A DNA stretch of 64,000 nucleotides from Candidatus Eiseniibacteriota bacterium. Its GTDB lineage: Bacteria; Eisenbacteria; RBG-16-71-46. The stretch is from NCBI GenBank assembly GCA_041483195.1, contig JBGPFC010000002.1, positions 32,001 to 96,000 of the forward strand, in the 5' to 3' direction. A program made the translations under genes and the position numbers. This document shows, piece by piece, positions 1-64,000 of the stretch; within the stretch, counting starts at the first letter, position 1, and every line of letters starts with the position of its first letter. Below the pieces are notes generated by a model. It did no database searches. It was given only the letters and a program-made list of their open reading frames with translations, and was not told the origin of the DNA.

Positions 1-310
1 GGACGACCGCCTCGCCAGAGCGGAACGCGAATCGGCAGATGATCTCGATCGCTCCGTCCTCGAGCGCGAGCTTGTGATCGGCGTGGACCCCCGAGGGTCC
101 CGACGCCAGGGACGGGGCGCCGGCGAAGAGCGGCGCGACGCGCTCCAGATCCGCGTCGGTGGTGAGGTCCCAGTCGCGGATGGAATCGGCGAGGCCGAGG
201 GCCGCGAGCAATCCGCTGCCACCGAGCGCGCAGGTCAGGCCGGCGGCTTCGAGCGTATTCACCGCGTTCTCGAGGAGTGAGCGCGGCGGCGAGCGCTTCA
301 CCCCGAACAC
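1..310 (-). CDS. Nucleotidyltransferase-fold hypothetical protein (partial, runs off the window start)
   Basis: Not in the ORF track. My translation from GTG at 310: MFGVKRSPPRSLLENAVNTLEAAGLTCALGGSGLLAALGLADSIRDWDLTTDADLERV...; the GGS...DxD pattern resembles pol-beta-type NTases. Confidence 0.55.
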   Translation of the reverse strand, partial: MFGVKRSPPRSLLENAVNTLEAAGLTCALGGSGLLAALGLADSIRDWDLTTDADLERVAPLFAGAPSLASGPSGVHADHKLALEDGAIEIICRFAFRSGEAVV

Positions 311-326
311 GGGCGGCCCTCGCGCG

Positions 327-839
327 TCATTCCGCGATGCGTACGGCCTCGGCCGCGCCCTCGGCGAGCGCCTCGTGCAGCGAGCCGGCGAGCTCGGCGA
401 GCGCCTCCCCAGGCGGGAGCGGTGCCACCATGTGGCGCGCCGCGGCCAGCCCGAGCCGTTGCGTCACGGTGGCCGCGCCAGCGGCTCCGCCCGCCTGCCC
501 GATCTCGCCATACTCGGCATAGCGCTCGGAGAGCAGCACGCGGCGGCGGCCGAACGCATCGAGCGACGGCTCGCGCGCCATCCAGTCTTCGAGCACGCGC
601 TCGTGAAGCGCGTCGATCGCTCCGCTGGTCTCGCGATTGAATCCGCCGGCGGCCACCAGCCCGCGCACGCAGGCGTAGAGCGCGAAACACTCCCACTCCT
701 CGCGCACGCGCTCGCGCGCCGCTGCGCCCCGTTCCACGGGCAGGACCCCCGACTCCTCGAAGTCGGCGAGCAGGCGCGGCGAGACCGCGCTGAAGAATTC
801 GGCGAGCGCGCGGCCGCGCCGCGCGGGATCCTCGATCAT
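327..839 (-). CDS. Hypothetical protein (170 aa)
   Basis: Protein-like ORF starting 9 bp downstream of the proC stop on the same strand; no motif recognised. Confidence 0.7.
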   Translation of the reverse strand: MIEDPARRGRALAEFFSAVSPRLLADFEESGVLPVERGAAARERVREEWECFALYACVRGLVAAGGFNRETSGAIDALHERVLEDWMAREPSLDAFGRRRVLLSERYAEYGEIGQAGGAAGAATVTQRLGLAAARHMVAPLPPGEALAELAGSLHEALAEGAAEAVRIAE

Positions 840-848
840 GGCGAGCCG

Positions 849-1664
849 CTAACTCTCGAGCAGCTCCCGCGCGCGCTCGGTCGCGCGCACCACCGCCTTG
901 ATCAGGGTCACGCGCAGTCCGCCCTCCTCGAGCTCGAGGATGCCGTCGATGGTGCAGCCCGCCGGGGTCGTCACCTGGTCCTTGAGCTTGGCCGGATGCT
1001 CGCCGGTCTCGAGCACCATCGCCGCGGCGCCGAGCACCGTCTGGGCGGCGAGCACCGTCGCGACGTCGCGCGGCAGGCCCACCTTGACTCCGCCCTCGGC
1101 GAGCGACTCGATGACGATGTAGATGAACGCCGGGCCGCTCGCCGAGAGGCCGGTCACCGCGTCCATGTGCCGCTCGTCCAGCGTCAGCACCCTTCCCACC
1201 GCGCTGAAGATCGAGCGCGCGAGCTCGAGGTGCTCGCGACTCGCGTGCGTGCCGGCCGCGATCGCCGTCATGCCGTGCTTGAGGAGGGCGGGCGTGTTCG
1301 GCATGGCGCGAATCACCGGGACCTCGCGGCCGAGATGCTTCTCGATGAACGCCGTGCTCACGGAGGCCGCGACCGAGATCAGGAGCTGATGGGGCTCGAG
1401 CGCGCCGCCGATCTCCCCGAGCACCAGCGACACCTGCTGCGGCTTGACCGCGAGCAGGACGAGGTCCGCGCCCGCGACCGCCTCGCGGTTCGATGGCGCA
1501 CCATTGACGCCCAGGCTCCGCCGCAGCTTCTCGATCCGCTCCTCGTGCGCGGCGGTCACCGTCACCCGATCGGCGCGGATGACTGCGGCGTCGAGCAGGC
1601 CGCGGATCAGCGTCTCCCCGAGCTTGCCCGCGCCGAGCACTGCGAGCCGCTTCTGATTCAGCAT
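849..1664 (-). CDS. proC: Pyrroline-5-carboxylate reductase
   Basis: GAGKLG Rossmann motif, AVKPQ, RAMPNTP, SASGPAF, TTPAGCT. Confidence 0.95.
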   Translation of the reverse strand: MLNQKRLAVLGAGKLGETLIRGLLDAAVIRADRVTVTAAHEERIEKLRRSLGVNGAPSNREAVAGADLVLLAVKPQQVSLVLGEIGGALEPHQLLISVAASVSTAFIEKHLGREVPVIRAMPNTPALLKHGMTAIAAGTHASREHLELARSIFSAVGRVLTLDERHMDAVTGLSASGPAFIYIVIESLAEGGVKVGLPRDVATVLAAQTVLGAAAMVLETGEHPAKLKDQVTTPAGCTIDGILELEEGGLRVTLIKAVVRATERARELLES

Positions 1665-1759
1665 CGCGTGACCTCCTCGTTCGGTGCTGCGGGACGAGCG
1701 GCGGGCCCCAGGGCCCGCCGCCCTCTAAGGACGGCGCATTCGCGATCCGCGGAACGCGA

Positions 1760-2626
1760 TCACGAGGGCGGGTTGGTGCTCCAGTCGTAGAATCCGCGGC
1801 CGGTCTTGCGGCCGTGAAGTCCGGCCAGCACCATGCGCTTGAGCAACGGCGGCGGCGCGAAGCGCGGCTCCTTGAACTCGTCGAACATGATCTCGGCGAT
1901 GTAGTAGGTGGTGTCGAGCCCCACGTAGTCTCCGAGCAGCAGCGGGCCCATCGGATAGCCGCACCCCAGCTTCATCGCGTTGTCGATGTCGTCGCGGCTC
2001 GCGAGCCCCTGCTCGAAGACGCGGACCGCGTCCAGCATGTAGGGGACGAGCAGGCGGTTCACCACGAATCCGGTCGAGTCGCCCACCGTGACCACGGTCT
2101 TGCCGATCGCGCGGCACCAGGTCTGCGTTGACTCCAGCGCCTCGCTCGTGGTGCGGATGGTCTTCACCACCTCGACCAGCTTCATGAGCGGGACCGGATT
2201 GAAGAAGTGGAGCCCGAGAAAATTCCCGGGCCGTTTCGTCGCGGTCGACAGCTCGGTGATCGAGAGGCTCGAGGTGTTCGATGCGAGCAGCGCGCCACCC
2301 TTGCAGGTCGCATCCAGCGCCGCGAACAGTTCCTTCTTCATCGCCAGGTTCTCGACGGCGGCTTCGATCACGAGGTCGCAGTCGGCGAGGTCGCCGAGCT
2401 CCACCGTGCCCTTCAGGTTGCCGAGGGTCTTCTCCATGTCGGCGGCGGCGAGCTTCCCCTTGTCCACCCCGCGCTGGAGAAACTTGCGGATGGTGCCCAT
2501 GCCCTTCTCGAGCGCCGGCGCCGAGATCTCGCGCACCACGGTCGGGAATCCCGCCTGCGCGCTCACCTGCGCGATGCCGCTGCCCATCAGCCCGCATCCC
2601 ACCACTCCCACCTTGCGAATCGTCAT
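1760..2626 (-). CDS. hbd: 3-hydroxybutyryl-CoA / 3-hydroxyacyl-CoA dehydrogenase
   Basis: GCGLMGSGIA, SNTSSL, GLHFFNPVP, GFVVNRLL, YPMGP, GRKTGRGFY. Confidence 0.92.
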   Translation of the reverse strand: MTIRKVGVVGCGLMGSGIAQVSAQAGFPTVVREISAPALEKGMGTIRKFLQRGVDKGKLAAADMEKTLGNLKGTVELGDLADCDLVIEAAVENLAMKKELFAALDATCKGGALLASNTSSLSITELSTATKRPGNFLGLHFFNPVPLMKLVEVVKTIRTTSEALESTQTWCRAIGKTVVTVGDSTGFVVNRLLVPYMLDAVRVFEQGLASRDDIDNAMKLGCGYPMGPLLLGDYVGLDTTYYIAEIMFDEFKEPRFAPPPLLKRMVLAGLHGRKTGRGFYDWSTNPPS

Positions 2627-2805
2627 GAGAAGAACGCCTCCGTTCTGCGCGTGGTCGTCGGGGGTTGTAGTCGGCCACGGACAATAGGGGAGCGATGGGG
2701 GAGCGGCAAGGCGGCCTTCACACGAGGCTGGCCGCGCGGGCGGCGCGCTGCTAGGGTTCGGTGGCTGCCGTGCCGTGCGATGTCCACCGTCCGCGAGGAG
2801 CGCCG

Positions 2806-3342
2806 ATGATCGCAGCCAACCCCATCACCCGCCCGGCCGAAGGCGAGTACAACCCGTACTACGGACGCTACATTTCGCAGGTGCCGGGCGACGACGCGCT
2901 CGATGCGCTCGACGCGCAGATCGGCGAGACGCTCGCGCTGCTCGCGCCGCTCGACGAGGCGCGCGCGCTCCATCGCTACGCGCCCGGCAAGTGGAGCGTG
3001 AAGGAGACCATCGGCCACGTCGCCGACGCGGAGCGGGTCTTCGCCTATCGCGCGCTGCGCTTCGCGCGCGCCGACGCGACGCCGCTGCCGGGATTCGACG
3101 AGAACGTGTACGTGCCGGCCGGGCGCTTCGACGCGCGCCCGATCGACGCGCTGCGCGACGAGCTGGCGCGGGTGCGCGCGGCAACCCTCGCCCTGTTCCG
3201 CTCGTTCGACCCCGCCGCCCTTGCGCGGCGCGGCGAGGCGAGCGGCAATCCGGTCAGCGTGCGGGCCCTCGCATGGATCATCGCCGGGCACGAGCGCCAC
3301 CACGCCGCGCTGCTGAGGGAGCGCTACGGCCTCGGGCGTTGA
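2806..3342 (+). CDS. DinB/YfiT-family protein
   Basis: YAPGKWSVKETIGHVADAERVF...IAGHERHH; GAGGAG RBS before ATG 2806. Confidence 0.88.
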   Translation: MIAANPITRPAEGEYNPYYGRYISQVPGDDALDALDAQIGETLALLAPLDEARALHRYAPGKWSVKETIGHVADAERVFAYRALRFARADATPLPGFDENVYVPAGRFDARPIDALRDELARVRAATLALFRSFDPAALARRGEASGNPVSVRALAWIIAGHERHHAALLRERYGLGR

Positions 3343-3386
3343 GCGGACGGAACGCCGATGTGGGCGAAGCCAGGGAGGAAATCCAG

Positions 3387-3830
3387 ATGCGCAGCATGAT
3401 CCTGCGAATCGTCGGGGTGGCACTGCTCGCGGGAGGTTGTGCTGGCGCCCCCATGAGCGGAATGGGGAATCAGCAGCCACTCCCGCCCGAGCCTCCGGCA
3501 CCCGCGGCGGCCCGCCCCGCGCCCGTGACGGTCGTGCCGCTCCCCGCGTTCGGAGACTACGTTTACGTCGAACAGCTTCCGGAGGCGATCGAGAAGGTAT
3601 CACCTGAATATCCCACCGGTCCCAAGGAGGGCATCGAAGGAGTCGTCATCGTCCAGGCGCTGGTGGGCACGGACGGGCGGGTGAAGGACACGCGGGTCGT
3701 GAAGTCCATCCCGATGCTCGACGACGCGGCCGTCGCGGCCGTCCGGCAATGGGTGTTCAAGCCGGCCATGAGCAAGGGCCTCCCGGTCGCGGTCTGGGTC
3801 GCGGTCCCGGTGAGGTTTCCCCCGCGCTGA
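3387..3830 (+). CDS. TonB C-terminal domain protein, possible lipoprotein
   Basis: GGAGG RBS; signal-like N-terminus ending LAGGC; Pro-rich linker; TonB-C motifs PEYP..GIEGVVIVQALVGTDGRV..LDDAAVAAVRQWVFKPA. Confidence 0.85.
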   Translation: MRSMILRIVGVALLAGGCAGAPMSGMGNQQPLPPEPPAPAAARPAPVTVVPLPAFGDYVYVEQLPEAIEKVSPEYPTGPKEGIEGVVIVQALVGTDGRVKDTRVVKSIPMLDDAAVAAVRQWVFKPAMSKGLPVAVWVAVPVRFPPR

Positions 3831-3987
3831 TCCCCCCGCCGCATGCCTGCCCGCGTGCGCCGCGCCGTGACCCGCCCCCCCCGGATCGCTTTCGCGTCCC
3901 CGCCCTTTCCATTAAGGTGCGGCGGACCTCGATCCACCGCGTTGCGCGTCCGCGCGCGGTGCATCGTCTCAGCGTGGAGACCTCGAC

Positions 3988-5205
3988 GTGACCGACTCGG
4001 TGCTTGAGGCACTGGTTCTCGAAAATGAAATCCGGATCGTGCTGCTGGTGCTCGATGGGCTCGGCGACCTGCCCCATCCCGATCACTCCGGCCTCACGCC
4101 GCTCGAGGCCGCGCGCACCCCGAACTTCGACTCGATCGCGCCACGCAGCGCGCTCGGCCGGCTGCTCCCGGTGGGCCCCGGCATCACGCCCGGCAGCGGC
4201 CCCGGGCACCTCGCGCTCTTCGGATACGATCCGCTCACGACCGTGGTGGGGCGGGGCGTGCTCGAGGCGCTCGGCGCGGGGATCACGCTCGAGCACGGGG
4301 ACGTCGCGGCGCGCGCCAACTTCTGCACCGTCGACGCGGCGGGAACGGTCACCGATCGCAGGGCGGGCCGCATCGCGAGCGAGGTGTGCGCGCGGCTGGT
4401 CGAGCGGCTGGCGCGCGCGCTGCCGCGCATCGACGACGTGGAGATCGTGCTGCGCGCCGGGAAGGGACATCGCTTCGTCGCGGTGCTGCGCGGCCCGGGC
4501 CTCGACGGTTCGGTGAGCGACGCGGATCCGCATCACGAGGGCCGGCCGATTCCCGCATGCCGCCCGCTCGCGGAGGATCCGCGCGCGCTGAAGACCGCGC
4601 ACATCGTGAACGCCTTCGTGCGGGGCGCGCAGCAGACGCTCGCGGGGGAGCGCCCCGCGAACGCCGCGCTCATGCGCGGCCTCTCGGAGCGTCCGCGGTT
4701 CCCGGGCTATCGCGAGCGCTGGAAGCTCCGCGCCGCCGCGATCGCGGCCTATCCGATGTATCGCGGGGTCGCGCAGCTCGCGGGCATGGACGTGCTGCCC
4801 ACCTCGGAGTCGCCCGCCGACGCCTTCGCGACGGCGGCCTCGCACTGGGGCGAGTACGACTACTTCTTCATGCACGTGAAGGGCACCGACATGGCGGGAG
4901 AGGACGGCGACTTCGACGCCAAGGTGGCGTGCATCGAGGCCGTGGACCGCGCGCTGCCCGCGCTGCTCGCGCTCGCGCCCGGGGTGCTGTGCGTGACCGG
5001 CGATCACTCGACCCCGGTGCCGATGAAGGGGCACTCGTGGCACCCGGTGCCGGTCCTGGTCCACTCGCCGTGGTGCGGCGCGGACCAGCTGCCGCGGTTC
5101 CACGAGAAGGCGGCCCGCGGCGGCAGCCTCGGCCTGCTTGCCAGCCGCGACCTGATCGCGGTATTGCTTGCGAACGCCGGGCGTCTCGACAAGTACGGAG
5201 CCTGA
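3988..5205 (+). CDS. apgM: 2,3-bisphosphoglycerate-independent phosphoglycerate mutase, ApgM type
   Basis: LDGLGD, TPLEAARTPNFD, PGSGPGHLALFGYDP, GRGVLEALG, TGDHSTP, HSWHPVP. Confidence 0.9.
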   Translation: MTDSVLEALVLENEIRIVLLVLDGLGDLPHPDHSGLTPLEAARTPNFDSIAPRSALGRLLPVGPGITPGSGPGHLALFGYDPLTTVVGRGVLEALGAGITLEHGDVAARANFCTVDAAGTVTDRRAGRIASEVCARLVERLARALPRIDDVEIVLRAGKGHRFVAVLRGPGLDGSVSDADPHHEGRPIPACRPLAEDPRALKTAHIVNAFVRGAQQTLAGERPANAALMRGLSERPRFPGYRERWKLRAAAIAAYPMYRGVAQLAGMDVLPTSESPADAFATAASHWGEYDYFFMHVKGTDMAGEDGDFDAKVACIEAVDRALPALLALAPGVLCVTGDHSTPVPMKGHSWHPVPVLVHSPWCGADQLPRFHEKAARGGSLGLLASRDLIAVLLANAGRLDKYGA

Positions 5206-6345
5206 ATGCTGAGACGCTGTCTGTTCGCGGGGCTGGGTCTCTCGGTCCTCGCCTCGCCCGTTTTCGCGCAGCTGCCTTCCACGATTTCCCCAGCGCTGTT
5301 CGCGTTTCCCGGCGCGCATTCCGGTCCCGGCTCCGCGGCCTCCGCCGGCCTCGCGCTCGCCGATCGATTCCTGGGGGACGAGCCATTCTGCAATCCCGCC
5401 ACCGCGCGGGCGGCCACGCTGGTGCTCTCCCCAGCGCTGCTCCACGTCGGCCGCCAGGACCTGCGCGCCGACAATCGCCGCTACGACGAGGAGTCGGCGT
5501 TCATCGACGTGGCCGGCGGCTGGTTCGGCGCGAAGCGCGGCGCGCTCGGGATCACGGTGTACGGCTACCAGCCGGTGGTGCGCCTCGAGAACAACACGTT
5601 CCTGCGCGGCACGGCGCTGAACGCGCCCGGCGCGGAGCAGAGCACGAGCTCGATGCGCGAGTCGCGCGCCGGCGTCGGGCTCTCGTTCGGCTTGGGGCGC
5701 GTGCGGTTCGGCATCGCCCCCGAGTGGACGCAGCGCAACGATCGCTACGAGATTCACGACACCGGCGGGCCCGCGCCCGAGGTGCGGATCGCGTCCTTCT
5801 CGGGCGGCGGGTGGGGCGCTCAGGCGGGTGCGCGCGTCGCCTTCGGCGACACAGCAGCCGGCGCGATCCTGCTCGGCGCGGCCGCCCGCTACGTGCCATC
5901 GCTCGCGCTCGGCGGCGAGGAGCAGTTGGATCTGGTAGGCGGGAAGAGCACGCGCACGATCGCCGCCACGCGGAAGGCGGCGTGGGAGGGCGGCCTCGCG
6001 CTGCGCTGGTCGCCGACCGTCGCGTTCCACCTCATGGCTTCGGCGGGCGGCCGCACGGCGCAGCGATATGACGGATTCGGCGTGAGCCGCGGCGCGGGCG
6101 GCGACTGGAGCGTCGCCTGCGCGTTTCACGACGCGCGCGACCCTTGGATCGCGCGCGTGGGGCTCGGCGGGGAGCAGGAGCGCGGCGTGGCGGAGCCGCG
6201 GACGAGCGTGGTCGGTCTCGGCGCCGGCTGGATCCTCGAGAGCACCGTGCTCGAGCTGGGCATCCTGCACCGGGGCTTCGAGCGGAGCGGTCACGCTCCG
6301 TCGACCGAGGAGCGAGTCGTGATCGGCGTGACCCAGACGTTCTGA
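5206..6345 (+). CDS. Outer-membrane beta-barrel protein (FadL/PorV-like?)
   Basis: Signal peptide, NPA motif near the N-terminus, alternating amphipathic strands, C-terminal Phe. Confidence 0.6.
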   Translation: MLRRCLFAGLGLSVLASPVFAQLPSTISPALFAFPGAHSGPGSAASAGLALADRFLGDEPFCNPATARAATLVLSPALLHVGRQDLRADNRRYDEESAFIDVAGGWFGAKRGALGITVYGYQPVVRLENNTFLRGTALNAPGAEQSTSSMRESRAGVGLSFGLGRVRFGIAPEWTQRNDRYEIHDTGGPAPEVRIASFSGGGWGAQAGARVAFGDTAAGAILLGAAARYVPSLALGGEEQLDLVGGKSTRTIAATRKAAWEGGLALRWSPTVAFHLMASAGGRTAQRYDGFGVSRGAGGDWSVACAFHDARDPWIARVGLGGEQERGVAEPRTSVVGLGAGWILESTVLELGILHRGFERSGHAPSTEERVVIGVTQTF

Positions 6346-6377
6346 CGGTTGCGCCGGGAAGGCGCGCGGAACCCGTA

Positions 6378-6386
6378 TGCTATACT
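6378..6386 (+). promoter_or_regulatory. Putative extended -10 promoter (TGcTATACT) for tRNA-Leu-tig-clpPX-lon
   Basis: TG-n-TATACT in an otherwise GC-rich intergenic region about 110 nt before the tRNA. Confidence 0.5.
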
Positions 6387-6494
6387 GCGATTCGAACTAC
6401 GACATCCACGCGACCCGCGTCGGCGCGGGCGTCTCGGCGCATACCGACCGGGTCCGATTCAGGGTCGCGGGCGTCCGCGGCCCCGTTCCGCGAT

Positions 6495-6576
6495 GCGAGA
6501 GTGGCGGAACTGGCAGACGCGCTGGATTTAGGATCCAGTGGGGAAACTCGTGGGGGTTCAAATCCCCCCTCTCGCA
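6495..6576 (+). tRNA. tRNA-Leu(TAG)
   Basis: Acceptor GCGAGAG/CTCTCGC, anticodon arm CTGGA-TTTAGGA-TCCAG, long variable arm, GGTTCAAATCC T-loop; CCA not encoded. Confidence 0.95.
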
Positions 6577-6626
6577 CTGATCGCGCGTTCGCAACACCCT
6601 CCTCACCCACGGAGCACGGCTCACCC

Positions 6627-7922
6627 ATGGATCTCAAGGTTCGCGCGAGCGGCACCTGGCAGCACACGATCGACATCGAGGTGCCGGTGGAGGAGGTCGA
6701 GGGCCGCCTCGTCGACGTCGCACGGCAGCTCCAGCGCCGCGCGAGCCTGCCCGGCTTCCGCCCGGGCCGGGTTCCGCTCGAGATGGTCCGCCAGCACTTC
6801 GCGGACCGCGTCGAGCAGGAGTTCATGGAGACGTTCGTCCCGCGCATCGCGGGCGAGGCGGTGGATCAGGCCCGGCTCAATCCGGTCATCCCGCCGCTCG
6901 CGCGCAACCTGCGCTTCACTCCGGGACAGCCCCTGCGCTTCGAGTTGCTGGTCGACGTGCGGCCCGAGGTCGAGGCCAGGGACTATCGCGGCATCCCGGT
7001 CAAGCGGAGCGCGCACGTATTCGACGACGCGGGAGTGGAGCGCGCGCTGAACGAGCTGCGAGAGGAGTCCGCGGTGTTCGCGGATCTCGACCGGCCGGCG
7101 CAGCGCGGCGACATCGTGCTGCTCGACTCGACGCGCCTCGATGCGAACGGGCGGCGGCTGCCGGGCTCGCGGCTCAAGGCCCGCCGGATTCCGCTCGGCA
7201 CCCCGGACGTGCTGCCCGATCTCGAGAACGGGCTGCTGGGGGCCGAGGCCGGACAGGAGCGGACGATCGAAATCGCATACCCGGCCGACTACCCGGTGCA
7301 GGAGCTGGCGGGCAAGCCCGCGCGTTACGTGGTGCGGGTCCGCAAAATCCAGGAGAAGAAGCTGCGCGATCTGGACGATAACTTCGCTCGGGACGTGTTT
7401 CGTCTCGAATCGCTCGAGGAGCTACGCTCCCGGGTCCGGCTCAATCTCGAGGGGGAAGAACGCGTGCGGGTGCAGCGCGAGGTCGAGTCGGCGATCGCCG
7501 AAGAGCTGATCCGTCGCAATCCGGTCGATTTGCCGGAGCGGCTGGTCGCGTACATGCTCGATCGCGTGATCGCGGAGGCGATGGGAGAGCGGCCGGTGGA
7601 CGATGCGCTGCGCCGGGAGCTCGTGACGCGTTACCTTCCGGGAGTCGAGCGCTCGCTGCGGCGCGAGGTGCTGCTGGGCGCGGTCGCGCGCCAGGAGAAG
7701 CTCGAGGTCTCCGAGGAGGACGTCGCGGGGGAGATCGAGCGCATGGCGCAGGCCGAGCCGCGACAGGCGGCGCGGGTGCGCGCCCGCTATCAGAGTGCGG
7801 AGCGGCGGCAGGCGCTCCACGAATCACTGCTCGAGCGCAAGGCGCTCGACTGGCTGATCAACGCGGCGGACGTGCAGGACGAGGCCACGGAATCTCGGCT
7901 GATCGTTCCCGCCGCCCGCTGA
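6627..7922 (+). CDS. tig: Trigger factor
   Basis: Ribosome-binding loop [14 protein letters not shown]-like middle domain, tig-clpP-clpX-lon synteny. Confidence 0.93.
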
Positions 7923-7954
7923 TCGCGGTTCATTCAACGAGGAGTCGAGACGAC

Positions 7955-8539
7955 ATGGGCCTGGTTCCCATCGTAGTGGAGCAGACGGGTCGCGGAGAGC
8001 GCGCGTACGACATCTACTCGCGGCTCCTCAAGGACCGGATCATCTTCATCGGCACCCCGATCGACGACATGGTCGCGAACCTGGTCATCGCCCAGATGAT
8101 CTTCCTGGAGGGCGAGGACCCGGATCGCGACATCAATCTCTACATTCATAGCCCGGGCGGCATGGTCACGGCCGGGCTCGCGATCTACGATACGATGCAG
8201 TTCGTGAAGCCCGACATCGCGACGCTCTGCATGGGCCAGGCGGCGAGCATGGGCGCCGTGCTGCTCGCGGCCGGCGCGAAGGGCAAGCGCTCGGTGCTGC
8301 CGAACTCGCGCATCATGATCCACCAGCCGCTGGGCGGCACGCAGGGCCAGGCCACCGACATCGAGATCTACACGCGCGAGATGGTCAAGATGCGCGACCA
8401 GCTGAACGGCATCCTCGCGAAGCACACCGGCAGGCCGATGGAGCAGATCGAGAAGGACACCGACCGCAACTACTTCATGTCGGCCGAAGAGGCCAAGGCC
8501 TACGGGATCGTCGACGAGCTCATCGAGAAGCGTCGCTAG
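7955..8539 (+). CDS. clpP: ATP-dependent Clp protease proteolytic subunit
   Basis: [22 protein letters not shown] (catalytic Ser), MIHQP (His). Confidence 0.97.
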
Positions 8540-8548
8540 GGGAGCGTC

Positions 8549-9808
<1,260 letters not shown>

Positions 9809-9842
9809 CCGCTCCGCTCCACCCGTCACACCGGAGAATCCG

Positions 9843-12317
9843 TTGTCCCCGAACCCGCCCAAAGACCGGCCCTCGCGCGCGGCGCGCAAGCCGGCCGCCG
9901 CGGAGAAGCCGCAGACGCTGAGCATCGCGCGCGGCGACGAGCGCTTCACCTTCCGCGACCGCCTGCCGCTGCTGCCGCTGCGCGACGTCGTCATCTTCCC
10001 GTACATGACCATCCCGCTGCTGGTGGGACGCCTGCCGTCGATCAACGCGATCGAGAAGGCGGTGGCGCGCGACCGGATGCTGTTCGTGACCGCGCAGAAG
10101 AGCAGCGAGGTCGCCGATCCGTCGCACGACGAGCTCTACAAGGTGGGCACGGTGGTGCGCGTGCTCCAGCTGTTCCGGCTGCCCGACGGCACCATTCGGG
10201 TGCTGGTCGAGGGACTCTGCCGCTGCCGGGTCGAGCGTTTCGCGTGGTCGAGCGACTACTACACCGTGAAGGTCGCGGTGCTCGAGGAGCTGACCGTCGC
10301 CGGGACCTCGGTCGAAGCGCAGATGCGCCACGTGCTGTCGCTCTTCAACGACTACGTGCACCTCAACAAGCGCATCCCGGACGAAGTGCTGATGACGGCG
10401 AACAACATCACCGACCCGGCGTCGCTCGCGCACACCGTGTCGGCGCACCTGCTGGTCAAGGTGCCGCAGAAGCAGCGCCTGCTCGAGATCGAGGGCGTCG
10501 CCGAGCGCCTCAAGCTGCTGGGCGAGACGCTCGCCGCCGAGCTCGAGATCGTGAAGCTCGAGCGCAAGATCGAAGGCCAGGTGCGCTCGCAGGTGCACAA
10601 GAACCAGAAGGAGTTCTATCTCAACGAGCAGCTCAAGGCGATTCGCAAGGAGCTGGGCCACCAGAACGAATTCTCGAGCGAGATCGACGAGCTGTCCGCC
10701 GCGATCAAGAAGGCGCGCATGCCCCGCGAGGTGGTGCCGCGCGCGCTCAAGGAGCTGGACCGGCTCTCGAAGATGAGCTTCATGTCGCCAGAGGCGACCG
10801 TGGTGCGCAACTACCTCGACTGGCTGGTGTCGCTGCCGTGGCGCAAGGCCACGCGCGACAACCAGGACATCCGCGGGGTCGAGCGGATCCTCGACGAGGA
10901 CCACTTCGGCCTCCGCAAGGTGAAGGAGCGGGTGGTCGAGTACCTGTCGGTGCTCAAGCTCACCGGACGGAACAAGGGGCCGATCCTGTGCTTCGTCGGC
11001 CCGCCCGGCGTGGGCAAGACGTCGCTCGGCAAGTCCATCGCGCGCTCGCTCGGCCGCCGTTTCGTGCGCGTCGCCCTGGGCGGGGTGCGGGACGAGGCCG
11101 AGATCCGCGGGCACCGCCGCACCTACATCGGCTCGCTGCCGGGGCGCATCGTGCAGAGCCTGCGCCGCGCGGGCAGCAGGAATCCCGTGTTCCTGCTCGA
11201 CGAGATCGACAAGCTGGGCGCCGACTTCCGCGGCGACCCGTCGTCGGCGCTGCTCGAGGTGCTCGATCCCGAGCAGAACCACACCTTCAACGACCACTAC
11301 CTCGAGGTCGACTTCGACCTGTCGCAGGTCATGTTCATCTGCACCGCCAACTCGCTCTACTCGATCCCGCCCGCGCTGCAGGACCGCATGGAGACCATTC
11401 GCCTGCCCGGTTATCTCGAGACCGAGAAGGTGCAGATCGCGAAGCGCTTCCTGGTGCCGAAGCAGACCGCGGCGGCCGGCCTCGGGCCGAGGGACGTTCG
11501 CGTCACCGAGCCGGCGCTGCAGGCGATGGTGACCCGCTACACGCGCGAGGCCGGGGTCCGCAATCTCGAGCGCGAGATCGCGGGGCTGTGCCGCAAGGTC
11601 GCGAAGCGGAAGGCGTCGGGCCTGCTGCGCCACGGGGTCACGGTGACGCAGTCCAACCTGCACCGCTACCTGGGGCCGACCCGCTTCCTCGACGACGTCA
11701 TCGAGCGCGTGGCTCGCATCGGGGTCGCGAACGGGCTGGCGTGGACCGAGACCGGCGGCGAGGTGCTCACCATCGAGGTCACCATCCTGCCGGGCAAGGG
11801 CGAGCTGCAGCTCACCGGCAAGCTGGGCGAGGTCATGCGTGAATCCGGACAGGCGGCGCTCTCCTACGCCCGCTCGCGCGCGCAGCAGCTCGGGCTCGAC
11901 AAGTGGTTCTATCGCGACATCGACATTCACGTGCACGTGCCGGAGGGCGCGAGCCCGAAGGACGGTCCGTCCGCGGGCATCACGATCGCCACCGCGCTCG
12001 TCAGCGCGCTGACCGGGGTTCCGACCCGGCCCGAGGTCGCGATGACCGGCGAGATCACGCTGCGCGGCACGGTGCTCCCGATCGGCGGCCTGATCGAGAA
12101 GGCGGTGGCGGCGCGGCGGGCGGGGCTCAAGACCGTCGTGATCCCCGCCGCGAACGAGAAGGATCTGGTCGAGATTCCCGACGACGTGCGCGCCGATCTT
12201 CAGTTCGTGCGGGTCGAGACCATGGACCAGGTGCTGGAACTCGCGCTCGACCGCGCGCCGCGGACCGAGGCGCCGCCCCGGCCCGACGACATCGAGCCCG
12301 CGCACTACACCCACTGA
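9843..12317 (+). CDS. lon: Lon (La) ATP-dependent protease
   Basis: [39 protein letters not shown]. Confidence 0.97.
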
Positions 12318-12337
12318 GTGATCCGGAGCCGCGAGCC

Positions 12338-13474
12338 ATGACGGCGTCCAGGATCCGGCTCTTCACGCCCGGCCCGGTGGAGATTCCCGCCCGCATCCTG
12401 CGGGCGCTCGCGCAGGTGCCGCCGCATCATCGCACCGACGTCTTCCGCGACGTGATGAAGCGTGTCACCGAGGGGCTGCGCGCGCTGCACGGCACGCAGG
12501 GAGAGGTGTTCCTGCTCGCCGCCTCCGGCACCGGGGCGATGGAAGCCGCGGTCGTCAACCTGCTCGGGCCCGGCTCGCGCCCGCTCGCGATCGGCGGCGG
12601 AAAGTTCGGCGAGCGCTGGGCGAGGCTGCTCGAGGCGTACGGCCTCACGCACCAGACCCTCGACGTGGCGTGGGGGGCCGCGGTGGATCCCGGTGAGGTG
12701 GAGCGTCGGCTCGCGCTCGACCCCTCGATCGACACCGTCTTCGCGACGCACAGCGAGACCTCGACCGGCGCGCTCCACGACGTCGAGTCGATCGCGCGCA
12801 TCACCCGGGCGCGGGGCGTGCGGCTGGTGGTGGACGCGATCACCAGCATCGGGGTGCATCCGCTCCCGCAGGACGCATGGGGCGTCGAGGTCGTGGTGTG
12901 CGGCTCGCAGAAGGGGCTCATGGTCCCGCCCGGCATCGCGACGGTGAGCCTCGCGCCGTGGGCGCGAGGCGAGATCGACGGCGAGCGGCTGCCGCGCTTC
13001 TATTTCGACCTGCGCAAGGCGCGCAAGAGCGCGCCGCTCGGCGAGAGCGCGTTCACGCCCCCCACGAGCCTGGTGCTCGCGCTCGAGGAGGCGCTCGGGA
13101 TGATCCGGGAGGAGGGGCTGGATCGCGTGCTCGATCGGCATCGCCGTCTCGCGCATGCGACGCGCGCGGGAGCGGAGGCGCTGGGCTTCACGCTGTTCTC
13201 GAGCAGCCCTTCCCATGCGGTCACGGCGCTCGTGCCCCCGCCCGGCATCGAGGCGGGCGCGCTGATCAAGCGGCTGCGCGAAGCGCACGGCATGGTGGTG
13301 GCGGGCGGGCAGGACGCGCTCAAGGGCCGGATCGTTCGAGTCGGTCACATGGGCGCGTACGATCTCGGCGACATCCACGCGTTGCTGGGCGCGCTCGAGG
13401 CGTGCGTCGTCGCGATGGGCCGGCCGGCGGGCGGCGCGGTTCCCGCGGCGCGGCTCGCGTGGGAGCGCGCATGA
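12338..13474 (+). CDS. Class V PLP aminotransferase (serine-pyruvate / phosphoserine aminotransferase-like)
   Basis: LFTPGPV, SGTGAMEA, HSETSTG, VDAITS, GSQKGLMVPPG, RVGHMG. Confidence 0.9.
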   Translation: MTASRIRLFTPGPVEIPARILRALAQVPPHHRTDVFRDVMKRVTEGLRALHGTQGEVFLLAASGTGAMEAAVVNLLGPGSRPLAIGGGKFGERWARLLEAYGLTHQTLDVAWGAAVDPGEVERRLALDPSIDTVFATHSETSTGALHDVESIARITRARGVRLVVDAITSIGVHPLPQDAWGVEVVVCGSQKGLMVPPGIATVSLAPWARGEIDGERLPRFYFDLRKARKSAPLGESAFTPPTSLVLALEEALGMIREEGLDRVLDRHRRLAHATRAGAEALGFTLFSSSPSHAVTALVPPPGIEAGALIKRLREAHGMVVAGGQDALKGRIVRVGHMGAYDLGDIHALLGALEACVVAMGRPAGGAVPAARLAWERA

Positions 13475-14382
13475 AGGTGCTGGTGACCGACGCGCTCGCC
13501 CCGCGCGCGCTCGAGCGTCTGCGCGAGGCCGGGCACGAGGTGATCGAGGCGTCCGGGCTCCAGGGCGCGGCGCTGGTCGCGGCGCTCGATGGGGTGCAGG
13601 CGCTCATCGTGCGCGGCGCGACGCGCGTCACCGGCGAGGTGCTGCGCGGCGCGCGTTCGCTCAAGGTGGTGGTGCGCGCCGGGACCGGGCTCGACAACAT
13701 CGATCAGAGCGCGGCGCGGCATCAGGGCATCGCGGTGTTCAACACCCCGCACGCGAACGCGGTCTCGGTCGCCGAGCTGGTATTCGGCCTCGCGCTCGCG
13801 TTCGAGCGCCACCTCGCGCCCGCGTCGACCGACTTGCGCGCCGGCCGCTGGGAGAAGGCGAAATTCTCGGGGCGGGAGCTGTCGGGCCACCGGATCGGGC
13901 TGGTGGGCTTCGGCCGGATCGGGCGCGAGGTCGCGCTGCGCGCGCGCGCCTTCGAGCTGGAGGTGTGGGCGAACGATCCGCTCCTCCCGCACTGGCCCTT
14001 AGGCTTCGAGTGGGTGCGCCGCGCGACGCTCGACGAATTGCTGGGCGCGTGCGACTACGTCTCGCTCCACGTGCCGCTCTCGCCCGACACGCGCGGGCTG
14101 ATCGGCGCCCCCGAGCTGACCGCGATGCGCCGGGACGCCGTGCTCGTCAACTGCGCGCGCGGCGGTCTGGTGGACGAAGCCGCGCTGCTCGCGGCGCTCG
14201 AGGCCGGGGCGTTGCGGGGGGCGCTGCTCGACACGTTCGCGAACGAGCCTCCCGGGGCGAGCGCGCTGCTCGCGCTCCCCAACGTGCTCGCGACGCCGCA
14301 TCTCGGGGCATCGACCGACGAAGCGCAGCGCCGCGCCGGCGAGGAGGCGGCGGCCGTCGTGATCGAGGCGCTGGGCGACTGA
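13471..14382 (+). CDS. serA: D-3-phosphoglycerate dehydrogenase-like D-2-hydroxyacid dehydrogenase (no ACT domain)
   Basis: RAGTGLDNID, NAVSVAEL, GFGRIG, NCARGG, TPHLGAST; ATGA overlap with the aminotransferase. Confidence 0.8.
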   Translation: MKVLVTDALAPRALERLREAGHEVIEASGLQGAALVAALDGVQALIVRGATRVTGEVLRGARSLKVVVRAGTGLDNIDQSAARHQGIAVFNTPHANAVSVAELVFGLALAFERHLAPASTDLRAGRWEKAKFSGRELSGHRIGLVGFGRIGREVALRARAFELEVWANDPLLPHWPLGFEWVRRATLDELLGACDYVSLHVPLSPDTRGLIGAPELTAMRRDAVLVNCARGGLVDEAALLAALEAGALRGALLDTFANEPPGASALLALPNVLATPHLGASTDEAQRRAGEEAAAVVIEALGD

Positions 14383-14426
14383 GCCGCGCGCGGGGGCGCG
14401 CCGGAGCTCCATCCTCTGGAGGATCG

Positions 14427-15125
14427 ATGAAGGTCGCCGACATGAACTGGATGCAGGTCGAAGCGTGGCTCGCCCGCGACGATCGCGCGGTGCTCCCGAT
14501 CGGCAGCACCGAGCAGCATGCCTACCTGAGCCTCGCGACCGACAACCTGCTGGCGGAGCGCGTGGCGGTCGAGGCCGCGGCGCCGCTCGGCGTCCCGGTG
14601 TTCCCGGTCGTGAGCTACGGCATCACGCCGACCTTCCGCGAATATCCCGGCACCGTGTCCCTGCGGGTGGAGACCCTGATCGCGGTGATCCGCGACGCCC
14701 TCGACAGCCTGGACGCGAGCGGATTCCGCCGCGTGTTGATCGTGAACGGGCACGGCGGCAACGCGCCGATCCAGACGTTCGCCGGCGAATGGGCGGCCGA
14801 TCACCCCCGCACGCGCGTGCGGTGCCACAACTGGTGGAACGCCCCGCGCACGCTCGCGCGCGTGCGCGAGATCGATCCGGTCGCGTCGCACGCCTCGTGG
14901 ATGGAGAGCTTCCCGTGGACCCGGGTCGCGGGGGCGGAGCCGCCCGATGCGCAGCGGCCGATGGTGGATCTCGCGCGGCTGCACCTGCTGCCGCCCGCCG
15001 CCGCCCGCGCGCTGCTCGGCGACGGCAACTTCGGTGGCCGCTACCGGCGCGCGGACGATGAGATGGAGTCGATCTGGCGCGTGGCCGTCGATGAGACGCG
15101 CGAGCTCATGGAGCGGTGGGAATAG
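14427..15125 (+). CDS. Creatininase / creatinine amidohydrolase family protein
   Basis: LPIGSTEQH, NGHGGN, SHASWME. Confidence 0.88.
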   Translation: MKVADMNWMQVEAWLARDDRAVLPIGSTEQHAYLSLATDNLLAERVAVEAAAPLGVPVFPVVSYGITPTFREYPGTVSLRVETLIAVIRDALDSLDASGFRRVLIVNGHGGNAPIQTFAGEWAADHPRTRVRCHNWWNAPRTLARVREIDPVASHASWMESFPWTRVAGAEPPDAQRPMVDLARLHLLPPAAARALLGDGNFGGRYRRADDEMESIWRVAVDETRELMERWE

Positions 15126-15210
15126 GCGGCCTGGCATCACCGGCGGCGCCGGCGCGTCTCGCGTGTGGTAGCCTGCGCGGCCGAACCGCTCCCAACCAGG
15201 AGATCACGCC

Positions 15211-17346
15211 ATGAGCCGGCATCCCCGATTCCGCGTGGCCGCCGCTGCGCTGGCCGCCCTCACGCTCACGAGTCTCGCGCTCACCGCCTCGGCCTCCGCC
15301 CCCTCGCCGCCCGCGACCCGCCGGGGTGACGTGAAGGAAGTCCTCCACGGGGTCGAGATCGTCGATCACTACCGCTGGCTCGAGGACAAGAACGCCCCCG
15401 AGACCCGCGCGTGGATCGACGCGCAAAACGCATACACCGCCTCCATGCTCGGACCGGTGCCGGGCCGCGCCCAGGTGCACGCGCGGCTCGAGCAGCTGCT
15501 GAAGGTCGACGCGGAGAGCGTCCCATTGGAGCGCGGCGGCCGGACCTTCTTCTCGAAGCGGCTGGCGGATCAGGATCTGTTCGTGCTCGTCATGCGCCAG
15601 GGGGAGGGCGGGCCGGACGAGGTGCTGGTGGATCCGCATCCGCTGAGCCCCGACCACACGGTATCCGTGAGCATGCTCGACGTCTCGGACGACGGAACGC
15701 TGCTCGCCTACGGCACGCGGCAGGGGGGCGAGGACGAGACCACCGTGACCCTCCTCGATCTGGCCACCCGCAAGGAGCTCCCGGACCGGCTGCCGAAGGC
15801 CCGCTACTTCGGAATCTCGATCACACCCGACAAGTCCGGGATCTACTACTCGCGGTTCGGGAGCGCGGGCGCGCGCGTGTATTACCACCGCATGGGCTCC
15901 GATCCCGCCGCCGACACGCTGCTGTTCGGCGAAGGCTATGGCCCCGACAAGATCGTGGTGTCGTCGCTCTCGGAGGACGGCCACTGGCTGCTGATCGCGG
16001 TGTACTACGGCTCGGCGACCGACCAGTCCGAGATCTACGTGCAGGACGCCGCGGCGCACGGTCCGATCACGCCGATCGTGAACGACGTGAAGGCCTATTT
16101 CCGCCCCGACATCGGCGGCGACCACCTGTACCTCCAGACCAACTGGAACGCTCCGAACGGCCGCATCCTCGACGTCGATCTGCTTCATCCCGCTCGCGAT
16201 CGGTGGAAGGAGCTGGTCGCCGAGCTCAAGGACGCCGTGATCGAGGACATCTCGCTCGCGGGCGGCAGGCTCTGCGTGAACTATCTGAAGAACGTGGCCT
16301 CGAGCGTCGAGGTGTTCGACGCCTCCGGAAAGTCCGAGCGCACGATCGCCTTCCCCACGCTCGGCTCGGTGGGCGCGATCCGCGGCCGCTGGGGCAGCCC
16401 CGAGGCGTACTTCAGCTACACGTCGTTCACGGTGCCATCGATCATCTACCGCTACGGCGTCGCGACCGGGGACCAGCGCGAGTGGTGGAAGGCGAGCGTG
16501 CCGATCGGTGGCGATCCGATCGAGGTCAGGCAGGTGTGGTACGCGTCGAAGGACGGTACCCGGATCCCGATGTTCCTCGTGTACCGGGCGGGACTCCGGC
16601 TCGACGGCAGCCACCCGACCTACCTGACCGGCTACGGCGGTTTCACGGTGAGCGAGACGCCCGCCTATTCCGCGCGTGCCGCGCTGTGGATCGAGAAGGG
16701 CGGCGTCTTCGCCCTGCCCAACCTGCGCGGCGGCGGCGAGTTCGGCGAGGCCTGGCACCACGCGGGCATGCTCGAGAAGAAGCAGAACGTGTTCGACGAT
16801 TTCATCGCGGCGGGCGAGTGGCTGGTGAAGAACCGCTACACCCGCCCCGAGAAGCTCGCGATCGCGGGCGGCAGCAACGGCGGCCTGCTGGTGGGCGCCG
16901 CGCTCACCCAGCGCCCCGACCTGTTTTGCGCGGTGGTGTGCAGCGTGCCGCTGCTCGACATGCTGCGCTACCAGCAATTCCTGGTCGCGCGCTTCTGGGT
17001 TCCCGAGTACGGCTCATCGGAGGACGCGCGCCAGTTCAAGACGCTCTACGCATACTCGCCGTACCAACACGTGAAGCCCGGCGTGAGCTATCCCGCGGTG
17101 CTGTTCGTCACCGGGGACTCGGACACCCGCGTCGATCCGCTGCACGCGCGCAAGATGACGGCCCTGCTCCAGGCCTCGACCGGGTCCGACCATCCGATCC
17201 TCCTCCACTACGACACCAAGCTCGGCCACGCGGGCGGGAAGCCGGTCAGCAAGCAGATCGACGACACCACGGACGAGCTGATGTTCCTGTTCTGGCAGCT
17301 GGGCGTGAGCGCGGCGCCGAGCGCGGCGGTGCCCGGAACGAACTGA
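15211..17346 (+). CDS. Exported prolyl oligopeptidase (S9A)
   Basis: Signal peptide, DHYRWLED, GYGGF, RGGGEFG, GGSNGG nucleophile, DTRV, GH. Confidence 0.93.
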   Translation: MSRHPRFRVAAAALAALTLTSLALTASASAPSPPATRRGDVKEVLHGVEIVDHYRWLEDKNAPETRAWIDAQNAYTASMLGPVPGRAQVHARLEQLLKVDAESVPLERGGRTFFSKRLADQDLFVLVMRQGEGGPDEVLVDPHPLSPDHTVSVSMLDVSDDGTLLAYGTRQGGEDETTVTLLDLATRKELPDRLPKARYFGISITPDKSGIYYSRFGSAGARVYYHRMGSDPAADTLLFGEGYGPDKIVVSSLSEDGHWLLIAVYYGSATDQSEIYVQDAAAHGPITPIVNDVKAYFRPDIGGDHLYLQTNWNAPNGRILDVDLLHPARDRWKELVAELKDAVIEDISLAGGRLCVNYLKNVASSVEVFDASGKSERTIAFPTLGSVGAIRGRWGSPEAYFSYTSFTVPSIIYRYGVATGDQREWWKASVPIGGDPIEVRQVWYASKDGTRIPMFLVYRAGLRLDGSHPTYLTGYGGFTVSETPAYSARAALWIEKGGVFALPNLRGGGEFGEAWHHAGMLEKKQNVFDDFIAAGEWLVKNRYTRPEKLAIAGGSNGGLLVGAALTQRPDLFCAVVCSVPLLDMLRYQQFLVARFWVPEYGSSEDARQFKTLYAYSPYQHVKPGVSYPAVLFVTGDSDTRVDPLHARKMTALLQASTGSDHPILLHYDTKLGHAGGKPVSKQIDDTTDELMFLFWQLGVSAAPSAAVPGTN

Positions 17347-17389
17347 CTCCGGGCGACGGTGAGGCTCGAACCCGCGCGGCGTCCCGATG

Positions 17390-20426
<3,037 letters not shown>

Positions 20427-20430
<4 letters not shown>

Positions 20431-23063
20431 CGCCAGCGCTCGCGGGGCAGCGGCGTTCGAATGCGCCCCACCGAAAGCGCGCGCGCCGCGGGCGAGTCCT
20501 TCATGGGCAGCGCCATGCGCCGCACGCCGTCGAACGCCTCGAGCGCGCCGGCCACCGCCGCCGCGGTGGGCACGAGTCCGATCTCGCCCAGCCCCTTCGC
20601 CCCGAACGGGCCCTCCGGCTCCGGCTCCTCGACCAGCAGCACCTCCACCGCCGGCATGTCGCGCGCGCGCAGGATGCCGAGCTGGTAGCGGGAGAACGTG
20701 ACCGGCATGCCGTCCACGCACGGCAGCTCCTCGCTGAGCGCGTAGCCCAGCCCCATGTGGATCGCGCCCTGGATCTGCGCCTCGCACAGCGCCGGGTTCA
20801 CGGCGCGTCCCACGTCGTGCGCCGCGATGACGCGCTCGAGCCGGCCGAGTGGATCGAGCACGCACAGCTGCGTCGCGAAGCCGTAGGTGGTGTGCGTCTT
20901 GATGACCGGGACATCGGCGCCGAGCGCCGTGGTGTCGTCAACGCACTCGTCGGCGGCGTACACGCGGCCCGCGAGCGAGGCCAGGGCCGCGCCGCGATCG
21001 AGATCCGCCCGCAACTTCTCGGCCGCGCTCTTCACGGCCCGGCCCGCGAACAGCGTCGCCCGCGAGCCCGTGGTCTGGCCGCAGTCGAGCGCGAAGGTCG
21101 CGTCCACCTTCGGGCGAAACGCGGCGGGCGGGAGCCCCGTGACCTCGACCGCGATCTGGATCAGGACGGTGAACAGCCCCTGGCCCATCTCGGTGAAGCC
21201 CTGGTAGATGCCGACCGTGCCGTCGCGTTCGACGACCAGCCGCGCCTTGCCCCATTCCACCACGCCGTTCCCGAGCCCGGTGTTCTTGATCCCGCACGCG
21301 ATGCCCACCGCGCGCCCCTCCGCGACCAGCGCGCGGTAGCGATCGCGCACCGCGAGCAGCGTGCGCCGGATGCCGACCGATTTCGTGAGGCGCTGCCCGG
21401 TGGTGAGCGCGTCGCCCGGTTCGATCGCGTTGCGCCAGCGGATCTCCCAGCGGTCGAGCCCGCTCGCGCGGGCGAGCGCGTCCATCGCGCCCTCGATCGC
21501 GAAAGCGGCCTGGTTCGCGCCGAAGCCGCGCATCGCGCCGCACGGCGGGTTGTTCGTGTAGACCGCGAGCGCCTCGATGTCCACGGCGGGCACGCGGTAC
21601 GGGCCGCAGACGTGCCCCGCCGCCCGCTCGAGGACCTTCGCCCCGACCGAGGCGTAAGCTCCGGAGTCGCCGAGCAGCCGCGCCTCCACCGCGGTGAGCC
21701 GGCCTTCGGCATCGCATCCCACCCGCAGGCGCAGGGTGATGGGATGGCGCTTGGGGTGCATGCGTATCGATTCGCGCCGCGAGAGCGCGAGCTTGACCGG
21801 CCGGCCCGTGAGCGAAGCGAGCAGGGCCGCGTGTCCCTGGATCGAGAGATCCTCCTTGCCGCCGAACGCGCCGCCGCTCGGCCGCAGCTCGACGAACACC
21901 CGCTCCTCCGGCACCGCGAGCAGTCGTGCGACCTGGCGCCGGTCGTCGAACACGCCCTGGCCCTGGGTGTACAGGTGGAGCACGCCGTCCGGACGCGGCA
22001 CCGCGAACGCGCACTCGGGCTCGAGGAAGTAGTGCTCGATGCGTTGCGTGCTCCACGTGCCGGAGATCACGTGCGCGCTGGCCTCCAGCGCCCGCCGCGC
22101 GTCGCCGCGCCGGATCGTGGAGCGCGAGAGCAGGTTGTCCCGCGACGGGTGCACGCGCGGCGCATCCGGGCGCAGCGCGGCCTCGGGGTCGGTGAGCGGC
22201 GCGAGGGTTTCGTATTCGACGTCGATGGAGGCCGCGGCCTCGCGCGCCGCGGCCTCGCTCTCGGCGGCGACCGCCGCGATCACGTCTCCCACGCAGCGTG
22301 TCTCCTCGCCGGCCGCGACGAACGCCGGCCAGTCGTCGGTGAGGAGACCGTTCCAGCGCTCGCCGCGCACGTCGGCGGCGGTCGCGATGCACACCACGCC
22401 CGGCACGGCCCGCGCGCGCGCGGTGCCGATGCTGACCACCCGCGCGCGGGCGTGCTCGCTCAGCGCGACGGCGCCGAACAACATGCCGGGGCGCGCGAGG
22501 TCGTCGACGAACGCGCTCTCGCCGAGCGTGAGCGCGCGGGCGCCGTACCGCTCGAGACGCGCGCCGACCCCTCCCGCGTCGTGCGGCCCGGGGAGCGGCA
22601 CGCCGCGCGCGGCGCCCGCCGCGAGCGCGATCGCGTCGAGAATCGAGTGGTATCCGGTGCAGCGACAGAGATGTTCATCGAGCGCCGCCGCGATCTGCTC
22701 GCGGGTGGGCGCCGGGTTTCGATCGAGCAGGTGCTTCGCGCGCATCACGATCCCGGGCGTGCAGAAGCCGCACTGTACGCCGCCCGCGGCGGCGAAAGCG
22801 CCAGCGAACCGCTCGCGCTCCAGCGGGCTCAGGCCCTCGACGGTCAGCACCTCGCAGCCCGCTGCGGCGGCGGCGGGGAGGGTGCACGTCGCGCGCGGCT
22901 CGCCGTTCACCAGCGCGACGCACGCCCCGCACTGTCCGAGCGGCGGGCAGCCGCGTTTCGGCGAGCGGATGCCGAGCCGCTCCCGCAGGATGTCGAGCAG
23001 GGACTCGGAGGGAGCGGCTTCGACCTCGCGCGGCTCCGCGTTCACGATCAGAGAGACCCGCAT
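20427..23063 (-). CDS. xdh: Molybdenum hydroxylase (2Fe-2S plus Mo-binding fusion), resembling selenium-dependent xanthine dehydrogenase
   Basis: Two 2Fe-2S motifs (GC..GQCGAC; QCGFCTPG..CRCTGY), GGAFGGK, AMRGFG, EMGQG, GAKGLGE (catalytic Glu); no FAD domain. Confidence 0.88.
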
Positions 23064-23067
23064 GGCC

Positions 23068-24627
23068 TCACGCCCTCGCGGCCGCCGCGAGCGCCCCCGG
23101 GTAGCGGGCGAGGAACGCGATCGCGGCCTCCAGCTCACGCACGTCGAGACACTCCCCGATCTTGTGCGTGTTCTGCTCGATGCCGGTGCCGATGCCGAAC
23201 ATCGCGGCGTGGCGGAACGCGCCGGCATCGACCCAGCGCTTGCGCCCCGGCACCTCGATGCCGCTGCCCTCCGCCGGCACCGGCCAGCCCACGCCGTCGG
23301 TCGAGAAGATCCAGCGGTCGACGCGCGGCTCGCGCCGCAGCGATCCGCCCTGCTCGCGTGGCTCCCTGACGTGCGGCGAGACCGCGGCGCGCCACGCCGA
23401 AACCGCCGCGCGAATCGCCGGGTGCTCCTCGGGCGTCACCCAGCCCATGTAGATCTGCGGATTGCCAGGCACGTACCCGCGCCAGGTCGGCTGCTCGTAG
23501 GTCGGCACGGCGATCGTGACGCGCAGTCCCGCCGCGCGCGCGCGGCCCACCGCCGGCAGCGCCTCCACGTCGGCGAGCGCCCGCTCCGGGGTTTCGCCCA
23601 CCGTGAGCCGGCGATCGAAACGGAAGGTGAAGCGTTCCGGCACCGCGCAATCGCTCGGCGTCTCGAGCGCGGCCCACGACGCGGTGCGCGTGCCGTGTCC
23701 GAGGAACGCGTGATCGAGAAATCCCTCGCGGCGGTCGTAGGCCGAGGCGGCCTCGGCGAGGATCGCGCCGCCGTGCTCGAGCGGGTTCAAGCCCTCCCAT
23801 GGCATCGAACCGTGGCACGAGCGGCCCGCGATCGCGACCTCGATCTGCATGCGGCCGCGCTGGCCGCGATAGAGTCCGAGCGCGCCCTTCGCCGCGTCGC
23901 CGGTCGAGTCGGTGAGGATCACCACGTCGGGGATCAGCTCGGGCGGGGCGCCGGGCAGCAGCCGGCGGGTGACCCAGAGCGGGCCGCCGCCGTCGTTGTC
24001 CTCCTCGCCGACCGTGATCATGCCGCGCACGATCACGCCGCTCAGCGCCCCGGCGGGAGCGACCTCGACCAGGATGCGGGAGGCCACGATCTGCGACACC
24101 ACCCCGCCGAGCTGGTCGGCCGCGCCGCGGCCGAACACCAGGTGGTGCCATTCGTCGTCGGGGGGCAGGTAACCGAGCTCGCGGCGCAGGAAGCCGCGAT
24201 CCACCCGCGCGGGATCGATCACGCCCAGGTAGGGATCGATGCCGCCGGTCTTCTCGAGCCACTGCGGCCGCAGCGCCTTCACCGTGTCGCAATGGCCATC
24301 GAGCCAGATGACCCGCTTCTCGGCGCGCGGGACGCCGTCGCCGCGGTCCTCCAGCGTCCACTCGAGATTGCCGAACGCGTCGAAGCCCGCGTCGGCCGGG
24401 TTCGCGACCGCTCCGATCTCGATCATCGTGCGCAGCAGGTACTCGATGCGCGGCCCCTCGTGATTGCTGAGCCCGCAAGCGGGATCGCCGCCGGCTTCGA
24501 GCGGGCGATCCACGACGTCGGCGGGGATGCGGATCGCCTCGCGCAGGATCGAGGTCGCGAGCGGAAGATCGCGGGCGGCGAGCGCCGCGAGGCGATCGTC
24601 GAGCGCCGAGGACGCGGTGGGGCTCAT
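23068..24627 (-). CDS. ygeY: YgeY-like M20 metallohydrolase
   Basis: DGHCDTV, GRGAADQLGG, GEED, YRGQRGRM, SCHGSMP, WIFSTDGV. Confidence 0.82.
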   Translation of the reverse strand: MSPTASSALDDRLAALAARDLPLATSILREAIRIPADVVDRPLEAGGDPACGLSNHEGPRIEYLLRTMIEIGAVANPADAGFDAFGNLEWTLEDRGDGVPRAEKRVIWLDGHCDTVKALRPQWLEKTGGIDPYLGVIDPARVDRGFLRRELGYLPPDDEWHHLVFGRGAADQLGGVVSQIVASRILVEVAPAGALSGVIVRGMITVGEEDNDGGGPLWVTRRLLPGAPPELIPDVVILTDSTGDAAKGALGLYRGQRGRMQIEVAIAGRSCHGSMPWEGLNPLEHGGAILAEAASAYDRREGFLDHAFLGHGTRTASWAALETPSDCAVPERFTFRFDRRLTVGETPERALADVEALPAVGRARAAGLRVTIAVPTYEQPTWRGYVPGNPQIYMGWVTPEEHPAIRAAVSAWRAAVSPHVREPREQGGSLRREPRVDRWIFSTDGVGWPVPAEGSGIEVPGRKRWVDAGAFRHAAMFGIGTGIEQNTHKIGECLDVRELEAAIAFLARYPGALAAAARA

Positions 24628-25766
24628 GGCCGCGTCGCCCCGAGGCGCAGCGCCAGGTCGGGCACGCTCGCGACCGCGAGCAGCGCCATCACGACGTAGA
24701 CCTTGTGGTTCGCCTGGCGCGCGACGTTCACGCGATGGCGGCCCATCACGGCGGGCGAGACCTCGGCGCCGATGTCGGCGGGCAGGCAGTGAAGGTAGAG
24801 CGCCTCGCCGCGCGCGGTGAGCCCCATGCGGCGCTCGTCGCAGATCCAGTCCCGGTGCGCAGCGTTGCGCTCGAGCGCCGCGCCCTCGATCGCGCGCATC
24901 CGCTCGCGGTCGCGCGCCCGGTTGGCGTCGACGCGCTCCAGCATCAGGTCGTACGGGCCCCAGCTCTTGGGGTAGACGGCCTCCGCATCGCGGAACGCAT
25001 CGTCCATGGAGTCCACCACCGTGAAGCGTCCGTTCGATTCGCGCGCGCCGTCGACGGCCGCGGCGAGGCATTCGTCCATCAGGCGGTATCCGGGCGGATG
25101 CGCGAGCCGCACGTCGGCGCCGAACCGCGTGAGCAGCGTGATGAGCCCCTGCGGCACGGAGAGCGGCTTCGCGTAGCTGGGGGAGTACGCCCAGCTCACG
25201 GCGATCCTGCGATTCGCGAGCCCCGCGGGGAATCGTTCGCGCAGCCACTGGAGATCGGCGAGCGTCTGCGTGGGATGATCCACGTCGCACTGGAGGTTCA
25301 CGATCGGGACCGCGCGCGGGTCGCCGCTCGCCTCCAGGTACTCGTCGATCCCGCGCTTCACTTCACGCATGAATCGCTGGCCCTCGCCGAGGATCAGGTC
25401 GTGGCGAATGCCGAGCGCATGCGCGTTCATGCCCAGCATCGCCCCGGTCTCTGCGGCGGTCTCGCCGTGCTCGACCTGGGTCGAGCTGCCGTCCACGATC
25501 ACGGGCTGCATCCCGAGCCGCGCGGCCGCGCCCGCCCACGCGGACTTGGTGCGCGTCGAGTTGTCGAAGAACAGCGCGTAGGCGAGACGGTGGGGCAGCA
25601 GGTCGAGCGGGTGCCCGGCGCGGTCGAGCGCCGCGAACCGCGCCGCGACGGCGAGCAGCGTCTCGATCTCGGACCGCGTCCAGTCGGTGGTGAGCAGCAG
25701 GCTCCGGCCGCGGAGCGCTTCGAGGGCGGCGGGTTCGAGGGCGGCGGGGGCGGCGGCGCGGGTCAT
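24624..25766 (-). CDS. ygeW: YgeW-like knotted carbamoyltransferase
   Basis: DNSTRT, HGETAAET, NLQCDVDHPTQ, WAYSPSYAKPLSVPQG, YPKSW, HCLPAD. Confidence 0.88.
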   Translation of the reverse strand: MTRAAAPAALEPAALEALRGRSLLLTTDWTRSEIETLLAVAARFAALDRAGHPLDLLPHRLAYALFFDNSTRTKSAWAGAAARLGMQPVIVDGSSTQVEHGETAAETGAMLGMNAHALGIRHDLILGEGQRFMREVKRGIDEYLEASGDPRAVPIVNLQCDVDHPTQTLADLQWLRERFPAGLANRRIAVSWAYSPSYAKPLSVPQGLITLLTRFGADVRLAHPPGYRLMDECLAAAVDGARESNGRFTVVDSMDDAFRDAEAVYPKSWGPYDLMLERVDANRARDRERMRAIEGAALERNAAHRDWICDERRMGLTARGEALYLHCLPADIGAEVSPAVMGRHRVNVARQANHKVYVVMALLAVASVPDLALRLGATRP

Positions 25767-26713
25767 GGAATCTCCTTCACGATCCGGGTGCCCGCGCGTC
25801 CTTCGAAGGCGTCGACGAGGCACTCGGGGCGGCAGATGGTGACCTCCTCGCCGCCGCGCGCGAGGAACCGCATCGCGGCCTCGACCTTGGGGCCCATGCT
25901 CCCTGGCGGAAATTGCCCGGCGGTCGCGAGCGTCTCGAGCTCGGCGAGGGTGGTCTGACGCAGCGGACGGCGGCGCTCGGTGAGGTAGTCGCGGTAGATC
26001 GCGTCCACCGAGGTCGTGATGAACATGCGCTTCGCGCCGAGCGCCAGCGCGAGCAGCGCGCTCGCGCGGTCCTTGTCGATGACCGCCTCGAGGCCGCGCA
26101 CGCGCCCTTCGCCGTTCCGCACGACCGGGATGCCGCCGCCACCGCACGCGATCACGATGACTCCGGCCTCTACCAGCCGGCGGATGGTCTCGAGCTGCAC
26201 GATCTCGATGGGGGCGGGCGATGGGACGACGCGCCGCCAGCCCCGGTGCGAGTCCTCGACCATGTCCCAGCCGCGCTCCGCGCGCAGGCCTTCGGCCTCC
26301 GCGGCTTCGTAGAACTTGCCGATCGGCTTGGTGGGCTCCGTGAAGGCGCGATCGCGCGGATCCACCTCCACCTCGGTCACCAGCGTCGCGACCTCGGCCG
26401 CGATGCCGCGGCGACGGAGCGCCTCGCGCAGGTCGCGCTGGATCATGTAGCCGAGCGCGCCCTGCGAATCCGCCACCAGCGAGTCGAGCGGCACCTCGTG
26501 GATCTGCGATTTCGCGAGCTCGACCCGCAGCTGCATGAATCCGATCTGCGGGCCATTGCCGTGGGTGATGACCACCTGCACCCCGCGCGCGATGAGCTCC
26601 GCGAGCGGCACGACCGCGCGCGCGGTCACCGCGAACTGGTTTTCGACAGTGGGCGGCAGCCCGGGATCGAGCAGGGAATTGCCGCCCATGGCGATCACGA
26701 CCGGATGTGACAT
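25763..26713 (-). CDS. arcC: Carbamate kinase
   Basis: [51 protein letters not shown]. Confidence 0.95.
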
Positions 26714-26790
26714 GAGGCGCCCTCGCGTGTCGCGGCCGGCAGCTTCCCGCCCGAGGCCGGCGCGGGGGCGGGCCGCGTGCCCCGATCGAG

Positions 26791-26806
26791 CGCAACCTTT
26801 GTGCCG
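26791..26806 (-). promoter_or_regulatory. Sigma54 (-24/-12) promoter for the arcC-ygeW-ygeY-xdh-ssnA-ygfK operon
   Basis: Minus strand CGGCACAAAGGTTGCG matches TGGCAC-N5-TTGC with GG-N10-GC spacing, about 78 bp before the arcC ATG. Confidence 0.75.
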
Positions 26807-27000
26807 GAGCCGCGAGCCGCCCCGGGCGCGTGCGGGCTTCGGTTTGGGCGGTGCGCGCGCCCGGCGCGCCGCCTCGGCCCCGCCCCTCCATGACAGTTTC
26901 AGCAGGCCGCCTGACAGGAAAGCATCCCGTCCCGCCCCCGGAGAGCCGGAGGCCAGGGGCTGCGCCGCGCGCGGCATGCGGATAGGATCGGGACCGGCTT

Positions 27001-27016
27001 CGGCCCGCGGATTGCA
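27001..27016 (+). promoter_or_regulatory. Sigma54 (-24/-12) promoter for the PLP-enzyme pair
   Basis: CGGCCCGCGGATTGCA has GG-N10-GC spacing with TTGCA, about 80 bp before ATG 27096. Confidence 0.6.
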
Positions 27017-27095
27017 GCGCGGCCCCGTGGCCCGGGTGATCGCGCGCGAATCGCTCGCGCGCCGGCGAGGCGCGCACGAAAGGAACCGACTCCGC

Positions 27096-28595
27096 ATGTC
27101 CGTCTCAGACTTCACCACCGAGATCGAGAGCCGTGAGGTATACGATCGCGCGGTGCGGCGCTTCCGCGAAGCCCGCGTCTCGCTCCCCACCTTCGCGGAG
27201 CTCGCCGATCCGAGGCGCATCGCGCGCGGCACGCTCGCCTCGCTCGCGGGCGCCGATCCCGACGCCCCCGATGCGCGCAATCTCTACCGCGTCCACTGGT
27301 GGAACGACCGCTCGCGCCGGGCCCTGTCGGAGGTGCCCGACCACCTGGTCCTGACCCGCGAGCTCACCGGCGTCGAGTCCCCGATCCTGGTCGCGCTCGG
27401 GAATCGATTCCCGATGATCCGCGCGCACAAGGTGCTCGCGGCCTACGCGTGTCTCGCGCCGCGCGTCGTCACCGGGCGGTTCGATCCAACCTCGCATCGC
27501 GCGGTGTGGCCTTCGACCGGGAACTACTGCCGCGGCGGCGTCGCGATCTCGCGGATCATGGGCTGCCGGGGGGTCGCCGTGCTCCCAGAGGGCATGAGCG
27601 ACGAGCGATTCCGCTGGCTCGAGCGCTGGGTCGTGGATCCCGCCGACATCGTGCGAACCCCCGGAACCGAGAGCAACGTGAAGGAGATCTACGATCGGTG
27701 CGCGGTGCTCGAGCGCGATCCCGCGAACGTGATCCTGAACCAGTTCAGCGAGTGGGGAAACCACCTCGCGCACCTGATGTGCACGGGGCCGGCGCTCGAA
27801 TCCGTGTTCGAGGCCGCGCGTGCCTCGCGCCCGGGGCTGCGGCTCGCGGCGTTCGTATCGGCCAGCGGCTCGGCCGGCACCCTCGCCGCCGGCGACTGGG
27901 TGAAGGAGCGCCACGCCGCTCGCATCGTCGCGGTCGAGGCGCTCGAGTGCCCGACGCTGCTCGAGAACGGGTTCGGCGAGCACAACATCCAGGGCATCGG
28001 GGACAAGCACGTGCCCTTCATCCACAACGTGATGAACACCGACGTCGTGGCCGCGGTCTCGGATCGCGCGACCGACCAGCTCGGCGTGCTGTTCGCGTCG
28101 GACGAGGGGCGGGCCTACCTGGCGGCGCGGCGCGGCGTGCCGCCCGCCACCCTCGCCGCTCTCGACGGCCTCGGGCTCTCGAGCATCTGCAACGTGGTCG
28201 CGGCGGTGAAGACCGCGAAGGCGCTGCGACTCGGCCCCGGCGACGCGATCGTCACCGTGGCGACCGATGGCGCCGAGCTGTACGCCTCCGAGCGGCACAA
28301 GACGATGGCGCGCGACTTCGCGGGCGGGTTCGACGCGACCGCCGCCGCCGAGACCTTCGGGCGTCACATGCTGGGCGCCGACGAGGCGCACCTGCTGGTG
28401 CTCGACGACCGCGAGCGCCGGCGCATCTTCAATCTCGGTTACTACACCTGGGTCGAGCAGCAGGGGGTGTCGCTCGCGGAGTTCTCGGCGCGCGGCGATC
28501 AGGCGTACTGGATCGGGCTGCGCGAGCGGGTGGCCCGGTGGGACGAGATGATCCGCGAGTTCAACCGGCGCACCGGCATGGCGGCGGCGCATTGA
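27096..28595 (+). CDS. PLP-dependent fold-type II enzyme ('pyridoxal-phosphate-dependent protein subunit beta'), uncharacterised
   Basis: AHKVLAAY (PLP Lys), [35 protein letters not shown]. Confidence 0.85.
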
Positions 28596-28597
28596 GC

Positions 28598-30031
28598 GTG
28601 AAGGTCGCGAGCCGCCTCGCGTGTGCGGGCTGCGGCGATGCGCCCGGGGCGCGCGACGCCTACCCGTTTCGTTGTCCACGCGCCGGATCGGACGACGGCG
28701 CGGACCACGTGCTCACGCGCGTGCTCGACCTCGAGCCGGAGCGTTTCGCCCCGCAGGCGTCCCACCCGCGGTTCGCATGGGACGATGCAGAGCACCCGTT
28801 CGTGAGGTTCCGCACCCTGCTCCATGCGTACCATCGCGCCCGCGCGGGAGGAATGCTCGACGGCGAGTTCGCGGGGCGGGTTGCCGCGCTCGACGCGCGG
28901 GTCGCGGCGGTCGACGGACGGGGCTTTCGCGTCACGCCCTTCGCCCCGAGCCCGGCGCTCGGCGTGCAGCTCGGGGTCGCGGGCGGTCTGTGGATCAAGG
29001 ACGAGACCGAGAACGTCGCGGGCTCGCACAAGGCGCGGCACCTGTTCGGCATCCTGCTCCACCTCGAGGTGGCGGAGGGCATCGGGCTGACCTCGCGCGC
29101 CGAGAGCGATCGGCGCGGGCTCGCGATCGCGAGCTGCGGCAACGCGGCGCTCGCGGCGGCCGTGCTCGCGCGCGCGAGCGAGCGCCCGCTTGGCGTCTTC
29201 ATCCCGACCGACGCCGATCCCCGCGTGGTCGAGCGGCTGAAGGCGCTCGGCGCACGCATCACCGTCTGCCCCCGTCGCGGGGGCGAGCGTGGCGATCCGT
29301 GCATGCACGAGTTCCGCCGCGCCGTCGCGGCCGGCGCGCTCCCGTTCTGCTGCCAGGGGAGCGAGAACGGCCTCACGATCGAGGGAGGCGAGACGCTTGC
29401 GTGGGAGATTGCCTCCTCGCTCGCATCGGAGGGGGCCACGCTCGACCGGCTCTTCGTCCAGGTGGGCGGCGGCGCGCTCGCGAGCGCCACCGTGCAGGGA
29501 TTGCGCGAGGCGAAGGCGCTCGGCGCGATCCAGCGCCTGCCGCGCATCCATCCGGTGCAGACGCGTGGCGCGCATCCGCTGCGCCGCGCGTACGAGCGGG
29601 TGCGCGCGCGGATCTGCGAGGCGCTCGGCGCGCGCGAGACCGGCGATGAGGCGTGCGCGGACTTGATGCGGGAAGCCGCCGGCGGCCAGCGGGTGCGCGA
29701 TGTGCTCCACGACGCGCAGCTGCACCGCGCCCGGTTCATGTGGCCGTGGGAGGAGACGCCGCACAGCGTCGCGCACGGGATTCTCGACGACGAGACCTAC
29801 GATTGGCACGCGGTGGTCGCCGGCGTGATCGAGACCGGCGGCTGGCCGGTCACCGCGGGGGAGGACGCGCTTCGGGAGGCGCGGGCGCTGGCCCACGACG
29901 TCGCCGGGATCCACGCGGATCACACCGGGGCCGCCGGGCTCGCGGGGCTGATCGCGTTGCGCGGGAGCTCCGGCACGCGGCCCCACGAGTCCGCGGCGAT
30001 CCTCATGACCGGGATCGAGCGCCGCGGCTAG
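28598..30031 (+). CDS. Threonine-synthase-like PLP-dependent enzyme
   Basis: N-terminal CxxC..C, WIKDETENVAGSHKARH (PLP Lys), ASCGNAA, IEGGET, QVGGGAL. Confidence 0.8.
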   Translation: MKVASRLACAGCGDAPGARDAYPFRCPRAGSDDGADHVLTRVLDLEPERFAPQASHPRFAWDDAEHPFVRFRTLLHAYHRARAGGMLDGEFAGRVAALDARVAAVDGRGFRVTPFAPSPALGVQLGVAGGLWIKDETENVAGSHKARHLFGILLHLEVAEGIGLTSRAESDRRGLAIASCGNAALAAAVLARASERPLGVFIPTDADPRVVERLKALGARITVCPRRGGERGDPCMHEFRRAVAAGALPFCCQGSENGLTIEGGETLAWEIASSLASEGATLDRLFVQVGGGALASATVQGLREAKALGAIQRLPRIHPVQTRGAHPLRRAYERVRARICEALGARETGDEACADLMREAAGGQRVRDVLHDAQLHRARFMWPWEETPHSVAHGILDDETYDWHAVVAGVIETGGWPVTAGEDALREARALAHDVAGIHADHTGAAGLAGLIALRGSSGTRPHESAAILMTGIERRG

Positions 30032-30054
30032 CGCGACGCCCGACCCGCCCCTGG

Positions 30055-32616
30055 CTACTTCTTCAGCGCGTCTTCCAGCGCCTGCACGCGCGATTCGAGC
30101 GCGCGATTCCGGTCCTTCAAACGGTCGATCTCGTTCCGGAGCTCGCCGGCGGGATGATCGCCCTTCGCGCCGAGCTTCTTCTGCGCGTCCAGCACGCTGC
30201 TCGCGCCGAGATCCTCCGGCTCGCGCGCGAGCGCGCGGGCGAGCGCGGGCAGCGCATCGGGGTCCCCCAGCGTTCCGAGCGCGCTCGACGCCTCCTGGCG
30301 CAGCCGCACGTGGTCGTCCCACAGCAACGGCTCGATCGCGAGCCGCGCGTCGCGGCGGGTGGTCTTGCCGGCGGCCGGTTCGGCCGGGAGCTTCGCCCCC
30401 AGCTTGCCGAGCGCGCGCGCAGCAGCGATCCGCACCGTGAGCGGCTCGCGTGGATGGGTGCGGGCGACCATGATCGCGAACCCGCGCGGATCGGCGAGCT
30501 CCGCGAGCGCGTCGAGCGCCGCGGTGCGCAGCGTGTCGTTCCACGACGCCCGCGCCAGGGCCTTCTCGCATTGCGCGAACGCGTCGTCCGCCCCGAGCTG
30601 CGCGAGCGCGCCGAGGCCCGCGGCCGCGACGCCGTATGCCGGGTCGGCGAGCGCCGCGCGCGCCGCCGCCGCCGCGCCGCTCGTCTCGCGGAAGTGCGCG
30701 AGCGCCGCGACCGCGACCTTTCGCACCCGCGCGTCCGGATCGTGGAGCCCGGGCTCGAGGCCGGCCAGCCCCGACGCGGTCGGGACCGCGCCCAGCGCGT
30801 TGGCCGCGGCGCGCCGCACCGCCCAGAAGCGGTCCTCCTTGAGCGCGCGCGCGAGCGCCGCGAGCGCGGCGGGGCGTCCCGCCATGTCGGCGAGCGCCCT
30901 CGCGGCTTCGATGCGGCTCGCGCCGAGCGGGGCGTCGGCGAGCTGCGCCGCGAGCTCCGGGGCGGGGCGCTCGAAGGAGAGCCTGCACAGCACCGAGAGA
31001 TCGTCGTTCACCTCGACGTAGCGCGGGCGCGACGGCAGGGTCACGTAGGTCTCCTGGTGGCGTCCGTCCACCCGCAGGCTGCCCCGCAGGTCGCCGGAGG
31101 CGAGCGCGAAGCGGAGCGGCAGATCGAAGCGGAACACCGGCGTGAGGCTGTCGCTGGGCTGAGTCTGCTCGACGACGATGTGCGCGAGGCGGCGCTGATC
31201 GAGCCATTCCCAGGTCACGTGCAGGGACGGCACGCCGGCCCGCTCCACCCACTGGTCGAAGAACCCGTCGAGTCCCGCGCCGGTCGCCTGTTCCATCGCG
31301 TGACGGAACGCGTCGGTGTCCACGCTGGTTCCGCCATTCACGTCGAGGTAGTGGCGCATCCCGCGAAAGAACGCGTCGTCGCCGAGCATGCGCCGCAGCA
31401 TGTGGAGCGTCCAGCTGCCGCGCGCGTAGATGCCGGCGTCGAACACCTCGTGCGCGAAGCGGCGGTTGGGCTCCACCACCGGCCGCCGGCCCTTGCTCTC
31501 TTCGTTCGCGAAGATGCCCGCGCGCTCGTCGAGCAGCGAGCGATCCATCTCGTCACGGCCCCACGCGTGTTCCCACCAGAGATCCGCGCCGAACGTCGCG
31601 AAGCCCTCGTTGAGCCAGGCGTGCGCCCATTCCCGACACGTGATGTAGTCGCCGAACCACTGATGAGCGAGCTCGTGCGCGACCAGTCCCTCCTCGCTGC
31701 GCTCGAGCGCGGCGGCGCGGTCCAGCAGGATGCGTTCGGTCATGGTCGTGGCCGTGATGTTCTCCATGCCGCCGAAGGTGAAGTCCTGCACGACGACCTG
31801 CGCGTACTTGTCGTACGGATAGCGCGCGCCGAAGCGCTCCGAGAAGAACTCCATCATCTCGGGGGTGCGTCCGAGCGAACGCGCGACCCGCTCCTCGGTG
31901 CCGGGCGGCACGAAGTACTGCACCGGGATCCCGCGCCACACGGTGTCGACGCGCGCGAACGTCCCGGCCGCGACCATCACGAGGTAGGAGGGATGGGGGA
32001 ACTCGAGCCGCCAGTGATAGGTGGTCTCGCCGCGCGCCCGGTCGGGAAGCGTCTCGACCAGGCGGCCGTTCCCGAGCGCGAACATGCCCGCCGGCACGGT
32101 GTACCACAGGTCGCTCGCCGCGCGCTCGACGGGCTCGTCGACGTCGGGGAACCAGAAGCGCGCGCCCTCCTCCTCGCCCTGCGACCACACCTCGGCGCGC
32201 CGGCCCGGATGGTTCGCGTCGGGGCCCGCCCAGTAGAGTCCCGCGCGCGGCGCGGCGTCGTAGGCGATGGTGATCGCCGCCTGATCGCCGCGGGCGAGCG
32301 TGCGCGCGAATCGCACCATCAGCCGCGACTCGTCGCTCTCGTAAGCGAGCGCGCCGCCCGCGCTGTCGCGCACCGAGAGCACGCGCAGCTCTCGCGCGTT
32401 GAGGTTCAGCGTGGCCAGCGTGTCGAGCGCACGCCCGGCGAGCGTCATGCGGCCCTCGATCCGGCGGTGCGCGAAGTCGAATCGCACGCGGAGATCGCGA
32501 TGCTCGATGTCGAAAGCGCGCGAGGGTGTGTCGTGAACGACGCGGGCCGGCTCGGCCATCGCGGGCGCGGCGAGCAGGCATATGGCGAGTGCGGCAACGA
32601 CGCCTGAGGCTTGCAT
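30055..32616 (-). CDS. M1-family aminopeptidase with HEAT-like repeats and C-terminal coiled coil
   Basis: Signal peptide, GGMEN, HELAHQWFG..NEGFA zinc motif, repeated VR..AA.ALG HEAT units. Confidence 0.9.
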   Translation of the reverse strand: MQASGVVAALAICLLAAPAMAEPARVVHDTPSRAFDIEHRDLRVRFDFAHRRIEGRMTLAGRALDTLATLNLNARELRVLSVRDSAGGALAYESDESRLMVRFARTLARGDQAAITIAYDAAPRAGLYWAGPDANHPGRRAEVWSQGEEEGARFWFPDVDEPVERAASDLWYTVPAGMFALGNGRLVETLPDRARGETTYHWRLEFPHPSYLVMVAAGTFARVDTVWRGIPVQYFVPPGTEERVARSLGRTPEMMEFFSERFGARYPYDKYAQVVVQDFTFGGMENITATTMTERILLDRAAALERSEEGLVAHELAHQWFGDYITCREWAHAWLNEGFATFGADLWWEHAWGRDEMDRSLLDERAGIFANEESKGRRPVVEPNRRFAHEVFDAGIYARGSWTLHMLRRMLGDDAFFRGMRHYLDVNGGTSVDTDAFRHAMEQATGAGLDGFFDQWVERAGVPSLHVTWEWLDQRRLAHIVVEQTQPSDSLTPVFRFDLPLRFALASGDLRGSLRVDGRHQETYVTLPSRPRYVEVNDDLSVLCRLSFERPAPELAAQLADAPLGASRIEAARALADMAGRPAALAALARALKEDRFWAVRRAAANALGAVPTASGLAGLEPGLHDPDARVRKVAVAALAHFRETSGAAAAARAALADPAYGVAAAGLGALAQLGADDAFAQCEKALARASWNDTLRTAALDALAELADPRGFAIMVARTHPREPLTVRIAAARALGKLGAKLPAEPAAGKTTRRDARLAIEPLLWDDHVRLRQEASSALGTLGDPDALPALARALAREPEDLGASSVLDAQKKLGAKGDHPAGELRNEIDRLKDRNRALESRVQALEDALKK

Positions 32617-32789
32617 GCGGGGTCTCCTCCCGGGTGGAAACCGGAGAATATTGAGGAGCGGCGGGCGCGGGTCAACCGGCGCGTCGAGCCCGGGGTTTGA
32701 TTCGACGCGATGCGCCTGCTAGCGTGCCGCGCGGTTTTTCGCGCGGTTACGCTCGGAACGCGGCGCGTGGTTTCGTCCGGAGGTCGAAC

Positions 32790-34061
<1,272 letters not shown>

Positions 34062-34200
34062 GCCACGCGCGGCGCTGCGTTGCCCCGTCCGCGGGCTTCG
34101 GCATAGACTCCGCGCGCCGCGAGCGGGGCGGAGGGCGGTCGCGGTTCGCCGCGCTCGCGGTGAGCGCCGTCCCGACGACCTGCACGTACGTGCAGTCCGT

Positions 34201-34276
34201 GACCCGTTAGCTCAGTCGGTAGAGCACCTGCCTTTTAAGCAGGGTGTCGCTGGTTCGATCCCAGCACGGGTCACCA
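34201..34276 (+). tRNA. tRNA-Lys(TTT)
   Basis: Acceptor GACCCGT/ACGGGTC, anticodon arm CCTGC-CTTTTAA-GCAGG, GGTTCGATCCC T-loop, encoded CCA. Confidence 0.96.
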
Positions 34277-34513
34277 ACTTGGTACGGTACCTCGGTGCGG
34301 ATCGCCTTTGGGGCGGCCGCTCCCCGCGATCGCCGCGGGCTCCCGGGAGGGGGGGGCGATCGAAGGAATTTCGGGTCCCGTTAATTTTCTGTAAACCCGT
34401 TCCGGCGGGCTCCGCATCTAGACAACCCGTCAGTTGGCGCCCCCCCCGAAGGTCGCCGACCTCACGATGGCCGCGTGATGCGAGGCCGCGCACGTGGTTC
34501 TCCCTGGCCAGCG

Positions 34514-34792
34514 ATGGAGCAACGGGAAGTGGACTGTATTGGAGTCCGGGACAAGCTCTCGGAGTTTCTGGACCGCGATCTCGTCGACGCGATTTGTCGC
34601 GAGATCGAAGAACATCTCGAGCGATGCCGCGATTGCAGGGTCGAAGTCGACACGGTGAGGAAGACCATCACGCTCTATCAGAACGTCGGTGACGTCGAGG
34701 TCCCGATGCAGGTGACGGCGGCGCTCGAGAGCGCGCTGTCGCGCGAGTACCAGCGCGCAACTTCCGCGACACCCGAAGGGGCCGCCGATTGA
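34514..34792 (+). CDS. Small zf-HC2 (ZAS-type) anti-sigma-factor-like protein
   Basis: C..V...LSEFLD.......IEEHLERCRDC (HxxxCxxC) motif. Confidence 0.85.
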   Translation: MEQREVDCIGVRDKLSEFLDRDLVDAICREIEEHLERCRDCRVEVDTVRKTITLYQNVGDVEVPMQVTAALESALSREYQRATSATPEGAAD

Positions 34793-34818
34793 CAGGCGCT
34801 CCGCGCGCCGCGTAGATT
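34789..34818 (+). promoter_or_regulatory. Putative sigma70 promoter for ychF
   Basis: TTGACA-N18-TAGATT. Confidence 0.5.
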
Positions 34819-34893
34819 TCCCCAATCGAGACCGCACACCGCCCGCGGGAAGTCGCCCTCGCGGGCGGTTCTGTTCCCTCCACCGGAGCACTC

Positions 34894-35949
34894 ATGAAGC
34901 TCGTCGGCATCCTCGGACTTCCCGGGTCCGGCAAGACCACGTTGTTCGAGATTCTCATGCAGGGCGCCGGCGCCGCGCATGCCGGCGGCGGCGCGCGCGA
35001 CCAGGTCGGCGTCGTCAAGGTTCCCGATCCGCGGATCGACCGGCTCTCGGCGCTCTACCATCCGAAGAAGACCACGTTCGCCAACATCCAGTTCGTGGAC
35101 AGCGCGGCCGCGGGGCAGGGCAGCGCCCGCGCCGCCGCGAAGGGCCCCGATCTGTTCTCGGCCGTGCGCAACTGCGACGCGCTGATGGCGGTCGTGCGTG
35201 ACTTCGAGAACCCGGCGGTGCCGGCGGAAGGCGGGGTCGATCCGGTCCGCGATCTCCGCAATCTCGAGGCCGAGCTCATGCTCAACGATCTCGCGATCGC
35301 GGAGACCCGTCTCGAGCGGATCGAAAAGGAATTGCGCATCGGCAAGAAGCAGGGGGAGCGCGAGCACGCGCTGCTCCAGCGCTGCCGCGGGATGCTCGAA
35401 GCGGAGCGTCCGCTGCGCGGCGAGTCCTTCGACGCCGAGGAGACGAAGCTGCTGCGGGGATTCCAGCTTCTTTCGCTGAAACCACTGCTGGTGGTGTACA
35501 ACCAGGATGAGCATTCCCGTCGCGTGCCGGCCGCGCCCGGCCCCGGCGCGCTGGCGGTCGCGTTGCGGGCGCACCTGGAGCGCGAGATCGTGAACCTCGA
35601 GGCCGGGGAGCGCGAAGCGTTCCGTCGCGAGATGGGGATCGACGAGGACGGGCTCTCCCTTCTCATCCGCGCCTGCTACGAGGTGCTGGGCCTGATCGCG
35701 TTCTTCACAGTGGGACCCGATGAGGTGCGGGCATGGACCATCCACCGCGGAGAGCGGGCGGTGGACGCGGCCGGAGAGATTCACAGCGACCTCGCCCGCG
35801 GTTTCATACGCGCGGAGGTGATCGGCTGGGAGCAGTTGCTCGAAGCGGGCACCCAGGCGAAGGCGCGCGAAAAGGCGTGGCTCCGACTCGAGGGCCGCGA
35901 ATACGTCGTGCAGGACGGGGAGTGTCTCGAGATTCGCTTCAACAAGTGA
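34894..35949 (+). CDS. ychF: YchF/Ola1-family P-loop NTPase (divergent)
   Basis: VKVPDPRID, FFTVGPDEVRAW, AGEIHSDLARGFIRAEV, RLEGREYVVQDGE..RFN (TGS/DUF933 domain). Confidence 0.88.
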   Translation: MKLVGILGLPGSGKTTLFEILMQGAGAAHAGGGARDQVGVVKVPDPRIDRLSALYHPKKTTFANIQFVDSAAAGQGSARAAAKGPDLFSAVRNCDALMAVVRDFENPAVPAEGGVDPVRDLRNLEAELMLNDLAIAETRLERIEKELRIGKKQGEREHALLQRCRGMLEAERPLRGESFDAEETKLLRGFQLLSLKPLLVVYNQDEHSRRVPAAPGPGALAVALRAHLEREIVNLEAGEREAFRREMGIDEDGLSLLIRACYEVLGLIAFFTVGPDEVRAWTIHRGERAVDAAGEIHSDLARGFIRAEVIGWEQLLEAGTQAKAREKAWLRLEGREYVVQDGECLEIRFNK

Positions 35950-35963
35950 TGAGGGAGGCGCCG

Positions 35964-36587
35964 ATGACGCGCGCATCGCGCGAGGCCCGGCGCGCGGCGC
36001 CGCCGCTCGCGGGGCGGATGCTCGCGCTCTCGGTGCTGGCGCTCGCCGCGCTGCGGGTGCCGGTCGCGAGCGCGGCGACGCCGCCGAAGCTGGCCCAGCT
36101 CCAGGGGCATCTCGCGTTCGGATACGCGCGATTGCTGACCCGGGACGCGCCGGCCGGCTCGATCGCGGTCGACGGCGGGATCGATGTTCCGCTCGATGCC
36201 GATTGGAGCGCCGGGGTCACGCTCGGGTACGCGTTGCTCGGCGGCCGGACCGTCGAGCGCGGCAGCCTGATCGCCAGCCTGGACTACAGCGTGTTCGAAG
36301 CGATCGCGTTCGCGCACGTTCGGCCCTCGGGTCTCGGACCCATCGGCCGCCTCTCGTTCGGCCCCGGTTTCTTCTCGACCCGCGCGACGCTCTCGACGTC
36401 GGGCGGAGGCGCGTTGTTCAGCGACCTCGCGCGCGAGGAATTCGTCCCCGGATTCGCGATCGACGCGACGCTGATGAAGCACAAGCCATCGCCGGTGCGG
36501 GTGGGGTTGGAGCTCGGCACCCGCGTCGCGTTCCTGAGAGAGGAAGTCTGGACCCTCAGCGGGGTGCGGATCGCGTTCCACTATTAG
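35964..36587 (+). CDS. Small outer-membrane beta-barrel hypothetical protein
   Basis: GGAGG RBS, signal peptide, amphipathic strands, C-terminal aromatic (FHY). Confidence 0.65.
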   Translation: MTRASREARRAAPPLAGRMLALSVLALAALRVPVASAATPPKLAQLQGHLAFGYARLLTRDAPAGSIAVDGGIDVPLDADWSAGVTLGYALLGGRTVERGSLIASLDYSVFEAIAFAHVRPSGLGPIGRLSFGPGFFSTRATLSTSGGGALFSDLAREEFVPGFAIDATLMKHKPSPVRVGLELGTRVAFLREEVWTLSGVRIAFHY

Positions 36588-36624
36588 CCGGCCGCCGCTC
36601 CACTCCCGGGTGAACCATTCTTCG

Positions 36625-36653
36625 TTGACTCGATCCGCCTCCCTTTCTAGAAT
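36625..36653 (+). promoter_or_regulatory. Near-consensus sigma70 promoter of an intergenic small transcript
   Basis: TTGACT-N17-TAGAAT. Confidence 0.75.
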
Positions 36654-36681
36654 TCGCGCCACGCGGAAAGGAGGTGGTCCA

Positions 36682-36726
36682 TTGACTAGCACCCAGTTGT
36701 GGATCGCGGAGGTGGCTGTCCGCTAG
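36682..36726 (+). CDS. Candidate 14-aa peptide MTSTQLWIAEVAVR
   Basis: TTG start 7 nt after GGAGG; TAG stop at 36724-36726. Confidence 0.4.
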   Translation: MTSTQLWIAEVAVR

Positions 36727-36778
36727 ACGGCCCACCGACGGCGGTTGGGTCGTCCGCGAATCCCAACAGCCTACCGGT

Positions 36779-36816
36779 TACGCGGGGGGCGAGCGGTTGC
36801 CCCCCGCGTGCTTTTT
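36779..36816 (+). terminator. Intrinsic terminator
   Basis: TACGCGGGGGGCGA-GCGG-TTGCCCCCCGCGTG stem-loop followed by CTTTTT. Confidence 0.85.
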
Positions 36817-36891
36817 CCGCCGGGGGCGCGAGCGCCCGCGGCCGCCGATCCGCCGGGCGTGAAATCGCCGGCGCCCCGCCCGGCGGCGTTT

Positions 36892-36921
36892 TTGACACCC
36901 GCGGAGGGCGGCGGGTATCCT
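36892..36921 (+). promoter_or_regulatory. Sigma70 promoter for the FMN riboswitch / rib operon
   Basis: TTGACA-N18-TATCCT immediately upstream of the aptamer. Confidence 0.65.
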
Positions 36922-36933
36922 CGCCGGCTCAAG

Positions 36934-37097
36934 CTCCTTCGGGGCGGGGTGCGAAGTCCCCACCGGCGGTAAAGCCCGCGAGCGGGAGCGGACGGAATCC
37001 GGCGTCAGCCGGAATCGCGCGGCATGCCGCGCCCACCGCTCCTGCTGATCCGGTGAAACTCCGGGGCCGACCGTGACAGTCGGGATGGAAGAAGGAG
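36934..37097 (+). promoter_or_regulatory. FMN riboswitch (RFN element)
   Basis: P1 CTCCTTC/GAAGGAG; conserved GGGGCGGGGTG..CCCACCGGCGGT..AGCCCGCGA..GATCCGGTGAAACTCCGG.GCCGAC.GT.ACAGTC.GGATGG; directly upstream of ribD. Confidence 0.96.
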
Positions 37098-37150
37098 GGG
37101 ATCGCGCATGCCGGCCGGCAGGCGCGAAGCTCGCGCGTTGCGCACGTTCC

Positions 37151-37180
37151 GCCCCGTGGTGCAGAGACCACGGGGTTTCT
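37151..37180 (+). terminator. Riboswitch-controlled intrinsic terminator
   Basis: GCCCCGTGGT-GCAGAG-ACCACGGGGT followed by TTCT; its 5' arm (TTCCGCCCCG) can alternatively pair with aptamer CGGGGCGGGG as an antiterminator. Confidence 0.75.
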
Positions 37181-37191
37181 CGTTAAGGGCC

Positions 37192-38307
37192 ATGGCGACC
37201 AAACGACAGCAGCCTGGATTGAGTTTCATGCAGCGCGCGCTGCGCATCGCGGAGCGCGGTCGCGGGCGCACTCGTCCAAACCCGATCGTCGGGGCGGTCG
37301 TGGTGCGTGGCGGCCGTGTGGTGGGGGAAGGCTGGCATCGCGCGCTCGGCAGCGACCACGCCGAGGTCGAGGCGCTGCGCGCGGCCGGCGCGCGCGCACG
37401 CGGGGCGACCCTGTACGTCACGCTCGAGCCCTGCGCGCACACCGGGCGCACTCCGCCATGCGTGGACGCGCTGGTGCGCGCGGGCATCCGGCGCTGCGTC
37501 GTCGCGCTGCGCGATCCGCACGCGATCGTGAACGGCCGCGGCCTCCGGGCGCTGCGCCGCGCGGGGGTGGACGTCGAGCTGGGGCTCTGCGCGGCGGAGG
37601 CCCGCGACGGGCTCGAAGGTTACTGGCTCGCGCACACGCGCGGCCGCCCGCGGGTGACGTGGAAGGTGGCGGCGACGCTCGACGGCAGGATCGCGGATGC
37701 GCGCCGGCGTTCGCGCTGGATCACGGGTCCGGCGGCGCGCGCGCACGGCCATCGGATGCGCGCGGCAGCTGACGCGGTGCTGATCGGCGCCGGGACGGCG
37801 CGCGCCGACGATCCGCGACTCACCACGCGGCTCGGCCGCCCGGCGCCCCAACCGCTGCGCGTGCTGTGCGACACGCGTCTCGCGAGCCCATTCGGCCTGC
37901 GGCTGTTCGGGCCATCGCTCGCGCACGGCACGGTGGTGGCGTGCGGACCGCGCGCGCCGCGTGCCCGCGAGCGCGCGCTCGAATCGCGGGGCGTCAGGGT
38001 GTGGCGCCTGCCGCTGCGTGACGGCCGGGTCTCGCCGCGCGCGCTCGCGCGCCGGCTGGTCGCCGCGGGCTGCCACGAGGTGCTGCTCGAGGGGGGCGCG
38101 ACGCTCGGCACGGCATGGCTGCGCGCGGGGCTGGTCGATCGCGTCGCGCTGTTCACCGCGCCGCGGGTGCTGGGGGCCGAGGGGCTCGCGTGGTGTGGCG
38201 CGCTCGCGCGCGGCGGGCTGGCGAGCGCGCCGCGCGGCCGGCTGGTCGAGCACCGCCGATTCGGCGAGGATGGGTTCACCATGGTCGCGCTCGAAAGGAA
38301 TGCGTGA
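37192..38307 (+). CDS. ribD: Bifunctional riboflavin deaminase/reductase
   Basis: [44 protein letters not shown]; the start could alternatively be ATG 37228. Confidence 0.95.
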
Positions 38308-38918
38308 TGTTCACGGGACTGGTCGAGGAGATCGGCGCGGTCGAGCGCATCGAGGAGCGACCCGGCGGCCGGCGCTTCTGGATCGGCGCGCGTCGAGTGC
38401 TCGAGGACACCCGCACCGGCGACAGCGTGGCGGTGTCCGGATGCTGCCTCACGGCGGTCGCGGTCGAGGCCGCGTGCTTCGCGGTCGAGGCGGTGCCGGA
38501 GACGCTGCGGCGCACGACGCTCGGCGCGTGGCGCGAGGGCGAGCGCGTCAACCTGGAGCGGGCGCTGCGCCTCGACCAGCGGCTGGGCGGACACCTGGTG
38601 CAGGGGCACGTCGACGCGGTCGGCGAAGTGCGCGCGGTGGTGCCGGAGGGGGACGGGCGGCGGCTCACGCTCGCGCTCCCCGCGGGCATCGCGCGCTACG
38701 TCGCGGAGAAGGGCTCGCTCGCGGTGGACGGCGTGAGCCTCACGGTCGCCGCTCGCGACGGCGCGGGCTGCGAGATCGCGCTGATTCCCCACACGCTGGC
38801 CGTGACCATCGCCGGCGACTACGCACCGGGACGCCGCGTTCATCTCGAGGTCGATCTGATCGCGCGCTACATCGCGCGGCTGATCGACGAGGCCGGCGTC
38901 GCGGGGGGCCCGCGATGA
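38307..38918 (+). CDS. ribE: Riboflavin synthase alpha chain
   Basis: [37 protein letters not shown]. Confidence 0.96.
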
Positions 38919-40192
38919 CCCGACCGGTCCGGGTCGCCGCCAGCGGGCGCGGCACGGCGCGTGCGCGGTCCGGCCTCACGCCTTTCATCACGGTCAAGGA
39001 TGCGATCCGCCGCATCCGCGCCGGCAAGATGATCGTGGTGGTGGACGACGCGCAGCGCGAGAACGAGGGCGACCTGGTGTTCGCGGCCGAGAAGGCGACT
39101 CCCGCGATGGTGAATTTCGCGGTGAAGCACGGCCGCGGCATCCTGTGCGCGCCGATGACCCCCGCGATCGCCGACCGGCTGGGCCTCAAGCTCATGGTGC
39201 CGCACAACACGGCGAAGTTCGGAACGCCATTCACCGAATCGGTGGATGCCGCGAAGGGCACGACCACCGGCACGTCGGCGTTCGACCGCGCCCGCACGCT
39301 GCGCGCGCTCGCCGATCCACGGGCGAGGGCCCAGGATTTCGTGCGCCCCGGCCACATCTTCCCGCTGCGCGCGGTGCCGGGCGGCGCCCTGCGCAGGGCC
39401 GGCCATACCGAGGCCGCCCCCGACCTGTGCTCGCTCGCGGGCCTCCAGCCGGTGGGAGCGGTGTGCGAGATCCTCGCTGAGAGCGGGCGCATGGCGCGGC
39501 TCCCCGAGCTCGAGCGGTTCGCCCGCGAGCACCGGCTCGGCATCCTCACCATCCGCGATCTCATCGCGCACCGTCGCAAGAGCGAGAACCTCGTGCAACG
39601 CGTGGTCTCGGTCCCGCTGCCCACCAACGCCGGGCTGTTCCAGCTCCACCTCTACCAGTGCGTGCTCGAGGGCGATCACCACGTCGCGCTGGTCAAGGGA
39701 CGCTTGCGGGGGCGCGGCCCGGTGCTGGTCCGCGTGCACTCGCAGTGCCTGACCGGCGACGTGTTCGGCTCCGAACGCTGCGACTGCGGGGCGCAGATGC
39801 ACGCCGCGCTGAAGGCGATCGCCGCGCGCGGACGCGGCGTGTTCCTCTACCTGCGACAGGAAGGGCGCGGGATCGGACTCGCGAACAAGCTCAAGGCCTA
39901 TGCGCTTCAGGACCGCGGCCTCGATACGGTCGAGGCCAACGTCCAGCTCGGGTTCCCCGCCGACCTGCGCGACTACGGCATCGGCGCGCAGATCCTGGTG
40001 GATCTCGGCGTGCGCGAGATCGAGCTGCTCACCAACAATCCGCGCAAGATCGTGGGCCTCGAGGCCTACGGCCTCACCATCCGCAAGCGCGTGCCGATCC
40101 ACACCGCGGCCAACCGCCACAACCGGCGCTATCTCGCCACCAAGCGCGACAAGCTCGGTCACCTCCTCGACCTCAAGCTGGGGGAGACGTGA
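38915..40192 (+). CDS. ribBA: Bifunctional DHBP synthase / GTP cyclohydrolase II
   Basis: [60 protein letters not shown]. Confidence 0.96.
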
Positions 40193-40665
40193 TGGGCGCC
40201 GAGATCAAGCCGGGGCACGACGCCGGCGGCCACCGTTACTGCCTGGTGGCCGCGCGGTACAACGAGAGCCACGTGCGGCGCATGGTGGACGCCGCGCTCG
40301 AAGTGCTCGCGCAGCGGGGCGCGGCGCCCGACGACCTCGAGGTGTGGTGGGTGCCTGGATCCTTCGAGCTGCCGCTCGCCTGCGCGTGGGCCGCCGCCAC
40401 CTCACGCTTCGACGCGGTGCTCGCGTTCGGCGTGCTGATCCGCGGCGAGACCGAGCACTTCCGCCTGGTCGCAGAGGCCGCGACCCAGGGGTTGATGCGG
40501 GTGGCGCTCGACGCCTCGGTGCCGGTGCTGAACGGCGTGCTCGCGACCCTCGACGCCGCGCAGGCGGCTGCCCGCACCGGCGGTGACCTGGGCAATCGCG
40601 GGGCCGAGGTCGCGCTCGCGGCGATCCAGATGGCGCAGCTGCGCCGCGCGCGCGGGAAGCGATGA
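40192..40665 (+). CDS. ribH: 6,7-dimethyl-8-ribityllumazine synthase
   Basis: VPGSFELP, GVLIRGETEHF, VPVLNGVL, GNRG. Confidence 0.93.
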   Translation: MGAEIKPGHDAGGHRYCLVAARYNESHVRRMVDAALEVLAQRGAAPDDLEVWWVPGSFELPLACAWAAATSRFDAVLAFGVLIRGETEHFRLVAEAATQGLMRVALDASVPVLNGVLATLDAAQAAARTGGDLGNRGAEVALAAIQMAQLRRARGKR

Positions 40666-41096
40666 CGCACCGGCTCGAGACCGCGCGGCGGCGCGCGCGC
40701 GAGGTCGCGTTCCGCGTGGTCTACCAGGCCGACGTGGCCGGCGAGACCTGCGCGCAGGCGTGGACGCTGCGGCAGGAGGACGAGCATCTGAGCGCGGACG
40801 GGCGCGCGCTGGTCGAGGACGTGCTGCGAACGCTCGAATCGTCCCGCGCGGAAATCGACGGCGCCCTGCGCGAGGCGGCCGAGCACTGGCCGCTCGAGCG
40901 CATCGCCGCCACCGATCGCGCGGTCCTGCGCGCGGCGGTGGCCGAGCTCATGGGGCGCTCCGGCACGCCGGCGCGCGTCGTGCTCGACGAGGCCATCGAG
41001 ATCGCCAGGCGCTTCGGCTCCGAGGAATCGGGCCGGTTCGTGAACGGCGTGCTCGACCGGATCGCGAAGCGGCTCCGGCCCGCGGAATTCGAATGA
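40662..41096 (+). CDS. nusB: Transcription antitermination factor NusB
   Basis: RRRARE, WPLERIAATDRAVLR, LDEAIEIARRFG..SGRFVNGVLD. Confidence 0.95.
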   Translation: MTHRLETARRRAREVAFRVVYQADVAGETCAQAWTLRQEDEHLSADGRALVEDVLRTLESSRAEIDGALREAAEHWPLERIAATDRAVLRAAVAELMGRSGTPARVVLDEAIEIARRFGSEESGRFVNGVLDRIAKRLRPAEFE

Positions 41097-41818
41097 TCCA
41101 CGCGATCCTCTCCGACATCCACGGCAACCTCGAAGCGCTCGAAGCGGTGCTCGCCCACCTCACGGAGGAGCGGCCCGACAGCGTCGTGTGCCTCGGCGAC
41201 TTCGTCGGCTACGGCGCATCGCCCAACGAGTGCATCGATCGTCTGCGTCCCCGGATCGAAGCGGCGGTCGCCGGCAATCACGACCTCGCGGCGTGCGGGC
41301 GGCTCCGGCTGAACTACTTCAATCACGACGCGGCGACGGCCGCGCGCTGGACCGACGTGCAGCTCAGCCCCGAGAACCGCGCCTATCTGGTGGACCTGCC
41401 CTACGCCGTCGCGTGGCGCGGGGCGAAGCTGGTGCACGCATCTCCCGCCGATCCCGAGGAGTGGCACTACGTGCTCTCGCCCAACGACGCGCTGGTCGAG
41501 ATGGGCGCCTATCCCGAGGTGCTGTGCTTCATCGGGCACTCGCACTTCCCGGGGGTTTTCGATCGCGACGAACTGAGGGTGCGATACACCCGCGAGCCAG
41601 AGCTCCCGATTCAGCCCGGGCATCGCTACCTGGTGAACGTCGGCAGCGTCGGCCAGCCGCGCGACGGCGACCCGCGCGCCGGCTACGTGCTGTGGGACGA
41701 CGAGGCCCACACCGTGCGCCACGTGCGGCTCGAGTACGACGTCGCGACCGCGATGCAGCGGATTCGCGCCGCCGGGCTGCCGCCGTTTCTCGCGGAGCGG
41801 CTGCAGTGGGGCGAATGA
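41093..41818 (+). CDS. Metallophosphoesterase family protein
   Basis: SDIHGN, LGDFVGYG, GNHD, GHSH, NVGSVGQPRDGDPRA. Confidence 0.9.
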   Translation: MIHAILSDIHGNLEALEAVLAHLTEERPDSVVCLGDFVGYGASPNECIDRLRPRIEAAVAGNHDLAACGRLRLNYFNHDAATAARWTDVQLSPENRAYLVDLPYAVAWRGAKLVHASPADPEEWHYVLSPNDALVEMGAYPEVLCFIGHSHFPGVFDRDELRVRYTREPELPIQPGHRYLVNVGSVGQPRDGDPRAGYVLWDDEAHTVRHVRLEYDVATAMQRIRAAGLPPFLAERLQWGE

Positions 41819-41890
41819 CATGACCGCGTTCAGCGAGACGGGCCGGCCCCGCCGCCCGGCCCGGCCCGCGGTGCAAGCGGGGCGTCGCGC

Positions 41891-42679
41891 GTGAGCGGGC
41901 CCATGCCGAAGCGCGTTTCGACGCTCGCCCACTGGGAATCGTACTGGCTCGGGCACGCCAACCTGGAAGAGACATACTCCACGGGCGGCCGGCTCACCCG
42001 CGAGATCCTGAGCGACGGGCCGGTCAATGGGCTGCGCGTGCTCGAGGTGGGGGCGGGCTCCGGCCGCGACACGCTGGGCCTGACGCGGGCCGGCGCGATC
42101 GGCATCGTGCTCGATTACTCGCCCGCTTCGCTCGATCTGGTCCGGCGCCAGGCGCGCTCGCAGGGACTCGCGGTTCAGCTGGTGCGCGCCGACGCGCTCG
42201 CGATGCCGTTCCGCGATGGGGCGATCGACGTGGTGTTCCACCAGGGCCTGCTCGAACACTTCCGCGATCCCATGCCGCTGCTGCGCGAGAACGCCCGCGT
42301 CACGCGGCGCGGCGGGCGCGTGGTGGTGGACGTGCCGCAGACCGTGCATCTCTACACCCTCATGAAGCAGGTCCTGATCGCGATGAATCGATGGTTCGCG
42401 GGATGGGAGACCCAGTTCACCCCGGGCGGGCTCGAGCGGCGCGTGCGCGAGTCCGGGCTCAGGGTGCGACGCACGTACGGCGAGTGGATGGTGCCGGGGC
42501 TCGCCTACCGCGCGCTGCGCGAGACCCTGAAGCGCTTCCTCCGAATGACGCTGCCGCTCGAGCCGCGCGGGCCGAAGTGGTGGCACGCGGGGTGGGAGGG
42601 ATGGCGTGCCCGAGCGATTCGCCACCGGGCCGCGCTCTACACGTGCCACGTGATCGGCACGGTGGGCGAGAAGCCGTGA
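41891..42679 (+). CDS. Class I SAM-dependent methyltransferase
   Basis: VLEVGAGSG, ADALAMPFRDGAIDVV, GLLEHF. Confidence 0.88.
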   Translation: MSGPMPKRVSTLAHWESYWLGHANLEETYSTGGRLTREILSDGPVNGLRVLEVGAGSGRDTLGLTRAGAIGIVLDYSPASLDLVRRQARSQGLAVQLVRADALAMPFRDGAIDVVFHQGLLEHFRDPMPLLRENARVTRRGGRVVVDVPQTVHLYTLMKQVLIAMNRWFAGWETQFTPGGLERRVRESGLRVRRTYGEWMVPGLAYRALRETLKRFLRMTLPLEPRGPKWWHAGWEGWRARAIRHRAALYTCHVIGTVGEKP

Positions 42680-43800
42680 GCGGCGCGCCGCACCTGCTGG
42701 CCGTCAACTTCCGCGATCCCGCGCACCCGGAAGCGGGGGGCGCGGAGCTCCATCTCGAGCACATCCTGCTCGAGGCGGTCGGGCGCGGCATGCGGGTCAC
42801 GTGGCTCGCGGCCGGGTTTCCCGGCGCGGCCGAGCAGGGCGAACATCGCGGGATCCGCGTCGTCCGGCGCGGCGACTGGTGGAATTTCAATCTGGTGGTC
42901 CCGGGCGTGCTGCGCCGCGAGTTCTCGAGCCCGCCGCCGGAGCTCGTGGTCGAGGACATCAACAAGGTTCCGTGCTTCACGCCCTGGTGGTCGAGATCGC
43001 GCGTCGCGGTGATCGTTCCCCATCTGTTCGGAACCGCCGCGTTTCGCGAGGCCTCGCTCCCGATCGCCGGCTACGTGATCGCGCTCGAAGCGCTCATCCC
43101 GAGCGCGTACCGTGGCTCGCGGTTCGTGGTCATCTCGGAGAGCACGCGCGACGACCTCGTCGCGCGCGGCATCCCGCGCGAGCGCGTCGCGGTCGTGCAC
43201 TGCGGGCTCGACCACGCGCACTACCGCCCCGATTCCGCGGGAACCAAGAGCGAACGTCCCACGGTGCTCTACATCGGGCGATTGCGACGCTACAAGGGGG
43301 TCGACTGGGTGATGCGCTCGCTGCCCCGGGTCCTGCGGCGCGTGCCAGGGGCGCGGCTGGTCGTGGTCGGCGACGGGCCCCACCTGCCGGAGCTCAAGCT
43401 CTCGGCGGCCCGTCGCGGTCTCTCGCACGCCGTGGAGTTCCGCGGATTCCTCCCGCTCGATGAGAAGGTCCGTCTGCTCCGCGAGGCGTGGGTGCTGGTG
43501 CAGCCCTCGCCCAAGGAAGGCTGGGGGCTCACCGTGGTGGAGGCCGGCGCGTGCGGCACCGCGGTGGTCGCGGCCGACAGCCCGGGGCTCCGCGACTCGG
43601 TGCAGCATGACGTGACCGGCCTGCTGGTTCCCTACGACGACGACACCCGGCTGGTGGAGGCGCTCTCCCGCGTGCTCGAGGACGCAGCGTTGCGCGGGCG
43701 CCTCGCGGCGGCGGGGACGGCATGGGCCGCGCGCTTCACGTGGCCCGAGTGCGCGGCACGCTCGCTCGACGCGCTGCTCGACGACGCGGGGGGGCGCTGA
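42676..43800 (+). CDS. Glycosyltransferase family 4
   Basis: GGAE, GRLRRYKG, PSPKEGWGLTVVEAGACG. Confidence 0.9.
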   Translation: MSGAPHLLAVNFRDPAHPEAGGAELHLEHILLEAVGRGMRVTWLAAGFPGAAEQGEHRGIRVVRRGDWWNFNLVVPGVLRREFSSPPPELVVEDINKVPCFTPWWSRSRVAVIVPHLFGTAAFREASLPIAGYVIALEALIPSAYRGSRFVVISESTRDDLVARGIPRERVAVVHCGLDHAHYRPDSAGTKSERPTVLYIGRLRRYKGVDWVMRSLPRVLRRVPGARLVVVGDGPHLPELKLSAARRGLSHAVEFRGFLPLDEKVRLLREAWVLVQPSPKEGWGLTVVEAGACGTAVVAADSPGLRDSVQHDVTGLLVPYDDDTRLVEALSRVLEDAALRGRLAAAGTAWAARFTWPECAARSLDALLDDAGGR

Positions 43801-43801
43801 G

Positions 43802-44797
43802 ATGGCGGGCGGCGGACGTCCGGGCGCGAAGGCGCTCCTCATCGGGTTCAAGATCGCGTTCAGCCTCGGCCTCATGGCATTCCTGGTCTCCCGCATCCCG
43901 CTCGACAGCCTGGGCGATGCGCTGCGCGGCGCGCGACGCGAGTGGCTGGTCGCGGCCTGGCTGCTGTTGCTCGCCAGCAATCTGATCGGCAGCTACCAGT
44001 GGGAGCGCCTGCTCGCGGCGGTCGAGATCCGGATCCCGTTCTGGAAGGTGTGCGCCTACTACCACGTCGGGCTGTTCTTCAACAATTTCCTCCCCGCGAA
44101 CATCGGCGGCGACATCGCCCGCGTCGCCGACGCCTCGCGCTACGGCCCCACCCGAGCCGCCGCGGTCTCGACCGTGATACTCGACCGTCTGATCGGAACC
44201 GTCGCGCTCGCCGGGCTCGCGCTGGTCACCACGCTGCCGGCGATCGACCACTTCCATCTGACCCTCGTCTACCTCGCGGTGGTGGGATTCTTCGCGCTGA
44301 GCGTCGGGCTGCTGTGGGCGCTGTTCCACCCGGCGCTGCTCCCGCTCGCGGAGCGCGTGCTCGCGCGGGTCGGGATGGGCGGGCTCAAGCCGCACCTCGA
44401 CGAGCTGGCGATGCGTCTGGCGCGCTTCCGTGGCCAGCGCCGGCTGTTTCTCCAGCTGATCGCCGTCGCGCTCGTCGTGCAGGTCTCACGCATCTTCGTG
44501 CACGTTCTGGTCGCGCGCGCGCTGGGGCTCTCGGTGCCGCTTCCTTACTTCTTCCTTTTCGTGCCGCTGCTCGCGGTGATAGTCTCGCTGCCCATCTCGT
44601 TGAATGGCATCGGCGTGCGGGAGGGTGCCGGCGTGGTGTTGTTCGGTCTGGTCGGCGTGAGCCGGGCCCACGCCTTCTCGCTCCAGTTCACGACCTATCT
44701 GATCGCCGTCGCGGTGAGTCTGCTCGGGGGACTCGTGTTCCTCGTGCGGATTCCCCGCCGGCGGGCGGAAGCGCGGCACACGGAGGGATCGTCCTGA
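43802..44797 (+). CDS. Lysylphosphatidylglycerol-synthase TM-domain (UPF0104/AglD2-like) flippase-like membrane protein
   Basis: GLFFNNFLPANIGGD, DRLIG, LPISLNGIGVRE; multiple TM helices. Confidence 0.85.
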   Translation: MAGGGRPGAKALLIGFKIAFSLGLMAFLVSRIPLDSLGDALRGARREWLVAAWLLLLASNLIGSYQWERLLAAVEIRIPFWKVCAYYHVGLFFNNFLPANIGGDIARVADASRYGPTRAAAVSTVILDRLIGTVALAGLALVTTLPAIDHFHLTLVYLAVVGFFALSVGLLWALFHPALLPLAERVLARVGMGGLKPHLDELAMRLARFRGQRRLFLQLIAVALVVQVSRIFVHVLVARALGLSVPLPYFFLFVPLLAVIVSLPISLNGIGVREGAGVVLFGLVGVSRAHAFSLQFTTYLIAVAVSLLGGLVFLVRIPRRRAEARHTEGSS

Positions 44798-47415
44798 TGA
44801 ATTGGAACGGGCGCGCGACAGCGGGTCTCGCGCTGATCGTGTTTCTGGTGTCCGCCGCCATCTTCATGATCACGCTCACCCCGACCGTTCCGTTCTGGGA
44901 TTCCGGCGAGTTCATCGCCGTCTCGTACATCCTCGGCATTCCGCACCCGCCCGGCACGCCGTTCTACGTGCTGCTCGGCCGGGTCGCCTCGCTCATTCCG
45001 TGGTCCGACGTCGCGCACCGCGTGAACGGCCTCTCCGCGATCTCCTCGGCGCTGGCGGTGATGATCACCTTCCTCACCGGGCTCAAGCTGATCCGCGTGT
45101 CGATGCCGCCGGAGCGCACCCGCTCGCAGGACTGGCTCGCTTACGGCGGTGCGGCGCTCGGCGCGTTCATGCTCGCGTTCTCCGACAACTTCTGGGAGAA
45201 CTCGATCGAGGCCGAGGTCTACTCGATGATGAGCCTCGCGCAGATCCTGGTGTTCTGGCTCGGCCTGAGGTGGTGGGAGGCGCACGAACGCCGCCCGACG
45301 GTCGGACCGCTGCTGGTCGCGATCTACGTCATGTGGCTGTGCGTCGGGCTCCATCTCGGCGTCGGGATGATGGGACTGCCGCTGCTGGTGCTCGCGATGC
45401 TGGTGGATCGCAAGGTGGCCGGGCTGTTCGCGATGCCCTTCCTCGCGGTGCTGCTCGTCACCTGGGGCCTCGAGCGGATGGTGGGAGGCGTGATCGTTGG
45501 CGCGGCCGCGCTCACCGTCTACTTCGCGAGCAAGAAGAAGATCCCGGGCTGGCTCGCGCTCACCTCCGCGGCCGGCTCGCTGTACGCCACCTACGTGGCG
45601 TTCAGCGACGTGGACTTCACGCCCGGCAGCGCGCTGATCGCGGCGGCCTCGGTGCTGGCTCCGATGATCGCGCTCGCGCGCAAGGCGCGCGAGGGCCGCA
45701 TCCTCCTGCTCGCGCTCTTCCTCATGACGGTCGGCTACTCGACGCACCTCTACCTGCCGATCCGGGCCGCGCAGCACCCGGCGATCAACGAGGGCAATCC
45801 GTCGAACTGGGAACGGATGCGCGATCTGCTCGAGCGCAAGCAGTACGGCTCGTCCAGCATGTTCGTGCGGCGCGGGCCGCTGTCGGCCCAGCTCGACAAG
45901 GAATTCTGGCGCTATTTCCAGCGTCAGTGGCCGCTGATGCCGGCGGGGCGCCCCTGGGTCGCCTCGCTGCTGCCGCTGCTGCTGGGCGTCGCGGGGGCGG
46001 TGTGGCACGCGCGGCGCAACCGAACATCTTTCCTAACGTGCGGCGTGCTGTTCGCGTTCGCGACCGCCGGCATGATCGTGTTTCTCAACTTCACCGATCA
46101 CGAGGTCCGCGACCGCGACTACTTCTTCACGACCGGCTACCACTGGTATGCGCTGTGGATCGGCATGGGTGGAGTATGGCTGGCCGGCTGGGTGCGCGAG
46201 TCGTTCGCGCCGGGCCGCATGCGGGGAGTCGCGACCGGATCCACCGCCGCGGTGCTCATGCTGCTGCCTGCGCTGCTCTGCAAGAACCTCTGGTTCATGC
46301 ACGACCGCAGCGGGAACTACGTCGCGCACGACTACGCGTACAACATGCTGGCGCCGCTGGCCCCCAATTCGTACGTCTTCACCAACGGAGACAACGATAC
46401 GTTCCCGCTCTGGTACATGCAGGAGGTCGAGCACTGGCGCAAGGACGTGCGGGTCGTGAACCTGAGCCTGCTGAACACCGACTGGTACATCCGGCAGCTG
46501 CGCGACGAGACGCCGCGGGTGCCGATGTCGGTCGACGATCGCACCGTCGACATGCTCGGCCGCGGCGCCGTGCAGGACACCAGCGGACGGATCCTCTACA
46601 CCAACCAGTTCATGGTGCAGCACATCGTCCAGCAGAGCCACCGGCCCGATGGCGCGGGCTGGATCAAGCAGCCCTACTTCGCCGTGACGGTGCCCGATCA
46701 GATGGGGCTCACGCCCTACTTCACGCTCGAGGGCCTGGTCTACCGCGTGAACACCGACAGCCTGCAGGGGGTGTTCGACGCGGAGCGCACGCGCAAGTCG
46801 CTCTACGACGATTTCAAATATCGCGGGCTGTTCCTCAAGGACGGTTCGTGGGACTCGACCGTGTACAAGGACGAGAACGCCTCGACGCTCACGCGCAACT
46901 ACATGGCGGCGCACCTGCAGCTCGCGTTCTACTACCGGCACCACGACGATCTGGGGCGCGCGATCGCCGAGATGGAGCGCGTGAGCCGCATGTTCCCGGA
47001 CTTCATCGAGGCCCAGATCCCGCTCGGCGGCTTCTACCTCGACCACGGGGATACCGCGAAGGCGATCGAGTTGTTCGCGCGACTCGCGCGGCTCCACCCG
47101 GAAAATCCCGAGGCGCGCTACTACTACGGCGTCACCCGGATCTACCGGGGCGACCTCGAGGGCGGCATCCGCGAGTTCGACGCCGCGATCCAGGATGAGC
47201 CCAACTACAACATGGCGTATTACGCGGCGTACTCGATGCTGTGGGAACGGGGCCAGCGCGAGCGCGCCCTGACCTACCTCGAGCGCTGGCTCTCGCTGCA
47301 TCCCGACGACGCGCAGGCGCGCGCGCTGCTGGAGGGCCAGCGCCAGGGAGCCGGCGCCGTGCCGCGCCGCAACGCGCCGCCTCCGCCTCCGACCCGGATC
47401 CCGGGCCTGCCCTGA
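44797..47415 (+). CDS. DUF2723 (TMEM260-like) GT-C membrane glycosyltransferase with C-terminal TPRs
   Basis: PTVPFWDSGEFI..LGIPHPPGTPFY, EAEVY, EVRDRDYFF, FTNGDNDTFPLWY, VVNLSLLNTDWY; TPR-like tail. Confidence 0.9.
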   Translation: MNWNGRATAGLALIVFLVSAAIFMITLTPTVPFWDSGEFIAVSYILGIPHPPGTPFYVLLGRVASLIPWSDVAHRVNGLSAISSALAVMITFLTGLKLIRVSMPPERTRSQDWLAYGGAALGAFMLAFSDNFWENSIEAEVYSMMSLAQILVFWLGLRWWEAHERRPTVGPLLVAIYVMWLCVGLHLGVGMMGLPLLVLAMLVDRKVAGLFAMPFLAVLLVTWGLERMVGGVIVGAAALTVYFASKKKIPGWLALTSAAGSLYATYVAFSDVDFTPGSALIAAASVLAPMIALARKAREGRILLLALFLMTVGYSTHLYLPIRAAQHPAINEGNPSNWERMRDLLERKQYGSSSMFVRRGPLSAQLDKEFWRYFQRQWPLMPAGRPWVASLLPLLLGVAGAVWHARRNRTSFLTCGVLFAFATAGMIVFLNFTDHEVRDRDYFFTTGYHWYALWIGMGGVWLAGWVRESFAPGRMRGVATGSTAAVLMLLPALLCKNLWFMHDRSGNYVAHDYAYNMLAPLAPNSYVFTNGDNDTFPLWYMQEVEHWRKDVRVVNLSLLNTDWYIRQLRDETPRVPMSVDDRTVDMLGRGAVQDTSGRILYTNQFMVQHIVQQSHRPDGAGWIKQPYFAVTVPDQMGLTPYFTLEGLVYRVNTDSLQGVFDAERTRKSLYDDFKYRGLFLKDGSWDSTVYKDENASTLTRNYMAAHLQLAFYYRHHDDLGRAIAEMERVSRMFPDFIEAQIPLGGFYLDHGDTAKAIELFARLARLHPENPEARYYYGVTRIYRGDLEGGIREFDAAIQDEPNYNMAYYAAYSMLWERGQRERALTYLERWLSLHPDDAQARALLEGQRQGAGAVPRRNAPPPPPTRIPGLP

Positions 47416-47429
47416 TCGGGCGCCCCTCC

Positions 47430-48389
47430 ATGGCCGAAACGCACGCGCTGGTGACCGGGGCCGCCGGCTTCATCGGCTCGCACCTGGTCGAGCGGCTGCT
47501 GCGCGAGGGGGCGCGCGTGACCGGAGTGGACTGCTTCACCGACTACTACGATCCCGCGCTCAAGCGCCGCAATCTCGAGGCCGCGCGCGCCGATCCGCGC
47601 TTCGCGCTGCTCGAGCTCGACCTGGGCGCCGCCGACCTCGCGACGCTTCCCGAGGTGGGCGTCGTATTCCACCAGGCGGCGCAGCCGGGGGTGCGGGCAT
47701 CCTGGGGCCGGGAGTTCGCGGCCTACGTCCATCACAACGTGCTCGCGACGCAGCGGCTGCTCGAGCGCTACCGGCAGGCGCCGCTCGAGCGATTCGTGTA
47801 CGCATCTTCGTCTTCGGTCTACGGCGACGCGGAGCGCTTTCCCACCGACGAGCTGCTGCTGCCGCGCCCGTTCTCGCCGTACGGCGTGACCAAGCTGGCT
47901 GGCGAACACCTCGCGCTGCTCTACGGGCGCAACTTCGGGCTCCCGGTGACGGCGTTGCGCTACTTCACGGTGTACGGCCCGCGCCAGCGCCCCGACATGG
48001 CGTTTCATCGTTTCTGCCGCGCCCTGCTGCAGGGCGAGGAGATCGTCGTGTACGGCGACGGCCGGCAGTCGCGGGATTTCACGTTCATCGACGACGCGAT
48101 CGAGGCCAATCTCCGTGCCTGGCGGCGCGCGAGCCCGCAGGGTGTGTACAATGTGGGGGGCGGGTCGCAGGTCGATGTGCTGGAGGCGATCACGATGCTC
48201 GAGCGCGCGCTCGGACGCGCGGCGCGTCTGCGATTCGAGCCGCGTCCGCCCGGCGATCCCCTGCGCACGCGCGCCGATGCGTCGCGCATCTCGCAGGAGC
48301 TCGGCTTCGTGCCGGCGGTGCCGATCGACCGCGGGCTGGCCGCGGAGGCGGAGTGGGCCAGGCAGCTCTACGCGAGGAGCGTCGCTTGA
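47430..48389 (+). CDS. NAD-dependent nucleotide-sugar epimerase/dehydratase (UDP-glucuronate 4-epimerase-like)
   Basis: TGAAGFIG, AAQPGVR, SSSSVYG, YGVTK, FTVYGPRQRPDMA. Confidence 0.9.
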   Translation: MAETHALVTGAAGFIGSHLVERLLREGARVTGVDCFTDYYDPALKRRNLEAARADPRFALLELDLGAADLATLPEVGVVFHQAAQPGVRASWGREFAAYVHHNVLATQRLLERYRQAPLERFVYASSSSVYGDAERFPTDELLLPRPFSPYGVTKLAGEHLALLYGRNFGLPVTALRYFTVYGPRQRPDMAFHRFCRALLQGEEIVVYGDGRQSRDFTFIDDAIEANLRAWRRASPQGVYNVGGGSQVDVLEAITMLERALGRAARLRFEPRPPGDPLRTRADASRISQELGFVPAVPIDRGLAAEAEWARQLYARSVA

Positions 48390-49333
48390 GCGAGACGCCG
48401 TTCATCACGGTGCTGGTGCCGGCGTACAACGAGGCCGAGAGCGTGCCCGTGCTGCAGGCCGAGCTCGCGGCCGCACTCGATGCGCTGGGCCGTCCCTGGG
48501 AAGCGCTCTGGGTGGACGACGGCTCGCGCGACGGGACCGACGCGGCGATCGCCGCGATCGCCGCCGCCGACCCCCGGGTGCGCGGCGTCTCGCTGCGGCG
48601 CAATTTCGGAAAGTCCGCTGCGCTCGCGACCGGCTTCAAGCTCGCGCGCGGCGAATGGATCGTCACCATGGATGCCGACCTGCAGGACGATCCCGCCGAG
48701 CTGCCGCGCCTGATCGAAGCGCTCGAATCGGGCCACGATCTGGTCTCGGGCTGGAAGCTGAACCGCCAGGACCCGATCTCGAAGACCGTGCCCTCGCGCC
48801 TCTTCAACGCGGTGACGTCGTGGGTCGCCGGCGTGCGCCTGCACGACTTCAACTGCGGGTTCAAGCTCTACCGGCGAGAGGTGACGCTCGCGATCGAAGT
48901 CTACGGCGAGTTCCACCGCTTCATGCCGGCGCTCGCGCACTGGGCGGGATTCCGGGTCGCCGAGGTCGCCGTGCGCCATCGCCCGCGCCGCTTCGGGAAG
49001 AGCAAGTTCGGTCCCGCGCGCTTCGTGAACGGCTTCCTCGATCTCATGAGCGCCGCGTTCATCTCGACCTCGGCCCTCAAGCCGCTGCATGTGTTCGGGC
49101 GCATCGGCCTGCTGTTCCTGCTCGCGGGCTTCGGGATCGGCGCGTGGTTCGTCGCGCTGTGGCTGGGGGGCGAGCCGATGCGCGTCCGCCCGCTCATGCT
49201 GTTCGGCACGGGACTGGTGCTGCTCGGGATTCAGTTCATCCTGATGGGCCTGCTCGGCGAGATGATCGCCCACCTGGGCGCGCACGCGAGCTATCCGGTG
49301 CGCCGCCGCTACAATCTGGGCGAGGAGGCATGA
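48386..49333 (+). CDS. GT2 polyprenol-phosphate glycosyltransferase (ArnC/GtrB-like)
   Basis: PAYNE, VDDGSRD, RNFGKSAAL, DADLQDDP, DFNCGFKLYR; two C-terminal TM helices. Confidence 0.9.
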   Translation: MSETPFITVLVPAYNEAESVPVLQAELAAALDALGRPWEALWVDDGSRDGTDAAIAAIAAADPRVRGVSLRRNFGKSAALATGFKLARGEWIVTMDADLQDDPAELPRLIEALESGHDLVSGWKLNRQDPISKTVPSRLFNAVTSWVAGVRLHDFNCGFKLYRREVTLAIEVYGEFHRFMPALAHWAGFRVAEVAVRHRPRRFGKSKFGPARFVNGFLDLMSAAFISTSALKPLHVFGRIGLLFLLAGFGIGAWFVALWLGGEPMRVRPLMLFGTGLVLLGIQFILMGLLGEMIAHLGAHASYPVRRRYNLGEEA

Positions 49334-50022
49334 AGGCCTTCGTGCTCGCGGGCGGCATGGGCACGCGTCTCAAGTCGCGGTTCGGCGACCTGCCGAAGCC
49401 GCTCGCCCCGATCGGCGGCCGGCCATTTCTCGCGCGTCAGCTCGAGTGGCTCGGCGCGCGCGGGGTCCGGGAAGTCGTGGTGTGCGCGGGCTACGGCGCC
49501 GACCAGCTGCTGGGCGCGCTCGGCGATGGCCGCGCGCATGGCGTGCACATCGCGTGGTCGGTCGAGGCCGAGCCGCTCGGAACCGGCGGCGCGCTGCGGC
49601 TCGCGGGGAGCCACGTGAACGGCCCGGCGCTGGTGGTGAACGGCGACACGCTCCCCGATTGCGATCCGCTCGCGCTCGAGCGCGAGCGCTGGGAGCACGG
49701 CGCGCTGGGCGCGGTCGCGCTGTTCGAGGTGGCCGACGCGCGTGCGCGCGGCCGCGTCGAGTGCGACGCCGATGGCGTGATCGTTCGGTTCGTCGAGAAG
49801 GACGCGGCGTCGAGCGGCGCGGCCTGGGTGAACGGCGGGCTCTACGCGTTCGCGGCCGCGCTGTGGCGGCACCTGCCGGCCGGCGTCTCGTCGCTCGAGC
49901 GCGACGTGCTGCCGGAGCTCGCCGCAGCGGGCCGACTGCGCGGCTTCCGGAGCGCTGGCACGTTCTTCGACATCGGCACGCCCGATGAGTGGGAGCGGGC
50001 CGAGCGGCACTTCGCCTCATGA
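49330..50022 (+). CDS. hddC: Sugar-1-phosphate nucleotidyltransferase (HddC-like heptose-1-P guanylyltransferase)
   Basis: LAGGMGTRL..PKPLAPI, EPLGTGGAL, NGDT, SLERD, FFDIGTP; adjacent to an HddA-like kinase. Confidence 0.75.
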   Translation: MKAFVLAGGMGTRLKSRFGDLPKPLAPIGGRPFLARQLEWLGARGVREVVVCAGYGADQLLGALGDGRAHGVHIAWSVEAEPLGTGGALRLAGSHVNGPALVVNGDTLPDCDPLALERERWEHGALGAVALFEVADARARGRVECDADGVIVRFVEKDAASSGAAWVNGGLYAFAAALWRHLPAGVSSLERDVLPELAAAGRLRGFRSAGTFFDIGTPDEWERAERHFAS

Positions 50023-51047
50023 GGGCCCCGCACTATTTTCGCGCGCGCGCCCCGCTCCGGCTCTCGTTCTGCGGTGGAGGCACCGACGTCTCGCCGTATC
50101 CCGAGGAGCACGGGGGGATGGTGCTCTCGGCGACCATCAACCAGTACGCCCACGCCTCGCTGCGCCCGCGCCGCGACTCGCGTCTCACGCTCGCGAGCCT
50201 CGACTACGACGTGGTCGCGAAATACGACCATCCACGGCGGCTCAAGCTCGACGGCAGCCTCGATCTCATCAAGGCGGTGGTGCGTGCGTTCAAGGTGCGC
50301 CGCGGCGCCGACGTGTGGGTGCACAGCGACGCGCCGCCGGGCTCCGGGCTCGGCTCCTCGAGCACGCTGGTGGTCGCGCTGATCGGCGTCCTGAGCGAAT
50401 GGCTGAAGCGTCCGCTCTCGGGCTACGAGGCCGCGGAGCTGGCGTACCGCATCGAGCGCGTCGATCTCGGCCTCGCCGGCGGGCGGCAGGACCAGTACGC
50501 GGCCGCCTTCGGCGGCTTCAACTTCATCGAGTTTCACCGCGACTCGACCATCGTGAACCCGCTGCGCATCCCGCGCGCGGTGCTGCACGAGCTCGAGTAC
50601 CGCCTGCTGCTCTGCTACATGGGGCAGACGCGGCAGTCGGCGCGCATCATCGAACGCCAGACCGCTTCCTACCGCCAGGGCAAGCCCCAGGTGCTCGAGG
50701 CGCTCGAGCGGCTCAAGCGCGAGACGCTCGAGATGAAGAAGGCGCTGCTGCTCGGCGAGGTGGACGCGATCGGGGAGCTGCTGCACGAGGCGTGGGAGAA
50801 CAAGAAGCGTCTCGACGAAAGCATCTCGAACACCCGCGTCGACCGGCTCTATCGGCTCGCGCGCCGTGAGGGGGCAATCGGCGGCAAGATGCCGGGCGCC
50901 GGGGGCGGCGGATATTTTCTCCTGCTCACGCGCTTCGACCGCAAGCATCGCGTGGCGGCCGCGCTCGAGACGCACGGCGGGCAGGTGGTTCCGTTTCAGT
51001 TCGAGGCCCGCGGGCTCCAGACCTGGTCGTCGCCTCGCGCGCGCTGA
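50019..51047 (+). CDS. hddA: GHMP kinase, D-glycero-D-manno-heptose-7-phosphate kinase-like
   Basis: RAPLRLSFCGGGTD, PPGSGLGSSS, GGRQDQYAAAFGGFN, GAGGGG. Confidence 0.82.
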   Translation: MRAPHYFRARAPLRLSFCGGGTDVSPYPEEHGGMVLSATINQYAHASLRPRRDSRLTLASLDYDVVAKYDHPRRLKLDGSLDLIKAVVRAFKVRRGADVWVHSDAPPGSGLGSSSTLVVALIGVLSEWLKRPLSGYEAAELAYRIERVDLGLAGGRQDQYAAAFGGFNFIEFHRDSTIVNPLRIPRAVLHELEYRLLLCYMGQTRQSARIIERQTASYRQGKPQVLEALERLKRETLEMKKALLLGEVDAIGELLHEAWENKKRLDESISNTRVDRLYRLARREGAIGGKMPGAGGGGYFLLLTRFDRKHRVAAALETHGGQVVPFQFEARGLQTWSSPRAR

Positions 51048-51049
51048 CC

Positions 51050-52198
51050 ATGCGCATCGCGCTGCTCGGTCCCGTGGCACCCTGGCGTGGCGGGCTCGCG
51101 CAGTACCTCGCGCTGCTGGGCGAGGCGCTGATGCCGGTCGCGGAGGTGCGGGGCGTGACCTTCACCCGGCAGTATCCCGGCTTCCTGTTTCCGGGGCAGA
51201 GCCAGCTCGACCCGTCCGCCGAGCGGCCGCGATTCCCGGTGGTGGCGCTGCTCGATTCGATCGATCCCCTCTCATGGCGCCGCGCCGCCGCGCAGCTCGA
51301 ACGGTTCGCGCCCGGCGCGGTGATCCTCAAGTGGTGGCTCCCCTTCTTCGGACCGGCGTTCGCATCGGCGGTCGGTCCGCTGCGGCGCCGCGGCACGCGC
51401 GTGGTGCTGGTGTGCGACAATCTGGTTCCGCATGAGAGACGTCCGCTCGACCGGGAGCTCACGGCCTGGATGCTTCGGAATTCCGACGGATACCTGGTGA
51501 TGAGCGAGAGCGTGGAGCGCGACCTCGACCGGTTGAAGCCCGGCGCGGCGCGCCGCCGCGTGCTGCATCCGCTGTACGCGCAGTTCGACCGCGGGCGGTG
51601 GACGCGCGCGAGCGCGCGCGCGATGCTGGGGCTCGCGCCCGACGCCGAGGTCGCGCTGTTCTTCGGCTACGTCCGGCATTACAAGGGACTCGACACGCTG
51701 CTCGCCGCGTGGCCGGCGGTGCGCGCGCGGCGTCCGGTGACGCTGCTGGTCGCCGGCGAGTTCTACGAGGACGCTGCGCCCTATCGCGCGCTCGCTCAGG
51801 CCGCGGGCGGTGAGCCCGGCGTGCGGCTGCTCGATCGCTACCTGCCCGACGCGGAGGTCGAGGCGGTGTTCAAGGCGGCGGACGTCGCGGTGCTGCCCTA
51901 TCGGTCCGCCACGCAGAGCGGCGTCACGCACGTCGCCTATGCGCTCGGCGTTCCGGTGATCACCACCGACGTGGGCGGGCTCGCCGAAACCGTGATCCCC
52001 GGGGAGACCGGCCTGGTGGTGCCGCCGGAGAACCCGGCGGCGATCGCGGACGCCGTCGTGCGCTTCTTCGAGCGCGGCATGGGGCCGGCGCTGCGAGAGG
52101 GCGTCGACCGGTTGCGCCACGCGCACTCGTGGGACGCGCTCGCCACCCGGACGCTCGAGCTGGTGGACGCGCTCGCGCCGGAGCGGGGATGGCGATGA
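51050..52198 (+). CDS. Glycosyltransferase family 4
   Basis: PWRGGLAQY, FFGYVRHYKGLD, LPYRSATQSGV, TDVGGLAE. Confidence 0.9.
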   Translation: MRIALLGPVAPWRGGLAQYLALLGEALMPVAEVRGVTFTRQYPGFLFPGQSQLDPSAERPRFPVVALLDSIDPLSWRRAAAQLERFAPGAVILKWWLPFFGPAFASAVGPLRRRGTRVVLVCDNLVPHERRPLDRELTAWMLRNSDGYLVMSESVERDLDRLKPGAARRRVLHPLYAQFDRGRWTRASARAMLGLAPDAEVALFFGYVRHYKGLDTLLAAWPAVRARRPVTLLVAGEFYEDAAPYRALAQAAGGEPGVRLLDRYLPDAEVEAVFKAADVAVLPYRSATQSGVTHVAYALGVPVITTDVGGLAETVIPGETGLVVPPENPAAIADAVVRFFERGMGPALREGVDRLRHAHSWDALATRTLELVDALAPERGWR

Positions 52199-53751
52199 AG
52201 GGGCCGGTGGGAAGCCCGCGCGCGACGGCGCTCGCGATCGGCCTCGCCGTGTTCTGGATCTACGCGCTCACCGGCGGCGGACGCATCGTGGGCAGCGACG
52301 AGATCGCGATGTTCGACCTCTCGCGCGCGATGCTGCACGGGCACATCGATGTTCCCGAGAGTTCGACCCTCAAGGGCGTAGGCGGGCGTTTCTACACGAA
52401 GAATGCCGCCGGGCAGGCGGTGATCGCGCTCCCCATCGTCGCCCTCGCGGAGGGCGCGGCCCGGGCGAGCGGACTTCCCGCCGCCGGCCGCGAGCTCGCC
52501 GCCCGATTCGTCGTCTCATTCTTCAACGCAGCGGTCGCAGCCCTGCTCATCGGACTGTTCTATCTCGGCGCTCGCCGGCTGGGCATCGGAGCGCGCCCCG
52601 CGCTTGGCGCAGCCGCGATGCTGGCCTTCACGACGCCGCTCTGGGTGTACTCGAAGAGCTTCATGGCGGAGCCGCTCGAGGCGCTGGGACTCCTGCTGGT
52701 TTGCGTCGATGCGGCCCGAGCCCGGGCGAATGAGACTCGCGACGCGCGTTACGCCGGGATCGGTGCGTGCCTCGCGATCTCGGTCAAGCTCAGCATGCTG
52801 GCGCCGGCGCTCGTTCTGTGCGCGACGATCCTGGGGTCGCGTCCTCGTCTGTGGGTCTGGCCGGCGATCGGGATCGCCATCGCGCTTGCCGGACATGCGT
52901 TCTACGACCTGAAGCGATCGGGCGCCGTGCTCGCGACCGGCTACGGTGCACAGGCGACCCCGGCCGCGTACACGACGCCCCTGCTCGTCGGTCTCTACGG
53001 ATTGCTGCTCTCGTCCGGCAAGGGCGTGATGTGGTTTGCGCCGGTGCTGTGGCTCGTACCCCGTGGCTGGTCGGCCATGAGCCGCGGGGGAGCGCACCGC
53101 GCCGACGCGCCGCTGCGGCGCCGCGCAGCGTGGTACGCGGGGTGGGGGATCCTCCTGGCATGCGTCGCGTGCCTGGCGCTCTACGCGAAGTTTCAGCACT
53201 GGGCCGGCGACGGCTCGTGGGGGCCGCGCTATCTCGTGCCGCTCCTCCCGCTTGCGTTCCTCGCCGTCGCGTTCGCGCTCCATGGCGCCTCGCGCAATCG
53301 GCGCCGGCTCGCGTGGGCGCTCGCGCTGGCCGGGCTGATCGTGCAGATCGGCGGCGTGTCGATTTATTTTGGAGCGCAGATGCGCGAGGCGGGCGATTAC
53401 CCGTACCGCGTTCCACTCGAAGATCCACGCTCGATGAGCGACAGCCATTTCAATCCGGCGTTCAGCCCGATCGCCGCGCACTGGGGCATGCTCGCCCGCA
53501 ACGCGGGGGAGCATCTGCGGGGCGCCGCGCCGCGGCTCTCGGGCGGGGGCGAGGTCGACCCGCGGCTGGGCGTGAGCGCGGCCGACCAGCGGCAGCTGCT
53601 TCACGCCCTCGATTTCTGGTGGGCCTACATGGGCTACGCCGGCATCGCGCGCGGCGCGATTCTCGGCGCGATCGGAGTGCTGCTCGCGCTCGCGGGGGCC
53701 GCGCTGATCGTGCTGCGCCGGGCGCTCGCGGCCGAGGCCCGCGCGGGATGA
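52195..53751 (+). CDS. Polytopic membrane protein, probable GT-C (PMT-like) glycosyltransferase
   Basis: Acidic SDE motif in the first external loop, about 10 TM segments, SWGPRYLVP motif. Confidence 0.65.
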   Translation: MKGPVGSPRATALAIGLAVFWIYALTGGGRIVGSDEIAMFDLSRAMLHGHIDVPESSTLKGVGGRFYTKNAAGQAVIALPIVALAEGAARASGLPAAGRELAARFVVSFFNAAVAALLIGLFYLGARRLGIGARPALGAAAMLAFTTPLWVYSKSFMAEPLEALGLLLVCVDAARARANETRDARYAGIGACLAISVKLSMLAPALVLCATILGSRPRLWVWPAIGIAIALAGHAFYDLKRSGAVLATGYGAQATPAAYTTPLLVGLYGLLLSSGKGVMWFAPVLWLVPRGWSAMSRGGAHRADAPLRRRAAWYAGWGILLACVACLALYAKFQHWAGDGSWGPRYLVPLLPLAFLAVAFALHGASRNRRRLAWALALAGLIVQIGGVSIYFGAQMREAGDYPYRVPLEDPRSMSDSHFNPAFSPIAAHWGMLARNAGEHLRGAAPRLSGGGEVDPRLGVSAADQRQLLHALDFWWAYMGYAGIARGAILGAIGVLLALAGAALIVLRRALAAEARAG

Positions 53752-54656
53752 AGCGCCTCGTCATCGTGGTCCTCAACTGGAACGGGCTCGAGGATACGCG
53801 CGCGCTGCTCAACAGCCTCGCGCGATGCCGCGAGCCCGGGGGCTGGAGCGCGTCGGTGCTGGTCGTCGACAACGGCTCGACCGACGGCTCGGTCGCGGCG
53901 CTCGGCGCGGAGTTTCCGCGGATCGCGCTGCTCGCGCTCCCCGACAATTTGAGATTTGCGGGCGGGAACAACGCGGGGGTGCGGCGCGCGCTCGAAGAGG
54001 GCGCGGACGCGGTCATGCTGCTCAACAACGACACCGAGGCCGACCCCGCGCTGGTCGAGCGCATGCTGCTCGCGCTCGACCAGCATCCCGAGGCCGGCGC
54101 CCTGGGCCCGCTCATCTACTACGGCGCCCCGAGCCAGCGCATCTGGTACGCGGGCGGGCGCTGCGTCGTCGGGTGGGGACACACCGCGCATCGCGGGCTG
54201 CGCGATCTCGATCGCGGCCAGTACCGATCGATCGAGTCGACCGGCTATCTCACCGGCTGCTGCCTGCTCGCGCGGCGCGAGGCGTGGGAGCGCGTGGGCC
54301 TGCTCGACGAGCGCTACTTCATCTACGCGGAGGACGCGGACTGGAGCCTGCGCGCGCGTCGCGCGGGGCTGCGCCTGCTGTTCGTGCCCACCGCGCGGCT
54401 CTGGCACAGGGTGAGCGCGACCGCCGGCGACGCGAGCCCGTGGAAGATCTATCAGCGCTCGCGCGCGAACCTCACGCTTTACGCACGCCACGCGCGCGGG
54501 GTCGCGAGGGTCACGTGGATGCCGGCGTTTCTCGCGCAGCAGCTCGCGCTCGCGGCGTGGCTGCTGGTCCGGGGCCGGGGCGCGGCCGCGGTCGCGGTGC
54601 CGCGCGCGTTGTGGGACGCGGCGCGCGGGCGGCCCCCCGCGGCGGTGGCGCCGTGA
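53748..54656 (+). CDS. Glycosyltransferase family 2 (rhamnosyltransferase-like)
   Basis: VLNWNG, VDNGSTD, FAGGNN, LLNND, GCCLL, YAEDADW. Confidence 0.9.
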   Translation: MKRLVIVVLNWNGLEDTRALLNSLARCREPGGWSASVLVVDNGSTDGSVAALGAEFPRIALLALPDNLRFAGGNNAGVRRALEEGADAVMLLNNDTEADPALVERMLLALDQHPEAGALGPLIYYGAPSQRIWYAGGRCVVGWGHTAHRGLRDLDRGQYRSIESTGYLTGCCLLARREAWERVGLLDERYFIYAEDADWSLRARRAGLRLLFVPTARLWHRVSATAGDASPWKIYQRSRANLTLYARHARGVARVTWMPAFLAQQLALAAWLLVRGRGAAAVAVPRALWDAARGRPPAAVAP

Positions 54657-55498
54657 GCGCGCCCGAGTGGGTGCGCAAGCCGGCGCGCGGGCCGGGCGAT
54701 CCTCCGCTCTTCCTCTACGAGATGGTGGACGCGGCGGCGGCCGGCGCGCGCGTGCTGGACGCCGGCTGCGGGCCGGGCTCGTGGGACTACCCGCGGCGGC
54801 CGGATCTCGCGATCACCGGCTTCGACGTGAAGTTTCCTCCCGGCCCGCCCGCGCGCGGCCCGCGGGTCACGGTGTTCCGCGGCGACCTCGCGCGGCTGCC
54901 GCTACGCGATGGGAGCTTCGATCTCACGGTGTGTCACTACGTGCTCGAGCACGTCACCGCCCTCGGCGCGTGCTGCGACGAGTTGGCCCGCGTGACGCGC
55001 GCCGGGGGCTCGCTCTACCTCTCGGTCCCGCGGGCCGCGGCCTTCGACGACCGGCTCTACCGTTTCGCGGGATACTTCGCGAAGTTCGCGCTGCTGAAGC
55101 TCCGCAAGCGGATCGAGCACCAGCAGCGCTTCGACTTCGAGATGCTGGTCTCGCTGTTCGCCGCGCGCGGATTCGAGCCGGTCGCGCTGGCGCGCGTGCC
55201 CGCCGGGTTCTCGTGGATGAACGACGCGCGCACCAGGTCCCTGCAGGGACCGTTCACCGACACGCTCGCTTTGCTCCACCGCGTGACGGGGATCGATCTG
55301 GCTCGCGACGCCAACTTCGTGCTCGCGTTCGTGAAGAGTGGGAGGGCCGGCGCGCGCCGCGTCCCGGCGGAGCGCCGCGTGACGCACGTGTGCCGCGCCT
55401 GCGGCGAGCACAGCGTGCTCGATCCGCCGCGCCCGTGGCCGGCGCGCTGGAGCTGCCCGTGGTGCGGGGCCGTGAACCCGTTCGGGAGGCCGCGGTGA
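54653..55498 (+). CDS. Class I SAM-dependent methyltransferase with C-terminal Zn-ribbon
   Basis: VLDAGCGPG, GDLARLPLRDGSFD, VLEHV; CRAC...CPWC at the C-terminus. Confidence 0.8.
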   Translation: MSAPEWVRKPARGPGDPPLFLYEMVDAAAAGARVLDAGCGPGSWDYPRRPDLAITGFDVKFPPGPPARGPRVTVFRGDLARLPLRDGSFDLTVCHYVLEHVTALGACCDELARVTRAGGSLYLSVPRAAAFDDRLYRFAGYFAKFALLKLRKRIEHQQRFDFEMLVSLFAARGFEPVALARVPAGFSWMNDARTRSLQGPFTDTLALLHRVTGIDLARDANFVLAFVKSGRAGARRVPAERRVTHVCRACGEHSVLDPPRPWPARWSCPWCGAVNPFGRPR

Positions 55499-55559
55499 CC
55501 GGCGCGACGCGATGCGCCGGGGCGCACGCCACGCGGCCCGCGAGCCTCCGGGAGTGCCC

Positions 55560-57008
55560 ATGCGCGAAGCATTGAAGAAGCTCACCGGCGAGTCGCTGAT
55601 CTACGGCGTGGGTCAGGCGAGCGGCCGTGCCGTGCAGCTGCTGCTGGTGCCGCTGCTCACGCGTCTGCTGGATCCCCAGGCGTTCGCCGTTGGCGACCTG
55701 ATGATGGCGTACTCGCAGACCGCGATCCTGGTCATGGTGTGCGGCATGGACGGCGCGCTCGCGCGATTCTTCTACCAGGAGCCCGATCGCGAGGCCCGCA
55801 TCCGAATGGCCTCCTCCTCGCTCGTCTTCCGGCTCGCGACCGGCACCGTGGTCGCGGGGCTGCTGTGGCTGCTGGCGGCGCCGCTCGCGGCGTTGCTGGT
55901 GGGCAACGCGGTGTACGCGAAGTACGTGCGGATCGGGGCGGTGACGATCCCCTTCACGCTCCTCGTCCTGTTCGGCAACGACGTCCTGCGGGTGACATTT
56001 CAGCCCGGAAAATTCGTCGCGCTCAACATCACCCAGACGATCCTGGTGGGCGCGTGCTCGCTCTGGTTCGTGTGGCGCATGCATCTCGGCGTGGTGGGCG
56101 TGCTCTACGGACGGTTGCTCGGCGACGCCGCGAGCGCGGCGATGTCGATGGTGCTGGTGCGGCACACCGTGCGCCCGCGCTTCAGCTCCGCCGCGCTGAG
56201 GCGCATGCTGGCATACGGCGCTCCGGCGGTGCCCGCCATGTTCGCGTACGGCCTGATCGCTTCGGCCGACCGCTTCGCGCTGCAGCGCTGGTGCTCGCTC
56301 GAGGCGGTCGCGGTGTACGCGGTGGCCATCAAGTTCTTCGCGGTCGTCGCCATCGGCGTCTCCGCGTTCCAGCTCGCCTACGGCCCGTTCGCGTTCGCGC
56401 GAGCGCAGACGCCGGATGCGCCGCGATTGTTCGCGCGCGTGTTCGCGGCCTACGTCGTCGCCGCGTGCCTGGGCGCGCTGCTGGTCGCGGAGTTCGCGCC
56501 GGCGATCCTCGGGGTGCTGGTGCCGGCGAGCTACGCGGGCGCCGCGTGGCCGGCGGCGTGGCTCGCCTTTGCGGCGGTCGCGCTGGGCGCATACACTGTG
56601 GCCTCGATCGGCATCGGCCTCGCGCTGCGAACGCCGCTCCTGAACTGGTGCGCCGGCGGCGCCGCGCTGGTGGCCATCTCTGGAAACGCCCTCCTCACCC
56701 CGCGCTTCGGTCCTTCGGGGGCTGCGGTCGCGACCCTGCTCGGGTACGTTGCCTCGTCGGTGATCACGTATGGGATCGCGCAGCGCGTTCATCCGCTGCC
56801 GTATCGAGGCGGGCGTCTGCTGGCGGTCTTCTCGCTCGCGCTCGCGCTCGCGCTGGGCGCGCAGCGATTCGCGCCGCCGGGCGCCGCGGGAGTAGCGGTC
56901 AAGCTGGGCGCCGCGCTGGTGTTCGTGGCGGCCTGCGCCCGGCTCGGGATGTGGACGGTGCGTGGCTCGGTGGCGGCCGAGCGCCCGGGAGACACGTCGC
57001 GCGCATGA
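55560..57008 (+). CDS. wzx: Wzx-like oligosaccharide flippase
   Basis: SLIYG N-terminus, PLLTRLL, YGAP..ADRF..YAVA.KF; about 12-14 TM helices. Confidence 0.85.
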   Translation: MREALKKLTGESLIYGVGQASGRAVQLLLVPLLTRLLDPQAFAVGDLMMAYSQTAILVMVCGMDGALARFFYQEPDREARIRMASSSLVFRLATGTVVAGLLWLLAAPLAALLVGNAVYAKYVRIGAVTIPFTLLVLFGNDVLRVTFQPGKFVALNITQTILVGACSLWFVWRMHLGVVGVLYGRLLGDAASAAMSMVLVRHTVRPRFSSAALRRMLAYGAPAVPAMFAYGLIASADRFALQRWCSLEAVAVYAVAIKFFAVVAIGVSAFQLAYGPFAFARAQTPDAPRLFARVFAAYVVAACLGALLVAEFAPAILGVLVPASYAGAAWPAAWLAFAAVALGAYTVASIGIGLALRTPLLNWCAGGAALVAISGNALLTPRFGPSGAAVATLLGYVASSVITYGIAQRVHPLPYRGGRLLAVFSLALALALGAQRFAPPGAAGVAVKLGAALVFVAACARLGMWTVRGSVAAERPGDTSRA

Positions 57009-57038
57009 GCGCGGCGGCCTGAAGAGGAGGCGCTGGGG

Positions 57039-59117
57039 ATGTGCGGAATCGCGGGACTGTACGAGACGCGCGGACGAGCCGACCTCGGACGTCTCTCGCA
57101 GATGTCGCGGCTGTTGCGGCATCGCGGGCCGGACGACGAGGGCATCGTGCTCATCGATCCCGGCGCCGGACAGAGCGTGACGCTGGGCGGCCCGGACACG
57201 CCGGCCGACGTGTATGCGAGCGCGCATCCCTACGCACCGGGCCGCACCGCGGGGGCACGGCGCGACGCGCGCCTGGGCATCGGCCTGCTGCACCGGCGGC
57301 TCTCGATCGTGGATCTGAGCCCGGGCGGCCATCAGCCGATGTGCGACGGCGCCGGGCGGCTCTGGATCACGTACAACGGCGAGATCTACAACTACGTCGA
57401 GCTGCGCGCCGAACTCGAGGGGCTGGGCGAGCGCTTCACGAGCGCCAGCGACACCGAGGTCATCCTCGCGGCGTATCGCCGTTTCGGACCCGATTGCCTC
57501 CAGCGTTTCAACGGAATGTTCGCGTTCGCGCTGTGGGACGGAGAGCGCCACGAGCTGTTCTGCGCCCGCGACCGCTTCGGCGTGAAGCCGTTCTATTATC
57601 AATGGGACGGCGCGCGGTTCGCGTTCGCGTCCGAGCCGCGCGCGCTGGTGCTCACCCAGCCTCGCCGCATCGCGGCGCGGCTCGAAGCGGTGCGCGACCT
57701 GATCGCGCTCGACTGGGTGGATCACGAGGCCCACACGTTCTTCGAAGGGCTGCTGGCCCTGCCCGCCGCGCACTCCCTCACGTTGTCCGAGCGCGGGCTC
57801 GCGCTGCGGCGCTGGTGGTCGCTCGATCCCGGCGCGCGCGCGACCGGAGACCCGCGGGAATGGACCGCAACGTTCGAGCGACTCTTCACCGACGCGGTGC
57901 GCGTGCGCCTGCGGGCCGACGTCGAGGTGGGGTCGTGCCTCTCGGGGGGCCTCGATTCATCGGCGGTCGTGACGACGGCGTCGCGCATCGCGGCGCGCCC
58001 GCTGCACGCGTTCAGCTGCGCCTACGACGAGGGCCCGACGTTCGACGAGCGGGCGTTCGCGCGGCTCACGGTGGACGCGAGCGGAGCGATCCCGCACGTG
58101 GTCGTGCCGGACGGCGCGGATTTCTGGAGCGCGTTCGACCGCCTGCACGACCTGCAGGGCGAGCCGACCGCGGGCCCCGGGCTCTATTCGCAGTGGAAGG
58201 TGATGGAGCTGGCGCACGGCGCGGGGCTCAAGGTGCTGCTCGACGGACAGGGCGGCGACGAGACGCTCGCCGGCTACTTCCGTTACCTGCCGATCCGGCT
58301 CCGAGATCTGCTCTCCGCCGGGAACTTCGGGGGCTTCGCCGCGCTGTGGGGCGGCGTATCGAACCGGCTCGGAGCCTCGACCGCGCTCGCACTCACGTTC
58401 GAGCCGTGGCTTCCGTCCGCCCTGATCGCCCCGCTGCGTCGCCGCTTCGGACAGGGGAAGGACCGCGTGCTGGGTGAGGCCATGCGCGCCCTCCCGCCGC
58501 GCGGACTGCCGCGCCCGCCCCGCGGGTGGGAAAGCGGGCTCCAGCGGCAGCTCGCGTTCGACACGCTGCAGCGTCTGCTGCCCTCGCTGCTCCGCTACGA
58601 AGACCGCAACAGCATGGCGTTCTCGATCGAGACCCGACTCCCGTTCCTGGACTACCGGCTGGTCGAGTTCGCGTTCTCGTTGCCAGACGACCAGCGGCTC
58701 GATGGGATCACGACCAAGGCCATCATGCGCCGCGCGCTCGCGGATCGCGTGCCGGCTCCGGTGCTGGATCGCAAGGACAAGATGGGTTTCGAGACGCCCA
58801 CCGACCTGTGGTTGCGCGGACGCTTCGCCGCCGAGGCGCGACGCCGGCTTGGATCCCCCGGCCCGCTGCACGAGTGGCTCGATCCCGCCGCGCTCGGGGC
58901 GGAGCTCGACGGCTACCTGTCCGGCCGTCGCGCGATCGGGCTTCAGGTCTGGCGCTGGCTCGCGCTCGAGTCATGGACGCGCCGCTACCTGGTCTCGGAT
59001 CCCCGGGTCAACGAGCGCGGTTCGGAACCCGCGCTCCACGCGGGCCGCCATCTCCAGTATGCCGAAGTCGTGGAGCGCCGAGCGCGCGAAGCTGCGCTCG
59101 CCGGCCGGCCCGCCTAG
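57039..59117 (+). CDS. asnB: Asparagine synthase (glutamine-hydrolysing)-family amidotransferase, probably glycan-modifying
   Basis: MCGIAG, HRGPD, RLSIVDLS, NGEIYN, RDRFGVKP, LSGGLDSS, DGQGGDE, RLPFLD. Confidence 0.92.
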   Translation: MCGIAGLYETRGRADLGRLSQMSRLLRHRGPDDEGIVLIDPGAGQSVTLGGPDTPADVYASAHPYAPGRTAGARRDARLGIGLLHRRLSIVDLSPGGHQPMCDGAGRLWITYNGEIYNYVELRAELEGLGERFTSASDTEVILAAYRRFGPDCLQRFNGMFAFALWDGERHELFCARDRFGVKPFYYQWDGARFAFASEPRALVLTQPRRIAARLEAVRDLIALDWVDHEAHTFFEGLLALPAAHSLTLSERGLALRRWWSLDPGARATGDPREWTATFERLFTDAVRVRLRADVEVGSCLSGGLDSSAVVTTASRIAARPLHAFSCAYDEGPTFDERAFARLTVDASGAIPHVVVPDGADFWSAFDRLHDLQGEPTAGPGLYSQWKVMELAHGAGLKVLLDGQGGDETLAGYFRYLPIRLRDLLSAGNFGGFAALWGGVSNRLGASTALALTFEPWLPSALIAPLRRRFGQGKDRVLGEAMRALPPRGLPRPPRGWESGLQRQLAFDTLQRLLPSLLRYEDRNSMAFSIETRLPFLDYRLVEFAFSLPDDQRLDGITTKAIMRRALADRVPAPVLDRKDKMGFETPTDLWLRGRFAAEARRRLGSPGPLHEWLDPAALGAELDGYLSGRRAIGLQVWRWLALESWTRRYLVSDPRVNERGSEPALHAGRHLQYAEVVERRAREAALAGRPA

Positions 59118-60244
59118 TGGATCTCGTCGTCCTCTCCGAGGTGCGATGGGGATACTTCCGGACGCGGAAGCAGTTTCTGCTCTCGCGATTTCCCGAGCGC
59201 TGGCGCGTGTTCTTCGCGCAGCCCCCCGCATTCGGCGCGGACGATCCCTGGTCGCCGCGGCGCGAAGGCAACGTCACCTATTTCACGGTGCCCTTCCTCA
59301 AGCCGGGCACCACGAGCGCGCTCTACAACCGCGCGATCGACGCGCGGCCGGGCCGCGCGCTGGTGGAATGGTTCGCCGAGCGAGCGCTGCGCGCGCGGCT
59401 GCGAGCGCTGGGCGTCGAGCGGAACCCGGCGGTGCTGGTCTCGAACATCTACTGCCCGGGCGCGCTTTCGCGGCTCTCGCGCAAACTGGTATTCTATGAC
59501 TTCAACGACAGTCCCTTTCAGTTCGCCCGGGTGCCGGAATGGGCGAAGGACTACTGGCGGCGCACCTTGCGCGAGGTGGATGCCCTGTTCGTGGTCTCTG
59601 AGTATTACCGCCGCCAACTCGCGGCGGAGACCGCCAAGCCGCTGATTCCGCTCGGCAACGGCGTGGAGTTCGCGCACTTCGAGGCGCCGCGCCCGGCTCC
59701 GCCCGAGCTTCGGCGTCTGCCCCGTCCGCTGATCGGCTACGTGGGGCTGCTCTCGCACTTCCTGGATTTCGAGATGCTCGAGGGCCTGAGGCGGGAACGC
59801 CGGGGGGGAACGCTCGTGCTGATCGGGCCCGGGACCCCGGCGACCGGCGCGGCGTTGAAGGAATTCGCGGCGCGCGAAGGCGTCGCGCTGATCGGCCCGC
59901 GCCCCTACGCCGAGATCCCCGCCTGGATGCAGGCGCTCGACGTTGGCGTCATTCCGTTCCGGGCGGGCGATCCGTTCGTGCAGGGAATCAACCCCAACAA
60001 GGTGTACCAGTACCTGGCGTCCGGATTGCCCGTGGTCACCACGCCGGTGCTCGATCTCGAGCCGTCGCCGCCGCACCTGCAGTTCGCCACCGATGCCGCG
60101 ACGATGACGGCCGCCGTGCACCGCGCGCTCGAGGCGCCCGCCGAACGCGAGGCGCGGCGAGCGCTCGCGCGGCCCCACGACTGGGGCGTGCTCGCCGCGC
60201 GCATGGTCGACGAGATCGAGCGCCGCCTCGATCGGGCGTCGTGA
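59117..60244 (+). CDS. GT-B glycosyltransferase (TuaH-like)
   Basis: RKQFL, YDFND, GNGV..HF, IGYVG, DVGVIPF, NPNKVYQYLASGLPVV. Confidence 0.85.
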   Translation: MDLVVLSEVRWGYFRTRKQFLLSRFPERWRVFFAQPPAFGADDPWSPRREGNVTYFTVPFLKPGTTSALYNRAIDARPGRALVEWFAERALRARLRALGVERNPAVLVSNIYCPGALSRLSRKLVFYDFNDSPFQFARVPEWAKDYWRRTLREVDALFVVSEYYRRQLAAETAKPLIPLGNGVEFAHFEAPRPAPPELRRLPRPLIGYVGLLSHFLDFEMLEGLRRERRGGTLVLIGPGTPATGAALKEFAAREGVALIGPRPYAEIPAWMQALDVGVIPFRAGDPFVQGINPNKVYQYLASGLPVVTTPVLDLEPSPPHLQFATDAATMTAAVHRALEAPAEREARRALARPHDWGVLAARMVDEIERRLDRAS

Positions 60245-62679
60245 GCCGGCCCGCGGGTTCGAGACCGCGAGAGACCGTGGCCGATCGCAAGACTCCGAGA
60301 CGCGAACCGCGGAAGTCCGGGCCGTCGTTCTCGCTGACCACGGGGTGGGCCGCCGCGATCATCGCGCTGCTGGTGGTGGTGTTCTTCCATCAGGTCGCGC
60401 TCGAGGGCAAGACGTTCGTCTCGCCCGACACCACCGCGCCGGTGGGCTTCGTCCGCATGGGGGAGCGCTCGCTCGATCAAGACCACGTCTACCCGCTGTG
60501 GAATCCCTACGTGTTCCTGGGCATGCCCTCGTTCGCCAGCGGCGCTTACAACCCGCTGATCTATCCCCCCGACTGGCCGCTCGCGCTGGTGCAGAAGGTG
60601 ATTCCGCTTCCCGACATGTCGTGGATGCTGCTCTACTATTTCATCGGCGGGCTCGGGCTCTTCCTGCTCGCGCGCGAGTGGGGGGCGCGCCCCGAGGGCG
60701 CGCTGCTCGGGGCGGTGGGATTCGTGTTCGCGCCCAATCTGGTGGCGGTGGGTTCGCACGGGCACGGCAGCCAGCTCGTGGACTCGGCCTATCTGCCGAT
60801 CATGATCTGGCTGGCGACGCGTTGGCTGCGCCGCGGGGGCCTCGCACACGTCGCGTGGCTCGCGCTCGCGGGCGGCTTCCAGCTGCTGCGCGGTCACGTG
60901 CAGATCTGCTTCTACACATGGATCGCGATCGCGTTGTACGCCGGGGTCGAGTGGCTCGGCGCGCTGCGGCGCCCGGGCGACCTGCCACGCGTCACCGCCC
61001 GCGTGATCGCGGTGGGCGCCGCCGCCGCGCTCGCGTTCGGCATCTCGGGGTTCTACAGCCTCCCGCTGCGCGACTACGCGCGCTGGTCGATTCGCGGCAG
61101 CGCGGAGGGCGGCGGCGTGGGAATGGAATACGCGACCCAATGGTCGCTCGCCCCGTTCGAGCTGCCATCGATGCTGGTGCCGGGCTGGGCGGGCTTCGGC
61201 GGACAGACCTACTGGGGCGCGATGCCGTTCACCGACTACCCCAACATCTACCTCGGCACCATCGCGGTGATCCTCGCGGTCCCCGCGTTCCTCGCGGGCG
61301 GCACGGCGCGCGTCTTCGCGCTCACGCTCGGGCTGTTCGCGCTGCTGGTTTCGTTCGGAAAGAACTTCCCGCTCTATGGACTCCTCTACGATCACCTGCC
61401 GCTCTTCAACAAGTTCCGCGTGCCCGTCATGGTGGTGCTGCTCGTGCAGCTCGCGGCCGCGCTCGGCACAGCGTGGGGGGCGTCCGCCGTGCTCGATGTA
61501 CAGCCGTCCAACGCGCGCAAGCCCGCGTCGGTCGACCGGCTGCTGCTGGGCTCGGCCGTCGTGCTGGGAATCGCGCTGGTGGTAGGGGGGCTCGGCCAGG
61601 ACGCGTGGCGCGGGGCGTACGTCGGATTCGCGCTCGGCCACCACGGAGGTTACTCGCCGGAGCTCGCGGGCCTCGCGTATCAGGGATTCGTGTCGGACCT
61701 GGTCCGGGTCGCGCTGCTCGGGTTGCTCGCCGTCTTCGCGGCGTGGCTCGCGCGCCGCGGCAAGCTCACGGTCTCGGTGGCCGGGCTCGCCCTGCTGGTG
61801 CTGATGCTGGCCGAACTGTGGCCGGTTAGCGCTCGCGTCATGCAGCCGGTGATCGGAGACGTGGTGCCGCACCGTATGGACGCGGGCCGCGACGACCTGG
61901 TCGAATTCCTCGAGCAGGCGGGACCGCCGGGATCGTTCCGCATCCTTCCGCTGCAGGAATTCCAGAGCAACCGGTTCGCGGGTTTCGGCATCGCGTCGGT
62001 GGGAGGGGCGCACGCCGCGAAGCCGCGGCTGTTCCAGGATTTCTACGAATCGAACTTCGTCGACAATCTGGCGTGGATGCGCCTGCTCAACGTGCGCTTC
62101 ATCGTGTCCGGCCGGCCGCTCCAGCCGCTGCCGCCCTATCTGAAGCCGGCGCACGAGGGCACGGGCTACGCCTACGAGAATCTGGTCGCGCTCCCGCGCG
62201 CGACGGTGGTGGGCGCCTGGCGCGTGGTCTCCCCGGCGCGCGCCATCCTGGATTCGGTCGCCTCCGGCGCCCACGATCCGGGGTCGTTCACGTTCCTCGA
62301 GCGGGAACCCGGAATCGCGCCGGGCGACGTGTCCGGGGCCAAGGCGACGATCGCGTCGTACCGGCTCAACGACGTGACGGTCGAGGTGACCATGCCGCGC
62401 CCGGCGCTGCTGCGCCTCGCGGATCTCTGGTACCCGGACTGGGGCGTGACCGTGGACGGACGTCGTGCCGAGCTGCTGAAGGCCGACGACCTGCTGCGCG
62501 CGGTCGCGGTCCCGGCGGGGCGGCACCGCGTCGTGTTCCGCTTCGAATCGCCGGCCGTGCGCAGCGGTCTCATGCTCTCGCTCGCAAGCCTGGCCGTCGT
62601 CGTTGCCCTGCTCGGCTTCGGCACGCTCGCGAACCGCAAGCCACCGCCCGCGGGCGCCGTGGCGGCGAAGGCGGCGTGA
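60241..62679 (+). CDS. YfhO-family GT-C membrane protein
   Basis: PLWNPYVFLGMP, GHVQ, FNKFRVP, C-terminal WYPDW.VTVDG..LRAVAVPAGRH.V.FRF; the start may be GTG 60277. Confidence 0.87.
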   Translation: MSRPAGSRPRETVADRKTPRREPRKSGPSFSLTTGWAAAIIALLVVVFFHQVALEGKTFVSPDTTAPVGFVRMGERSLDQDHVYPLWNPYVFLGMPSFASGAYNPLIYPPDWPLALVQKVIPLPDMSWMLLYYFIGGLGLFLLAREWGARPEGALLGAVGFVFAPNLVAVGSHGHGSQLVDSAYLPIMIWLATRWLRRGGLAHVAWLALAGGFQLLRGHVQICFYTWIAIALYAGVEWLGALRRPGDLPRVTARVIAVGAAAALAFGISGFYSLPLRDYARWSIRGSAEGGGVGMEYATQWSLAPFELPSMLVPGWAGFGGQTYWGAMPFTDYPNIYLGTIAVILAVPAFLAGGTARVFALTLGLFALLVSFGKNFPLYGLLYDHLPLFNKFRVPVMVVLLVQLAAALGTAWGASAVLDVQPSNARKPASVDRLLLGSAVVLGIALVVGGLGQDAWRGAYVGFALGHHGGYSPELAGLAYQGFVSDLVRVALLGLLAVFAAWLARRGKLTVSVAGLALLVLMLAELWPVSARVMQPVIGDVVPHRMDAGRDDLVEFLEQAGPPGSFRILPLQEFQSNRFAGFGIASVGGAHAAKPRLFQDFYESNFVDNLAWMRLLNVRFIVSGRPLQPLPPYLKPAHEGTGYAYENLVALPRATVVGAWRVVSPARAILDSVASGAHDPGSFTFLEREPGIAPGDVSGAKATIASYRLNDVTVEVTMPRPALLRLADLWYPDWGVTVDGRRAELLKADDLLRAVAVPAGRHRVVFRFESPAVRSGLMLSLASLAVVVALLGFGTLANRKPPPAGAVAAKAA

Positions 62680-63395
62680 TGCAGACCCTCGTCATCATTC
62701 CCACCTACAACGAGATCGAGAACATCGACGAGTTGCTGCCGCGCCTGCTCTCGCTGCCGCTCGACCTGCACGTGCTGATCGTGGACGACCACTCTCCGGA
62801 CGGCACCGCGGCGGCCGTGAAGCGCTGGATGGAACGCGAGCCGCGCATTCACATGCTCGAGCGCCCGGGCAAGCTCGGGCTCGGCTCCGCCTACCGCGAT
62901 GGTTTCCGATTCGCGCTCGCGCAGGGCGCCGAGTACATCTTCGAGATGGACGCCGATTTTTCCCACGACCCGGACAGCATCGGCGATTTCCTGAAGCACG
63001 CGCAGGAGGCGGACGTCGTGCTGGGATCGCGCTATTTGCACGGTGTGACGGTCGTGAACTGGCCCCTCAAGCGCCTGATCCTCTCGTATGCCGCCAATCT
63101 GTACACCCGGGTGGTGACCGGACTGCCGGTCAACGACGCGACCGGAGGCTTCAAGTGCTTTCGGCGCAGGGCGCTGGAGGGGATTCGACTCGAAAGGGTG
63201 CGGTCGGACGGTTATGCCTTCCAGATCGAGATGTCTTTCAAGTGTTGGAAGCGGGGCTTTAGAATCAAGGAGATCCCCATCCTGTTCGTGGACCGCCGCG
63301 CCGGGGAATCGAAGATGAACCGCCGCATCATCTGGGAGGCGGCATGGATGGTGTGGCGCCTGCGGCTGCTGGACCTGTTCGGCCGGGTGGAGTGA
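62679..63395 (+). CDS. Polyprenol monophosphomannose synthase (Ppm1/DPM1-like)
   Basis: IIPTYNE, VDDHSPDGT, KLGLGSAY, EMDADFSHDP, GSRY, DATGGFKCFRR, GYAFQIEM. Confidence 0.92.
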   Translation: MQTLVIIPTYNEIENIDELLPRLLSLPLDLHVLIVDDHSPDGTAAAVKRWMEREPRIHMLERPGKLGLGSAYRDGFRFALAQGAEYIFEMDADFSHDPDSIGDFLKHAQEADVVLGSRYLHGVTVVNWPLKRLILSYAANLYTRVVTGLPVNDATGGFKCFRRRALEGIRLERVRSDGYAFQIEMSFKCWKRGFRIKEIPILFVDRRAGESKMNRRIIWEAAWMVWRLRLLDLFGRVE

Positions 63396-63400
63396 GTGTC

Positions 63401-64000
63401 ATGAAACATCGTCTCGCGATCGGCGCGATCGCGCTCGGGTCCGCGCTGTGTTCCGCGCATGCCTCTGCGACCGGCGCGTGGAATACCTACATCCGCACCT
63501 ACAGCTACTCCGATCTACTCGCGGAAGGCGACACCGTCTGGTGCGCGACCGGCGAGGCGGGGCTGCTCCGTTTCCGTCCGTCGGACTCTTCGTTCGTCAC
63601 CATCGCCCGCGAGCCCAGCGGGCTCGCGAGCAATCACGTGTCGCGCATGGTGCGGGACCGCTCGGGCCGGCTCTGGGTCGGCACGCTCGGCGCGGGGGTG
63701 AGCCGGCTCTCCGCCGACGGCAAGACCTGGGACCTGGTCAATCGGTTCGACGGCCTGCCCTCGGACAGCGTCACGGCGCTCGCGGCCCTGAACGACACCG
63801 TGTTCATCGGAACGACCCGCGGGCTCGCGCTGTGGAACGGATCGTTCATCACGGGCGCCCTGCCGGATGGATTCAACCCTTCGCCGTTCGCGAGCGACTA
63901 CGTCACCGGGTTCGTCGCGTTCGGCGACACGCTCTGGGTGTCGACGACGCTCGGCGTCTATCGCAGTCACCTCTCGACGCGGCTGACCACGTGGACGCTC
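63401..64000 (+). CDS. Exported beta-propeller protein (Reg_prop/PorZ-like), partial
   Basis: Not in the ORF track. My translation: MKHRLAIGAIALGSALCSAHASATGAWNTYIRT...GDTVWCAT..GLASNHV..DRSGRLWVGT.GAGVS..GLPSDSV...; signal peptide plus propeller repeats, open to the window end. Confidence 0.75.
   Translation, partial: MKHRLAIGAIALGSALCSAHASATGAWNTYIRTYSYSDLLAEGDTVWCATGEAGLLRFRPSDSSFVTIAREPSGLASNHVSRMVRDRSGRLWVGTLGAGVSRLSADGKTWDLVNRFDGLPSDSVTALAALNDTVFIGTTRGLALWNGSFITGALPDGFNPSPFASDYVTGFVAFGDTLWVSTTLGVYRSHLSTRLTTWTL

Follow-up and report, generated by a model that had tools for sequence, protein, structure and literature searches.

Background

Small mRNAs of the rre type were described in alpha-proteobacteria by Hahn et al. 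(RNA Biol 2016/17; PMC5711450) as transcripts of about 165 nt in which a reading frame of 14-18 codons follows an SD sequence of 16-17 nt. There, rreB is given as a 165-nt RNA with 14 codons and a 17-nt SD; its full-length RNA co-sediments with the 30S subunit and sits mainly in the 30S fraction, its translation is weak, and removal of the start codon stabilises the RNA. Overproduction left growth unchanged, and in the authors' estimate the RNA is greatly outnumbered by ribosomes. Each of the two peptides, RreB and RreR, shows conservation inside its clade, and both are unstructured as synthetic molecules; an rre gene on an Azospirillum plasmid is named. The paper gives such genes in alpha-proteobacteria only, and a search of its text returned no mention of Actinobacteria, Rfam, CC2171 or a second or internal SD. 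A literature search for later studies of rreB, or for any connection with Actinobacteria, returned only the original paper and three papers citing it, which come from studies of Sinorhizobium trpL.

Two Rfam families stand close to these RNAs. Ms_IGR-5 (RF02471) is entered as a non-coding sRNA of Actinobacteria; two papers report Ribo-seq reads on it in two mycobacteria (PMC4974804) and an own transcription unit in S. avermitilis (PMC8780764). In the accessible text of the literature naming Ms_IGR-5, neither an ORF nor 16S complementarity is mentioned, and a text search of PMC4633059 returned no mention of the RNA. For CC2171 (RF01867), which is an sRNA of Caulobacter, expression in Methylorubrum was confirmed by Northern blot. 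A preliminary description of the locus studied here had not recognised the kind of RNA it carries; the kind has been published as rre small mRNAs, with related sRNAs held in Rfam under these two names.

The locus and its transcription signals

The element lies in a window, the whole 64,000-nucleotide stretch of DNA analysed, from a Candidatus Eiseniibacteriota bacterium. Its features are as follows.

36625..36653, forward strand: sigma-70-type promoter TTGACT-17-TAGAAT, in agreement with the consensus at 10 of 12 positions
36661..36816, forward strand: predicted transcript, about 155 nt long (start from promoter spacing and onset of conservation, 3' end from the terminator)
36662..36666, forward strand: 5' strand of helix P0, CGCGG, pairing with 36704-36708
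36665..36681, forward strand: SD1, GGAAAGGAGGTGGTCCA, a 17-nt complement to the 16S 3' end with two G-U pairs
36682..36726, forward strand: 14-codon sORF from TTG at 36682 to TAG at 36724-36726, reading MTSTQLWIAEVAVR
36701..36708, forward strand: GGAUCGCG, the 3' strands of helices PA (36701-36704) and P0 (36704-36708)
36708-36715, forward strand: SD2, GGAGGTGG, inside the sORF
36708..36718, forward strand: SD2 (GGAGGUGG) with the 5' strand of helix PB (GGUGGCUG, 36711-36718)
36727..36755, forward strand: P3, a variable hairpin directly 3' of the stop codon, from the MFE fold
36756..36775, forward strand: conserved 3' motif GCGAAUCCCAA-CAGCCUACC, containing the PB 3' strand
36779..36816, forward strand: intrinsic terminator, a 14-bp stem (36779-36810) and a T run
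36892-36921: promoter-like site of the rib operon, separate from the element
36931-37100: FMN riboswitch (88.8 bits)

The promoter, the 17-nt complement, the TTG reading frame, the second SD and the terminator listed in the preliminary description were all recovered in place. A scan of 2.5 kb found two promoter-like sites, against 0.0 expected from shuffles, and in the relatives L002-L006 a TTGAC(A)-17-TAnnnT promoter keeps the same spacing to ACGCGG. The transcript start was placed from promoter spacing and from the onset of conservation at ACGCGG, and both ends are predictions from sequence signals; G+C-rich stems followed by T runs occur in relatives too. One mark of the rre genes is a small independent transcript (about 165 nt) that has a promoter and a terminator to itself, and here signals at 36625-36653 and 36779-36816 would delimit such a unit. 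The downstream rib operon had been said to possess its own promoter, in keeping with the promoter-like site and the FMN riboswitch found there, and a second terminator-like hairpin lies between the element's terminator and that promoter. The fold of the element has a z-score of -3.62; a minus-strand RNA was considered and set aside, given its weaker fold (z -2.57) and the fact that our model R1 matches the plus strand only.

SD1, the reading frame and the fixed stop

SD1 is the sole match to its sequence in the window even when up to three mismatches are allowed, and any match at all appeared in 6 of 100 shuffles. At the scale of the 4.17-Mb genome, the exact 13-mer AAGGAGGTGRTCC occurs once, with 13 one-mismatch sites against 14 for the reversed control. 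The tail used for pairing was taken from six relatives, the genome of the window being without an assembled 16S gene; it ends in ...GGCUGGAUCACCUCCUUUCU, with one variant CCUCCCUUCU, and against these tails the 17 pairs proposed earlier, two G-U pairs included, were reproduced. The rre genes are marked by at least 16 nt of such complementarity directly upstream of an sORF that has 14-18 codons and begins with a codon other than ATG; with the relatives' tails the element has 17 nt, and its TTG start abuts the last complementary base and opens a frame of 14 codons.

The end of the frame is tied to SD2. In 132 of the 133 elements of a pattern-defined set, in which SD1, a start-like triplet and GAGGTGGC are present by construction, the frame opened by the start codon nearest downstream of SD1 closes at a stop 12-18 nt past the first G of GAGGUGG, and in 119 of the 133 that stop lies at +15. 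Frame length ranges from 11 to 20 codons. The TAG found in the first relatives had suggested sensing specific to RF1, an idea that was dropped, as the stops comprise 98 TAG, 20 TAA and 15 TGA; with all three stop codons in use, the fixed stop does not point to any single release factor.

Distribution

The preliminary description had proposed a search of related genomes, and this search yielded homologues with the SD, the ORF and the helices, conserved far beyond chance. BLAST found the element in 13 of 41 relatives, and the exact pattern occurs in 93 of 206 genomes of the phylum, against none for the reversed control. The model R1, built in this study, matches 101 of 151 Eisenbacteria-phylum genomes (78 of 118 high-quality ones) and does so in single copy, the exception being one genome with two matches at contig ends; in the window it has a sole match, at 36656-36778 (82 bits, E 5e-17). 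Judged by these comparisons, the element is a real, conserved 155-base RNA gene.

The same layout recurs well outside the phylum. A cross-phylum pattern scan returned at least 120 loci, and among the matches listed the locus titles include Actinomycetota, Acidobacteriota, Planctomycetota, Krumholzibacteriia, Eisenbacteria, Sumerlaeota, Syntrophobacter, Leptospira and Seohaeicola. R1 matches 98 of 100 sources; at E 0.001 it misses the loci L047, from Rhodobacterales, and L048, from Leptospira. A blastn search of a plasmid collection with the element returned no match. No conserved neighbour gene was found across phyla among 140 flanking ORFs of 70 loci. Local neighbours do recur: FUR, THAP4_heme-bd and GCV_T in some actinomycetes, L31 in four Bryobacterales-type loci, and an RF-1-domain protein in Seohaeicola.

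Three covarying helices

Comparison of the homologues supports three helices, P0, PA and PB. In anchored counts over the 133 elements, the three central pairs of P0 are paired in 78-81% of cases with five pair types, against shuffle means of 45-54%. PA joins GUCC at 36677-36680, within SD1, to 36701-36704, and in the model-fitted alignment A3 a G-to-A change in SD1 accompanies a C-to-U change in its partner (GC 62, GU 14 and AU 13 of 98). PB pairs its 5' strand with CAG-C-CUACC (36767-36775); among 12 relatives a compensatory change from U-A to A-U divides the sequences six against six, and in an anchored, alignment-independent count 84 of 131 elements carry the complement of their own strand, where the controls average 11. 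By this comparison, CAG-C-CUACC acts as an intramolecular mimic of the anti-SD that masks SD2.

Both alignments, in which P0 is helix 1 and PB is helix 3, were built from elements selected for a PB-like match, a choice that works in favour of three of the PB pairs in the following values. The MAFFT alignment A2 has 78.0% of cells paired, against 70.4% when shuffled and 33-49% when slid, with a covariation score of 0.226 against 0.114; A3 has 82.3% paired against 73.4%, and changes on both sides in 152 cells against 48. Extending PA by a covarying hairpin in the variable N-terminal codons was tried and rejected as marginal: on average 0.67 further pairs in a row were gained, compared with 0.45 in the controls (control maximum 0.62), and 104 of 152 elements had no extra pair.

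The two hairpins drawn earlier for this RNA can both form here, but they compete with the helices that comparison supports; in particular, the strand of the SD2 region had been paired with the segment after the stop, whereas comparison favours 36767-36775 as its partner. A hairpin is present at the position of P3 in the homologues, variable in sequence and length. Predicted accessibility over 109 elements follows the helices. The 5' half of SD1 has a median unpaired probability of 0.5-1.0 and the 3' half of 0.01-0.26, and for SD2 the values are 0.00-0.08 over the stretch beginning GGUGGCNN. In the predicted layout, then, the 5' half of SD1 is exposed, covarying helices cover its 3' half and the whole of SD2, and one of the masking helices uses the anti-SD-like CCACC motif at the 3' side.

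Relation to described RNAs

Compared with the available published description of rreB and rreR (PMC5711450), from which, rather than from the rreB sequence, the likeness to rreB is drawn, the element shares the size of about 155-165 nt and the stand-alone organisation, bounded by an RpoD-type promoter and a terminator, a 16-17-nt complement of the 16S 3' end that reaches a non-ATG start codon, and an sORF of 14 codons in rreB and in the window or 18 in rreR. As in the rre RNAs, only the few 5' nucleotides of the SD are predicted to be single-stranded, and genomic context is not conserved beyond a clade. It differs in that its start is TTG. The Rhodobacterales locus, which is rreR-like, has an 18-codon GTG ORF ending in REVAV and a stop, with SD1, SD2 and the stop at +15, and it scores 40.9 bits over the full length of CC2171, below the 75-bit cut-off. 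Because R1 misses this locus, the link to rreR is drawn from the shared motifs, the 18-codon GTG ORF and this sub-threshold match.

Ms_IGR-5 scores 27.2 bits on the window element against a cut-off of 45 (E 1e-4, alignment over model positions 1-184), the only match in the window's genome. Common to both are AAGGAGGUGGUCC, GAGGUGGCUGyCCGCUAG and CGAAUyCC..CAG.CACC, and in A3 the helices P0, PA and PB are shared between the element and the Rfam-positive actinobacterial loci. Members from Mycobacterium, Micromonospora, Streptomyces and Kitasatospora score 62-176 bits with the Rfam model, and R1 gives actinobacterial members 84-108 bits (Rfam-positive loci 84-100 bits), beside the 82 bits of the window element. 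CC2171 scores 22.7 bits against a cut-off of 75; its 5' end, GAAAGGAGGUGAUCCAGUG, is the same extended SD and start codon, but only this region and the terminator align, and the centre of the model does not. An Rfam search had been proposed as a check, and no family reaches its cut-off here, although in substance a family match exists through rre and Ms_IGR-5. The window element is a distant relative of both Ms_IGR-5 and CC2171.

Two further systems offer partial parallels. At the frameshift site of prfB (RF2), an SD-like sequence within the ORF lies a short set distance before a stop and is engaged by the anti-SD, much as SD2 is placed here, but the element has no downstream frame and its family uses all three stop codons. 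6S RNA is a small, widely conserved RNA that imitates a nucleic-acid ligand of a core machine; the analogy is one of working only, as it targets RNA polymerase, has no ORF and is unrelated in sequence and structure.

Alternative explanations

We consider the element to be, with a probability of about 0.7, the form that a small mRNA of the rre type takes in Eisenbacteria; such mRNAs are widespread, stand alone in single copy and are represented in Rfam by Ms_IGR-5 and CC2171. Several other readings account for part of the evidence. If the element were a gene for a functional micropeptide, with RNA features that only tune peptide synthesis, one would point to the frame being kept in 132 of 133 elements despite the range in length, and to residue 3, which is Ser in 76 of 134 distinct ORFs through both AGT/AGC (46) and TCT (26) and so looks like amino-acid selection, hinting at some constraint on the peptide. 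The clade-wise conservation of RreB and RreR (PMC5711450) and the footprints on Ms_IGR-5 (PMC4974804) would fit as well. We nevertheless regard this as improbable: EVA, the sole residues common to the phyla, is what the SD2 nucleotides encode, the last two residues vary freely, and family f3 and the L089 type (8 of 133) read the conserved nucleotides in another frame (..DRGGGSS) with the stop kept. In PMC5711450, moreover, the synthetic peptides are unstructured, putative RreB overproduction has no growth effect and rreB translation is weak, at odds also with the very highly translated micropeptide first suggested. That the RNA sequesters 30S subunits stoichiometrically and lowers global translation, the sponge of the preliminary description, seems very improbable. 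A 17-nt anti-SD duplex should be very stable, and rreB is found mainly in the 30S fraction, but overproduction of rreB leaves growth unchanged against far more numerous ribosomes (PMC5711450), and a sponge could do without an in-frame stop in a set position and without masking of SD2. The broader suggestion of a self-contained small RNA engaging the 30S subunit agrees, by analogy, with the reported co-sedimentation of rreB.

A trans-acting sRNA is a slightly weaker candidate than the micropeptide and likewise improbable. Here the C-rich 3' motif (GAAUCC...CAGYCACC) would be a seed for G-rich ribosome-binding sites, kept masked by SD2 until the sORF is translated. C-rich seeds that mask SD sites are a known mode of sRNA action, and the motif, which is conserved all the way from Actinomycetota to Eisenbacteria, complements GGUG(G/A) and is predicted to be locked in PB in the free RNA; since PB lies inside the translated stretch, a ribosome would release it. 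Against this, the covariation of the motif with SD2 is explained by PB alone, and the literature on rreB, Ms_IGR-5 and CC2171, in the portions available, points to no mRNA targets. Least credible is a role in cis, as leader or attenuator, for the riboflavin operon downstream. The GGAUCGCGG subtype does lie just upstream of an FMN riboswitch and ribD, and tblastn matches to RibD occur in 18 of 43 loci searched, some of them duplicate fetches of one place, but same-genus relatives with the other subtype have no RibD within about 2.5 kb, and neighbours differ across the 70 loci of other phyla, none being universal. The element's own strong terminator, the second terminator-like hairpin, the separate promoter and the complete FMN riboswitch also speak against it. 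A leader-peptide attenuator is defined by a competing antiterminator and a gene dependent on read-through; no alternative pairing with the terminator was seen, and the locus has a separate promoter, a riboswitch and varying neighbours instead.

Proposed working

The rre-type small mRNA most likely works as a stand-alone ribosome-docking mRNA that is remodelled by translation. The comparisons made here established the conservation, the single copy, helices P0, PA and PB, the in-frame stop at its fixed place and the pattern of accessibility. In the free RNA, the 5' half of SD1 (AAAGGAG) would be exposed in an internal loop between P0 and PA, with the 3' half kept in PA and the whole of SD2 kept in PB by the anti-SD-mimicking CCACC motif. 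A free 30S subunit could then seed its 16S tail on the exposed half, and the tail could zip through PA into a duplex of 13-17 bp; because this duplex ends right at the start codon, we propose that docking is tight and initiation slow. A ribosome translating the AU-rich frame of 11-20 codons would open P0 and PB and stop at the codon fixed 15 nt after the start of SD2. At that stop SD2 lies at an SD-like distance from the P site, so that the terminating ribosome may hold it, and the opened RNA would then be turned over. Binding to 30S, weak translation, instability dependent on the start codon, ribosome footprints and independent transcripts are known from homologues, through the reports cited above, and would extend to the element by analogy; for the Eisenbacteria lineage we infer the order of zipping, the capture of SD2 at termination and the decay after translation.

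A more tentative thought, which we hold to be rather unlikely, is that the family is an ancient multi-phylum riboregulator gated by the ribosome, in which a free 30S subunit docks on the exposed half of SD1 and one round of translation, up to a stop kept in register with SD2, switches the RNA from closed to open. While closed, the RNA would have both SDs masked and its anti-SD-like 3' motif held in PB; opening would set the motif free or make the RNA accessible to decay. If this were true, the cell would read out its spare initiation capacity. In the literature searched, no ribosome-sensing RNA conserved from Actinomycetota to alpha-proteobacteria is described.

Significance

The element in the window is an ordinary member of its family, and the family itself is a standing puzzle: its RNA, present in single copy and about 150 nt long, has the longest natural complementarity to the anti-SD that is known, and experiments have detected it in Bradyrhizobium, Caulobacter, Methylorubrum, mycobacteria and Streptomyces. 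Relative to the literature searched, what appears to be new is that alpha-proteobacterial rre and actinobacterial Ms_IGR-5 seem to share one layout, that this layout is also present in Eisenbacteria, Acidobacteriota, Planctomycetota, Leptospira and others, that a second SD is predicted to be masked by an intramolecular anti-SD mimic, and that the ORF ends at a fixed distance from this second SD (12-18 nt in 132 of 133 elements). The shared layout, the masked SD2 and the fixed stop translate into concrete mutants for cultured organisms.

Organization of the locus

The preliminary description had listed a promoter, a complement to the 16S rRNA 3' end (SD1), an ORF, a second SD inside the ORF (SD2) and a terminator for this small RNA gene (the element), and all of them are present where it placed them. 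The element and the rib region that follows it comprise:

36625-36653, + strand: promoter TTGACT-17-TAGAAT (sequence signal)
36665-36681, + strand: SD1, GGAAAGGAGGTGGTCCA (sequence)
36682 (TTG) to 36724-36726 (TAG), + strand: ORF (sequence)
36708-36715, + strand: SD2, GGAGGTGG (sequence)
36779-36810, + strand: 14-bp stem of the terminator, with T run (sequence signal)
36865-36886: second terminator-like hairpin (7-bp stem and T run), between the element terminator and the rib promoter
36892-36921: separate promoter-like site (rib)
36931-37100: FMN riboswitch, 88.8 bits
37108-38307: ribD (deaminase and RibD_C domains)
38115-38918: gene with a lumazine-binding domain (riboflavin synthase type)

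Two promoter-like sites, the element promoter among them, occur in 2.5 kb against 0.0 expected. SD1 is the sole match to GGAAAGGAGGTGGTCCA in the window at up to 3 mismatches (any match in 6 of 100 shuffles), and the exact 13-mer AAGGAGGTGRTCC has one copy in the 4.17-Mb genome; at one mismatch it has 13 genome sites, versus 14 for the reversed control. The assembled genome lacks a 16S gene and the 16S tail was taken from six relatives, which end in ...GGCUGGAUCACCUCCUUUCU (one of the six with CCUCCCUUCU); these tails bear out the proposed 17-nt pairing of SD1, including its two G-U pairs.

The promoter-like site at 36892-36921 is separate from the element, in agreement with the earlier claim that the rib operon has its own promoter; the T run of the hairpin at 36865-36886 runs into its -35 hexamer, TTGACA. 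The listed ORFs of ribD and the lumazine-binding-domain gene overlap by ~190 nt; translation of the latter probably begins further downstream than listed. Directly upstream of the element, a 284-aa ORF (35733-36587) matches no Pfam family at E 1e-5, and it is kept there in relatives that also carry ribD downstream. Two tRNA genes lie elsewhere in the window, at 34201-34273 and 6495-6576 (72.8 and 58.7 bits).

Conservation and distribution

Of 41 relatives, 13 yield the element by BLAST, and 12 of these form alignment A1 (L011 was left out as near-identical to L010). A1 contains the invariant blocks ACGCGGAAAGGAGGTGRTCCAKTG, GGATCGCGGAGGTGGC and AATCCCAAC(A/T)GCCYACCG with variable stretches between them, and the relatives keep a fixed spacing from the promoter hexamers to ACGCGG. 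The exact pattern of SD1, a start-like triplet and GAGGTGGC is found in 93 of 206 phylum genomes, and its reversed control in 0. R1, a covariance model built in this analysis, matches 101 of 151 genomes (78 of 118 at ≥90% completeness), with one match per genome and a single exception that has two matches at contig ends. The search of related genomes proposed earlier yields homologues with SD1, ORF and SD2. The element is a genuine, strongly conserved feature.

Within the phylum, RibD lies downstream of the GGAUCGCGG subtype only, which includes the window element (GGAUCGCGG...CAGCCUACC, adjoining ribD). Two genomes of the same genus, G001 and G002, carry the other subtype (loci L185 and L186; ..GUUCGGUGGAGGUGGCGUCC..GCGYCAYC; GUUCGGUGG...GGCGUCC...GCGYCAYC) at different loci; RibD is absent there within ~2.5 kb, as is any gene related to the one upstream of the window element. 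Each genome has one element, of either subtype, a pattern that suggests replacement and not duplication; it is seen again in other genera of the same family (g2, g16).

The exact sequence pattern (SD1, start-like triplet, GAGGTGGC), sought in one genome per species, occurs at no fewer than 120 loci. Among the matches listed, most are from Actinomycetota (Streptomyces, Kitasatospora, Micromonospora, Mycobacterium, Nocardioides, Acidimicrobiia, Solirubrobacteraceae), and others are from Acidobacteriota, Planctomycetota, Krumholzibacteriia, Eisenbacteria, Sumerlaeota, Syntrophobacter, Leptospira, Seohaeicola and a MAG labelled Rickettsiales. A candidate in Verrucomicrobiia (L102) was rejected as a false positive that sits within a long ORF.

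A Pfam survey of 140 flanking ORFs at 70 loci (from 155 ORFs at 80 loci) found no universal neighbour gene. Ribosomal protein L31 is encoded directly downstream in L038, L039, L049 and L062 (Acidobacteriota, Bryobacterales type), and in the Rhodobacterales locus L047 (Seohaeicola) a downstream gene encodes a ~170-aa protein that has an RF-1 domain and an ArfB-like size; these ribosome-related neighbours may be due to chance. In L053, L054, L064, L069, L073 and other actinomycetes, the element recurrently lies between a gene for a FUR-family regulator (upstream) and one for a THAP4-like haem-binding protein of nitrobindin type (downstream), and further actinomycete loci have a GCV_T-domain gene nearby.

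Conserved fold

Applied to A1, RNAalifold predicts pairing between GUGGUCC of SD1 and GGAUCGC, and between GGUGGCUG of SD2 and CAG-C-CYACC; in the latter helix a U-A to A-U exchange splits A1 into two families of 6 and 6 sequences. Across phyla, helices were tested alignment-free, with positions anchored on SD1 and SD2. In helix P0, the 5 nt directly preceding SD1 pair with the nucleotides directly preceding SD2; pairing at the three central positions reaches 78-81% and involves five pair types (shuffle mean 45-54%, maximum 66%; 133 elements). Helix PA (RUCC with GGAY) is largely invariant, its R:Y pair being 89% paired versus 79% when shuffled. For helix PB, we sought downstream the complement of each element's own 3 nt after GGUGGC, followed by G(N)YYACC; it is present in 84 of 131 elements, and the triplet of another element gives a mean of 11 and a maximum of 21.

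In A2 (MAFFT, 77 sequences), 78.0% of cells are paired (shuffled 70.4%, slid 33-49%) with a covariation score of 0.226 versus 0.114 shuffled, although its rows are the 77 of 93 non-redundant elements that are 110-170 nt long, from a set of 127 of 162 elements with a relaxed PB-like match, so that this choice of rows favours three PB pairs. In A3 (98 sequences), which was fitted to the model, 82.3% of cells are paired (shuffled 73.4%, slid 34-49%), the score is 0.264 versus 0.118, and 152 cells are changed on both sides versus 48 in shuffles. In these counts, two PB pairs are shifted by a one-base bulge in ~40% of rows, and because kin are not independent, the shuffle controls overstate significance. 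One locus of the unpublished genome G026 (L007/L158) provides one row in A1-A3.

Partition-function folding of 109 elements gives median unpaired probabilities of 0.5-1.0 over A-AAGGAG (the 5' half of SD1), 0.01-0.26 over GUGRUCC (its 3' half) and 0.00-0.08 over GGUGGCNN....; the predicted fold would thus display the 5' half of SD1 and mask everything else. The two hairpins of the preliminary description can form in this sequence, but they compete with PB and with P3, a predicted variable hairpin directly after the stop.

Reading frame

The search pattern left the reading frame free. In 132 of 133 elements, the frame opened by the first ATG, GTG or TTG after SD1 ends 12-18 nt past the first G of GAGGUGG, with the stop at +15 in 119 and at +14, another frame, in 8. 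The ORFs have 11-20 codons, starting with ATG (57), TTG (49) or GTG (27) and ending in TAG (98), TAA (20) or TGA (15). Between SD1 and PA the sequence is AU-rich (median G+C 0.39 versus 0.69 for the loci; lower in 152 of 152 elements). The 15 nt from the start of SD2 to the stop fall inside the 11-18 nt range of distances from the SD1 register to the start codon, and we infer that a stop codon in the A site would place SD2 at an SD-like distance from the P site.

Relation to published small mRNAs

According to the available passages of PMC5711450, the rreB mRNA of Bradyrhizobiaceae measures 165 nt and carries a GTG ORF of 14 codons together with a stretch of 17 nt complementary to the 16S 3' end; the RNA sediments together with 30S subunits, and its stability increases when the start codon is replaced. 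The same source describes rreR (18 codons) as a conserved gene of Rhodobacterales, reports analogues from Caulobacterales, Rhizobiales and Rhodospirillales, and calls the function "elusive"; in a term search of its available text, neither Actinobacteria nor Rfam nor CC2171 came up, nor did any passage on a second SD. Our literature search found no later work specifically on rreB. The seed idea put forward there for rreB agrees with the exposed SD1 5' half predicted here.

The Rfam search suggested earlier gave full-length matches in the window to two sRNA families, both below cut-off: Ms_IGR-5 (RF02471; 27.2 bits, cut-off 45), for which this locus is the sole match across the genome, and CC2171 (RF01867; 22.7 bits, cut-off 75), whose middle section does not align. 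Seven of 20 loci tested reach the Ms_IGR-5 gathering score, of which six are actinomycete loci (62-176 bits) and one is from an Acidobacteria MAG (47.7 bits); 13 fall below it. R1 matches 98 of 100 sources (window 82 bits, E 5e-17), missing L047 and L048 (Leptospira). L047 has an 18-codon ORF, as does rreR, starting with GTG and ending REVAV-stop, with SD2, and scores 40.9 bits against CC2171. In the control genome of Thermus thermophilus, CC2171 also has a sub-threshold match, which may indicate an rre-like element in Deinococcota. The sources, as far as available, report CC2171 by Northern blot in Methylorubrum, and Ms_IGR-5 as validated by RNA-seq in S. lividans, with ribosome-protected reads in M. 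abscessus and M. smegmatis (PMC4974804) and as its own transcription unit in S. avermitilis (PMC8780764). Rre-type mRNAs are published and both families are in Rfam; the element, which the preliminary description did not recognise as a named family, is a new, distant member of an already described RNA kind.

Interpretation

A micropeptide gene is an unlikely explanation. Ser occupies residue 3 in 76 of 134 distinct ORFs and is encoded there by two codon families, a hint of constraint at the peptide or codon level that we cannot account for otherwise; however, the common residues EVA are the in-frame reading of the SD2 nucleotides, the last two residues vary, and family f3 reads the same nucleotides in another frame as ..DRGGGSS with the stop retained (L007/L158 contributes to this family, and L008-L013 also support it). 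Very high translation, as once proposed, is at odds with the weak translation of rreB in the available text of PMC5711450. It is quite improbable that the element is a trans-acting sRNA with a C-rich seed gated by translation. The earlier suggestion of a plain 30S sponge is very improbable, being contradicted by the unaffected growth on rreB overproduction (same passages). A leader of the rib genes is hardly credible: the element has its own terminator, with a separate promoter-like site and an FMN riboswitch downstream, and this reading is further contradicted by the neighbour survey and by the absence of a nearby RibD in G001 and G002. The best-supported reading, to which we assign a probability of about 0.7, is that of a stand-alone mRNA for which the 16S tail is the docking site and which its own translation remodels.
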